From: Octopus vulgaris
Lineage: Eukaryota
DNA length: 64,000 nt
Assembly: GCA_951406725.2 (NCBI GenBank)
Contig: OX597827.1
Span: 35,154,001-35,218,000, forward strand
Direction: 5' to 3'
Shown: positions 1 to 64,000 of the stretch, one piece after another
Numbering within the stretch: position 1 is the stretch's first letter
Layout: each line of letters starts with the position of its first letter
Program-made: the position numbers and the translations under genes
The notes under the pieces: model-generated
Seen by the model: the letters and a program-made list of their open reading frames with translations, nothing else
What the model was told of the DNA's origin: nothing
Database searches by the model: none

Positions 1-207
1 TAGCATTACTGTTCCTATACCATACTTAAAGGCATCTAAAGCTACTATATTCTCCACTGCAGGATCGAAATGCACTAAGGACAAATCAGATGTTAATATT
101 TTCTTAATTTCGTCGAACACCTGACAATTTTCAGACCAGTTCCACTTTATATCATTTTTAGCAGACTATTTAGAGTTGCTCTTACCTTATGCATCTTTGG
201 AATATAA
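1..207 (-). mobile_element. Gypsy/Ty3 LTR retrotransposon pol fragment (RT-RNase H junction), decayed
   Basis: Minus strand reads YIPKMHKVRATLNSLLK / NDIKWNWSENCQVFDEIKKILTSDLSLVHFDPAVENIVALDAFKYGIGTVML with one frameshift; matches the Gypsy W.W...F..LK..L...L.HFD....DAS..G.G pattern. Confidence 0.8.
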
Positions 208-639
208 CATGGTTTTGTTGTTGTTGTTGCAGCTGTTGTTGATGCAACTGCACCACGGAGAGCAATAAGTCTTTCATGTTAAAATGATTTTTTTTCTTTG
301 GTTCTGTACTAAAAAAAAATTATAAACGGCCATCACAAGCTTGGAACAACTAGTCGCCCCTTTTATATCCTGATGTTGGATTTAATGAATTTAACGAAGC
401 AGGGGGAAAAAGTATTCACACGACGCGCTATGATTACTGTTACACGAGGTTAAACGATCTCTGCCAACGGCTCACAGTGAACTGCTTACCCTAAATTGCT
501 GACAGTTCTTCATTTTATAATGTGTCAGTTCACTTTTATTCACATAGGGTGGGGTGGGGTCGGAAACCTTCCATAACAGACATCTAGATGGCATTTGGTC
601 TAGATCAACGAGCTGTTGTTAAACTAGAGATAGGGCGAA

Positions 640-1730
640 ACTAAACAGCAGTGGAGTAGAACTTACAGATAATAATCGTATAGGAGAAGTGAACGGAGAA
701 TGTTACAAGTATTTTGTTATTTAACAATTGGGCCAGATTATGAACACCAAGAAGAAGGAGAAAATTTCTTCTGAATATACTAGAAGAATAAAAAAGTAGT
801 TTCGATCGAATCTGAAAGGAGGAAACCTGATCAGTGACATCAACGCTTGGGCTGTAAGCGTGGTATGCTACTGCACGGGAATTGTGAAATGGACAAAGAA
901 AGAATTGGTCGGCATAGTCACAAAAACTCGGAAAATAATGGCCATGTATCGGTACCTTCATATTACAAGTAACGTAGCTAAGCTTTACCTACCTAGGAAA
1001 GAAAGTAGAAAAAGATTGGTTGGAAAAGAGGATAGAGTTACGAGTCGATCAAGTCCTTGCATGATTATCGTCGAGATAATTACGAAAGAATGTTGTAGGC
1101 TGCTCCGGATGAGGTGATTAACGATAATAATGAGACCGTCTTGAAATACAAAATAAGAGCTAATGAAGAAACGATCATCAACTGGAAAGAAATTTTGTTT
1201 CTGCTGCTTTATCAAAAATCATCTGAGACATTAGTGGATGCTTATCATTAGAAGAAGTTTAAAACCACTATGACCAAGTGACATTGCAAGTATACTGGTA
1301 GTTGTGCAGAAAGTTTTGGCTAGAAAGTCCCAACAAGTGGTACGAGCGCCAACCTTTGCACGTAGCAGAGAATATTCAGGTGAAACTCACGTGTAATATG
1401 CTGATCTACACGGATAAGAATTTGCAGTATAACTGACTAAGTATCACATTTCCACGGAAGGAGTACAAAGAATGGACCTTCATCGATGTAGCAAAACCTG
1501 CAAATCAGAATATTGGGAAAACAGGGAACAAGTAAGTCGAGAGTGCCAAGACCTAGCATTAGAAGTAAAATGCCTCGAGAAAGCTTCAAACGTATGTGTG
1601 ATACCTATCGTGATCATCTCAAATAAAGCAATGATCTGGCATGAAAAGCTGAAAATAGTAAAGGAAGTACAAAGCTAGCAGTAATACTCAGAACCAGTAT
1701 ATGTGTTGAGAAACGTGTTGAGTCTCTAAA
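640..1730 (+). mobile_element. R4/Dong-like (RLE-endonuclease) non-LTR retrotransposon, 3' fragment
   Basis: INAWAVSVVCYCTGIVKWTKKEL..TKTRKIM..LH..SNVAKLYLPRKE (post-RT) then WYERQP..ENIQVKL and WTFIDVA..QDLALEVK..VIPIVI (RLE); many stops and frameshifts. Confidence 0.8.
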
Positions 1731-1819
1731 CTACAAGAAGGAGCTGAGACGTAATATCGGTAACCTGGGAAAAGAAAAGATATGACAATGATAATAATCC
1801 TTAACAACAACAACAATAA

Positions 1820-2029
1820 TTTTTTCTACAATAGACACAAGACCTGAAATTTTGGGGGAGGGGCTAGTCGATTACATCGATCCCAGTGCGTAATTGGTTC
1901 TTATTTCAGCAACCCCGAAAGAATGAAAGGCAAGTCGACCTCGGAGGAATTTGAACTCAGAACGTAAGGACGGACGAAATGCCACTAAGCATTTTCCCGG
2001 TGTATTAACGATTGCGCCAACTCACCGCC
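1820..2029 (-). mobile_element. tRNA-derived SINE with Nin/Deu-like central domain
   Basis: Reverse complement has tRNA-like head (ggcggtgagttggc...gagttcaaattcc) and gcctttcattctttcggggttg core; related copies at 2110-2375, 11305-11745, 44720-45098, 46280-46432. Confidence 0.8.
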
Positions 2030-2473
2030 TTAACAACAATAATAATCTTTTCTACTATAGAAACAAGGCCAGCAAGAATAATAATGATAATGATTTCTTA
2101 CTTATAAATTATTTATAATATAGGTACAAGGCCAACAAATTCGAGGAGGTCTTATTCAATACCATCGACCCAGTACCTGACCGGTACTTTATTAGCGACC
2201 TCGAAAGGATGAAAAGCAAAAATTGGTGTTTCTGCGCTGGTGTCGAATCCCACCTAGGTCCTCTTTGCCTTTCTGTCTTTCGTGGTCAGTGAAATAAATA
2301 CCAGTTAAGAAGTGGGATTGATGATATCGATTAAACCCTACCCTAAGAATTGCTGGCCTCGAGCCTTAATTATGAACAATTAATGTTGGATTCTGTTTTT
2401 TCCTTTGGATATATTTAACTAACGCGATAAAAAACAAAATGGAGTCCATATTTACTGAACCCCATATTTTCAG

Positions 2474-2641
2474 AAGTTTCATATCATTTGATCAGTCACT
2501 TCAGACGACATCAACTAAGTTATCTGTTGGTATCGTCGTTTCACGCCAACCTAAGTTCCAGTTGAGCAGTATATCTATTATCAAAGACATTTCGTCTTTT
2601 GTCTTTTCTTTTACACATTATGCGCCTTGTGAAAGCGTTAG
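2474..2641 (+). CDS. Internal exon of gene 1 (phase 2-2)
   Basis: Acceptor atattttcag, donor AG|gtatgt, 168 nt, only one open frame: SFISFDQSLQTTSTKLSVGIVVSRQPKFQLSSISIIKDISSFVFSFTHYAPCESV. Confidence 0.55.
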
Positions 2642-2664
2642 GTATGTTCGGTTCATGACCATAA

Positions 2665-3250
2665 GGTGGTAGTTTTAATTTCTGGACCGAGAAGCGCGCT
2701 GCATCTTTGAGCAAGGCACTTCATTTCATGTTACTCTAGTTTACTCAGCTGTAAATAGGTACTGGCTAGATACTGGTGTAACTCTCTCTTGTTCCAGTAA
2801 TCACATCCTAGTTGTTTCGCTGGTTTAAGAGTGAGTTGGCCAAGAAGATGTCTATATCTGCTCACGGCTACAATAGCGTGCTACATGTTACCTAGCCATA
2901 CTCACTCATAAAGGTTTGCTGTACTTCAGTGTAACCTAGGTTACTTTGCATTATCCGATACGTGTTTTCCCTTTATCAAAATCACCATCATCAATCACTG
3001 GGCAATAACTGCCTCGAGTCTTAAGACTCTTCAAGTCAGTCATCCGGTTTTCATGGCGTACAACTGATCGACATTACAATATTCTCCCGAAATGGAGTGC
3101 CATTCCGACACAGAATTACTCATTTATAGCTGACTGAACTGGAGCAACATAAAACGAAGTATTTTGTTCAAGATCACAACTCGCCGCCCAACCCAGGAAT
3201 CGAAACCACGATCGCAAGATCATGAGTATAACACCCTAACCATGAAGCCA
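2665..3250. mobile_element. Two decayed CORE-type tRNA SINE fragments (+ at ~2665-2790, - at ~3000-3250)
   Basis: ttgagcaaggcacttcatttc..tttactcagctgtaaat on +; the complementary gctgactgaactggagcaac..ggaatcgaaacc on -. Confidence 0.6.
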
Positions 3251-3930
3251 CACCAATTAACTCTTTTTAAAAATTGGATGTAATTTAGCTTCTGTTTCAG
3301 CTCAAGCAACGAATCCCTCGTTAGTCGTCATAAAAATTAGCGTTTTATACACAATATTTCCAGTGAATGAACAGATATTGTTTTCATATTTTGTCGAATC
3401 TCACCTCAAGTACATATTCATCATGTCAAGCACATTAGGAAAAATATAGATTAATAGGCGTTGAACTAAATCGATTAACTACTAACCTATTGTCATCTTA
3501 TTGATCCTAGATTTCGTAAAAATCAACGTACACTTTGTCAGAACTTCAATTCGAATCCATCAGCTTGCGTGTTTATTTTTTTATTCATTTTCCATCAGGC
3601 ATTCACGTGAAAATAGTGTCGCATGTTATAGGTTTCCAAGGGAGCCAGTCATTGTTTTACTGCTTTCCTGTAGGAAGAGTGAAAGATAGTGTCTGTTTAA
3701 ATCGAATGGGATAAATATCATAATGTATTTTAATATATACTTTATTGCATCCATTAAAGCGGAGATCAACTTTATCAACTTCTTTGTAAATAATGGAGTC
3801 CACGTAGAAGTGTTCTGATGTTTCCAATAAACTTTGATGAGTTATCTTTATAATTCACTTTTTTTCTTAATTTTTCAAATTAAGTAACTTATGATTTATA
3901 GACACTCTGCACACACACACACACACATAC

Positions 3931-3964
<34 letters not shown>

Positions 3965-3996
3965 TCACATACATACACATGCATGCATACGTATAA

Positions 3997-4054
<58 letters not shown>

Positions 4055-4120
4055 AATCGTCAGTAGTTCATATATCCGAAAAAGAACCACGCTCTAAAGC
4101 ATTAGACTAGTAATATATAT

Positions 4121-4655
4121 GTTTTTTATGGGCGGTCAGAGAATGACCATTAGTTTTGCACTTTTAAAGCACGTTCATGGCCAGCTACCTCTGGGTTTAA
4201 AAAAAGAAGGCACACCATGCGTAATTAAATGGACACTCCTTGAATAATCGGGGCCATATCCCACGGGAGCAAAAGATGCAAGCTTAGTTTGACCGAAAGT
4301 GCAAGAGTCCTGAAAAACTCGCTTAATCTGGAGGCCTTTTTAAACTCCAGAAAAGAAGTGTCTAGTCAATGCCTTCGTCAGAAGCGTTTCCCATAACAAG
4401 CTTAAAATTCCCCATTTGCCGAATCACAGGCTCCGTAAACCGTCACAGCTGGAACTGATGTAAAGGGGATAACCCCGTTCTGAACGAAAATCTAACTGCA
4501 GGGTTCGGTCCGTATATCTTTTTTTTTTTGTTTACAAAACTAACTGACCCGGATGTTTTCCTCACACCAGTTGAGTCTGACGAATCGCCTATGTAGCTAA
4601 ACGCTTTATAAGTACGAAATCAATGGTAACTCTATGACCGGCCATAAACAATCGT
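4121..4655 (+). mobile_element. Penelope-like element 3' fragment (GIY-YIG C-terminus, pLTR) with inverted terminal arm
   Basis: ASYLW..KKEGTPCVIKWTLL..PYPTGAK/RCKLSLTE...FLNSRKEVSSQC; 4121-4170 is an imperfect reverse complement of ~4602-4652. Confidence 0.75.
4573..4632 (+). ncRNA. Minimal type-I hammerhead ribozyme motif (helix II eroded)
   Basis: gagt CTGACGA ... GAAA tcaatgg TA actc; stem I gagt/actc. Confidence 0.65.
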
Positions 4656-4670
4656 GTATATATATATATA

Positions 4671-5162
4671 CTAGCAGTATCGCCCGGCGTTGCTCGGGTT
4701 TGTAAGGGAAATAACTATATAAGCATTTTTAGAGAGTTACTTCCCTTATAGATGCCAATTCGGGCTTTCTTAGCCATTTCTGTTTTGGTGACTTCAAGCC
4801 ATGAAGTCGTTGTTCTAAAAGAACGCTGGTCTCCTTGACAACGCTTTACGACGTTGATTTCCTTACACTCCCTTCCCTACAGCTTCACGAGGGAGGGAAG
4901 AAGGGGGAGAAGCAAACAGGTGCAGATGTGAGCGTGGACGCCAACTCCGCCGCCATCGACACACGATGCATTTTATGCATTAAAATGGAATAAAAAATGA
5001 TGTTAAATTATTTTTAAAATCGTAGACTCATCGTAGACGCGCGCTAATAGCCAGACGGGCTCAATATGAATCACGACTATAAGATACTCGAATTTGGTTA
5101 AACTGCACCGCAAAATGTGGGAGTAGTTAGGAGTCTAAATCGAAGGAGACAGACACTCACAC

Positions 5163-5170
<8 letters not shown>
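4671..5170 (-). mobile_element. Non-autonomous Helitron (~500 bp)
   Basis: Minus-strand 3' end cccgagcaacgccggg hairpin + CTAG, inserted in (TA)n; near-identical copy at 6058-6550; shares ends with the helicase-bearing element at 24345-25185. Confidence 0.85.
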
Positions 5171-5215
<45 letters not shown>

Positions 5216-5641
5216 AATCAAATGAATATTAACATACGGTGGATAATTGTCAGCTCATTACAGCTGTTTCTTACGCATTTTAAAAATAGAATAATGAGAA
5301 CATTACTTCATTGCAAAAAGCTGATGAAACAATACAAAAATCAAAAGAATATTCCAAGAATACGGCAGTTACGTGACCGAAGTCTGTCGAGGCTTTGTAT
5401 GAAATGGAAGAATCACTACAAAATTCTTGTAGGCATTAAGGGGTGGGGTTATGTTAAAAATATAGTTTGTGAAAGAGTATAATATGATATTTAAGATCAG
5501 TGACCCGGGTGAAATATGAGTCAGCTAGACTGGTTCTTTGAGAGCTAGAGGTGGAGTATAGGTGATATTTTATCTTACTAGGCTTAGAAGTGGGTAGTTG
5601 GGGAAGAACCGAAGATAAAGTACCCGATTCTATCCGAATCC

Positions 5642-5744
5642 TTACTAGCTCGGCGGTACATATTCTAAAATTGGAACGATACAGAGATTAGCATGCCCCT
5701 GCACAAGGATCACACGTAAATTCGTGAAACGTTCCATATTTTTT
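5642..5744 (+). pseudogene. U6: U6 snRNA pseudogene (full length, diverged)
   Basis: ctcggcggtacatattctaaaattggaacgatACAGAGAttagcatgcccctgcacaaggatcacacgtaaattcgtgaaacgttccatatttttt; 3-nt deletion after the ACAGAGA box, 1-nt deletion in the ISL, several substitutions. Confidence 0.93.
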
Positions 5745-5858
5745 CCTGCTTCGGTGGCCCAGTAGACATGGGTGTTGAGAAGCAGTAATACAAAACATAG
5801 GTGGTGGTTTCAAATATCTTCCAGAAATTACAAGAGATCTAGTTAAAAAATTTTTAAA

Positions 5859-6013
5859 GGCGTAGGAGTGGCTGTGTGGTAAGAAGCTTTCTTCCCAACC
5901 ACATGGTTCCGGGTTCAGTCCCACTGCGTGGCACCTTGGGAAAGAGTCTTCAACTATAGCCTCGGGCCGACCAAACTCGTATGAGTGGATTTGGTAGACT
6001 GAAAGAAGCCGTC

Positions 6014-6060
<47 letters not shown>

Positions 6061-6828
6061 TCTAGTTGTGTGAGTGTCTGTCCCCTTCGATTTAGATTCC
6101 TAACTCCTCCCGCATTTTGCGGTGCAGTTTAACCAAATTCGGGTATCTTATAGTCGTGATTCATATCGAGCCCGTCTGACTATTAGCGCGCGTCAACGAT
6201 GAGTCTACGATTTTAAAAATAATTTAACATCATTTTTTATTCCATTTTAATGCATAAAATGCATCGTGTGTCGATGGCGGTGGAGTTGGCGTCCACGCTC
6301 ACAGCTGCACCTGTTTGCTTCTCCCCCTTCCCTCCCTCGTGAAGCTGTGGGGAAGGGAGTGTAAAGAAATCAACGTCGTAATGCGTTGTGAAGGAGACCA
6401 GCGTTCTTTTAGAACAACGACTTCATGGCTTGAAGTCACCAAAACAAAAATGGCTAAGAAAGCCCGAATTTATAAGGGAAGTAACTCTCTAAAAATGCTT
6501 ATATAGTTATTTCCCTTACAAACCCGAGCAACGCCGGGCGATACTGCTAGTATATATATAATAATATTAGGGAGTATAACTCCAAACTTACAGGGAGAAA
6601 TATATTAAAAAAAAATTATATACATATATTATTTGTTATTTATGTATTGGTTTATGTCTATCACTGTTAGAGTTCCATAATAGTGGTTTTTATCTCTAAT
6701 TCATATTTTATATATATACGACGGGCTTCTTTCAGTATCCGTCTTTGGTCGGCCCGAGGCTATAGTAGAAGACATTTTCCCAAGTATGTATGTATGTATG
6801 TATGTATGTATGTATGTATGTATGTATG

Positions 6829-6904
<76 letters not shown>

Positions 6905-7117
6905 GTATGTATGTGTTTGTTGTTGCTGTCTGTGTTTGTCCTCCCACCATCACTTGACAACGGATGTTAGTGTGTTTACTTCCCCGTCACTTAGTGGTTC
7001 GGCAAAAAGAGATCGATAGAATAAGTACTAGGCTTACAGAGAATAAGTCCTGGGGTCCATATATTCGACTAAAGGTGGCGCTCCAGTATGGCCGCAGTCA
7101 AATGACTGAAACAAGTA
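5859..7117 (+). mobile_element. CORE-type tRNA SINE with internal microsatellite, split by nested insertions (head 5859-6015, tail ~6925-7117)
   Basis: A/B boxes tggctgtgtgg / ggttcagtccc, CORE-like ccttgggaaagagtctt; tail tgtttgtcc..cttgacaac..actgaaacaag recurs at 23200-23395 and 61220-61435. Confidence 0.75.
6058..6550 (+). mobile_element. Non-autonomous Helitron, inverted twin of 4671-5170
   Basis: Ends cccgagcaacgccgggcgatactgCTAG followed by (TA)n. Confidence 0.85.
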
Positions 7118-7218
7118 ATATATATATATATATATATACTTACATACATACATAACGGCGGTGCATCAGCATGGCCGCAGCTCTGAGCTGAAACTAGAGA
7201 AAAAATATATACATATCA

Positions 7219-7286
<68 letters not shown>

Positions 7287-7425
7287 GTATACATCTAATT
7301 ATATAAAAACCTTTTTTGACATCATCATGACATTTGTTAGATTGAGAACAGTGAAGTTACTCAGGTCTGATGCTTTTTATTTACTGAGGATAATAAAATC
7401 ATAACCTTTGTTTCGACTTTCATAG

Positions 7426-7525
7426 CTGTGTTTACTTTAAACGATACTGAAAACCTGTTTCAAAGTTATGTCAAACTCCCTACACAGGCCTGCATTTGAT
7501 GACGCCAAACCTATCCTTAGAAATG
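7426..7525 (+). CDS. Probable exon of gene 1 containing a 1-nt frameshift
   Basis: Acceptor ctttcatag, donor G|gtaac. Enters phase 2 (CVYFK) and exits phase 1 (TILKTCFKVMSNSLHRPAFDDAKPILRN) only if one base is added at tttaaacg; both phases fit the neighbouring exons. Confidence 0.4.
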
Positions 7526-7718
7526 GTAACAATACTGGAAATATTGAAAAATGAACATTTGAGTTTGCGAAAAATCTTGACGTGATAGAATGAAATGGCT
7601 TTCATTTTTTTAACTCAATACTCCAAAATTTCTCCATCACCAGACAAGACCAGACAACAAAAAACATGTTCCCCGGTGTGTATATATATATATATATATA
7701 CATGCATATATGTGTGTG

Positions 7719-7781
<63 letters not shown>

Positions 7782-8049
7782 ACACATATACAGACACATG
7801 CATATATGCATCGACGCACACACACATATACATGCACAAACGCACATACTCACACATACACATGCATGTGTGGTAGACAGTGTGTCTTCCGATCGGCCTC
7901 CAAACAGTTTCCGTCGACAATATATTTCATTGACTATATATTAGTCAAACCGAAACTGCGGTTGAATACAATTAAAATGTCACACAATGGGGTCGAATAC
8001 ATATACATGCAGTTGTGGAGCAAAATTTGCAATGACACATCTGACCTTA

Positions 8050-8250
8050 CGAGAGGGTGCTGAAAATTTGGCATTAAACAGAAAAATACTACAGGAGGAT
8101 CAGTTAATTACGATTTTACTCAACAAATTCCCCTCTCTGATTCACACACTTAGTACAGCGGCCCTTCAGTTTTTCTAAGCCCAGTAAAAGAACTCGGAAG
8201 TTTGGGCCACCAGCCAGGCCTTTCGCGACACCTTTTTCAGCACACCCTCG
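8050..8250 (-). mobile_element. mariner-derived MITE
   Basis: Imperfect TIRs cgagagggtgctgaaaa / ttttcagcacaccctcg flanked by TA; holds transposase C-terminus GLEKLKGRCTKCVNQRGEFVE. Confidence 0.8.
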
Positions 8251-8340
8251 TATCAAATGGGATGGAAGAACAATCACGGGTTTAATAAAACGAATATATA
8301 TTTCATTTGTGATTTTATTTCTAAAATTCTTTGTTTGTAG

Positions 8341-8699
8341 CAACCAGCCTGTATCCTCTCGTTACCACCAACACCACTGAAATCACAATTACGAGCAACA
8401 CCGGACCCGCGGAGAATGTATCAGATGAAACACTTTGTTCATGTCCTTGCAATAAACCGATGAAGAATTTGACACGCAAAGAAGTTCTTGAAAAACTGAA
8501 TCAACTTGCGTCTGAGTTAACTATTCCACGCAACACGACATCAAAGTACAAACGGTCCAAAATCAGTGCGCCGGACGAGAGAGAATCTTCATTATATATT
8601 AGTACTTTTATTGTAATAATCGTCACAATACCGTTTACCTTCATAATCCTCCTTGATTTAATTCCACTTTTAAAGTGGCTCCTTGTAAAGTGTATGTAA
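8341..8699 (+). CDS. Terminal exon of gene 1: Thr-rich stalk, CxCPC...SAPDER motif, transmembrane helix
   Basis: Acceptor ttgtttgtag, phase 1; CSCPC..LEKLNQLASELTIPRNTTSKYKRSKISAPDERESSLYISTFIVIIVTIPFTFIILLD, resembling a tail common in uncharacterised mollusc membrane proteins; TAA at 8697-8699. Confidence 0.85.
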
Positions 8700-8965
8700 A
8701 AATATTTGGTCACATAAAATATAACTTGTAACATTTCATAGATATATCACCTCTATGTGCATTATGATATTTTTAAATTATAGATTCATCTTTTCTTATT
8801 AGAATATCTATATACCAATGTATATATATATATATATACATGTGTGTGTGTATATATGTCTATATATATGTATATATATATGTATATATATATATATATA
8901 TATATTACGGAGATGTACTTGCATAGCAAGTGACCTGATCTGAGATCATGAGCTGAAACAAAAGC

Positions 8966-9238
8966 AATTGCAGCATGGAAGATGTTTATAAGCCATTTAA
9001 AAACACACAAAAACCGTTAGATTCACCTCAACATTTAAATTTAATTTGTCCAAATATTTTCGTCACTTTGAGACCTCGACCTGTTCACTGACAAAATTCC
9101 GTGCTGAATTTTGTCAGTGAACTGGTCGCAGTTTCAAATCGACGGAAATATTTTGACAAATTACATTTAAATATTGAAGTCAATCTAACGGTTTTTGTGT
9201 GTATTTAAATGGGTTATAAACACCTTCTACGCAACAAT

Positions 9239-9239
<1 letters not shown>
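8966..9239. repeat. Long imperfect foldback (134-bp arms, 6-nt loop), probably Penelope-derived
   Basis: 8966-9099 is the reverse complement of 9106-9239; the unit lies between (TA)n tracts. Confidence 0.9.
9045..9095 (-). ncRNA. Hammerhead ribozyme variant with G3-C8 core swap
   Basis: Minus strand: tttgtca GTGAACA g gtcg..tgac GAAA atat TT ggacaaa. Confidence 0.6.
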
Positions 9240-9283
<44 letters not shown>

Positions 9284-9394
9284 TACATCACCATACATCA
9301 TCATACATTCCCAGAAACAACCATAAAGTCGGATACACATATGGAACTGAGCAGTGACTCACACATACACACAAATACATATGCATACATAAGA

Positions 9395-9597
9395 AATTCT
9401 CTTAGATAAAAAATTACCTAAAAACAGATTAGCACAAACCGGATCAAAGATATGAAGGGGATTTTTATATAACCGTTTGTGGGCTATCATCGGCTCTTCA
9501 AACTGTTTGAATAGCTGACGACAACCGATAGCGCTTACATACAGAAATCCATCAAGATGTGTGTTAATCTGTTTTTTAACGCTTTCTCAGATAATTT
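9395..9597. repeat. Eroded foldback
   Basis: aaaaacagattagcaca / tgtgttaatctgttttt and ggctcttcaaac / gtttgaatagct arms centred near 9503. Confidence 0.6.
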
Positions 9598-9639
9598 TGT
9601 TTCAAATATTGTGACTTTTTCATGAACTTTTTATAAATT

Positions 9640-9697
<58 letters not shown>

Positions 9698-9745
9698 TAT
9701 ATATATAAGAAATATTGAATTTCTAAATCTCTCGTAGAGACATGT

Positions 9746-10560
9746 ACGGTGGTGGGGCGATAGAATGGCTGTATACTGTCAATCTAACAAGAACGTGACA
9801 GTAGGGGGTACACCACCGTTGTATAGCCCTAGGAGGCATCGAACGCCTCCTGACAGCTTCGACACATCGAACAAAAGTTACCTGTGTAACCCAGAGAACA
9901 ATCCATCAATGTCTGAGGAGTTTCAGACTGAAAGCATACAAACAACTCGAGATGAAATCTTGCTTACCAGAATCAACCAGTCCATATCCGAAAATGGTGC
10001 AAGCCCAAAGTGCAGATTTGTGACCAATATGATGAAATGATAGACCATCTTATTTCAGGCTGTCTGGTTCTGACATCAAATGAGTATAAGAATCACCATG
10101 ACAGAGTAGGTCAATACCTGCACTGGAAACTCTGTAATCAGAGGAAAATGAAATCAGCCATCAACTGGTATGAACACCGCCCAGAGTTAGAAATGGAAGG
10201 AGGTAACATAGCAATACTTTAGGATTTTAGTTTGCACAGAACTGACAGTTCAAGTAAGTAGACCAGATATCATCAAGGATAGGAGAGATAAGACCTACAG
10301 ATTAATTGATATGAGTACCCATTCAGATAATAACGAGTCAGTAAAAGAATTTGAAAGAACTAAGTACAAAGTGTTATAGATGGACATTGATAAGATGTGA
10401 CATCTTATAATCGAAGATGTGTCCACTCATCATAAGACATTTAGGTATGGTAAATAGTAGATGTAGAAAAAATCTTAGCAATTTCTCAAGGGAATCATCT
10501 TTCCAGGAAATTAAAACAAGCACTGCGCTTTTATTATAAAGAGCCCTCTTGATGTAAATA
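9746..10560 (+). mobile_element. R4/Dong-like LINE derivative: structured leader plus CCHC and RLE region
   Basis: PKCR/ICDQYDEMIDHLISGC..EYKNHHDRVGQYLHWKLC..WYEHRP..IL*DF..RPDI..LIDMS. Confidence 0.8.
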
Positions 10561-11304
10561 TGAATTGCTTGCGAAGGAGGGCCTTCGTCACTTAATTCAA
10601 ATTATACTTATATTACTTTTACAATTCATATACATTCAACCATAAGCACATATTTCTTTCTATATATATAATGTATTTTTATTACGCCCCTGTACAGACA
10701 GCTGAAAACAATTACTCACTCACATGAAGACATTCTAAAGAGTGACGTTAATTTGCGAGAGCACGTGAGGAACTGATACTAACACAGATAATGGTTCGGC
10801 AAGAGATTTCATAAACCACGAGCTCGAAACGTGGGAATAAAAAAACCACGAAAGAAGGAATAAAAACAATAAATGAATAAGTAAACAAAGGTAGATTTCT
10901 TTCATGACGATCATCAATTGTTCCTCGCGTGCTTAGTTCTAGAGAAGACAAGTTGTTACATGCAGACGAACAGATAATACTTGTTGTGTTACGCAATTTC
11001 ACCACTGCAAATATTTGAACCTTGGGAGCTGATTTTGTTTTTGTTTTTTTTATTTATTTTAGTGTTATATTATTTTATCCAATGATGTTATTGATTATAA
11101 TTACCTTGAATTAAAATTCATGCTTTCTTTTTCTTTTATTTGGCTTTTTATTTTGCTGATTTCTCTTCATTTTTGTTGTTGTAATTTTTCCTTCCTTATA
11201 AATAATTGAATAATAAATTAATAAACAAATCTTGAAAGTCTTAAGTGTTTAATATTTATGACTATTTCTAAATGCTACTTAACATAATTTATCATTACAT
11301 CAGT

Positions 11305-11490
11305 GCGCCTGGCAAAATGCTTAGCAGAATTTCGTCTGCCGCTACGTTCTGAGTTCAAATTGTGCCGAGGTCGACTTTGGCATTCATCCTTTCGAGGCCA
11401 ATAATTTAAGTAACAGTTGAGTACTGAGGTCGACGTGATCGACTAGCCCCCTCACCACAAATTTCAGGCTTCGTGCCTATAATAGAAAAG

Positions 11491-11547
<57 letters not shown>

Positions 11548-11745
11548 TCAAATTCCAGAGGTCGACTTTGACTTTCATCTTTTCGAAGTCGATAAAAGTA
11601 AGCACCAATTGAACACTGAGCCCGATGCAATCGACTAGTCCTCTACCCCGGCGAGCTGACAGAATTGTTAACACGCCGGGCGAAATGCTTAGTGGTATTT
11701 CGTCTGCCGCTATGTTCTGAGTTCAAATTCCGACGAGGTCGACAT
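11305..11745 (+). mobile_element. Cluster of Nin-domain SINE pieces around an (ATT)n tract
   Basis: Repeated ttctgagttcaaat..gaggtcgacttt..ttcatcctttcg motifs. Confidence 0.75.
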
Positions 11746-11759
11746 CTGTATTTCTTACT

Positions 11760-13146
11760 TTCTAGTAGTTTACTTGGTTCATGTTTATACCATTTATCAG
11801 TATGTTCAAATGCTAGCTTTCTACATAAATCCCAGTTGATTGCTCTCCCTAGATTGCCCTTTTCTTGTATTCTTTCTGTGCCAGCATATTACATTCACTT
11901 ACTATATGAGTAACGCTTTCTTCTTTTGATTTCCAGAATCTACATTGGGAATCTACTTGTTTTTGTCTATCTTAGCTATTATCCAATTAGTTCTTAATGC
12001 TAGATCTTGTGCAGCCACTAACAAACTTTCTGACTCCCTCTTCAGCTTTTCTTTCTGCAGCCATATCCATGTCTCACTCCTACTATTTGCTGCAACTGTC
12101 TTTGGAAATCTACCATGCAAACCCTGCTCCTGCGATTCAGATAGTTTCAGTTCCTTTTTCTGGTTTTTAACTTCGTTTTGATTTTTGATTGCCTTGTGTC
12201 TTGCTTTGACTCTAGCAGCTTTTAATAAACTTTCTTCGCTATTACCTACATAGGAGTCTATATCTACTCTAGCTAACTCCACGCAGTCTTCTACTGATAT
12301 TAACCCCCTTCTGCTTTCCTTTCTAGGTAAGTATAATTTTGCTACTCCTGCCCTTGAATGGAGTCCTCCATCATATTGAATTCTTTCCTAGGTCAGTAAA
12401 TTAGTGTCTCCTATTTTTTCAATATCTATCCTACTGATAACAGAATCTACTTTCCTAGTCACTTCTATCAGCTTTTTTCTTCTGATACCTTTTAATGCTG
12501 GCAATCTTTTTCTTACTTCTTTACTCATTACTTCTTGCAACTCATCTAAAATCTTCTGATCTTCCTCACTTAAATCACTTAAGTCGTTGGTGCCAGTTGT
12601 CCCTTCCTTATTGGGAGCACTATTATTATTTTTTCCTTTGGGCTCTTCTTTGGTTTGAGTTGTATCTCTTATGTTGTTCTTTGTCTTTCCTACTGCCTGG
12701 TCTTTCTTTTCCAGTTCTCTTGTGATCTCTTCTACCTCTAATTTTGTCACCCACTTTATTCTAATAATATTAGCTTGATCAACTAATCTCTGCTCTGTTA
12801 CTTTTAACATACCCTTCTCTACCCAAAGTGTTAACATCCGTTTTCTATAGTCCTTTCTTTTAGGTTCATTTTCTAAGTAGCACTGCAGCACTATTTTGTT
12901 TCCTTCGCTGGTCCACTTCCTCCTCCTTACTCTATTATCTGCTGATGCTGTATTAGAATAACAGCTGTGGTCAGTCTGCATCTTTACTGAACCAATGTCG
13001 AGTGAAAGACCTTTCCTTAAAGGTTCAGCTTTATTTTCGGTGTTACAACCAGAGTTTCTACGGAAACTCCTGTCTCTCATAAACTGAGGCAAGGTCATCA
13101 TCGTCATCACTACTATTATTTTTCGACATCTGAAAGATTCAAGCAA
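11760..13146 (-). mobile_element. R4/Dong-like LINE with internal deletion of the RT core
   Basis: N-terminal RRKWTSEGNKIVLQCY..YRKRMLTLW..TEQRLVDQ (ORF 12388-13146) joined directly to LHSRAGVAKLYLPRKE, WLQKEKLKRESESLLVAAQDLAL and KWYKHEP. Confidence 0.85.
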
Positions 13147-13481
13147 CTTTCTATTGCATCATTCGTTACACCTTTGTGCTGGCGGGGTGGTATGTGCTGC
13201 ATTTTTTATGGGGAATAGTGTAATGTATCAGTACGTTTTGGGGTTTGGTTTGAGCATTGTTGCATTAGTTTTTAAATAGTATGTTGTTGCTTGTTGTTTT
13301 TGCTGTGCAGGTTGTGGTCTTCTGTCGGGTATCGGCCTTCTATGGCACATGTTGTGGATTTTGTTAATTTTCTTCAGTAATTAGAGTATGAGTTTATTCT
13401 TGTATGTTTTTGGAGGGATGTTGCATAGTAGTGCGTGTGTAACTCATAAGGCAACTATTTTATAGTATTTATGATTATCCG

Positions 13482-13561
<80 letters not shown>

Positions 13562-13579
13562 TATTATTATTATTATTAT

Positions 13580-14210
13580 TATTTAGTGAGAGAGCAGTGC
13601 ATGTCATCGAAGTGACACTGGGGTAGAATATACGAAGCCCAGTATACCTATCATGACTACCCGTCTGATAAGGGTACACTAGGCACATGCATCACAACCA
13701 TAGGTGTACGACATGGTGATCTCATATCAAGATAAACAGCACATGACCTTGCAGGTGGGGCCCAGTTAGAATTTTCTTCTGGTCGAGTAACCCATCCCGC
13801 TCAAAAGGTCCCTGAATAAAGGTTGTTTAAGGATGTTGAACGAAACTCCCATGTTTCCAGAGGTGAATTATTCAAACTCCAAAGAATCGTTAGCCACTAC
13901 AGACGCCATGATAGATCGTTAGCCACTACACACATTTTTTTCTCCTTGTTTTCTGTGTCCCTTTCTGTAGAAGAGCGTAGGCTCGAAACGTAAAAGACTT
14001 TTTCTATAAGTTAGTGGGTCAGTCATGGCTGTGATGCTCCCCAACAACTTCTGCTCGTGATCAGAATCAGAGATGTACATATCGTCAGCTTAACATGCTC
14101 AACTGGTTAAGGTTAAACAACTGACAAGCAAATCTGTGGTATCGAGCAGAATATTTGCTGTAGCCCATCTTTTGTACCAAGACAAAACAATGTACATGAT
14201 AACACTTCCA

Positions 14211-14269
<59 letters not shown>

Positions 14270-14284
14270 CATCATTATTATTAC

Positions 14285-14350
<66 letters not shown>

Positions 14351-14415
14351 CATGTACATGATAACACTTCCAATCAGTTAAGATCAGAAGCCATGAGAGC
14401 TACTGCCTGGTATTG
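13580..14415 (-). mobile_element. 3' end of a (TAA)n-tailed retroelement, interrupted by two insertions
   Basis: Minus strand ends gcatgcactgctctctcact + (TAA/TGA)n; same terminus on + at 45120-45270. Confidence 0.6.
13961..13996 (+). ncRNA. Ultra-minimal hammerhead-like motif (A6U family) in a Penelope pLTR fragment
   Basis: cttt CTGTAGA a gagc gtag gctc GAAA cg TA aaag; relatives at 15242-15279 (-) and 39469-39505 (+). Confidence 0.5.
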
Positions 14416-16329
14416 CATCTGTTATTATTGTTACACCACTGCGCAAGCCCTAGGTCTTCCGATGCCTCCACATGGCCCTCACGCCAGGAACACCCGCTTG
14501 CGACGGCGACGGCGCTCAGTAAACCGGAAATCCACTACGGGAAGGGGGAAGGCATCGAACGCAGCCAGGAACCAACACAACAACAAAAGAAAGGAGACAT
14601 ACAGCGGAAGTTGCGTAATTTAACAATTTTGTTTCAAAACAAAATCAAAGCATTCCAAAACAAAGGTTGACAAATCATGTACAGAGTTCGAAGAACAATC
14701 ATTTGCATTTAAACATAATACAGAGTTCGAAAAACCAAATCATTCAACATTTGACTCAATACAGTTCGGTCTTTTTCAAGACAAATAATTTTACATTTAA
14801 CACAAAGTTCACAATCAACAGTCTCTTAAAGCTCCACTCCCCTCTTCTTTTTTTTAACACGACAGTTCTCAAAAAAAGTTTCTTCTTTTCTTTTAAAAAC
14901 ATTTCCAAGTTCTTTTTTTTCTTCCTTTTCTCTTCTTTTAAAAACAGCCAACAACACGCTCCCTTTTTTTCTTTTCAACGGTTACGTCAGAGCCTCTCTC
15001 TTTTTTTCATTTCAACGGCGCATCGTCTCTTTCCTTCTGGGAAATTACTCTGAAAGAAATCTTTACAGAAAGGTGAGTAGATTGATTGCATTATGTTATC
15101 GCAGTTTTGCGAGATTTTGCTGTTATTTCTACCATGTGGATAGCCTACATGAAGGCCTGATGATATATATATATATGGGGAAAATTCACAAAAAAAAAAC
15201 AAAGAAAACAAAAGACGATGACAGGTGGTGTAGACGAAAAACTCTTTAACGTTTCGAGCCTACGCTCTTCCAGAGAGAGGAACACAGAAAGAAACAAGGA
15301 GAGAAAATAAAGAGAGAAAATAAAGAAGAGAAAATAAAGAGATTTTTTGAAAAATTGAAATTTTACAAATCAATTTTTTCAGAAACGTAATCTTGGTATT
15401 TTTCTCCGTATTTCGCAAAAAAAAAAAAAAAAAATTCTGGGAAAAGTGAAAAATAAGGAGGGGGTGGAGGTTTAAATGAAATTTTCAAAATGCAATTTTT
15501 TGAAATTTTTTTTTTCAGAATCGGATCCTCCATAAACAAAACCGTGGGATTCCGTAAAAAAGATCAATATATATCCATTTTACCGGAAGTTATGATGGAA
15601 AAATCGGATTTTGTGAATTTTCCTAAAATTCCCCTCCCCCCAGGGTCGTCAGCGTGCATTTTTTTTTCATATTCTTTTTTCAATATACTTGTTAACACCC
15701 CCAGGCTGGTTAATTTTTGGTTTTGTTCCAGGGTGAGGATCCTTATATTGACCCCAGATTGTCCATTTACAAAGTCATGAGATAGAGAAAAAGTGGAAGA
15801 TAGAGAAAAAGGGAAAATACATAAAATATAAAAGTAAATAAAGGTGTTGGTTGGCTCAGTGGAATAGTGGCAAACAAAATGCTTTACAATATTTGTTTAT
15901 GCCCCTTTACGTCGTGAGATCAAATCTGCTGTGATCAACTTCGCTTTTTCATAGTGTTTATTTTGGTGTTACCGGATGAAGAATTTGAAGTAAGAGCTGT
16001 TGTTTACTATTTTTCAAACACTGCACTTAGAAAAATTTAAAACAACAAATTCGTCACGAAATCTCTTCTTTCTTCCTGCTATCGTTTTTCACGTGACTTC
16101 TTACTCACAGCTGCCTTTTCGTTCCATATCCTCTGTTTTTCTCTTTTATTCATATCTTCTTTACCTGCTCTTCCCCTCTCTCTTTTATATCTTTATCTTT
16201 TTCCCTCCTCTCTCTTTCTCTCTCCCTCCCTTTCATATATTCCCATTCCCCTCTCTCTCTCCCTCCCTCTGTCTCTCTTCCTCTTTACCTCCCTCTGTCT
16301 CTCACCCCCTCCCTATCTTTCCCTCCTCT

Positions 16330-18688
16330 CTCTGGGATTAGACAGCGAAGATGGCAGCAAAGTCAGAGAGCAAGGGACTGAAACTTCTGTTGCAAACTTG
16401 GACAATTACTATTGGCGATCCTCCAAACATCGTTATTGCTGCACTAAAGAACAATGGTTTCTGTAGAATCATTGAGCAGATAGAGCTGAAGAAAAACGAA
16501 TTTATCCGATCTGATGCTCTTATTAGACCAAACATTGACACTCTTGATGCCATCATGAAAAACAACCGTTGCAAGGTTGATAAGGATAGGGAAGATGAAA
16601 CAACAACCAGAAGTTCCTCTGATCCAGTGGTCCCTCATAAGAATGGATCCCCCACTCCTATGAACAACCAGGCTAATAAGGATAGGAAAGATGAAGAAGC
16701 AGCAACCAGACGTCCCTCTGTACCAGTGGTCCCACAAAAAAACGGAACCCACGCCCCAGAGGACAACCAAGGGAGTGTAAGGGCTACCACCAGTAAAGGA
16801 AGGAAAGACCACGAGCAAAAGCAAAAATGAAAAAGGAGAGGAAGGAAAAGGACAAGATGAAAGGACTAAAACTAAAACCGAAACCCAAAACCACCAAATA
16901 AAAAACAAAAAAACAACCCGAATATGGAGGATCCAATGGAATCCCCAACTCTATAAGAGAGAAAAATTTGGAGTGAAGACGAGGACGTGCAAATTTTACC
17001 TGCAAGACAAATGTTGGCATGGAGAAGGCGGTACAAACTGCTGATTTGCTCACCCGGGACCCACCAAAACTGTAGGGGGTTTAAGGAGAAATACATCCCA
17101 GAGGAGAGGCATCAATCGTCTCCAAAGAGAAAGTGTGCAGATGTCTTGCGCTCTTCAGATGTTATGCGAAAGGCAACAGCTGAGCAAGAGTCGTTTTTGT
17201 GCATAGCGCAAAAAATTGTGCAGCAACTGACCTGACTACATCAAGTGCAAACACGGAACCTTGCCCACCACTGCGCAAGACCACAACAATCAACAGATAT
17301 GGGATGGCTTCCCCTAAAGCCAGCATAGTCGTCACGACAATATTTTTACTAAATATAGGGAGGCCTGTTGCAACACAACAACAAAAAAAAGAGCAAACTC
17401 TTTCCCGAGAGACCTTGCTGCATGCAAACAAGCCCCATACATAGCACTCGTTGAAAATCACCTTGGGCCTGATATAGAGGATGCAGAAGTGCACGTACCA
17501 AAATATACTATACTGCGAACGGACAGAAGGGAAAGGAGCCATGGTGGAGTTGCTGTATACATCCGTGAGGACCTCACGTCCAAATGTTACGTCTTACTTA
17601 AATTCGGTATGTGACACTTAAGTTATATACATAAAACAACACAATGTAGTCATATGCAATACATATCACCAGCCAACACGGGCAATTTTGAAGATTGCCT
17701 CATAAGAATAAAAGAAACCTTCATGAAACTGGAACACCACGTATGTTCCGTATGGGTGATTTCAACTTCTCCAGTTTCAAATAGCTTGAGGGCCTCATGT
17801 TCTCAGGAATGACTCATTGCAAGCAAGTACAGGTGAAGTCTCTGGTAAACCTCTCTAATGCCATATTCATGGAGCAAATTGTGTTCCGACCAACCAGGGC
17901 GAATAACATATTGGATCTCTGGTTCACAAACAATATGGACATCGTTCATAATGTGAATGCGACGCCAACATTAATTTCGGATCACAACTTAATAGAGCTG
18001 TCTATGTACAGACCAAAAGTAGTCAGAGACATAGAGCCTACAGGAAGCACCCGAAATCTCTCCAGCCTGAACTTCCACATAGCAAATTGGAAGTCGATCA
18101 AAAAAAGGTACTCAGACAGGACTGCCCGAAATGTTTCTCCACACCAGACATTGGCATGAAACTAGAATAGTTCCTGTCTGTTATGCAAACCACATGCCAG
18201 AACTATGTCCCAGAGCACAAAAAGGCTCAAGATTCCAAGGGAGAGGAAAATTCTCATGAGACGACGGACGAAGGTTGCAAATCGCTTCGGTCAACATCCC
18301 AAAAGTAGTGAAAGGTCCCACCTAAAAACAACACTGATGGAGATTGAAAAAAAAAGCCTGCAACAATCCTATGTGGAGGATAGAGCAGACAAATAAGGCC
18401 TTCTTTTATTAAGCCAAAGAAACAGCCTGCAAAATAAGGCCCCTCTTCCAGAAGGATGGCTCCCTCACAGATAACCCAACCAGGATCAGTGAGGTAGTGA
18501 ATGACCAGTTCAAAGGTGTCTTTACCACCCCGTTGGAACACAGACAAGTGAACGAGTGAACGAACCAGTGGATTTCTTTGCCGCCTCACCTATAACCAGC
18601 GAAGCAGTTACGATAGATTACATCGAAATTGCTGAAGAAGATATAATATTAGCCATAGATGGAGTGGGCGCAAACTCAACTGCTGGCC
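16330..18688 (+). mobile_element. CR1-clade LINE, 5' half (ORF1 and APE endonuclease), 3'-truncated
   Basis: ORF1 from 16351 with CKFYLQDKCWHGEGGTNC*FAHP; APE motifs LRTDRRERSHGGVAVYIRE, MGDFNF, PTRANNILDL, SDHNLI; ends at ..NSTAGP. Confidence 0.88.
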
Positions 18689-20386
18689 CTTTGGTCTTTT
18701 CAGTATATATGACAGTTATCCTTGTGGAGGTTAATTCTCTTCGTGCAGATGATCTTTAGACCAGTGAGAAGCCAAATCCATTTTATTTTCTCTTTGAACG
18801 TCAAGCATTCATTTACTGAGGATGAACGTTGTTCCAGGGATTCCTGCCCAAAATGTCTTCAAGTCTCTTTAGATATAGCAGCCATTATCGAAAATAAGAT
18901 TATCAGGCTTCTCGTGTATGACACACACTCACATTCACACTTTCTGCGGTTGTAAAATACCTGATTATATCACTTGTCATATTTAAGCACGTTCCTTCAG
19001 ATTCTAAATTCAAATTCGCTTTTCATAATTTGGGATTCCACAAAATAAATACCATTAAATAATAAGATCAATATAGATGCAATTAGTCTTGCCTTTCATT
19101 TTCGCGGGATCCGAAAAAAGATACATGTTCAAAGCAGTGGATTAGCAAAAATGTCAGAGCATCAGACGGGATGCTTTGCTCCGGTTCTGTTTTTTTTTCT
19201 TTCTGAATTCAGACCCCGTCCCGTCACCGAAAAGCGGCGACATTTCTGCCATGTGCTGGGACCACAAGAGAGTATCAGCGGTTTATTGGAGGAAGGGCGG
19301 GAGTTATTCTTCTAGTAGAGATTTGCTTGGAAATGCAGAGGGTTCGTCTAGAGACACACCGAAGACCTTGTGCTATTAAGTTAGGTAATTAATTTAGTCT
19401 GCCACCCAAAATTAGAAAAGTCTCTCAGACAAGTTTCCCTGCAAAAGACTTTGATCGTCACATGATTGTGGTAGACATTTTCCCACTCTGCTAAGACACC
19501 CAAGGAACAGATGGTTTTGCTAAGCTAGGTTGCTAATTTAGTCTATTACCTGCTACAAAAACAACCTCAACCGACAGATTTCCACACAGTTTCAGCCTAC
19601 CAAATTTCACGTGCAAGTCCTTGGTCGATCTGAAACTATGATAACTGGGTGTCGTACATTGGGAACGAAACTGAATCCATAGTGTTGCAAAGGGACTTTT
19701 ATTTATTACATATCTATCTCTGTGACGAAGCCACATATATAACCTAGTCTTCCATTGTACCATAGTAGTCGATAGTCGATTGTCCTGTTACTTCTACTTT
19801 TATGGTCACACAATAAAATCAACTGAAGTTATTGATAATAAAGCTCTAAATACTTGATGTTTTCTTGTAATCCTGATTATTGATTATTGATTATGAATTG
19901 ATAAATAATGCTAGTAATCATATTGCAATTGTGTTTTGTTCCACAGTAGTTAATTTTTATTCCTTTTGTTCTGGGTTTCTCTTTATGAAGAAATATTTTA
20001 TATATTGTCCAGTCAACCGTAACATTTGCATGTATCTCTTATTGCGAACTTACTTGTTTTATGGCGATACAGTAAACCGTTCGAAATATTAAATCAATGG
20101 GAACAAAACATTTGACAGGCCAACTTTACTTTAAAAAAAACGTCTTGGAATCAAGTTGTTACTCCCAAGTGTTGACAGTTCCAGGTCAGAAATATTTTCA
20201 GTAGACGGAATACAAAAGTAAGTACATGAACTTTTACTTGACTTTAATTATCATTCCAATATAATCATTAGTAAATGGCTTGAAATTCGACTAATACAAA
20301 ATGGAGGGCAGTAAATTTTGAGGAGCGTATATAAACAGATGTTAAAATAATATATATATATATACACACACACATACATATATATA

Positions 20387-21215
20387 TTGGGTCATCTCAT
20401 AAATAATGCGGTTTTTATACTTGTTTTATTTTAAAAAATCGAGATAAAGTTCTTTTTTACTTTAAAATATACTCTCCTTCATTTTCTATAATGCTCTTCC
20501 ATCTATCTGGTAGACTTGCAAGGCTCTTCTTCCAAAATTCACTTGTCAGTGACGAAAAATAATTACCCAGTACTGTTCTGACCTCGTCTACAGAATTCAT
20601 ATTTTTTTCCGTTCAAATAATTTTGAAGACAGCGGAATAAGTGATAATCAGATTGGGTAACGTCTGATGAATATGGTAGGTGGGGCATCGTTTTCCCATT
20701 CCAACTGCTTCAGTCATTGGAATGTCATCCTCGCTGTATGTGACCGAGCATTATCCTGATGGAAAAGCACTTTTTGTCTTGAAACCAAAGATGATCATTT
20801 TTCTTCTAGCGCTGACTTAAAAGACTGGTTTAATGACCAAATCCAAGCTTCTCTGCTAGTTCCTCAACAATTACGATGGGATTTTGTTCCACTAGAGTCT
20901 GCAGGACGTCCTCGTCGAGCTCTACAGATCTTCCAGGACGAAGCTCGTCTTCTAGGTTGTAGTTTCCGTTTCCGAATTTTTGGAACCACAGCTGACACTT
21001 GCTTACGCTTATTGTCCGATCCCTATATCCTGCATTAATATTTCTCACCCTTTCCTTTGCGTTGTAGCTTTTATTGAATTTATAAAGCAAAATATGTCGA
21101 ATATGCTCCTTTGTCACTTCCATTATAGCTTTGAAAAAATAGCTGTTAAAATCAAACTGCGCTCATCAAGACTTGCACTAAGAATAAGACAAGTTAAAAT
21201 TACAATTTGCATTTA
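20387..21215 (-). mobile_element. mariner transposon remnant
   Basis: HIRHILLYKF..CQLWFQKFGNGNYNLEDELRPGRS (HTH); PHLPYSSDVTQSDYHLF (YSPDL-like); one TIR ttgggtcatctcataaataatgcggtttt. Confidence 0.88.
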
Positions 21216-21381
21216 TATGTCTCTTTATTAGACACACAGGGCTGAACACAGAGGGGACAAATTACAAAGTTGATGCGGGTAGTTTATCCCGTCTCACTCC
21301 GACTTTTAGTTCATGCAATTGACAAAACCACATTATTTATGAGAAGACGCAACACACACACACACAAACAAACACACAAAT

Positions 21382-21448
<67 letters not shown>

Positions 21449-21464
21449 ACATACATATATGTGA

Positions 21465-21795
21465 TGAGACCCCCTTTGGTCATGACTGACCATGGGATTG
21501 CACCTAGAAAGTTACCCTCCCAAGCACAAGTCCGGGCAAGGTTGTTTATGGAAGACCAGCAGTCGCTCATGCATACCAGCCTCCCCTCTCCACGCCGCCA
21601 ATGTTATCCATGGGAAAGGCAAAGGCCGATACAGCTTTGCACCAGTGACGTCGCAACTCATTTCTACAGCTGAGTGAACTGGAGCAACGAGAAATAAAGT
21701 GTCTTGCTCAAGAACATGCAGCCTGGTCCGGGAATCGAACTCACAATCTCACGATCGTAAGCTGTACGCTCTAGCCACTGAACTATGCACTTTCA
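21465..21795 (-). mobile_element. CORE-type tRNA SINE
   Basis: Minus head cagtggctagagcg..gagttcgattcccgg, then ttcttgagcaagacactttatttc. Confidence 0.75.
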
Positions 21796-21829
21796 CCCCC
21801 CGCCACAGACACACATATAATATATGTAT

Positions 21830-22850
21830 ATAATTTAGAGAAAAACCTCTATTAAGCAGTTCAATAGTCAAAGACGTTATTTACACCATACAGAAAAAAG
21901 TTAAATATACCATAAAAAACATTATTCTAATAATCAATAAAGTACATAAACAATAAATAGGAAATTGACTACGCGCGTTTGGTGGCTATATCTACAAATA
22001 GATAATAATAATAATAAAATCAATTCGATTTAAAATTAAATCGATCTAAAATTAATTCTATTTAAAAATATAGTCACTCATCAGGTCTAAAATAATAATA
22101 GTAATAATAATGATAACAACAACAACAACAACAACAATAATAAAATAAATGTACATATCTTAACTAATAATAATTAACACATAAATATAGAAAAATAAAT
22201 GTCTTAACAATAAATAATCGAATAAAATTTAACAATATTGCTTAAAATAAAATCATAACTTATCGAAGAATTTCTGTTAGCTAAAATGTTAAACGTAAAA
22301 CGTAGAACTTAGCGTTTATAAGAAATTTATCGCGTGAAAACATAGCGTAAATAAAAATTATAGAATAAATAGGTTGAAATATGTATTTAAGCTGTGAAAA
22401 TGACAAAATGTATTTTAGCTGTGAAAATAAGAAAAAAAACTCACTGTAATATACCATTTACTGGAAAATTTTAAAGCTAAAATACGTAAAATACATAATA
22501 TACATAAATTAAATATATATGGGGAAAGTAAGAAGAAACATTGACAGAACACCTCAGTAGAGCAAAGAATGAATAAAGAAGCAACTTTCATCGATGAATA
22601 TCATCCACAATTTAACATGAACGCAACATAATGCCGAACACTACTAACCTTACCATTAATGCCACTAACATCCATACACTCCTTATATCATTCATATTAC
22701 AGTATTATATCGACCCTAATTGCACTTACCTCCCTTACACAATCTACAATCTTTTTACTCAGGGACTAGTAGACCCGATACCGTTTGGTAATCGGTTCGC
22801 ATTCAAAGCCAGTGAACAACAATGACGACACCGCTTTGACTTTGAATCCC
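21830..22850 (-). mobile_element. Penelope-like AT-rich pLTR remnant
   Basis: Starts beside (TA)n and contains the hammerhead at 21967-22087; extent uncertain. Confidence 0.5.
21967..22087 (-). ncRNA. Hammerhead motif, CGCGCG helix III, G12C lesion
   Basis: gac CTGATGA gtgactatat..atatagccac CAAA cgcgcg TA gtc. Confidence 0.7.
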
Positions 22851-23093
22851 TTTCACATTTCAAAGTAATGAATTTAATCCCTCTTGATTCTACTTCAGTT
22901 CATCTAATTGTATTTATTTATCGCTACTTTTCAAAAAAAGCTATTATTTTTTTGATATGCAATGTGCATTTCCGCTTTTTTCTTCTAACTTTCCTCATAT
23001 CTTTTCCACGTGTAGTTAGTTTCAATATTCTGTTTGAAACACACGCACACACACATACACAGACATATATATATATACATGCATATATACGCA

Positions 23094-23194
<101 letters not shown>

Positions 23195-23199
23195 TTGTG

Positions 23200-23410
23200 T
23201 GTCTGTGTTTGTCCCCCTAGCATTGCTTGACAACCGACGCAGGTGTGTTTACGTCCCCGTCACTTAGCGGTTCGGCAAAAGAGACCGATAGAATAAGTAC
23301 TGGGCTTACAAATAATAAGTCCCGGGGGCGATTTGCTCGACTAAAGGCGGTGCTCGTGCATGGCCGCAGTCAAATGACTGAAAAGAGTAAAAGATATATA
23401 TATATGTATG

Positions 23411-23500
<90 letters not shown>

Positions 23501-23680
23501 TGTATGCATGTATGTATGTATGTATGTATGTATGTATGTATGTATGTATGTATGTATGTATGTATGTATGTATGTGGGACTAAACCCGGAACCACATGCT
23601 TCAGTCCTACTACTATAGCTTCGGGCCAACCAAAGCTTTGTGAGTGGATTTAACAGACGGAAACTGAAAGCCCGTCGTGA
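23200..23680 (+). mobile_element. SINE tail (23200-23395) and SINE head fragment (23575-23680) in microsatellites
   Basis: Homologous to 6925-7117 and 5859-6015. Confidence 0.7.
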
Positions 23681-23689
23681 ATATATATA

Positions 23690-24275
23690 TCTCTTATTAT
23701 AAAAGGCAGATTTTTCTGCCTCCCTTTGGGAGTTATACAAATCTACAATATAGGATTTCTTCAATTACAATTTACCTAGCAGTTTTAAGAGTACAATGCA
23801 TCGCGTCATGCCAGGTCCAGTTTTTAAAATTTAAACTCCAATTAAGCAAAATTTACAGAAAACTCACATTCTGGTGTGTGTGTCAAATGCTTTTCTTAGT
23901 CTGGTTTACACCACACGCAAACGCACACACACAGTGAGCAAGGAATAAAATGAAAGTAATTCACTTACTGTAGTGAGTGATTCTTTCACTCTGCCTCCCA
24001 CTTCCTCTCTACACACATAGAAAAAAAAATTATTTTTTTACATAAGTAATGAGAGCGAAAGAGACTAAGAGAAAGCGATTGTATGACGAGGGAAGTTCCT
24101 TTGAAGTTACCGTGCATGGGACTCATTGATGTACATGTGTGTGTGTGTGTGTTTGATGGAGTGTGGGAGACAGACAGTATGTTGTGTAAGTGAAGTGCTT
24201 CTGTTAGTGTGTGTGAAGAGACAGAGAGAGTAATGTGTGAAAGAGAGAGATAACTGAAATTTTTTACTCGGTTTA
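23690..24275 (+). mobile_element. Probable Helitron-type 5' fragment
   Basis: Starts TC in (TA)n (tctcttattataaaag), like the other Helitron 5' ends here; no own 3' end seen. Confidence 0.4.
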
Positions 24276-24344
24276 TGTGTATATGTATGTATGCATGTAT
24301 GTGTGTGTGTGTGTGTATGTATGTGTGTGTGTATGTATGTATTT

Positions 24345-25185
24345 ATATATAAAAGAAAGGTTGTGTGTCTGTCTACTCCGATTTAGATTCCTAACTACTC
24401 CCACATTTTGCGATGCAGTTTAACCAAAACCGGGTATCTTATAGTCGTGATTCATATCGAGCCCTTCTGGGTATTAGCGCGCGTCTACGATGAGTCTATG
24501 ATTTTACAAATAATTTACCATCATTTTTTTCCATTTTAATGCATATTTTTAAAAATAAACGGAAGTAACTCTCAAACTTCACACCAATATGCGTGCTCAT
24601 ATGCGACGTAATATCACATCACCAGCATTTCCTCACACTCTCCTTGCACTTGGCGAAGGCAAAATACCAGGGGATGAAAATGGTAATATTGCCATTGATT
24701 CCATTTGTACCATTGTTAAGACGCCTTCTGATCTCAGAGATGCAGTGTTCCCAGATTTACAAGCTAATTATCAGAATATGGATTGGATTGGCAAAAAGGC
24801 TATACTGGCCCCGAGGAATAAAACTGTTCACCATATTAATGATGAAATGCTAAAACTCATTCCTGGGGAAGTCGATGTATATCAGTCTATCGATACAACT
24901 CCTGACCCAGAGGACGTCATCAACTATCCAATAGAGGTACTCAATTCCTTTGAGCACCCCGGACTACGACCACACTTTCTCAAACTTAAAGTTAGTGCCC
25001 CTATAATGCTCATCAGAAATTTGGTTCCCCCAAAACAATGCAATGGCACACGTTTGGCGTTAAGTCCTTATCTCCCACCGTAAGCTTATTTCAATATTTG
25101 CCTGAATAATCATCATAATTCAGTGCAATCATTAACAGTACTTTCAAGCAATTCAGCCCCGAGCAACGCCGGGCAATTCTGCTAG
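24345..25185 (+). mobile_element. Helitron deletion derivative carrying a PIF1 helicase fragment
   Basis: 5' end matches 6060-6250; LHTNMR..LLALGEGK..KAILAPRN..YPIEVLNS..LKLKVSAPIMLIRNL..CNGTRL; 3' hairpin cccgagcaacgccggg + CTAG. Confidence 0.9.
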
Positions 25186-25237
25186 TATATATATATATAT
25201 ATAATCAAAATAAGCAACAAGAATAACTTCGGTAATT

Positions 25238-25321
25238 TTGTACGATCGTTTCACGCTACATCATTTTATTAAATATTGTAAGCGTTACAACAGTTTTAAA
25301 ATGTTGAGCAATCATCAGCCA
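25238..25321 (-). ncRNA. Hammerhead motif, CGATCG helix III
   Basis: tgg CTGATGA ttgctcaacatttta..taaaatgatgtagcgt GAAA cgatcg TA caa. Confidence 0.75.
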
Positions 25322-26429
25322 TTTATAGAGGTTTTCCATTAATACATAATTTTCATATTAATTGATAACATTATAGAGAAGGTAGATATATAGACAAAGA
25401 TGTTGATTTGAATTTTAAGAACATTAAGGTAGTAGAGTTTATCTTCCGACTCATGAATATTCATTAAGTTATTTTGAACTGCTCGAAGATTGGGAAGTAT
25501 AATCAATAGAAAGGTGACAAAAGAGATTTTCTATTTATAGAATTAGGGGTGAGATAAATGTCAGAAGTTCTTCATAAAGAAATTACAGTAGAGAGGGGGT
25601 TATAATGTCCTAGAAGCTCTTTACTATTATTTGGCAAACAGATTTTGGATTAAGAAAACTAGGTCAATGTCAGATGGTCACACTGACCACCTATATACCA
25701 AAAAGTTATAGAGAATACAGAGATCCCTTTATACTTATATACATCATATTTATACTTAGCTGGTAGATGTTGAATATTTTGATCCGTTGGATTAAAGGAG
25801 AAATTAAAGGAGAAAGAAAAGAAAGAAAGAAATTATAAATGTAATATTTATTCATTTTGGAGAAAAATCTATCTTTTATTATGAGTAGGCATAATACTCA
25901 ATAATTGAGGACAAAAGTCTTATTAATAAATTGAATATTTTAGGGATCAAATATATATATTAGAAAAATGGAAGAGGAGTAATCAAGATAAATAATTTTC
26001 TTAGGTTTAGTAGAAGGTGAATTTTTATGAAGAGAAGTAATCAAGAAGAGTAAATTACTCAGATTTAGTAGATAGTGAATTGTTATTAATGAATTAAATT
26101 ACAGAATCTGTTAGACGTAATATTTACTACCCGCGGAGAAAAGCTGATTAGTTAGGTAAAAATACCCTGGGTTAATGATATATTAAGAAATGGAAGTGAG
26201 GTAATCAAGATGAACTGAGTAGTTTCTTTAGGGACATAGAATTTATATTATTTAATATAGGAGATTATCAACAAAAAAAAAGAGAGAATTTAATTCTAAA
26301 TATGCAATGAAGTCTTTTAGTAATCTATGCATGCTGAATTAAAAGCTAGTATGGTATATTCATTCTTATTTAGTTATAAAGAATTAGAATTTGAAAAATT
26401 TAGGAATGGTCACAATATTATTATAATCT

Positions 26430-27225
26430 TAAACTGGATAGGGGACGTATGGCTCGTGGTCCTAACCTTGGATGAATTTTGAAGCTAATGCTGAGATCAT
26501 TTTGACAATGCTGGTGGTATATTCTCCACATCGTACAGATGATGTCGCGCTCACGGCGGCGCTGAGGAGAATAGAGTTTCAATGCTTAAGGTGGTCCCAA
26601 TAATCGAGATCAGTTATGCCCTTAACTTTTTTAGTGAATGATCTCTGGAGTGATTTAATTTTCGAAATGTTTGTTTTGTACAGGAAGACCTCAGGGGGCA
26701 GCAGTATTTGAAGTGTGGCCATTCAAAGGAATGACGACATCTTGTTCTCTGGACCAGAAGGTTCTTAGCTTCCAGGAGATCATCCTACGACCTAATTGTT
26801 GATGGGGGCACTCCAGCTGAGATTGTTGTCAACAATTACTCCTAGGTCTCTGATATTATTAGGTGCTGTGAGCGGTTCCCCTAAAGGAAGAGCATCAGTT
26901 CAAATTTAGATGCATTTTGGTTTTGTATGCCCATTGACTTACAGCATGTAGACCAGACTGGAGTTCAGTTCGGTCTTCTTCTCTGTTGATAATTTTCTGG
27001 AGTATGGAGTCGTCGGCGAATATTTTCACATTGATGTGTTTCATGACGCTTGAAATGTCGTTAATATAAACTATAAAGAGAAGCGAGTTCGTGACAGTCC
27101 CTTGAGAAACACCACTGGTGACTTTTGCTGGTATCTACCGATCCTAACATGTGCTCTGCTCTCCAGTAAATACTCAAACCAGTATAGTTGTTTTCCATAG
27201 ATTCCAACATTTGACAATTTTGACG
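26430..27225 (-). mobile_element. CR1-clade LINE RT fragment
   Basis: VTSGVSQGT, KIFADDSIL, RDLGVIVDNNLSW on the minus strand. Confidence 0.85.
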
Positions 27226-27928
27226 GTTGGATTTTCACGTTTTATTTACAATCTTATAATGATATATTATAAGATAATATAATATAATAAAATAAAATAA
27301 AATAATAGAATGTCAAATGTTCATTCTGATTGAACTAGTACTTTCATGCATTAAGTTCATGTAGTAGTGGTGACAGTCATGCTTCACAATTTTTGACTGT
27401 AGCGAGATGATTAAATATTTGCCTTAAATACAGCTGTGTAGGCTCCAGATTGCTAGGTTTTGCAAACTGTATCCTGACCAATCAGTGTGTAGTATCACTC
27501 AATTACTTAAGCTTATTGGTTGGTTGAGCTGATTGGTTTAGGCGTCACGCTTTGTTGAACATGTCAAGAGTCCTGTATCTTAACCCTGGCCGAGGCAGCA
27601 ATTGTTGAGCTATTTTTAGAAATGTTGTAAATAGCCTTTGCAGAGATTTTTATATTTTTATATTTCAATTGTCATTATCATCATTGTCAGCACCTGTTTA
27701 CGCCAACTCTGTAATGGGCTACTTAGAACAACAGCTCTACCAAGAGGTGGAGGTAAACACCCGTATATATATATATATACATGTATATATATATGTATAT
27801 ATATATACATATGTATACATATATATATATATACACACACACATATATGTATATATGCATGTTTATATATATACATATATATATAAATGTATATATACAT
27901 AATATAAATATATGTATATGTATACATA

Positions 27929-27976
<48 letters not shown>

Positions 27977-27977
<1 letters not shown>

Positions 27978-28337
27978 TAGCTTAAGGTGACCCGCTCTAC
28001 GCGCGGGTAAGAGTGTTGTTGTTACTTTCTGTTGCTTCCTTTCAGCACGTAAAAAGCACCATCCGAACGTGGCCGATTGCAGCGCCGCCTTGACTGGCTT
28101 CTGTGCCAGTGGCACGTAAAAAGCACCAACCGATCGTGGCCGCTGCCAGCCTCCCTGGCACCTGTGCCGGCGGCACGAAAAAAGCACCCAGTACACTCAC
28201 AGAGTGGTTGGCGTTAGGAAGGGCATCCACCTGTAGAAACACTGCCAGATCAAACTGGAGCCTGGTGCAGCCTCCTGGCTTCCCAGACCCCGGTCAAGCT
28301 GTCCAACCCGTGCTAGCACGGAAAACGGACGTTAAAC

Positions 28338-28368
<31 letters not shown>

Positions 28369-29195
28369 CTCCCTCTTTGTTTCTCTCTCCTTTCTCTCTC
28401 ACTTTCCCACTCTCTTACTTTTCTTTTCTCTCGGACTCTCCCTCGCTTTCTCTTACTCTCTATCTTTATCTCTCTCTCTCCCATTTATAAACAACAAAAG
28501 ATCTTGAGTAAGTTCAGACATAAAATATTTCGAAAGACCAATCATAAATATCAGGCAGTGGCAACGGAAAGGTCTGCTTCAAGGGAGACAGCAAAGCACT
28601 AACATTTAAAAGGGACAGACGAACTTGCGAGCTGAATAAAAATAATAAAATATTGGAAACCAAAGTTTGAAGGGATAGAATCTGAGGATAGTAGAGTCAC
28701 CATGGCTGGCATTTCTTAACGACGGACAGCAACGTATTGACAGTTTAACGGCTGGCGTAAAATTTTGAACTTGATGTAAAAGAAAATTCGTAAACACCAA
28801 GTTTTGAAGTGATTCTTTCTCACGACAGTAGACTCACCATAGCAAGCATTCAAAACTTCTTCATCATGGACGGCAACACATTGACGATTAAAAGGCTGGC
28901 GCAAATTTTTTAGCTTGATGTAACAGAGATTTCCTAAACACCCGCTCCTTTAAATTTTAATCCCCTTCCAGCCCCATTTAGACCCCTTTTCACATTTTGG
29001 TTAATATAACCCGATTTCATTCGGGTGTACTGGGGCCACGTTTTATAAGATGAGGAATTTTGTCCTAGAGGTCACGCCTTTCATTTGAGGAAAAAAATAG
29101 TTGTCATGCAAACTTGCCAGCACTTTTAACATAGGTGTGCATATTTTCAGCTCAACCGACCACATAATGCACACATTATATATATATATGTATAC

Positions 29196-29228
<33 letters not shown>

Positions 29229-29614
29229 CGCATTATATATACAAATGTATACAAATTATATATATATATATATGTATAAAGCCGTGACACGATGTTACAA
29301 AGAGAAAGGGAAGGTAAGGTAGTTAGACGCCGTTATCGACGTTATATATAGAAAGTGATGGGAAGGGAGGAAATAGAGTGAGTGAGGGAGGAAGACAGAT
29401 ACATAAAAGAACGTGAGTGGACTTGTCAAAGTGCGTTTTTGGCCCTTGCAACGACACCTTTTAAGATAGGGAATTCTAACGTAGCCCACTGGCATCCTCA
29501 CCTCATTTTACATGTCCCTGTAAATTTTGGAGTCAATCCGACGGGATCTAGTGGCCTTGAAAGCGGTCCAGACAAACAAACAAACTTTTCGCATTTCACT
29601 TTTATAAATAGAGA
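27977..29614 (-). mobile_element. Non-autonomous Helitron with nested retroposon tail (~28040-28365) and microsatellites
   Basis: Minus 3' end cccgcgcgtagagcggg hairpin + CTAG in (TA)n; 5' end TCtctatttataaaag..gtttgtttgtttgtc. Confidence 0.7.
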
Positions 29615-29779
29615 TAACAATTATTTGTGTGCGTATATCTACATGTCTGTATACATAGATACATAGTATATATATATATATATACATACATATGCACACA
29701 CACTCCCACACACATATATATATGCACCGCCCCTCCCCCACACACGTCGTAATGTTGAACGGGAATACAAACTGCATAA

Positions 29780-31085
29780 AACAGATATAAATAAGAAAAA
29801 GCGCAATGTATCATGCAACCTTCTCAAGAAGGTGATAAAAAGGGCAGTGCTTGAATTTGAGCAGCGCATAGTAAGGTGTTCTGACAATAAGGTGTTCTGG
29901 AAATATGTACATTCGATGCAGAGACCTCACTCTCCTGTTGGTTCTCTTCGTAATCTCCACACAAGCCAGATTACTGACGATCCCAAAGAATGCGCAGATA
30001 TCATTGTTTAATGCTATGCAGACATTTTTACTGTCGAAAACCAAAACGTATCATCTCCACCACTTCTGATACCAAATTCTATAACAACTCTGGAACTTAC
30101 ACCTGTACTGCTGCGACGTCATCTGAAGAATAAGCGCAACTATGCCTTTCCTGGTCTTGATCGTGTTACGTACCTACTTCTCAAGTATGGTGGGTACTTT
30201 CTTCTGCACCACCTTTCACTCTTCTTTCAGTGCTGTCTTAACAACGGTGCTACACCAGAGCAGTGGAAAACTGCTAGTGTCATTTCTCTGTCCAAAAATG
30301 GTGACCGCACCTCGCCTGTCAACTACGTCCAGTCAGTCTTACTTGTTGCATTGTCAAACTGATAGAATCCTGTGTCAGAGAAACACTCTGGAACTTCTGG
30401 AATTCTCACAATCTTATCCGGCCCTCGCATTTTTTATTTATCCCTAAGTCCAGCTGCTGTGATCAACTTATCGAATTTCTTGAAGACATCACCCGGGTCA
30501 CTGATGGTGGTTCATGGGTGGATGTTGTTTACCTTGATTCTGCTAAAACTTTTAATTCTGTGCCACACAAAAACTTATGGCAAAACTCTCTGCAATGGGT
30601 GTGAAGATGATCTTTTTAACTGGTTGTAGTTCTTCATTCTCAGCCGAAAACAGGTTGTCACAGTTCTAGGACAGCATTTTTCACCCTATGAGATGTCATC
30701 TGGTGTACCGCAGGGATCTGTTTTTGGTCCCTTTTTGTTTGCTGCATGCATTAATGACATCGATGCCAACTTAATGCCACAGTGCTGAAATATGCAGATG
30801 ACATCAAACTGTACCTTGAGATAATAAGGACAGATCCTGAACACTATAGATCTTTCTTGCAATCGGACCTGGAGAAATGCAATAATGGATCACGGACTGG
30901 CAACTCAAACTGGCTGTGGACAAGTGTACCACCGCGCATTTTGGGAGGAAAAACTCAACGTCCACACTCTCTCTACAACAATAATACCAAGAAATCTTCT
31001 TGGGAACGTGACCTGGGCATTAATGTCAGCAGCAATTTGCGCTGGACAAAACACATCTCTAAAATTGTCAAGAAGGTTGAGAGAA
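29780..31085 (+). mobile_element. CR1-clade LINE RT region, decayed
   Basis: DVVYLDSAKTFNSVPH, SGVPQGSVFGP, KYADDIKLY, ERDLGI..LRWTKHI. Confidence 0.88.
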
Positions 31086-31794
31086 TGAACACAGCTAACA
31101 ACCTAAACTTTAGCCACTGGACTACATAAAAACGACTCCTGTCCACTCTCCCACCAGACATTAAATTTGAAGTGCCTTGATTATAATTAAACATGTTCAC
31201 TCAACCGTGTCAGCCTCCTTTTTAGGCGCATAATATACTATTACGTGACATTAACGCATGAATGTAGCGGGAAACATATAAAAGGTTATAAACTCAATCA
31301 TGAATTCATTCTCTACAAACATTTGAAAGAAAACATTCAGAGTATTGATCGTTTGGACATGTTCAGTCAACCGACTCAACTTTAACTTACGACGCCAATC
31401 ATTACCACTTGATACTAACACAAGGACTTAGGGGGAACCTGCAACAATTTCTAAGACCCGTCATGTGACTATCCTCTACCAATAAAATCCTATTCAAAAC
31501 ATACTAATTTGAGCCATGAACACTGCAGAAAAAGGGCAAGCTTCAAACACTAGTAAGAAGCAAAACAGCTGAGACATAAGCCACGTATTCCTATTTGAAC
31601 TTTTTGAAAATCTGTGTAAACTGTGAAATCGGTAGGCGTTCCTGTGTAATAAAAAGTTTGCTTGCCAACCACATGGGTCTGGAATCAGTCTCACTACGTA
31701 GCAACCAACTTGGGTAATTGTTTTCTGCTATAACTTCCGGACAACCAAATCATTGTGAATGGATCTGATTGACAGAAACTGAAAGAAGTCCGCC

Positions 31795-31854
<60 letters not shown>

Positions 31855-31859
31855 GTTAT

Positions 31860-32800
31860 GAGAGGTAATGGTGTTCAGCATGTGTATATATTAAACTTTT
31901 TCTTTTTCAGAATGAGATAAAAAAAACCCAAGGCTGTGAAGATTTTAGAACATTTATAAATGGTCTTACAGCTATTTCCGGGATAATTTTTATATCCCTT
32001 CATCGGAGACGGTGTGAGAAAATAGTTAAGCAATAGTTAATTTAGATAAGATATGAAATAGAGAGTGAAGTGGAGGAATGAAAATAAATGTGAGACATGC
32101 ATTTGGATATTGCATTTGTAGATCCCTTATTTAGGCAGAATGGTATACGTATAAGATTCCAATACCCTGTGAGTAAATTCCAATAGTATTTAAAATTGGT
32201 CATTTCAAGTATAGAGTTTGTACACAGTACTATTGAATCGAGGGTTTATTTAAAGTGACCTAAAAGTAGGGACTGTATTTTTAAGGTCAAATCGAAAACA
32301 AGAAGAGAGGAATAAAGAAAAATGAAAAAAGAAAAGAAAAAAGAAAAGCAAGGAGAGAGATAATAAAGAGATGAAGAGAAGGACAGTGTACCAGTTAGTG
32401 GTCAGTCAAGATAAATTGATAGTAGGAATAGGAAGGTGAGGGTGATAGAGAGAGAAAGATATGAGAGTATAAAAAGATGATAAGGTAAAGAGTAAAGTAG
32501 TGTCAGATAGAAGGAACGGGGGTGATAGAGAGAAAGAGAGAGAGGTATAATAGTGTAAAAAGAAATGGAGTGTCAGGTATGTAGTGATAGAGTCAAAGTA
32601 GACGCTTCCTCGTTGACTTGGCAATTTGTGAATATGTTGAAAGGACATGGGTAATCAAAGTAATATTGATGTTATCGCTTTTCTTACATAGGGTAGAGAC
32701 ACCATGGCACCGAAATACAGGCAGAAAATCATCAATGAAACATTCCTACACCTAATATTAATAATATTACCAATTTACACATGTGGAGGTGGAGGTACAT
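31860..32800 (-). mobile_element. Penelope-like 3' remnant
   Basis: Hammerhead at 31963-32010; flanked by microsatellites; extent approximate. Confidence 0.55.
31963..32010 (-). ncRNA. Hammerhead motif, U4C core, (C/T)AGCTG helix III
   Basis: gtct CCGATGA agggata..tatcccg GAAA tagctg TA agac. Confidence 0.7.
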
Positions 32801-32864
32801 ATTTTATTTACTTTATCCTTTGGTGTGTGTATATGGGTGTGTGCTTGTATGGGGTGTCCAGCGA

Positions 32865-32921
<57 letters not shown>

Positions 32922-32923
<2 letters not shown>

Positions 32924-33705
32924 GAGGTCTGATCAATAAGTATCTGGACTGTTGCCATAGTAACAAAGCTAAAGCATGCAGAGTAAAGCTGCTTAGCACA
33001 GTTTGACCTTCAACTCTACTGTCCATGCACACTAAGTTTTAATGTTCAACTTCACTTCTCTTGTTTACAGCAGTGCTTGGAATTAACGTGTCTAACGTGT
33101 GATCATCGCATTGACCATGACGGAGAAAGTTGAGCAGAGAATCTGCATCAAATTTTGTCAAAAGCATGGTGATACCTGCTCAGAGGGTTACGCAAAGTTT
33201 TCAAAAAATTTTCATAGTTTTCGACACGATCAAGGGGATCTTGTGCAACTGAAGGCCGTGCATCTTTCTGGTCAGCTGAAAGCAGTTTTGACACAAACTT
33301 GGCAGGCACGCGTCTCATACCCAAATCTTCAGTGATAATGGACTGAACTGAACCGTAACTAATCTGCACATCCTCTGATAACTCCCGGGTGGTGAATCGA
33401 CGATTTCCATCGCAGTTGCATGTACATCTGAGATGTTTTTCTCAATTCTGTTGGTTACGAGTCTTCCAGAACATTTGTCACTACTGACATTTTTTCGGCC
33501 ATCATGGAAACGTCTGATCCACTCGTACATGCGTGTGTGACTAATACACTCCTCTTCAGACACTTTCTGTAACTTTGCGTAACCCTCTGAACAGGTATCA
33601 CCATGACAACTTTTTTCTGCCATGGTCAATGCGACGATCACACGTTACACACGTTACTTCCAAGTACTGCTGTAAACAAGAGGAGTGAGCTAGCACGTTA
33701 ACACT
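32922..33705. mobile_element. mariner 5' end duplicated in inverted orientation
   Basis: TIR cgaggtctgatcaataagtat; EQRICIKFCQKHGDTCSEGYAK on + and HGDTCSEGYAKLQKV..RVPAKFVSKLLSADQK on -. Confidence 0.85.
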
Positions 33706-33707
33706 TC

Positions 33708-34185
33708 TCATCTTATATGAGGAACACCGAATGCTTTTATGCAATACCTGCCTGATAAGAAACTCATGTCCCTGGCGATGGACCTCATTGACTTTGTGGT
33801 ATCGTTTTCAATCATGGCCTGGATCTTGCCAGCAAATTCAGGTGTTCTTTTCTTATCAGAACGATCAGAGTGAGTTTTCCGAACTGACATACCTTTGTAA
33901 TCACCATTAGACTCATCCAACTCTTTCCGAATCCTCTGCACTGTTCTCAGATTGACACCCAAACACTCTGAAATGTTCGTATTGGAGCTTCTGGCGCGAA
34001 TGCCAAGCAGTACATCATGTCGATTCCGAATTTCTGGCCGAGTGAATTGCGTCATGGGGTTGTTTTTCCCACAGAAGCTGCCCAACTGACCCTACTTTAT
34101 CGTGTAGTCGTCAAAATCAAAAACAGTGTGCATACATGAAGTTAAAAATATAGAATGGCGACAATTTACCCATCGCACCCAGATA
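33708..34185 (-). mobile_element. Tc1/mariner-superfamily 5' fragment (HTH)
   Basis: RHDVLLGIRA..ISECLGVNLRTVQRIRKEL..SMRSIARDM. Confidence 0.7.
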
Positions 34186-34301
34186 CGTATGTATGCATAT
34201 ACATGTGTATATTATGTCTGTATATATGTTTGTATATCTGTGTATATGTATGGGTGTGTATGTGTGTGTGCATAATTATATTATACACGCATGCACACAC
34301 A

Positions 34302-35532
34302 CAAGGGTCGGCTGAAAAGTTCACACATCGGCCAAGATAGTGTCATAGAATGTGACCATGTGAGATTTATCTTACCACATTGTCCTCCTTGTGACCCATG
34401 CACTTATTTCATTAGTGTTGCAGTGACTGGATCCCATTTGTTCAAGAAGCTTTCATCCTATTGGTAAAAAAGTCGAAACACCAGATATGGCATCAGCATA
34501 ATTGCGAAACTGGTTCCCAGAAAAGCATTTTCTTCTGTCGGAAAACTAGTCAAATGGGACCACATCAGAAAGCCACAATCACGCACTGCAGCCATTGAAA
34601 CGAAAACTGTGCATGCTGGAGATTGTCCTGGTGAAAAAAGACTCCTTTCATCAGTTTTCCTGGACGTTTGGTCTTGATTGCTTTTCGTAACTGCCTCAGC
34701 AAGTTGGTATAGTACTCTCCATTGATGATGTGGCCATTTGGAAGATAGTCAATAAACACAATGCCTTTTGCATTCCAAAACCTGAGGCCATCACCTTCCT
34801 TGTCTGTTAAACGGCCTTGGCCTTCTTTGGAGCAGATGAGGAGGAGTGTTTCCACTGCATGGATTGTCTCTTTGCCTCTGATTCAAAGTGATGAATCCAA
34901 CACTCATTCTAGATAAGTAACCGTTAAAAGAAACGAGTTGGATCTACCCCAAACAATGTCAGATTTTTCGTTGAAAAACCAGGTGCGCTTTTGGTCAGGT
35001 GCCAGAAGACAAAGCACCCACCGAGCAGGAGCCTTAGACAGGCCAAGTTCATTGCGCAGAACACTCTCAAATCTTTCACGGGATATGCTAATAGCATTTG
35101 CTATTGATTTATAGTCAATCGCCTGTCATCCATCAGCATATTCTGAACACGATCAATGTTTACTTCGGTGGTGGTGCTTATCTTCAACAGTCTCCCTTCC
35201 CCTCATAAATTCAGCTGCCCCCTATTGCACTGTTGATAAAGCTTGAGTATCATCACCTAATGTAGCAACCATGTCAGCATGAAATTCCTTGGGGGATAAA
35301 CCGTTTTACTTTTGCAGGTATTTGATAACAGGACGATGCTAAATTTTGTCCATTTTTAAGAGAGGTTGCTACTAGTTACAGTTGAAGTCTTCTTTGAACA
35401 GTCTGATGTCAGTTTACATGGGAAGAAACAATGTAGTTATTAATAAGGAGATTTGAAAAATTTATGCATGCAAAATCTCATGCTTTTAAGATTACTCCTT
35501 CATAGTCAGCTTCACTTTCAGCCAGCCTTCGT
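34302..35532 (-). mobile_element. mariner element with both TIRs, decayed
   Basis: TIRs caagggtcggctgaaaagt / actttcagccagccttcg; FWNAKGIVFIDYL..INGEYYTNLLRQLRKAIKTKRPG..FHQDN. Confidence 0.88.
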
Positions 35533-35642
35533 GTTTGTGTGCGTATACAAGCACACACACATACATACATACACACATACACACATACACACACATGCAC
35601 ATACACACACACACATATATAAAATGTTACATCTAATCTCAG

Positions 35643-35687
35643 CTGTTCGACAGCTTAAGGATGATCCCCCTGAAACATATTTCTGGC
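35643..35687 (+). CDS. Possible small exon of gene 2 (phase 1-1)
   Basis: ctaatctcag acceptor, C|gtaatt donor, 45 nt, VRQLKDDPPETYFW. Confidence 0.3.
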
Positions 35688-35916
35688 GTAATTAGCAGAA
35701 TGAATGGATCACAGGGAGAATTAATTATGCGGAATACAATATTACCTGATTTTCTTTCTATTTCTTTGAAATGTTTATACAAACTCTCTCTCCCCATCCC
35801 TCTTTCTCTCCCCCACTCTCTCTTTCTCTCTCCCCTCTCTCTTTCTCTCTATCTCTCACACAAAATAAATACGTGCAATTCATACCATACCTATGAGTTT
35901 ATATTTTTGTCTGCAG

Positions 35917-36021
35917 GATCTACTACAACTACTTTGAACACTGATCCTTTTGTCGACCGCGGCCAGCTTTTCAGTAATTTAAAGAAGGAGTCATTCATTA
36001 TACAATCTGTGGATATAATGA
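35917..36021 (+). CDS. Gene 2 exon A (phase 1-1)
   Basis: ttgtctgcag / A|gtaagt; STTTTLNTDPFVDRGQLFSNLKKESFIIQSVDIM. Confidence 0.7.
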
Positions 36022-36239
36022 GTAAGTAACCTTCGTTTTCTACTTTTATCGATATTCTTTATTAGTCTTTTAAAAAATTCCATCAATAAATTCCTTCATC
36101 GAGGTCGCATGTTTAACCATGACTCGTGATAGACACAGCTACATCTCCAGACGTGGAAGATCACATGATTTAACCATTAATCATAGCACATATATCTATA
36201 TCCCGAATCGAAAATTGAGCAGAGTGACTACATGAATTC

Positions 36240-37950
36240 CAATATAGTTTAAGAAAAATAAAAGCAAGACAGCATATGAATAAATACAGAAAAGATGAAA
36301 AGACAAGAGTTAAATATCAAAGTGGAAGCGCCTAGAGCCGAATGGTGTCCAAGGATTTGAGATGAAGAAGCTGAGAAAGCTCCATGGATACCAGGACAGC
36401 CGGATAGGTGTTTAGAAGAAGGCTCAGTACCCACCTGGATGATAACAGGAAGACATTGTTATGTATCAAGAAACTTGGAAAGAGTAACATTGTATCCAAA
36501 TTTCTACCAATAACGTGTCTTCCGCTAATGTGTAAACTATTGTTAGGTGTTTTGGCAGATGAATTGTATGGGTACGTAGAAAAATGTGGGCTGCTACCGA
36601 CTGAGCAGAACCAGTGTCGAAAGAGAATCCAGAGGACAGATGAACAGCTGTTAATTAACAAGCTAATAATAACAAAAACTGCAAGAGAAGGCACACAATT
36701 TTCAGAATGGCATTGATTGCTTATCGTAAAGTATCTATGGCACCGCACTCATGGATTACAAGAACTATGGAAATGTCTGGAGTAGCAGAAAACATGAGGT
36801 TCCTTATATGGAGCAGTATAAAATATTGGAGAACTGAATTGAGAGCAGGGAATCGGGTATTAGGATAAGTGAAGATTAGGAGAGGAATCTCCCAGGGGGA
36901 TAGTGTATTCCCATTGATCTTTGTGCTGGGAATATTTCCCTTGAGTGAAAAACCGCGAAATGCGGTGTTAGGAAGTGGCAAAGAAAAAAATTAATCTTTT
37001 GCTATTCATGGATGATTTGTAGTTGTTCACAAAAAGTATGAGAGAATTACACAGTCCATTCAGTGCGGATTTTCTCAAATGATATCAAGATGGAGTTTGG
37101 ACTTTCAAAAAATGAGCTGTGAGGGTGATGAAATGAGGAAAGTTTGTCAGAAAAGAAGGCATATGTATGTCAAAGGTTGAAATGATGAAGTCAGTTGAAC
37201 CTAAATCCAAATATAAATATCCGGGAATACTTGAGGCAAATGGAATTAAGCCTGATCATATGAAAGAAAAGATAAAGAAAGAGTATCTACGGTGATAGAG
37301 AAAGATATTGGATTGAAAGTTGAACGCTAGAAATATAATTTCCGCAAAAACTTGCGTGCAGTTGCAGTGGCTCGGTATGGCACTGGAATTCAAAATGAGT
37401 TGGTCAAGAAGACAAGAAAAGTCCTAACCATGCATAAAGTCCATCATCTACGTGCAGACATTGATCGTTTATACATGAAGGGAGAAAATAGTGGCATGGG
37501 ACTAATAAATGTGGAAGACTGAGTACATATTGAGCATAAGAACTTGCTAAGATATCTAACCCAAAGTAAAGAAAACTTGCTAATGGTATATTGAAAGCAG
37601 GAAGAAGGAAAATAACAAAGAAGTACAAGAAGGGCATGAAGAATTTCTACTCAACAAGAAACTATACAATCAGTTGCTGGAGAACATAAGTGGGACTGGC
37701 TGAAGAAAGGAACACTTGAAAAGGAGGCTGCCAGCAGTATAATTGCTGCACAAAACCAAGCTTTGGTCAGAAATTGGAGGAAATTTAGAAATGAGGAAGT
37801 GTCTCCTTTTTACCGAATTTTCAATGGATTTGACAAAATTACTACCCAGATATAACTGAATTGTCGACTTTCACAAAACCAAAATAAGTTGTGGCGATAT
37901 GTTGAGGTAGCAAAAGTATTGCTTTGGAAACTGAAAAGTGGGGCTTAAGG
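36240..37950 (+). mobile_element. R4/Dong-like LINE RT region, decayed
   Basis: FLPITCLPLMCKLL, GISQGDSVFPLIF, LLFMDDL, KYKYPGILE, WDWLKKGTL..IIAAQNQAL. Confidence 0.88.
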
Positions 37951-38193
37951 ACTTGAGTGAATGAATGTGTTCAGCTGATGAATTGTTTGCTTTTAGACTG
38001 GCATTACGAAAGGTATGTTTGTGAGTGGGTTAATAGTGACTCCATTGTAGGATCTAGTGGTGGATCCTGTTGTTACTATGTACGGATAGTAAAACGTATG
38101 TATTGAAATATCACTAATTGATCTGACATCATCGTATGTATTTAAAACATCACTAATTAATCTGACATCATTATCACAACTTATATTATATAT

Positions 38194-38429
38194 AATACAC
38201 GTCGTACTGAAATCGAGGAAAGCAAGCTAAAATAATTTTTTTTTAAATTCGTTATTTCTATATTGAATCAATTTCGGGTGCTTGTAAGTATTTCATTTAT
38301 TTCTTGTGTTTTCTACTGAAGAGGGAAAAGTCCATAGGATTAATCCCGAAATTGATTCAATATAGAAATAACGAATTTAAAAAAAAATTCTTTTAGCTTG
38401 CTTTCCTCGATTTCAGCACGACGTGTATT
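38194..38429. repeat. 85-bp inverted repeat around a hammerhead (Penelope-type mini-insertion)
   Basis: 38194-38278 is nearly the exact reverse complement of 38345-38429. Confidence 0.92.
38310..38368 (+). ncRNA. Intact type-I hammerhead ribozyme motif
   Basis: tttcta CTGAAGA ggga..tccc GAAA ttga t tcaa TA tagaaa; all core bases present and all stems pair. Confidence 0.85.
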
Positions 38430-38616
38430 TATAAGTGAATGTATATTGAAATGTGGTGATTGACGATATAAAGTCTGTTCTCAGCATATTGGCATTGAAA
38501 TATGTTTTCCTTTGCCCTTGTTTATAAATTATTTATAACTTCAACCTTTGAAGGTATTTTAATATACTGCCACTTTTGATGAAATTTTTTCTGGAAAAGT
38601 TTATCCTATATTAGAA

Positions 38617-38695
<79 letters not shown>

Positions 38696-38700
38696 TATGT

Positions 38701-38972
38701 TGTCTGGGGAGAGTCATTTTCTTTTAGTGTCTTATAATTTCACTCACTCACCGGTAATATTTCCGCTCATTTCCTTCTTTATTTTTCTAAAATTTTCGTT
38801 GCGTCTTGCAACCTTTTCAGTAATTTTGATTCTCTTCTTTTGAGTCAGAACTATTGAAAAGGTTGCAAGACGTAACGAAAGCTTTTGAAAAATAAAGAGG
38901 AAATGAGTGGAAATTTTACCGATGAGTGTGTGAAATTATAAGGCGCTAAAAGAGAATGACTCTCCCCAGACA
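38701..38972. repeat. Long imperfect foldback containing a U3-A8 hammerhead variant (38851-38890, +)
   Basis: tgtctggggagagtcatt.. / ..aatgactctccccagaca; right arm cta TTGAAAA g gttgc aagac gtaac GAAA gc TT ttg. Confidence 0.85.
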
Positions 38973-39617
38973 CAACAGAATATGCTTCAACACAAGAACT
39001 CACATAAAAGATCTTGCTAACCAAATCCGAAAACGGTACCCAACCTCTACCGCCACACTCAGCCTAGCCAACACACCACTTGCTTTCCCCACTCTCGCCT
39101 TCCCCACCTCCCAACACCATCACACCACACACCACACACCACTACACCATACACCACCATACCACACAACACATCACATCCCACTAGCACTGACCACTTT
39201 CCAGCCCCACAGCCTCACACCTACACATACACACACCCACACACGTCAAGGTCACAAGCCCTCTTCCACACGCACATACATACTCTCTTATACACACGCA
39301 CGCGGGATCACCACTACTTTATTATCTCCCCTTCTTCCGAGCTCCTCTTCTTCCTAACACTACTTTATTATCTCCTCTTCTTCCTAGCTCTCCTGTGTGA
39401 CTCTTCTGTCCGGCATTCGCCTGATAGATCGCTAGCCACTACACATTCTTTATTTTCTCTCCTTGTTTCTTTCTGTGGGAGAACGTAGGCCCGAAACGTT
39501 AAAGACTTTTTCATTTCCTGAGCGTTAAACTAATACATCTGTTTGTTGTCTACACCACCTGTCTTCGTCTTTTGTTTTTTTTGTGAATTTTCCATATATA
39601 TATATATTCTTTTACAG

Positions 39618-39761
39618 ATGGACAACCAGAGAATATTTACTTCGAGGTGATGTATAACGTATATTATATTGGAATTACGACTGATAATGAAAACCTCTTT
39701 CAGAATCACGACGCCACAGAAAGATTGTCGCAGCTGGTGAAACAACGTAACATTTCAGTTA
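39618..39761 (+). CDS. Gene 2 exon B (phase 1-1)
   Basis: cttttacag / A|gtaagt; 144 nt; GQPENIYFEVMYNVYYIGITTDNENLFQNHDATERLSQLVKQRNISV. Confidence 0.75.
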
Positions 39762-40204
39762 GTAAGTTAATTATCATAACGTTTTCATGCTAATTCCGGT
39801 CTGCTAAAATGGCTGACATCTCTCATTTGCAAATATATAGTTTATATTATGCATACTCAATAAAGAAACTTCTAAGTGGTTACTCGATTTGTATGGAGCA
39901 GCAAGCGAATTTTATTCAAATCACATTCTGTTACGTTAAGAAAAGACGGAATCATTGCTTAAGAATGTACTAGCTATAAAAAATGACGAGATAAACTATT
40001 TTGAAATACCTTTCGGTCATGGATCTGATTGATTACACCTAACCTAATACCAACAACAAACGGTAGAGACAAGGACAAAGATGACTACACTATCTGTATG
40101 CTCTGGCACCAAATATTCAGATTATAAGAGCAACATTCACAATATCAGGGTGGGGAAATCAATTCTTTGTATTACTATATAGATAGAGCACAACAACAAC
40201 AACA

Positions 40205-40412
40205 ATGATAATAATACTTTGCAGCAAGTATGGACTTGACAGAACAAAAAATTGGTACGACCACAAAACTGAAGACATTGTCGAAAATAGAAATGCAAAG
40301 ATCCTATGGGATTTTATGATTCAGTGCAACCATGAGATTGAGAATAGGAAGCCGGACATAGTCTTAATTGAGAAAGAAAATAAACTATGCTGGATCATAG
40401 ATATAGCATGTT
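40205..40412 (+). mobile_element. R4/Dong-like RLE endonuclease fragment
   Basis: WYDHKTEDIVENRNAKILWDFMIQCNHEIENRKPDIVLIEK..IIDIAC. Confidence 0.85.
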
Positions 40413-41099
40413 ATATCTATGATCCAGCATAGGGACTCGGCAACTGGAAACTGAACACATCGTTTCCGGTGTATAAAGCCTATAGACATTCTAGTTAAAC
40501 GGTACCAGACTGGTGAGATCGTGAACAATCGTTAGTGCGGCACTCCGAAGAGCGTCACAAGATAGAATGGTTAGACTTAGAAAATAGTTGTATAAAAGAA
40601 ATAGTTATATAAAAGAAATAGTTGTATAAAAATAAACAGGCGGTGTTAGTGATTAAACTAGAAAAAGTGATTAGGAAATACACCGCAACCGATGTGTTAG
40701 TGGTGATATTGGCCTTTGACCGTTTCTTTAAAGCAGAACACGAAGGTCTCGTTGTCAGAGCTAAGGTACATGTTCTAAGATTGGAAGGAACAAAAACTGT
40801 CTGATAGGCTCGAAGTGGCAGAAACACGAGGTAACAAAAATAAAAACTACATTTCAGTTTTTCGCGGACCAAAACGGATGCTTGCCTTTTGATTTCAAAG
40901 TATACAGCTTTTCAGCGACGCTTTGCTCAACTTGTCGAGGTGACTAACAGAATGGAGACGGTGATGGACTTTACTGCCTACCGCAAATCTCAACGGAAAA
41001 TGCAGCCCGTTTCGAAAAGTCCGTAACATTAGCCGAGATATGAAATGTGATAATAGTTTTATGAAGCGGAGATTGCATAGTTTGAATATCTACCCGACA

Positions 41100-43960
41100 A
41101 GTTTTACACTTGGCAGCACAACGAATGTATTCACAGCTCTGTATCTCGAGGAATGGTGACACTGCTGAGGAAGGGGGAAAATATAATAAATAATTTCTGG
41201 CGTATAACTCTTTTGGCCAAGGTGTCAGCAAAGCACTTTGCGTTTTTCATCGATTCTTTAGAGAGGTTTTGGTGACGCTGTGATCAACTTGGATCAGAGC
41301 CCAAGATGGCTTTCCTCAAAGTATCCGGTTTTGACTCTGTCTTTAGAGGCTGGATCTCTTCTACGCTTAGCGGTATTTGGTCAGATAAAACAATAAGATA
41401 GTCATTAGATATTCCTCTTCAATGACAGCTAATACAATGTCAGCACTTCCATAGCGATAGTTTATCTCGAACCGTCAACGAACCCCTGTAGTATTACGAG
41501 GCCAGGAATACATGGAAATTATACAGTAGCCCGGCTCAAACGTCCTCCAGAACAGATAAACCTGTTGATTTTTGCCGACACCAAGAGACTCCTTGAGAAC
41601 GTCGTCGCTCTTGACTGTCACCAACACTCTATAGAACACTAACGTGGATCTTCTACCGATTGCATTGTCCAACTGGTAGAAGGCTGTGAACCAATTCTCT
41701 ACTCGCTGGTTACTGACAAAAAATGTAGTACCTGACTAGTAGGACATAGATAGTGGAAGTGTAGGCACTCCATTCCGGAGAGATGGAGGTCAAGCAGTAA
41801 TATATGACAAAAGCTCTTAGCCCATTTTTGGGTGAGATTGGCCTCTCTAGTCATCCTTTCGTCCCAGCTCTTCTCGAAGTAGAGATCTGGACCAAACCAA
41901 GTACCCCAGCAATTTAATGAGTCCGTCCATCCAGTGACCTACGATGCTCTCTAGGATCCGAGATGCAGGTCCACAAATATTTTTAGTTGATCTTTATTTC
42001 TGCTACCTCGTAGTTATTTAGAGCGATGCCGAATCATACGATGAGCTTGGTATCCAATACTGTTCCGGTGATGCCGTCCGCGTATGCTGAAAGAGATGTT
42101 CCACATCCTGGTTCACTTGAGATACCCTCTCAATATCTCCAGTGCCCGCAGTAGCGGTTCATGAGTCAGCACACAGAGAACTGATAAGTAGATATAGCTT
42201 TTACAGATCGAACGTATGATACAGAATAGTTCCGATATGTGGATAATTTCTTTAACCACCGGGCAGATGTCGCTGAACTTTACAGCGAACCAATTACGGA
42301 AGATGTGACCGTCGCCGTGAGGACGGCAGCCAAGTGTTGGAAATAAGAGGGAGTTTCCCAAATGATGATGGAAACTCCAACTCACGAGCTTGAGCGGGCT
42401 ACTTCAGGGTTTCCCTTAAGGAACCCCACACAGAGGAGAGATTTGGTAAACAAGATGCCAACAGAAGAATAAAATTAAGGCAAGTGGCAATCTTTTCTTT
42501 TTTCCCTTTCTACTAACATGGCAGATTTAAAAGTAGGTTTATAAATGCACGTAGCGTATGGTTGCCCTGGAAGTAGGGGTGCCTGCACAATGACTTCGGG
42601 TCACCAGCTAAGGATTTCCGACATATGCACTTCGGCACCCATTTATGCTGACATTGAGATCCCTGAGCCGAGCTGGAATGGGGTTGTTTCGGAAAGGATT
42701 AAGGATTGAGATACAGCTGTTCTTCCCAGATTTGAGCTTTAAGGTAGAGGTTCTGAATATGAACAGTAGTAAAGGGGGTGCCTTCAGATTAGTACCTGTC
42801 AACACCCGACAGTGGTGGAGCTAGAAGATTTCTCCAGGCCTCTATTAGTTTTCTTCAGAACATCCCATTCTTTTTTCATGGGCGATTGGAACGCCATCTT
42901 GGATGCATTTTTGGATTCTGTGGGACAAGTTAATTGGTGAAAGGAGTACAATGACCACGCAAACCTGATCAAACGTTTCCTAGCATCTGACAAGTACCAG
43001 TTAGATTCCCCAAATACACCAATGTGGACAGGGACAGCATCCGGTTATCCAGATTCTGTCTAGACAGAGTAATCTGTAGGCTAGCAAATAGGTACAGTAT
43101 AGGTGGTTCACAGTTGAAAGTGGTTTATCGTACAGACCATAAATTTGTTATTTGTATAGTCGATCTAGAAAATGAACGTGTCTTTCCCGGCTTGTCAAGT
43201 TTACAAAAAACGGAGTTAATGATGTAGTTAAGTGGGAGTTGACGGGGACAATCATCAACAATCGATGGAAGCTGGCCCTACAAAGGCTGTTAGATTAGAG
43301 CAGATAAGGTGTAGTATGGAAATAAGGACAGAGATTTCTGTTTGTTCATGGGTCCACGATTCGGTCTTTGCCAGATCGGGAGTGGTGCTACTTGGCTCTA
43401 GGAGATGAGTGCGGCTTTTCAGAAGCACTTAGAGCATCTTCATGGGGAGGGTGGTGACTGGAGACGAGGATGGACTTTATCACTACCTCAACGACTTATT
43501 GCGGATCTCGGGTGGGGATGAGAAGTTTTGTGGAATACGGTTGAAGCTTATGAAATTCGGGAAGTGATGGCTGGCTGCACGAGTGAGAAGTCACTGATGC
43601 TGGATGGTCTGTCCTGCGATCTTTATTTCCATATCCCAGACGTGTTCGGGAGCCTTTTGGCACATGTCTACTGCAACTGGAAGCAGAATGGGAGAATCTC
43701 CAGTCCTGTGAAATGAGATGTGGCGGGGCTGCAAAGAAAGGAGGCGAACAATGGTGGTGCTTGAGAGATTTTGATAATTTCCGGTTCGTAACTCAGCTAA
43801 ATGCGAAGTTCAAGTTTTGGGCCAAGGTTTTACCTATATGGTTAACACTTATTGTCTATTCTCAGACTAGTGATGCACAGACATGCGCCATCCCAACCTC
43901 CACTTTACATCATAGAAAGAATGGATAAGTAATCTGGCATGAGTGCAAGCCCTGATCAGT
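41100..43960. mobile_element. Tx1/L1-clade LINE fragments in mixed orientation
   Basis: + strand MGDWNAILDA, LDRVIC, TDHKFV, LDGLS, FRFVTQLNAKFKFWAKVL (42500-43960); - strand SAYADGIT (~42080). Confidence 0.75.
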
Positions 43961-44056
43961 TTAGTAGAAAGGATTATTATTGACTTACTTCCTCCCTTAA
44001 AATTGCTGGCCTTGCACCAAAATTTGAAGCCATTATTGTTGTTGTTTACTTGGCAG

Positions 44057-44224
44057 ATATATCAGTTTACAATACAGAAGAAGAAACAGAATACATGTGT
44101 GCAACAATACAACTGGAAACCAACGATGTTAAGTGTGCCGATGGAGTTGTAGGCCATAGGTTGATTATATCACCTGCCAATGTATATTTCACGTTGATTG
44201 TTTACGGTATGCGCTCTTTGTATG
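44057..44224 (+). CDS. Gene 2 exon C (phase 1-1; alternative donor after 44206)
   Basis: acttggcag / G|gtaagt; ISVYNTEEETEYMCATIQLETNDVKCADGVVGHRLIISPANVYFTLIVYG. Confidence 0.78.
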
Positions 44225-44719
44225 GTAAGTAAACCAATTCGTTTTCGGTAACGATTTGTATGAATATTTTAGGTTTTTGACTACTTTACTACATTATACT
44301 ATCCAAAATCTTGTGGACAAAGCTTGACTAAAATTAGGAGCCAAAATTTCTTTAAACCGTACCATATCGTATTAAATGTGAAAAAGGATATATTAGATAA
44401 AGAAACCCAAGAGAGATACCCAAATTGAAAAATACCCCTATTTTAAATTAAAAAAGGGGGTGCATTTTATATCTGATCAAATACTCCTATTTGATAAACA
44501 CCTCTATAATCAGATAGGGGTATTTGATAATATTATCAAAATTCAGCTCGATCAGACACTGACCTAGGGTTGAACAACAAGACGGGGACGTTGGACTATA
44601 TTTCCATATGAGTCATTGGACTGCAACCATGTTAGAACGCTGCTATGAAGGGTTTTAGTCGAACAATTCGACCTCTGTACTTATTTTTAAAACTGGTATT
44701 TATTTATTATCATTATTAT

Positions 44720-45098
44720 TTTACTCTAGGCACAAGGCCCGAAATTTGGGGGGAGGAGGGGGATCCCACTACGAAACTGGTACTTAATTTATCGACCCCA
44801 AAAGGATAAAAGGCAAAATAGACATCAGCGGAATTTGAACTCAGAACGTAAAGACAGATGAAATACCTATTTCTTTATTACCCACAAGGGGCTAAACATA
44901 GAAGGGACAAACAAGGACAGACATAGGTATTAAGTCGATTACATCGACCCCAGTGCGTAACTGGTACTTAATTTATCGACCCCGAAAGGATGAAAGGCAA
45001 AATCGACCTCGGCGGAATTTGAACTCACAACGTAACGACAGACGAAATACGGCTACGCATTTCACCCGGCGTGCTAACGTTTCTGCCAGCTCACCGCC
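44720..45098 (-). mobile_element. Two nested or tandem Nin-domain SINEs
   Basis: Two copies of atcgacccc..aaggcaaaa..cggaatttgaactc. Confidence 0.8.
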
Positions 45099-45509
45099 TT
45101 TAAGTCTGGTATTTATGCTATGAGATCACCATGTCGCGCACATATGGTTGTGATGCATGTGCCTGGTGTACCCTTATCAGACGAGTAGTCATGATGGGTA
45201 TACTGAGCTTTGTATATTTTACCCCAGTGTCACTTTGATGGCATGCACTGACCTTTCACTCAATAATAATGGTTCCAAATATTGCAGAAGCCAGCAATTT
45301 CGGAGGATGAGCTAAGTCCAGTGTTCAATTGGTACTTGTTTTGCCACCATGCCATCTTGTGGAATCAAAATATTAAGAATGTCTTCTCGTCATTGAGAAA
45401 CTTTACTCTTTTTTCTTCTTATTACCTTTTTAAATGCTTTCTTTATGTAATGTGTAAATATTAACTTGGAGATGCTATATAGTTGTAACATATCTCTATA
45501 TTTCTACAG

Positions 45510-45691
45510 ATATAAAAGCGAAATTTAGCCACCACATAGAAAATGGTACATATCTGATGAAATGGGTAGAATCGGGGAATCCGTCGTCAAGGGTGAGGAA
45601 CGTTACCTTGAATAATGAATATAGGATAAGTGGCTTGCAGTTGCACAAACAGTACCACATTAAAGTACAGACATGTGATATAAATATAAAG
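45510..45691 (+). CDS. Gene 2 exon D, FN3-like (phase 1-0)
   Basis: tttctacag / AAG|gtgagt; IKAKFSHHIENGTYLMKWVESGNPSSRVRNVTLNNEYRISGLQLHKQYHIKVQTCDINIK. Confidence 0.78.
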
Positions 45692-46439
45692 GTGAGTTAG
45701 TCTTTCATGTTAATTTCAGCATCACATTAAGTTTCAAACCGGAGATAGATATAGGAGTCAGCGGGTCAGCCTCTGTATGGTTTCAGGGCTTGCTACAACT
45801 ACGAGCCAATCCTCATAAATCACACCAGACAGTCTTAAATAATAAAAGGAGACAGATAAAGTGATCCTACACACACCTAAAATGGCGATTTTCACGACAG
45901 CAGCGCTTTTGATCATAGAACCTGATGTATCATGATAGACCTGAGGCACAACCTTATACATACATACATACATACATACATACATACATACATACATACA
46001 TGCATACATACATACATACATACATACCTGCATACATGTTTCTGAGTATGTATGTATATATGTATGTATGTATCTATATATATGTGTGTATGTGTGTATG
46101 TGTCTATGTGTGTGTGTATGTATATATATATATTGGCCTGCTCGCTTAGCCAGCGGGGTGGCGACGTTTGAATGCTAAAACAATGCGAAGCGCATTGTGA
46201 CCAGCGATGTGTAGCAACATCTGATAGCCTGGTTGGTCACGTGATCACGTGATCACGTGATATATATATATATATAGAAATAGGTATTTCGCCTGTCTTT
46301 ACGTTCTGAGTTCAGATTTGCTTTTCATCCTTTCGGGGTCGATAAATTAAGTACCAGTTGCGTAATGGGGTCGATCTAATCGACTGGGCCCCTCCCCAAA
46401 AGTTTCGGGCCTGTACCTAAAGTAGAAAAGAATATTGAA

Positions 46440-47250
46440 GGAAATCAAACGAAATTTATACTGAATAAAATATATCATACAAGCAAATGTTGTACAAATT
46501 TGGAACACAAAACAATAAACATTTTTAAAGATATGAATGAAATATTAATTTTTGAACGTTACAAAAATATGTACACCCTAAAGGAAATTTACTATTTTCG
46601 ATATTCCCCCCCCCCCCTTTTTTAAACTAAATTAAGATATTGCTGCTAATCTCAATTCTAATAAATTATTTTTCTTGGCATTTTTGCAACGACCATTGTT
46701 ATTGCATCTGCAGGAATTCTGATTTGTGTACCATGGTGAAAATCTTTATTGTGATTAAAATGGCACGAAAAGGAAAAGAATTGTCTTCCGATTTGAAGAA
46801 AATTATTTTTGATTTGCACAAGAATGGTTTAGGATACAAGTTAATTAGCAAACGAATACATAAATATTGTAAACACAGTTGCCAAAGTAATCCAGAAGTA
46901 CAAAGCTACTGGATGGCTAAGCAATAAACATCGTCTAAATCATCCTATTTTAATTGCGCGTGATATTCTCAACATACAAAGTTGTGTGATGGACGACAGG
47001 TGTCGTACCGCTTCATCTTTGACCCAAGAAGTGTCATCTGTTAGTGGAAAGAGTGTTTCCACCCAAATAGTTCGCCCAAGTTTGAACCAGTGTGGTCTTC
47101 ATAGACGCATTCCTCGTAGACAGCCTCTCCTCACTACCAGACATAAATCAAGTCATCATTCTTTTGCCGAAACCTATGTGAGTAAAGGGAAGGAGTTATG
47201 GAATAATTTTTTTTCTGACGAAAACTTGGTCAAGGGATGCACTTCAACAC
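46440..47250 (+). mobile_element. Tc1 transposon 5' remnant
   Basis: MARKGKELSSDLKKIIFDLHKNGLGYKLISK; GLHRRIPRRQPLLTTRHK..LWNNFFSDE. Confidence 0.88.
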
Positions 47251-47254
47251 TTGG

Positions 47255-49587
47255 TGGTTAAAAGATGTTGCCGAAGGGCTTATGATGCGACATTCAAAGG
47301 CATTTTGGATCGATGTTAAGCCTCTTAAGCCCTGTTTTCGTCTTAGGTACAGGCGGTCTACATCACTGTTTATGTGGAAAGTATGTGTGCTTGTTAGTAT
47401 TTTTCGGGTTTTCATATCAAAGGTTCGGATCTCATCAAGCATCCAATCAAGCAGTTCAAATGTTGGTATGAATACTGTCACTGCAAACACAGTGTGGGCC
47501 ACTGTTTTATTGAATGCAGAGTATTCTGAGGTCCAAGTTTTCTTTATTCGGCTCTAATATTCTTTAGTGACAGGTGTTTTGTTACAAGTGCCACTGTAAG
47601 ATATATTTTCATCCAGCCCTAGATACCTGTAACATTTCTCGTCAGATACAGAGGAAACAGTCAAATCATTAATAAAGATGTTACTAGTCTGGTTTATAGT
47701 TTTCTCCCATTTTCACAGCCATCTAACATTTATCCTGCCCAAACTCCAATCCTACATCCTTTGAGAATGTTGTAACTAGGTCAAGGCTCTTTTTCATTTC
47801 ATATATATTCTTTGCATAAAGTTTTAAGTCATCCACAAAGAAAACAGTTTATAATTTTGGTATTTCTGTTTCCTTGTGAACCAGTGAGATATCCTTCAGA
47901 TTCTTTAACATGAATGACAAGGGGTTTTCAGAAAGTATAAACAGCATCACAGAAGTCTGTCTACTTGGAATATTGCCTTTCCGACACTGTATTCAATTGG
48001 TGATAATACAGTCACCCTTTGTGTTTAATTTCAAGATGGTGGCCCACGATGAAGTCAGATCAGCTATGGCTTTGACTATTCTCACTGAAACTTTAGCAAG
48101 CTGAAGGGCTTCTAGCATCCATGAGTCGGGAACATAATCAAAGTCTTTCTTGTAGTCTAGCCACATTGAAACTAGGTTCCTCCTATGCTGCCTCACTTCT
48201 GACATCGCAGTTTGGTTGATTAACAATTGCTCGGTACATCCCCAGACTCCTTTTTTCCAGCTGCTTGTTCTGCTATGATAATGTTATTTGTTTCACAATA
48301 GTCCTGGATAAAGAGGTTTAAAACATGCTGTATAGATTTTATATATTATGTTCTGGCATGCAATTTTTTGCTATGTAGGTGGTTCTGCATTTGGGGATCA
48401 GTTTTGTCTCTGCCAGAGCTAACAAGTATGGTATGCTATTATTCCCAATGAAAGCTTGCTGGTACAGATTGATAAGATATGGTCGGTAGAATGTTAGCTT
48501 CTTGTACCAATATTCAATAATCAAGTCTCTTCCAGGTGCTTTTCCATTCTGGAGTTTCTGGATCACAGTTGCAAGAGTTTCACCATCAATGTTGTATGTC
48601 TTGGATGTAATGCAGGAGCAATAACTTTTTCGGATTTCTTCCAGCCACAGAGCATCTTGGTTAAATTCCTTCTCTTCACTCCAGATTTTCCTCCAGAAGG
48701 AGTCTATGTATTCTCGTGCAGGAGCTTCTGTGATATTTATTGCTCCTCCTCTCATGACTCTGTATACTTTTTCCTGGATGCGGTTAAATTTTTTGTTTAT
48801 TGTTCGGCTCTCGGTTATTCTCTTCTGATGTCGGAGGTTTTCACTAACAGCTTTTAGCTCTTGCTTGAGGGTAATCAGTTTGCAAGTGAGTGTCCTCTTT
48901 TTGCTGTCTCCAAGCATCATTTCTATCTCCTTCTTTACTTTCTGTTGGTGGGACGTATAGTAATTTGCTTGTTTGCATGCAATAGGCATCATTACATGAC
49001 TGATGGTCTTCGTAAACCAGCTATCTTTTTCTTTGTTTTCAAAACCCATGATGGTACTTTCTTTGTTATTTCGGTTTTGTTTACTTTTTTAATATCATTA
49101 ATGTACTGTTTTATAGTAGTAGCCAGAGCATATAGACAGGCATTAATCTGCCAGTATGTGGGTTAATCACACTGTTGTAAATACTTATCACCAATTTCGT
49201 TAACAGCTTTTAATACCGTATCTGGTGTTTTTTTATTTACTTACTTTAGTAGAGAATACTCTCTCTTCGAGAGAGCCCTCCAAAGCCAAAGTTACTTTTT
49301 CTCGGAAAATTTCAGTAAGGGCACATTTCACTGGCATATAATCCTGACTACCACTACTACTACAATAATCGTTGCGATTGCGCCTGCTATTTACCATAGT
49401 CGTAGTAGGGGGACAGTGGTCAGTTACTTGAGCCAATAATGTAGTTTGGCTAGCAGGCACTGTAGAATCTTTTGGAATGTCGCTAGCTGCGAAACCACGT
49501 GGTAGCCTTATATCATTCACGTCTTCGCTTTTGTTTATAGAGTTGGGAAGAAGGTTAATCTTCGATTTCTTTATAAAGTTACAGTTA
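47255..49587 (-). mobile_element. R4/Dong-like LINE (N-terminus through RT), frameshifted
   Basis: LQNGKAPGRDLI..WYK, EQLLINQ, WLDYKKDFDYVPDSW, FFVDDLKLYA, HINSDVDRLYLRRKQG. Confidence 0.9.
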
Positions 49588-49703
49588 CTATGTATGTATG
49601 TACGTATGTATGTATGTATGTATGTATGTATGTATGTATGTATGTATGTATGTATGTATGTATGTATGTATGTATTATGTATGTATGTATGTATGTATGT
49701 ATG

Positions 49704-49736
<33 letters not shown>

Positions 49737-50097
49737 GTATATGTATATACTTATATATGCCGAATCAACACTTCCGATTTGTTAGTTCCCTGCTGATGTC
49801 AATCAGTCAAGTTTGATGATTATTCAAAGACAATTAGTGGTCAGATTTTTTATGACATCTTTAAACCATTAGAAGAGTTCGATTGTTCGTCGAAAATTTC
49901 CCTCCCGAAAAAAAAGGTGCCAGATTCTAACTTTGGAGAGACCTGCTACAATACAGTCATAGCTAGGAAGCATTTAATCATAGGTCTAGGGTGAAGCAAC
50001 AACAAACGCAGCAGCAAAAACGACTGCATGAACAACAACTGAAGTTGAGCAGTCAATCAGAGTACCTTTTCCTTTCATACTTTTATCTACTTTTCAG

Positions 50098-50131
50098 CTC
50101 ACGATAACGTTCATCCACACACTGTCTGATG
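50098..50131 (+). CDS. Gene 2 micro-exon E (phase 0-1)
   Basis: Long pyrimidine tract + cag; G|gtaaac; LTITFIHTLSD; bridges the phase-0 end of D to the phase-1 start of F. Confidence 0.6.
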
Positions 50132-50596
50132 GTAAACTGAAAGACTTCAAGGAATTTTCTTATGCGTGCAGCTGGAAAACTTTTGGAGGTATTTTAAAAA
50201 TTACTATTTCCATGTTATTATTTTTCTATTTATATGCATATTCATTTACGTACATGTTTGCGGTGTTGTATAGAGTTAGATGAACGATAGATTTTCCCCT
50301 TGAATGAGACAGCGGCTCATTGTAAGTAACACAAAAGATCTACCGTCTATGACACTTAGGCGGGCAATTAGAGAATATAGAATAGTGTTACACTCTGAAA
50401 CACAACGAAATTCTGGTAGCAGATTTGAAACCCCGACTCCTGCATAGTTACCGGATCTTGATAAATTTCACCAGATCAGTTTTTAAAACTGTAGTGCTGA
50501 TGAAGTTTTGCATGCTGAGGATAAAATCTGCATTGGTGATTTTTTCTGAAAATTAATAATAGATACAAGCAGTTAAAGTTTTTTTTTAAATTTTAG

Positions 50597-50779
50597 CCAA
50601 CCAAAAGTGTCTATTGCCGACATATCAGAACTGTTTGTTGTCATTGAAATCAGACAACGAAGATGAAACATTTACGTGGTCCATTGAGGTGTTAGAAATG
50701 GCAGACAAATCTTTTTTAAGTCACACCATAAAGTGTAAAAATAAAAAGAACGACACATTATATGATGTAGTTCGGGCTA
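50597..50779 (+). CDS. Gene 2 exon F (phase 1 start; donor uncertain)
   Basis: aaattttag acceptor; NQKCLLPTYQNCLLSLKSDNEDETFTWSIEVLEMADKSFLSHTIKCKNKKNDTLYDVVRA. Confidence 0.6.
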
Positions 50780-51037
50780 GTGTATTTTTCATTTATAGAG
50801 TCCTAATGCGTTGTATTATGGTGCTAAATTCACAGCGACACAAAATATGTTTATCATACATAAAAATAAACATAACGCTGAGCACGTGTTTGTAATTAAT
50901 ACATACAACATGTTTATATTTACATATAATATTATATATAGATTAAAATAGACAATGAAAAAGCAAAACGTATGGCATGACTCGAAAAACATTTAATTTA
51001 AAGAGAGAATATAAACATAGTTATGATAAAAAGTTAG

Positions 51038-51127
51038 TCTCTTACAGCTGTTTCTAGAATAATCAAGCATGTGGATCATGATATTGAGTAAAGATACCAT
51101 AAGCTGAGTACCCTGCCGTCAGAGAGA
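51038..51127 (-). ncRNA. Hammerhead motif, CAGCTG helix III, A9G lesion
   Basis: tctct CTGACGG cagggta..tattcta GAAA cagctg TA agaga. Confidence 0.65.
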
Positions 51128-51295
51128 AAGATGACAGAAAATATAGAAATCAAGAATATCCTCAATCAAGGATATCAGTAATTTCCAGTTCGTTGGAAAA
51201 TGAATTAAAAGTTTATGCATTTGATAGTAAAATAGAATAATAAAGCTATTGGTTAGCTAATTATGAATGAAAAACTAATATCCCAACTTCAGAAT

Positions 51296-52295
51296 ACGTG
51301 GACCGATTGAAAAGTTTATAGACTGGGTAAGACGCTTTCATAGAATGTAACTAAATGAGGTTTATTTTTCAACATAGTCTCCCCTGTCATCCATACACTT
51401 CTTCCGTCGGTGTTACAGAGTTCGGATCCCATTGGTGAAGCCTTCATCTTGTTGCTCAAAAAGTCGCAAACAACAAATATGATGTCATCATTGCTGTGAT
51501 AGTGGTTCACGGCCAAATGTTTTTTAATGTTGAAGAACTGATGATAGTCAGATAGGATCAGATGAATAGAATGGGGAAGGTGATCACCAGTTCAAAGTCA
51601 CACTCGCATACAGTATCCATTAAAACCAAGGATCTGAATGCTAGAGCATTGTCCTGGTGAAACAAGACTCTTTTCGTCAGTTTTAGTGGCCGTTTGGTTT
51701 TTGATAGCCTTTTGTAACTGCCTCAGCAAGTTGGCATATTACTCCCCATTGATGATGTGACCCTTTTGAAGATAGTCAATAAACACAATACCTTTTGCAT
51801 CCCCCAAAACTAAAGTCATCACCATCCCTGCATATGAAACAACTTTTGCCTTCTTTGGAGTTGGTGAGGAGAGGTGTTTCAATCGCCAGTCATCCATCAG
51901 CATGTGGTTAATACGATCAATGTTTTCTTCGGTGGTGGTGGCTGCTTGACGTCCAGACTTTAACGTCATCTTCAAAACTCTCCCTTTTCCATCTAAATTC
52001 AGCTGCCCGCTTTTGCACTGTTCACAAAACTGGAGCGCCATCTAATGTAGCATATCCTTTCAGCATGAATGTCCTTGGGGAATCAAACCCTTTTTTGCAA
52101 GTACTTGATAAGACTACGATGCCAAATTTTGTCCATTTTCAAGGGACGTTACTAGTAGCTACATTTGTAGTCTTCTTTGTACAGTCGGATATCAGTTTAC
52201 CTGGGATGAAACAATGCAGTTATTAATAAGAAGTGATGAAATTAATGCCGGCAAGATTTCACAGCTCTAGGATCACTCCTTTATAGTCAGCCTAA
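51296..52295 (-). mobile_element. mariner remnant, same family as 34302-35532
   Basis: KSGRQAATTTEENIDRINHMLMDDWRL / PTPKKAKVVSYAGMVM..DAKGIVFIDYL. Confidence 0.85.
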
Positions 52296-52718
52296 TAATC
52301 TTGTTTGTGTGTGTGTGTGTGTGCGTTCCTTTTGCGCTCGTGGATATATGTTACGTTGGTTGCATGCCTATCTATAAATGTTTACTTATTGTGTACGTGA
52401 GTATGTGTTGTGAATGTGAGTGTAATGGTACGCACGTGTGCGTGCATGTGTGTGTATGCGTGTGTGTGGTATGTGCTTTTTGTGCACGCATGTATATGTG
52501 CGTAAAAATTGTATGCGTATGTGTGAATGTGTCTCTGTGTGCAAGTACGCGTGTGTATTTGTGTTTGTAAATATATGTATTTGTTTGCGATTCTTAAAAT
52601 AAGAATAGCAGGGTTCAATGCGAAATGCTTTGCATTATGCAAATGAGATGCTAAGAGAAAAAAATTCCTGCTTGTCTATATGTCTGTCTCCCTACTTCCA
52701 TCTCTCTCTGTATTTCAG

Positions 52719-52834
52719 TTGCGAAAAGTGTGCGATTGCAGGTTGTATTGTGTCCTGAACTGGTTTGCTGTAGACACAATACATGCGTAGCTTTGATTGG
52801 TTTTTTAATGTTCATTATTACTGTTGTACTATAA
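52719..52834 (+). CDS. Gene 2 terminal exon G (phase 1), hydrophobic C-terminus
   Basis: ctctgtatttcag acceptor; AKSVRLQVVLCPELVCCRHNTCVALIGFLMFIITVVL*. Confidence 0.6.
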
Positions 52835-53243
52835 GTAATATTACATGTGAAGCAATTTTGTGAACCTTCACATAACACAAAACCATCCTTATGTACAAAT
52901 AATGTCTATCAATCACAGAAAGAAATCAACAAACGCAAATTATGATTTGAATATAACTTTATTTATTACATTTTTTGCGTGTACGCCTGGCTGAACCATA
53001 AACAATATTTACTTCATTATAGGATGGCAAATACATTCTATGAACATAAATATTAATGTTAATAGGAATATGATAAATTCATAATAGAAAGTACATGAAT
53101 ATATGAACATCTCTCGACCTTTAGACATAAATTCAAAATATTAGAGTTGAATACATGGAAATTTTAGATATAATCTCTTCTCTCCCTCACACTCTGTCCC
53201 TCTGTCCCGCTCTCTATCTATCAACACACACACACACACACCT

Positions 53244-53275
<32 letters not shown>

Positions 53276-53585
53276 GCACACACATATCAAAACACGACAC
53301 GTGTAATATGGAATTAGGATATACAAAATATTTCCAGCTTTCTGTTCTGATATGTAATTACTCTGCCAATAGAATTCACTAGAAATTTAAATTACTATGT
53401 GTATCTTATTCAAAATAAAACATTTATATACATATATTTGATTACTGCAAATATGCAGATGTGCTTCACGAGGACACAACTTGAAGTAAAACCTTTTATA
53501 TATACTATTATATATATACATATATATGTGTGTGTTTGTGTATATTTATATATATATATGTATATGCATACATACACACACACAT

Positions 53586-53624
<39 letters not shown>

Positions 53625-53664
53625 AATGAGTAGAGATGGTTTTTGGGAGATAAATTTTATTTTA

Positions 53665-54035
53665 ATAATCATGTTTGCTTGCTTTGGTCCTTGATGAGAT
53701 CTCCAGTACTTGATTTCAGAGGGGCTGACTTGGTTGCGGATAGACCGAGGGCCTTCTTCAAACCAGCATACATCCCACGGATGTCGCCACTGTCAGCAGC
53801 TGAATGGATACTCTGACAGATTTCCTGCAAATATCTATTTGCACAGCGTCTGGCAGTCAATTGGGTTTTATTTCTTGCCTTTCTGAGTTCTTCGAGTGAC
53901 TTTGTAGAAGAATCACTCTTGTATTGCATCAGAGATGCACGCTTTGCTTCGATAACTGGTTCCAGCTCTGAGAGCCCAGCACTGAATCAATCTGGGTTTT
54001 GCCTTTCTCTCATGCCGAAAGTATCTATTGATGTT
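53665..54035 (-). mobile_element. RTE-clade LINE fragment
   Basis: ARNKTQLTARRCANRYLQEICQSIHSAADSGDIRGMYAGLKKALG..APLKSSTGDLI. Confidence 0.75.
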
Positions 54036-54099
54036 TACAGTGAGTGATTCTGGTATGAATTTCAAGTTTCAAATTGCCGTTTTCAAACTGAAAAATATA

Positions 54100-55720
54100 T
54101 GTTTTACTGGTTGATTAAATAGCAAAGAATTTTTTTCTTAAAGTATGCACACAAAAACCAGTAACTTCCATGGATTACCCAAGATCCACAAATCAAAAGA
54201 AATCCAAGACAACATAAAAGGAAATAATTCAACAAATGGCGAAATTCCGAAACTCAGAGACCTGAACCTACACCTAATCATTGCAAGACCAGCATCCAGC
54301 ACACAACGCTTAAGCAACTTAATACATATAGTTCTATAACCTTTATGCAAAATGATACCAAGCTTTGTCCGGGACGATATGGACTTTTTAAACTACATAC
54401 CTAAAAGTGTCCACCAAGAGAAATTCTTGTTAGTATTGATGTAAAACTAGTCTAAACACCAATATCGCACACGACCTAGGAATCGAAGCTATAAATTTCT
54501 GGTTAACAAAGCATCCGAATCATATCATGGAAAGATAGTCAAAAACCTTCATTTTAGAATGATGAAAATAAATATTAGAAAATAATCACTTCTTCGACAA
54601 CAATTTCTACTTACGAATAAAAGGAACAGCGATGGGAACAAAAGTATTCCCTGACCAAAAACCAAGAAGACTTAGGAATCTTTCACTCGCTTTTAAATAA
54701 TTTATATACCTCAATAAAATTCACCATGGAACAACACACAAAGGAATTACCATTTTCAGATATACCTTTAATTAAAGAAGATAACACCATAAAAATAGGT
54801 CTATTCTACAAACCTACAGACACACGCCAATATTTGAACTTTCATTCCTCCAATCTCTCACATGCCAAAAGAAACATACCCTTTAATATAGCAAAACAGT
54901 TTTTCACTCAAGTAATAGATGAAGAACTAAGGGTTAAAAGATTGCAAGAATTCAAAATATTTCTAAAAGAACAAAAGTATCCCACTAGATTAATTGACAC
55001 AGCAATCACCAAAGTAAAAACATCCCAACTACAGACCTCAGAGGAACACACACAAAAATAAAAAATGAACTCATTAGTTTTTCTTTTGTCATCACCCAGA
55101 ACTTAAGAAATCACATCACCAATACTTCAAAATGATACCACCCAGTTCTTCAACAATCATCAAAAATGACCAAACTAATAACAAATAATTTACAGTAGAC
55201 GTCAAACACCAAACCTAAAAAGCTTTTAACTCAAGACAGATTTACAACTAAAGAAACAACAAAGAGAGTTTAAAAATATGGTGACCGTCGTTGTGGAACA
55301 TGTGATTACATTGAAGAAGGAAGACAAGCAACAACATTTTAAAAATAAACGTAAATATGAATTGCAAATTCAGAAACCTAATTTACATGTCTCGAATGTA
55401 AAAAATACTACATTGGTGAAACGGTCATTCGACTATGTGAGAGTAAGGGTACATAAGTAACAAATCCATGATTCCTGTGTTGAAACACAACTTGCAGTGT
55501 ACACTTCCAAAAATGTGAGAAAAGAAAATTCAAAATATTTCCCTTCTTCAAACTGTGGACAGAAAATGAACATTTCTGTAAGGCCTAAGAAAAATACTTT
55601 ATTCGAAAATACCAACCAAAATCGAACAAAAATAATGCCAAAACCACCGGAACTACCATCCCAATAATCCACAGAAAGACAGCAACCAAACATTGCCTGA
55701 ATAATAAAATCTACATTTGA
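54100..55720 (+). mobile_element. Penelope-like element RT plus GIY-YIG, decayed
   Basis: FHGLPKIHK, IKGTAMGT, FTMEQHTKELPFSDI, YKPTDTRQYLNFHS, YIGET. Confidence 0.9.
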
Positions 55721-55787
55721 GTATATACTTTTGTATGTACTATTTTATGCACCTAAAAAGTTATATATATATATATATATATATATA

Positions 55788-55906
55788 CGAGAAAGAAGCA
55801 ACAAGAATGGATTGGTTTTTAGTACAATTGTTTCATACAAGGACAGGCTTTATTACAAGTTGCAAAAATTGCAGCAGATAAATCCATTCTTGTTGCTTCT
55901 TTCTCG
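55788..55906. repeat. 26-bp perfect inverted repeat enclosing a hammerhead 3' half
   Basis: cgagaaagaagcaacaagaatggatt / aatccattcttgttgcttctttctcg; minus strand GAAA caattg TA at ~55823-55834. Confidence 0.75.
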
Positions 55907-56023
55907 TTTATAATCACCCCACATTACTGTATGGATAACACCATATAGTTTTTCTGGTGCATCTAAGTTAAGTACCACATTCAAGTAAATTCATTGGAAG
56001 TTACTTGAATCTTAATTGCTTTG

Positions 56024-56061
<38 letters not shown>

Positions 56062-56114
56062 TTTCTCCCTTTGCTCTTTCTCCACCTCTCTCTCTTTCTC
56101 TCTCTTTCAATGTT

Positions 56115-56189
<75 letters not shown>

Positions 56190-56266
56190 ATGTATGTTTA
56201 TGTATATACATACATGTATATACCTATACATGTATGGAAGTGTTCGCTGCAAGTTGTGTTTCTTCT

Positions 56267-56347
<81 letters not shown>

Positions 56348-56452
56348 CATACATACACATATATATATATATATATATGTACATTATTCTGTAATGAGTA
56401 TATAAGGCATAAATTTAGGAGGTATAATTTATTTAACTACATGCTTCCAAAG

Positions 56453-56607
56453 AATTACGGCCGTTTCGCAACCTTCTTCATATAGTATTAATTTCTGTAT
56501 GCAAGAAATTGTATGTACATATTTGCATTAATATGTATGGCGGCATTACATAATGTAATCATATAGTCACAAATTAATGCAAAGAAAGAAAGTTAACTCA
56601 TTAGATA
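56453..56607 (-). ncRNA. Eroded hammerhead motif, CGGCCG helix III
   Basis: at CTAATGA gttaactttctt..aagaaggttgc GAAA cggccg TA att. Confidence 0.5.
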
Positions 56608-57162
56608 ACCATAATATCACGGTTACATCAACAGTCTAAGTGTACACTCTTTATATTTACTATGTCTGCAAGGTAGCAAATGATCAGTAAATGGTAAAAA
56701 ACAGGGCAAAGACTGTAGTGCTATTCATAATAGAAAAAAATATCAATTCACATATGATTGCCTTCAGATCAATTAAGTTAAAGTGCCAGATTGAAAATTA
56801 AGGTATTTACAAGAAAAATTCAAATTCATATTATTTGAATTTTTCTTGTTATATATCACATTTAAACACAAACATTTTTATTCTGATGTTTAATCTATCT
56901 TATATCTTACATACTGTATTTGACATATACTTGATTTTACATAATTGTTATACGTACTAATTCATATTTATATTGTATAATTTATAAATTTTAATTCTTA
57001 ATATTACAAAGTAGAATTTTTATTCTTAATTTTTAAGTTGTAATTTTTAATCTTTAATGCTGAATTGTATTGCTTATTTTTAAAGGGGTGTAAAATTAGA
57101 TATATAGTATTTTAAAATAGAACCTGAAGATGTGTTGGAATAATTGTAAATCTGACGATTGC

Positions 57163-57197
<35 letters not shown>

Positions 57198-57688
57198 TGT
57201 ATGTATGTATGTATGTATGTATATGGGTATACAGTGGTGTATATGTGTAAATATATTGTAATCTTCCAATACTGAAACTGGTGTAGTTCCTTCATATTTA
57301 ATAAATAAAAGTATTAACTAAAATATGATATACCCAGCTGGAAATTTTGGTTATATCCTTTAAGTATTATTTCGTGATGTGCAAACTGATACCATGAGTT
57401 TACTGTAAGATATACTCATTAGGTTATTTTTGTATTATCTGAAATAGAATACTCGCATATCGATTAATCCCAAAAAATTGAATATTGACTTTTATCAGAT
57501 ACTTTGTATATTTATAGATAAATGTATAAATGTACGATAAATAGGACCCCAAAGTACGATATGTAGATGCATATAACGCTGTAGGATTACACCTGATTGA
57601 TTTGGAAATTTGTTTTCCCAAATTATTTATATATATTTATATATATATATATATAATTAAAATAAGCAACAAGTATATCCAGAGGTAA

Positions 57689-57775
57689 TGCAGTACGATC
57701 GTTTCATGCAGCTCCATTTAATTTAACAATGCAACCATTACATCAATTTAAAATGCAGAGCAATCCTCAGCTGCA
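57689..57775 (-). ncRNA. Intact type-I hammerhead ribozyme motif, CGATCG helix III
   Basis: tgcag CTGAGGA ttgc..gcat GAAA cgatcg TA ctgca. Confidence 0.85.
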
Positions 57776-58263
57776 CAAATACATAGAATTTAATTAAATT
57801 ACAACAAATGGACACATTTGTATAATTATACCTAAAATCTCCAAGAAGTTAAGGAGATAGACAAAGAACACTCCGCTGTCGTTATTTGATTGCTGTTATT
57901 CTATGCGTCTGTATGTGAAGATTACTTGCGTTTTGCAGGGTTGCTTTATTTTTACCCTTAACTTAGAAATAGAGAAAGACATAGTGCTAGATATAAAAAT
58001 AAGCCATTTGTGGTTAGAAATAAAGTGGAAAAACGTGAAATTTTTCGAGCAGGCATGTGTCTTATGTGAAATCTGTGATGAGCCCGAGTGATGTTGATGA
58101 CTTGGAGTCACCTCTGATTATATATCTTTAAATTAGCATAGAACTCGTTATAAATGACGGGATATAGTTTTATTCTTTACTGTTGACACCACGTACCTTA
58201 AACTGTATTTTTTTAATAAAATGTATCTCTTATTTTTCTTGATTTACTTTTATTTCTTTGCAG

Positions 58264-58529
58264 TTCATGTTTGGTTATTGTCAATCGCAACAGAAAAAGT
58301 TCCTAAAATCTTGACCATAATGCCTGTGAACAATAACGCAGTGAAAACAGGAAATATAAGCATTCAGATTCCATCGAATATAATTCAGCCAAATTCAATT
58401 AGAATTGGTTACACAGATATATTTATATTACCATTTATTGATTGCATAGACGCTAAATCAATAGACGTGAAAAACTCTGGGCGAAGGAATTATAGCCTAA
58501 TCAATGTAAATCAACTATCTTTTATCTAA
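58264..58529 (+). CDS. Candidate exon (phase 1) of unknown product
   Basis: Strong pyrimidine tract + ttgcag; open frame HVWLLSIATEKVPKILTIMPVNNNAVKTGNISIQIP..; donor after 58505 or stop at 58529. Confidence 0.45.
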
Positions 58530-58699
58530 TATTCATTTAGTTGTTGATTTTAAAAAATTTCCACTGAAGTTTTGTTTTATTTGCGCTGATGTGAAAAGAC
58601 AAAGGAGGTAGTTATTGATTTACATATGAATGTTAAGTTCATATCCAGTGATACGTTTCTAAGGGAGATGTTTTATACGGCATAGTTAATCAAAAGAAG

Positions 58700-59350
58700 A
58701 GCATAGGATGACTGTGTCGTAGATGTGGTGGAACTGAGAGATTCTCTTGGCAACCACTTCGAGTTGACCAATAAATTTCTTATAGGAATTTGGTAGATAT
58801 GAGATATGTGGAAGCCTTCAGTCCGCCCTCTCTCTTCGCGCTCTCCCCACTCTCAACTGTATCCTCTTTCCATTCCATTTCCACTCCTCTACTCTATCCT
58901 CTCACCGGAAAATTCTACTTGCTACCTCCTACATTTTCCCACACCTCCCGTCCTCTATATGCACCTGAAACCTATGCAACTTACTAATCTGTAGTTCTCC
59001 TCCCTCTCATAATCCCATCCACCCTGGATCCTCATTTGCTCCAGACATTGTTACCACACGTGTCCGTTGCTCACCACCTTCTTTACGGTGAACACATCTT
59101 TTACTATTTCTCTTTTACCTCCACCAACATCTTCTATTGTATTAAATGCTCTCTTTACGGGGCCTTATATATTAGCCAAACCAGTCGTCGTTTAGTAGAC
59201 CGATTAACCGAGCACTTAAGAGACATCCGTCTCCAGAAACAAACTCCCGTTTCTCATCATTTCCCTTCGGCGAACCACTCCATACAAAGACATAGACTGC
59301 TCTCTTGATCTTGCGTAACGGATCCGCAATGTTATTTTGCCACTATAACA
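58700..59350 (+). mobile_element. Penelope-like GIY-YIG endonuclease fragment
   Basis: STNIFYCIKCSLYGALYISQTSRRLVDRLTEHLRDI..PVSHHF. Confidence 0.85.
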
Positions 59351-59536
59351 TGGCTGTTCTATAAAGAACTATATTACTAGAATTTAACCTCAGGAAAACG
59401 TCTTTTCCAGCTGGTTAACCACACACAACCTATGTCCGATACAGTGTCAGTTGTTATAGTGACAAAAAAATGTTACCGTCTAATTTTGTTACTACTTATA
59501 TCTCATTTAGAGATTTTAGAACTAGCTATGTTGTGC

Positions 59537-59585
<49 letters not shown>

Positions 59586-59680
59586 ATCCAAACAAGTAAG
59601 CACAAAAAAAACACAACAACCCGAGGACGTGGAACAAATATAGTATTATTGGACGCTCAGGAAAGAAGGAAAGAAGGAGG

Positions 59681-59715
59681 GTTTAACGTTTCAAGCAGAG
59701 CTCTTCGTCGGAAAC
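59681..59715 (-). ncRNA. Ultra-minimal hammerhead motif (U4C, AACGTT palindrome)
   Basis: gttt CCGACGA a gagc tct gctt GAAA cg TT aaac. Confidence 0.6.
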
Positions 59716-59780
59716 ATAGGACAAGGAAAGATCCAGAGAAGGGAAGACAGAGGGAAAAATCGCCAACGGTACACACGAGG

Positions 59781-59822
<42 letters not shown>

Positions 59823-59841
59823 GTATATATATATGTATATA

Positions 59842-59890
<49 letters not shown>

Positions 59891-60479
59891 GTATGTATAT
59901 GTGTATGTATGTATGTATGTATGTATGTATATATGTATTAGCAAACACACCCGTCCTTTAGACGGTTTAAGTTGCTTTGGTGGTATTTTTTCACCAAATA
60001 ATTGAACCATAGAGAAAGTTTATGAGTAGCACGGCAGTCTATATTTCCGATTAACCTAGGAACGGAAAACCAAATTGAATGCTGGTTATTGAGGAGGTCG
60101 TTGCACTTTAACGATCATAGAGCATATAAGTTGGCAAGCGATGCAAAGTAGTGTTTTGGGAGTAGATCATGGATAATGATAACAAAATATTGTTGTTTTA
60201 CATGAAAGCGAAATTTCTTGTGATTGTTTAAAAAAGACAAGGACAACACTGCATAAACGTATTTGAAACAATGGACAACAGTCGAAATATCATAATGGAT
60301 GGGTAAATAAGCATCCTGAAAGTGAAACAACGCATTGGTAGGTAAAAAGGTATCAACAAATAGAAGAGCGGGAAGGGAATATCACCTTTCAAGTAACTCA
60401 GAATAGGTAAAGGTAAGCTTGCCGAAGTTTAATGCAGTTTAAATATGGAGATTAAGATTGTTTGGTATTGGATATTTAT

Positions 60480-61184
60480 CTCGTACAGTGTTCCCAATCA
60501 ATTTAATCGCCGTCGCAGGTGGATAGTCGAAATAAATAAATAGTGAAAATCCTTTCACTTTTATTATGTTCTCTCACGAAAACACTCGAATAATACACAC
60601 CAATACACATATAAAAAATATATAGAAAGTAATAATACACGGTTACTACATATAAATAAATGATAAATCAAAAAAATATGAAAACAACTTGAAATATTCT
60701 GTAATGCAAATATACGACCATATACATTAAAAAAAGTATGGAAAACAGTCGGAATAAATAAATAGACAAAATCCTTTCACTTTTATAATATTCACTAACG
60801 AAAACACTCAATACACACCAATACACATATTAAAAAAAATAGAGAAGTGATAATACACAGTTACAACATATAAATAAACAATACATAAAAAAATGTGAAA
60901 ACCACAAAAAATATTCTCTAATATGCGACGATATAGATTTAAAAAGTGTCGAAGACGTTACATACAAAAAAACTGTACATACAACGAATTAAAGAAAAAC
61001 CTGTGTAAACCACCGCTTTCCCGGTTCGTCCATTTGCGCGAGAGCTCTGGGCAAAATGTTATAGTGCATGACCATCCTAGGGACATAAGTAATGTGTGTG
61101 TAAAGTTTGGTGAATATCGGTTGAGAATTGTGGAAATGTATGCGTTAGTCAATACACACATACTATGATTTATATATACTAGAT
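60480..61184 (-). mobile_element. Probable Helitron-type element with internal ~230-bp tandem duplication
   Basis: Minus 5' end TCtagtatatataaatc; ~60527-60737 repeated at ~60750-60950. Confidence 0.5.
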
Positions 61185-61890
61185 AAATTTTATTTGTATA
61201 GATCTCTAATTTTTTTCAATTATATATGTGTGTGTGTGTGTTTGTCCTCCAGCCATCGCTTGGCAACCGATGCTGGTGTGTTTAGGTCCCCGTAAGGTAG
61301 CGGTTCGGCAAACGGCACCTATAGAATAAGTACTAGGCTTACAAAGAATAAGTCCAGGCGTCGGTTTCTTCGACTAAAGGCAGTGCTTTTGCATGGCCGC
61401 AGTCAAATGACTGAAACAAGTAAAAGAAATAAAAGATACATACAGAACATACATTTATACGTATACACAACATATATTTACAAGCACAAACACACACACA
61501 TACACGCACATATGCATAAGCACATATATACAAGAGCACAAGCATATATCCTTTCACATGCGCTAACACTGACGAACACACACATTACATTCTTTCTGAT
61601 CATTTGTGGTGCCCCAGCATGGCCACGGCCTTCGGGCTAAAACATTTTTAAGGATTTAAGGATAGACACTTGACGTAGCCTCTTCCAGTTTGTAATTCGT
61701 CAGAGAGCACTCCTCACTGAATGTATACCCCGATTAAAATGTAGCCTGTGTAGTGTCGTGCGTATCAAGTAAACGCATTCACACGCACGCATGCACACAC
61801 GTACATTTACACATATATAATATGTATATGAATGTATACGTGTGCGCTCGTGCACAAATGTATGTTTGTTTTTTATTCTATATTTTGAAA

Positions 61891-63079
61891 CCAGGGATTG
61901 CTGCAACTTTGCTATCTGGCGGCAGAACTGCACACTCCACCTTTAAGTTGCCCCTCAATTTAAATAAATCAGAAACACCTACCTGTAATTTAAGCAAGAA
62001 CTCTGACCAGGGCCAGGTGCTGAAACACTGTCAGCTTATTGTGTGGGACGAGTGTACTATGGCCCACAAGGGAGCCTTCGACGCATTATACAGAACCCTT
62101 CAGGATATCAGGGGTTGCGAAGCCCCCATGGGAGGTGTTATGCTTTTGCTTTCAGGTGACTTTTGGCAAACTCTTCCTGTTATCCCCAATGGCACGCGGG
62201 CAGATGAGGTTCAAGCATGCCTTAAGTCGTCTCCGCTCTGGCGTCATGTCAGGTCACTGACCCTGACAATCAACATGAGGGCTCGATTGCTCGGCGACCA
62301 AACGTCGGCTAACTTCGCAAGTGACATTCTGAAACTTGGCGACGGTAAAGTGCCTCTTGACGCTGATAGGGAACTGGACGTCCACCCGTTCGCAACTTCC
62401 GTTTCATCTTTGACCGAACTCGCTGATAAAGTGTTTCCCCATTTAAAAGATAATTATCATGAATGGCTGTCTGAAGGCGCAGTGCTGGCTCCGAAAAACG
62501 TGACCGTTACAAAATTCAACGATCACTTCCCGGTGCTCCTTTGCATAGAAATCAGTAGATACGATGTTAGATGCGAATGAATCGGTGAATTTCCCAACGG
62601 AGTTCCTCAACACTTTTGACTCTTCAAGCCTATCGCCACATCTGCTCCGCCTTAAAGTTAGAACTCCGGTTATGCTCCTGCGCAATTTGGAGCCCCCCAT
62701 ACTGTGCAGCGGAACACGTCTGATTGTAAAAAAATTGATGAAGTATGTTGTCGAGTCAACTATCCTATCCGGATGCAGAAAAGGTGAGGATGTATTCATT
62801 CCCATGATTCCCCTTACTCTCTCGGGAACAGACATACCTTTCAACTTCAGAAGACTGCAATTCCCGCTCCGGCCCAGCTTCGCCATGTCTGTCAACAAGT
62901 CCCAGGGCCAGACTCTTTCTGTGGCTGGACTTCTCTTGGAAGAGCCTTGCTTTTCCCACGGCCAGCTCTACGTTGCATGCTCCAGAGTCGGCAGCAGAGA
63001 CAGACTGTTTGCATTAACACGTTGGGGGAAGACAGGAAACATTTTCTACAACGAAGTGCTACGTATTTGCCAAGGCTGA
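61891..63079 (+). mobile_element. Helitron PIF1-family helicase domain, 5'-truncated, one frameshift
   Basis: GIAATLLSGGRTAHSTFKLP, IVWDECTM, SGDFWQTLPV, LTINMR, FAMSVNKSQGQTL, HGQLYVACSRV; Walker A absent; frame change near 62530-62565. Confidence 0.92.
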
Positions 63080-63929
63080 AGTGGGTACGTTATTGCCATT
63101 CATGCATTTAACGAGGTACGCTCAAATACTTTTATTATTTTTTCCCATATCAGACAGAAGCATCAGAAAAGGTCGCCTGCCTCTTGACATTCTGTGGGTT
63201 TATGGAAGGCGTTCGCGTAGTGATAATACGATAGCAAAGAGGTGGCGATTCGTTGCAGTTGCACGATAATAATGTTGTCAGACAGCTGCTACAAACGGAC
63301 CAGCGGAAAGGCAGGTTAGGTATCGCATATTTGAGGACATATTTGCTGCCTTCGATTACCTCAAGTATGTTTATTCATAACATTAAAGTGACCAATTCAA
63401 CGGAAAGGATACTAATTTACGAAACGCATGGTGGCTACGTGTTGCGACATTCCAACTGTTGACCATTAACCTCCTGCAACTGGGAGCAATCTGTTGCTCA
63501 AACGGTTCCCTCTTAGGAAATGCTGAAATTGTTCAACTCGTTCTCTTCCTATACGTTTATATGTGCTTTATTCGCGAGTGTATGGTTCTAATCGGCACTG
63601 GGCTGAAGAGTAAGGTGTTGAAATGAGAAGAGCATTGCACGAGCGCGGTAGCTGCGGTAGGACTCTAAAAATTTTCTCAAGTGTAAGGCCTCATCTTTCA
63701 GCAGTTGAATGGTAATTTATTAAGACCCGTGCAACGGTACTACTGCTAGTACTGTAACAATATTAAGTTAGAAGTATTTAATTATGTTATACATTTCGTC
63801 AAGACAAAGATCCCATTTATAATTCCCAATATTGTACGATGGTGAGTAATTAATAATGGACCGTTTTAAATTATGCTTAATGTTCCTATGTATGTATGTA
63901 TATGAATGTGCAAGTGCGTGTGTGTTTTT

Positions 63930-63963
<34 letters not shown>

Positions 63964-64000
63964 GTGTGTGTGTGTGTGTGTAGATATGTCTTATTTACTT

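Follow-up and report, generated by a model that had tools for sequence, protein, structure and literature searches.

The insertion downstream of gene 1

The DNA analysed here is one 64-kb stretch of an octopus genome (the window), in which a foldback of two unequal, inverted arms follows the likely last exon of a gene (gene 1). We regard it as nearly certain that this foldback consists of the terminal repeat (pLTR) and the start of the open reading frame (ORF) of an EN+ Penelope-like element (PLE); it is the only copy of its PLE family in the window. The features at the locus are as follows.

8325..8699, plus strand: open frame with a hydrophobic segment at its end, probably the last exon of gene 1 (no Pfam match; no tie to the element seen)
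8878..8904, unstranded: (TA)n target microsatellite, left side
8906..9239, unstranded: whole insertion, two pLTR/ORF-start copies head to head (the family unit matches 9109-8906 on the minus strand and 9110-9239 on the plus strand)
8906..9106, minus strand: left arm, the long "tailed" copy, from near the unit 5' end to the distal 3' end
8906..8965, minus strand: 60-nt "tail" of this arm only, codons 11-30 of the PLE ORF (the family has two 3'-end clusters)
8906..8996, minus strand: PLE ORF codons 1-30, with the ATG at 8996-8994 and a single in-frame stop (compared with the long copy L200)
9044..9097, minus strand: left minimal hammerhead, with an intact set of core letters and damage in helices I and II
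9100..9105, unstranded: apex loop and junction of the arms, with microhomology at 9106
9106..9239, plus strand: right arm, the short copy with the proximal 3' end, 5'-truncated by ~12 nt
9107..9162, plus strand: right hammerhead, G3 at 9117, C8 at 9122, with A9U (9123) and A13G (9145)
9240..9281, unstranded: (TA)n target microsatellite, right side

A sequence-only reading of this window had described a hammerhead with a swapped core (G3 and C8) in both arms, and the letters lie where it placed them. On the minus strand of the left arm, the 5' strand of helix I (9096-9089) is followed by the core GUGAACA (9088-9082, with G3 at 9088 and C8 at 9083), a bulged G (9081), a 4-bp helix II (9080 to 9062), G12-A13-A14 (9061-9059), the palindrome AAUAUU (9058-9053) and a predicted cut after U17 (9052), a weak base for a cleavage site. 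A mismatch closes helix I (9051), and helix II carries two changes. This damage, the right-arm changes A9U and A13G, and the 60 unpaired nucleotides that extend the insertion to 8906 had escaped that reading, as had the recognition that the foldback is an ordinary inverted-pLTR-plus-tail insertion of a PLE. With both A9U and A13G, the right-arm hammerhead is predicted to be inactive. Over 134 nt the two arms share 85.8% identity, and each differs from the family majority by 12 rare changes, scattered like neutral decay; the window copy is likely a decayed, inert insertion. Any target duplication is indistinguishable within the flanking (TA)n. The codons read from 8996 to 8906 are assigned to the PLE ORF because the same frame in L200 continues into the PLE protein. 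Searches of the CUGANGA type overlook the swapped core, as had been anticipated, and so do the Rfam hammerhead models, which gave no match in the 64-kb window at gathering score or at E<=10.

Other repeats occur in the window. Inverted, ~95% identical copies of a 420-bp repeat (4757-5171 and 6059-6470) flank a slightly degenerate U6 snRNA copy (5642-5743), and fragments of a retrotransposon ORF, which we take to be RTE-like, lie at 11953-13158 on the minus strand. Another foldback repeat, multi-copy among the examined loci, occupies 38776-38972 and contains a hammerhead-like motif near 38820 (minus strand) with C3/A8, which is U3-A8 at a further locus (L186).

The Penelope-like element and the anatomy of its insertions

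Upstream extension of the unit, found at 1,081 places in the genome, led to a locus (L184) where, about 1 kb upstream of the hammerhead, the C-terminal part of a reverse transcriptase (RT), a Zn (Cys) linker and a GIY-YIG domain are encoded. When 366 aa of L184 were used as a query, 34 of 114 matches were full length at 97-100% identity, which indicates that the family spread recently. A longer copy (L198) holds a single ORF of ~990 codons with the YVDD RT motif and, at its C terminus, a GIY-YIG endonuclease (PF01541, 25.5 bits against a cut-off of 22.6); this ORF gave no match to Pfam RVT_1, and its nearest named homologue is annotated as an RT-domain protein. The unit immediately precedes the PLE ORF, with which it is in frame, and recurs about 1 kb past the ORF stop. 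L200 reads pLTR, ATG, ORF, pLTR (the ORF lies between units at 4720 and 8981), and L248 is similar, the ORF being flanked by pLTRs in partial tandem. A GIY-YIG family search was set aside: it returned other PLE families, and the one locus of 30 that contained the unit held it as an unrelated insertion.

The anatomy of short insertions was studied at 86 loci chosen by core pattern, with 134 arms. The unit is ~205 nt long, and its 3' ends fall into two clusters, at 143-150 and 201-205. Among the 85 loci that were classified, 42 pair a short with a tailed arm in a foldback, 6 are foldbacks of other kinds and 37 are single-orientation copies; the layout of the 42, an inverted, 5'-truncated copy with a tail at one end, is also found head to head in four long copies (L168, L173, L198 and L208). 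Target sites, scored at 78 loci, show variable duplications and a preference for AT/(TA)n: 18 have duplications of 9-14 bp, 7 have 7-8 bp, 32 lie in (TA)n and 21 have none. At subfamily sites the two arms of a foldback agree at 264 of 313 positions, compared with 51% between loci, as would be expected if each foldback arose in one insertion event.

Arm 5' ends bear directly on the role of cleavage. Fifty of the 134 arms begin at +1 to +4, ~55 nt upstream of the predicted cut, and a single arm starts at the base after that cut; arm starts ignore the cut site, and the inserted RNA is therefore uncut. Another 36 of the 134 arm alignments begin at +16 or +26, which we read as alignment breaks or junction truncations. 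According to the available part of a preprint, non-LTR retrozymes consist of head-to-tail tandem units, each with a hammerhead (bioRxiv 10.64898/2026.07.22.740005); that layout was not found among our loci, where copies are single or head to head and 1 of 85 has two same-strand units.

Directly 5' of the unit (L138-L167), a branch-point-like motif, a pyrimidine tract and YAG precede most short-copy starts, and for this reason the 5' limit of the unit could be a splice acceptor, not a start site. The unit 5' end also resembles what we take to be Inr/DPE promoter motifs, a likeness not used as evidence here.

The 3-8 pair within and between families

We searched the genome (2.8 Gb, 227 contigs) with a 20-nt core pattern in which positions 3, 7 and 8 were free. 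It returned 7,079 matches against 0 for a reversed control, so the hammerhead core is not a chance resemblance. The sequence-only reading had proposed a family consensus as a check on the swap, and this consensus bears it out: the family is fixed for G3-C8, which 6,460 of the 7,079 core matches carry, and C3-G8 occurs in none. The remaining matches are G-G (224), G-U or G-A (177), changed at position 3 only (199, by subtraction) or changed at both positions (19). All other core letters of the family majority are canonical, and it departs from the literal core (C3-U-G-A-N-G8-A, GAAA, UH) in having G3 and C8. Sampling by upstream sequence instead of core gave the same picture: 29 of 30 such loci keep G3, with a readable TG after it, and nearly all keep C8. 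The majority sequence has helices I and II, a bulge after A9, G10.1-C11.1 and a palindromic stem III, and in folding models a young copy is predicted to form helices I and II, with the palindromes pairing on cofolding.

Covariation of the pair within the family was considered and rejected, with the 19 double changes (7 A-U, 5 U-G, 3 A-G, 2 A-A, 1 U-A, 1 U-U, 0 C-G) close to the ~13 expected under neutrality. Nor does the sharing of the swap by both arms amount to covariation, as had been argued, because the arms are copies of one family and not independent. The evidence comes instead from a sister PLE family (L254, L263 and L265), which has intact 1,312-codon frames, 55% amino acid identity and 100/100 support, and a homologous hammerhead before its ORF (4,430 genome matches). 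C3-G8 is present in 97 of 100 among the matches listed (of 4,430), and position 3 thus faces position 8 in a Watson-Crick pair in both families, G-C in one and C-G in the other. When four G3-C8 copies and two sister copies were aligned, 4 of 11 pairs had changed on both sides, namely 3-8 and one pair each in helices I, II and III; because the six rows represent only two families, each double change counts as one event, not eight. On sequence evidence, then, the core is a hammerhead with a real and compensatory 3-8 swap, as first proposed, and is of the minimal type I. Of what had been expected of the consensus, the stems are present, and 3-8 covariation is found between families and not within the family.

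Among related PLEs from metagenomes, C3-G8 was read in L330 (by script) and L328 (by eye), and U3-A8 in L329 (by script) and L332 (by eye); G3-C8 is for this reason likely the derived state. No hammerhead was recognised at 7 of the 11 metagenome PLE loci, several of which are short, and the tree with the sister and metagenome PLEs contains no named reference proteins. A descriptor scan over 1.29 Mb of loci, chosen for PLEs and hammerheads and thus not a random sample, gave family majorities of G-C, C-G, U-A and A-U and a few isolated mismatched hits, whereas reversed sequence gave 0 hits.

Two of these pairings belong to further PLE families of the octopus genome. A young U3-A8 family (L067, L068, L091, L092) has many 781-codon frames. 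An A3-U8 family (171 genome matches; L126-L137, and L081 at 2050 on the plus and 374 on the minus strand) has a 2-bp helix II and a palindromic stem III, lies downstream of a GIY-YIG ORF and occurs in head-to-head pairs; GIY-YIG coding sequence was found nearby at 8 of 13 loci. We found no natural A3-U8 hammerhead in the literature searched.

Activity of the hammerhead and its relation to known systems

We consider it quite likely that the window holds a decayed, two-armed PLE insertion from a family whose fixed G3-C8 hammerhead can still self-cleave. Judged as a separate matter, catalytic activity of the family hammerhead is predicted from its sequence with some confidence, and an engineered C3G/G8C change partly rescues a PLE hammerhead, as far as the accessible text of the reports goes (PMC11167929; PMC8495972; PMC3884650). 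Only tentatively do we propose the broader reading, in which a PLE family that was recently mobile has the first hammerhead with a natural G3-C8 pair, this hammerhead works in vivo, and it completes, with the U3-A8, A3-U8 and C3-G8 families of the same octopus genome, the four Watson-Crick pairs used by PLE hammerheads at 3-8. If true, this would mean that selection acts on cleavage in PLEs although insertion ends are not set by it, and that entire ribozyme families of high copy number escape surveys based on CUGANGA.

The best-surviving alternative, which we think unlikely, accepts the PLE origin and holds that the hammerhead is vestigial or weakly selected, with negligible cleavage in vivo. 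G3-C8 would then owe its fixation to drift in a master lineage that passed through a bottleneck, or to a promoter or splicing function of the pLTR that overlaps the motif, an account to which we give the same minor weight. The insertion ends that ignore the cut site are in its favour, as is the position of the motif, at most ~65 nt from the likely RNA 5' end. In the parts available of the two sources, the hammerhead is dispensable for insertion in vitro (PMC11167929), and hammerheads may simply parasitise PLEs (PMC8557442). The sister family carries A9C in 90 of 100 among the matches listed (of 4,430), older copies keeping A9, and a successful family can therefore fix a core-damaging change. 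An excess of G3-G8 copies points the same way: these (L031 and L339-L367; 224 matches) outnumber G3-U8 and G3-A8 together (177), and of 30 such loci 3 have G8 in both arms (2 in one arm only), so that unpaired templates may have transposed. G3-G8 copies may be a relic intermediate or may reflect recurrent change: they are somewhat more diverged (a median of 3.8% versus 2.4%) and lack the youngest subfamily marker (0 of 30 versus 25 of 81), yet they are spread across several subfamilies (in a tree that included position 8 itself). Against a vestigial hammerhead, the two transversions struck precisely the positions that pair with each other, and helices I-III are preserved by three further changes on both sides of a pair. 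All four Watson-Crick states of the pair were seen in the descriptor scan, with no mismatched state at the level of a family. Subfamily variation, moreover, affects 4 of 8 loop II positions, versus one site, compatible with a wobble pair, among the 22 unconstrained positions 44-65.

It is far less probable that gene 1 has a functional hammerhead in its 3' UTR, one that processes or regulates its mRNA. The paired part of the foldback begins 267 nt past the stop codon (8697-8699), close to the ~270 nt first estimated, and the suggestion that it lies in the 3' UTR stands as a possibility: the insertion begins 206 nt past the stop, the first plus-strand AATAAA/ATTAAA after it is at 10510, and the element may thus be co-transcribed with the gene. 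Assembled contigs, presumably from RNA runs, cover 8289-8591 in one run and none spans into the element, a coverage gap that is not informative. A role as a ribozyme there is unsupported, however, as the two hammerheads lie on opposite strands, the better one antisense to gene 1 and the plus-strand one broken at two core positions (A9U and A13G). Read-through RNA would pair both of them into a perfect-register hairpin of 134 bp (-158.6 kcal/mol), and the rare changes in each arm are scattered as in neutral decay. The window copy is likely without a role for the neighbouring gene. As for a DNA transposon of the MITE or foldback kind, bounded by terminal inverted repeats and with coincidental hammerhead-like letters, the inverted arms and TA-rich targets fit, and we nonetheless give it practically no weight, given the unequal arms, the variable target duplications (9-14 bp), a unit that is the pLTR and ORF start of an RT-endonuclease element (L200, L198) and the homologous canonical hammerhead of the sister family.

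For the preferred reading, a PLE insertion from a family with a self-cleaving hammerhead, the following course can be proposed, its two-nick and two-site priming steps drawn from the available text of PMC11167929 together with the anatomy of our insertions. The 5' end of the PLE RNA likely falls ~20 nt upstream of helix I. At an AT-rich target, the GIY-YIG enzyme likely makes two nicks, one per strand and ~12 bp apart, and the RT likely primes at both nicks from two internal sites early in the ORF, which would yield one short and one tailed arm. Both cDNAs would run to the RNA 5' end and then join head to head. The hammerhead in the 5' UTR may fold as a dimer through the palindromic AAUAUU (by extension from PMC4209133) or with help from the PLE protein; the cut after U17 would serve to trim transcripts made in tandem or to remove the mRNA cap, the inserted end being defined without it.

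Hammerheads are near-universal in PLEs and yet dispensable for insertion in vitro. The G3-C8 family, the families with the other three pairings and one damaged core (A9C) provide a natural series for testing whether catalysis is selected. They also reveal a blind spot of descriptors and Rfam, with more than 7,000 copies in one genome undetected.

No natural G3-C8 hammerhead was found in the literature searched (including PMC6765202, PMC10085705, PMC6155905 and PMC8969392, in the portions available), where the pair appears as an engineered change only; coverage of this literature is partial and priority is uncertain. Natural U3-A8 hammerheads are reported in the accessible text of PMC4209133 and PMC3088659. 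The U3-A8 variants of Perreault et al. 2011 (PMC3088659, in the text available) share natural 3-8 covariation with the octopus family; they keep the pyrimidine-purine order and differ by two transitions, whereas G3-C8 inverts that order through two transversions.

Known PLE pLTR hammerheads resemble those of the octopus family in their pLTR location, their thousands of solo copies and their opposite-strand pairs 100-700 bp apart. They are also alike in a predicted dimer and in the bulged nucleotide after A9, G10.1-C11.1 and palindromic stem III, the three sequence traits of PMC4209133, all present here. The known set includes a natural 3-8 covariant (U3-A8). It carries C3-G8 or U3-A8, in contrast to G3-C8 in octopus, where helix I is also longer (7 bp or more). 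Because of the G3-C8 core, neither descriptor of the study that described these hammerheads would retrieve the octopus family.

A close parallel in insertion anatomy is the Anolis Poseidon element PAc (Frangieh et al. 2024, PMC11167929). In the parts of that study available, its hammerhead lies at the start of the ORF or just before it, two 3' ends fall within that start, targets are AT-rich, both strands are nicked and extended, and the RNA is inserted uncut. C3G/G8C was engineered there, whereas it is natural and fixed in the octopus family; the octopus element has a tail of ~60 nt, an ORF ~57 nt past the cut site and a Zn-finger-like linker of Neptune/Nematis type. With the Neptune and Nematis EN+ PLEs with a Zn linker (Craig et al. 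2021, PMC8557442, as far as the available text describes them) it shares the RT, Cys linker and C-terminal GIY-YIG, the inverted 5'-truncated copy, the one-end tail and the (TA)n bias. Its hammerhead core, unlike theirs, is not canonical, and the likeness is one of linker, not a clade placement. The 3-8 pair and PLE hammerheads are both already established, and the octopus family extends, and does not overturn, this known biology.
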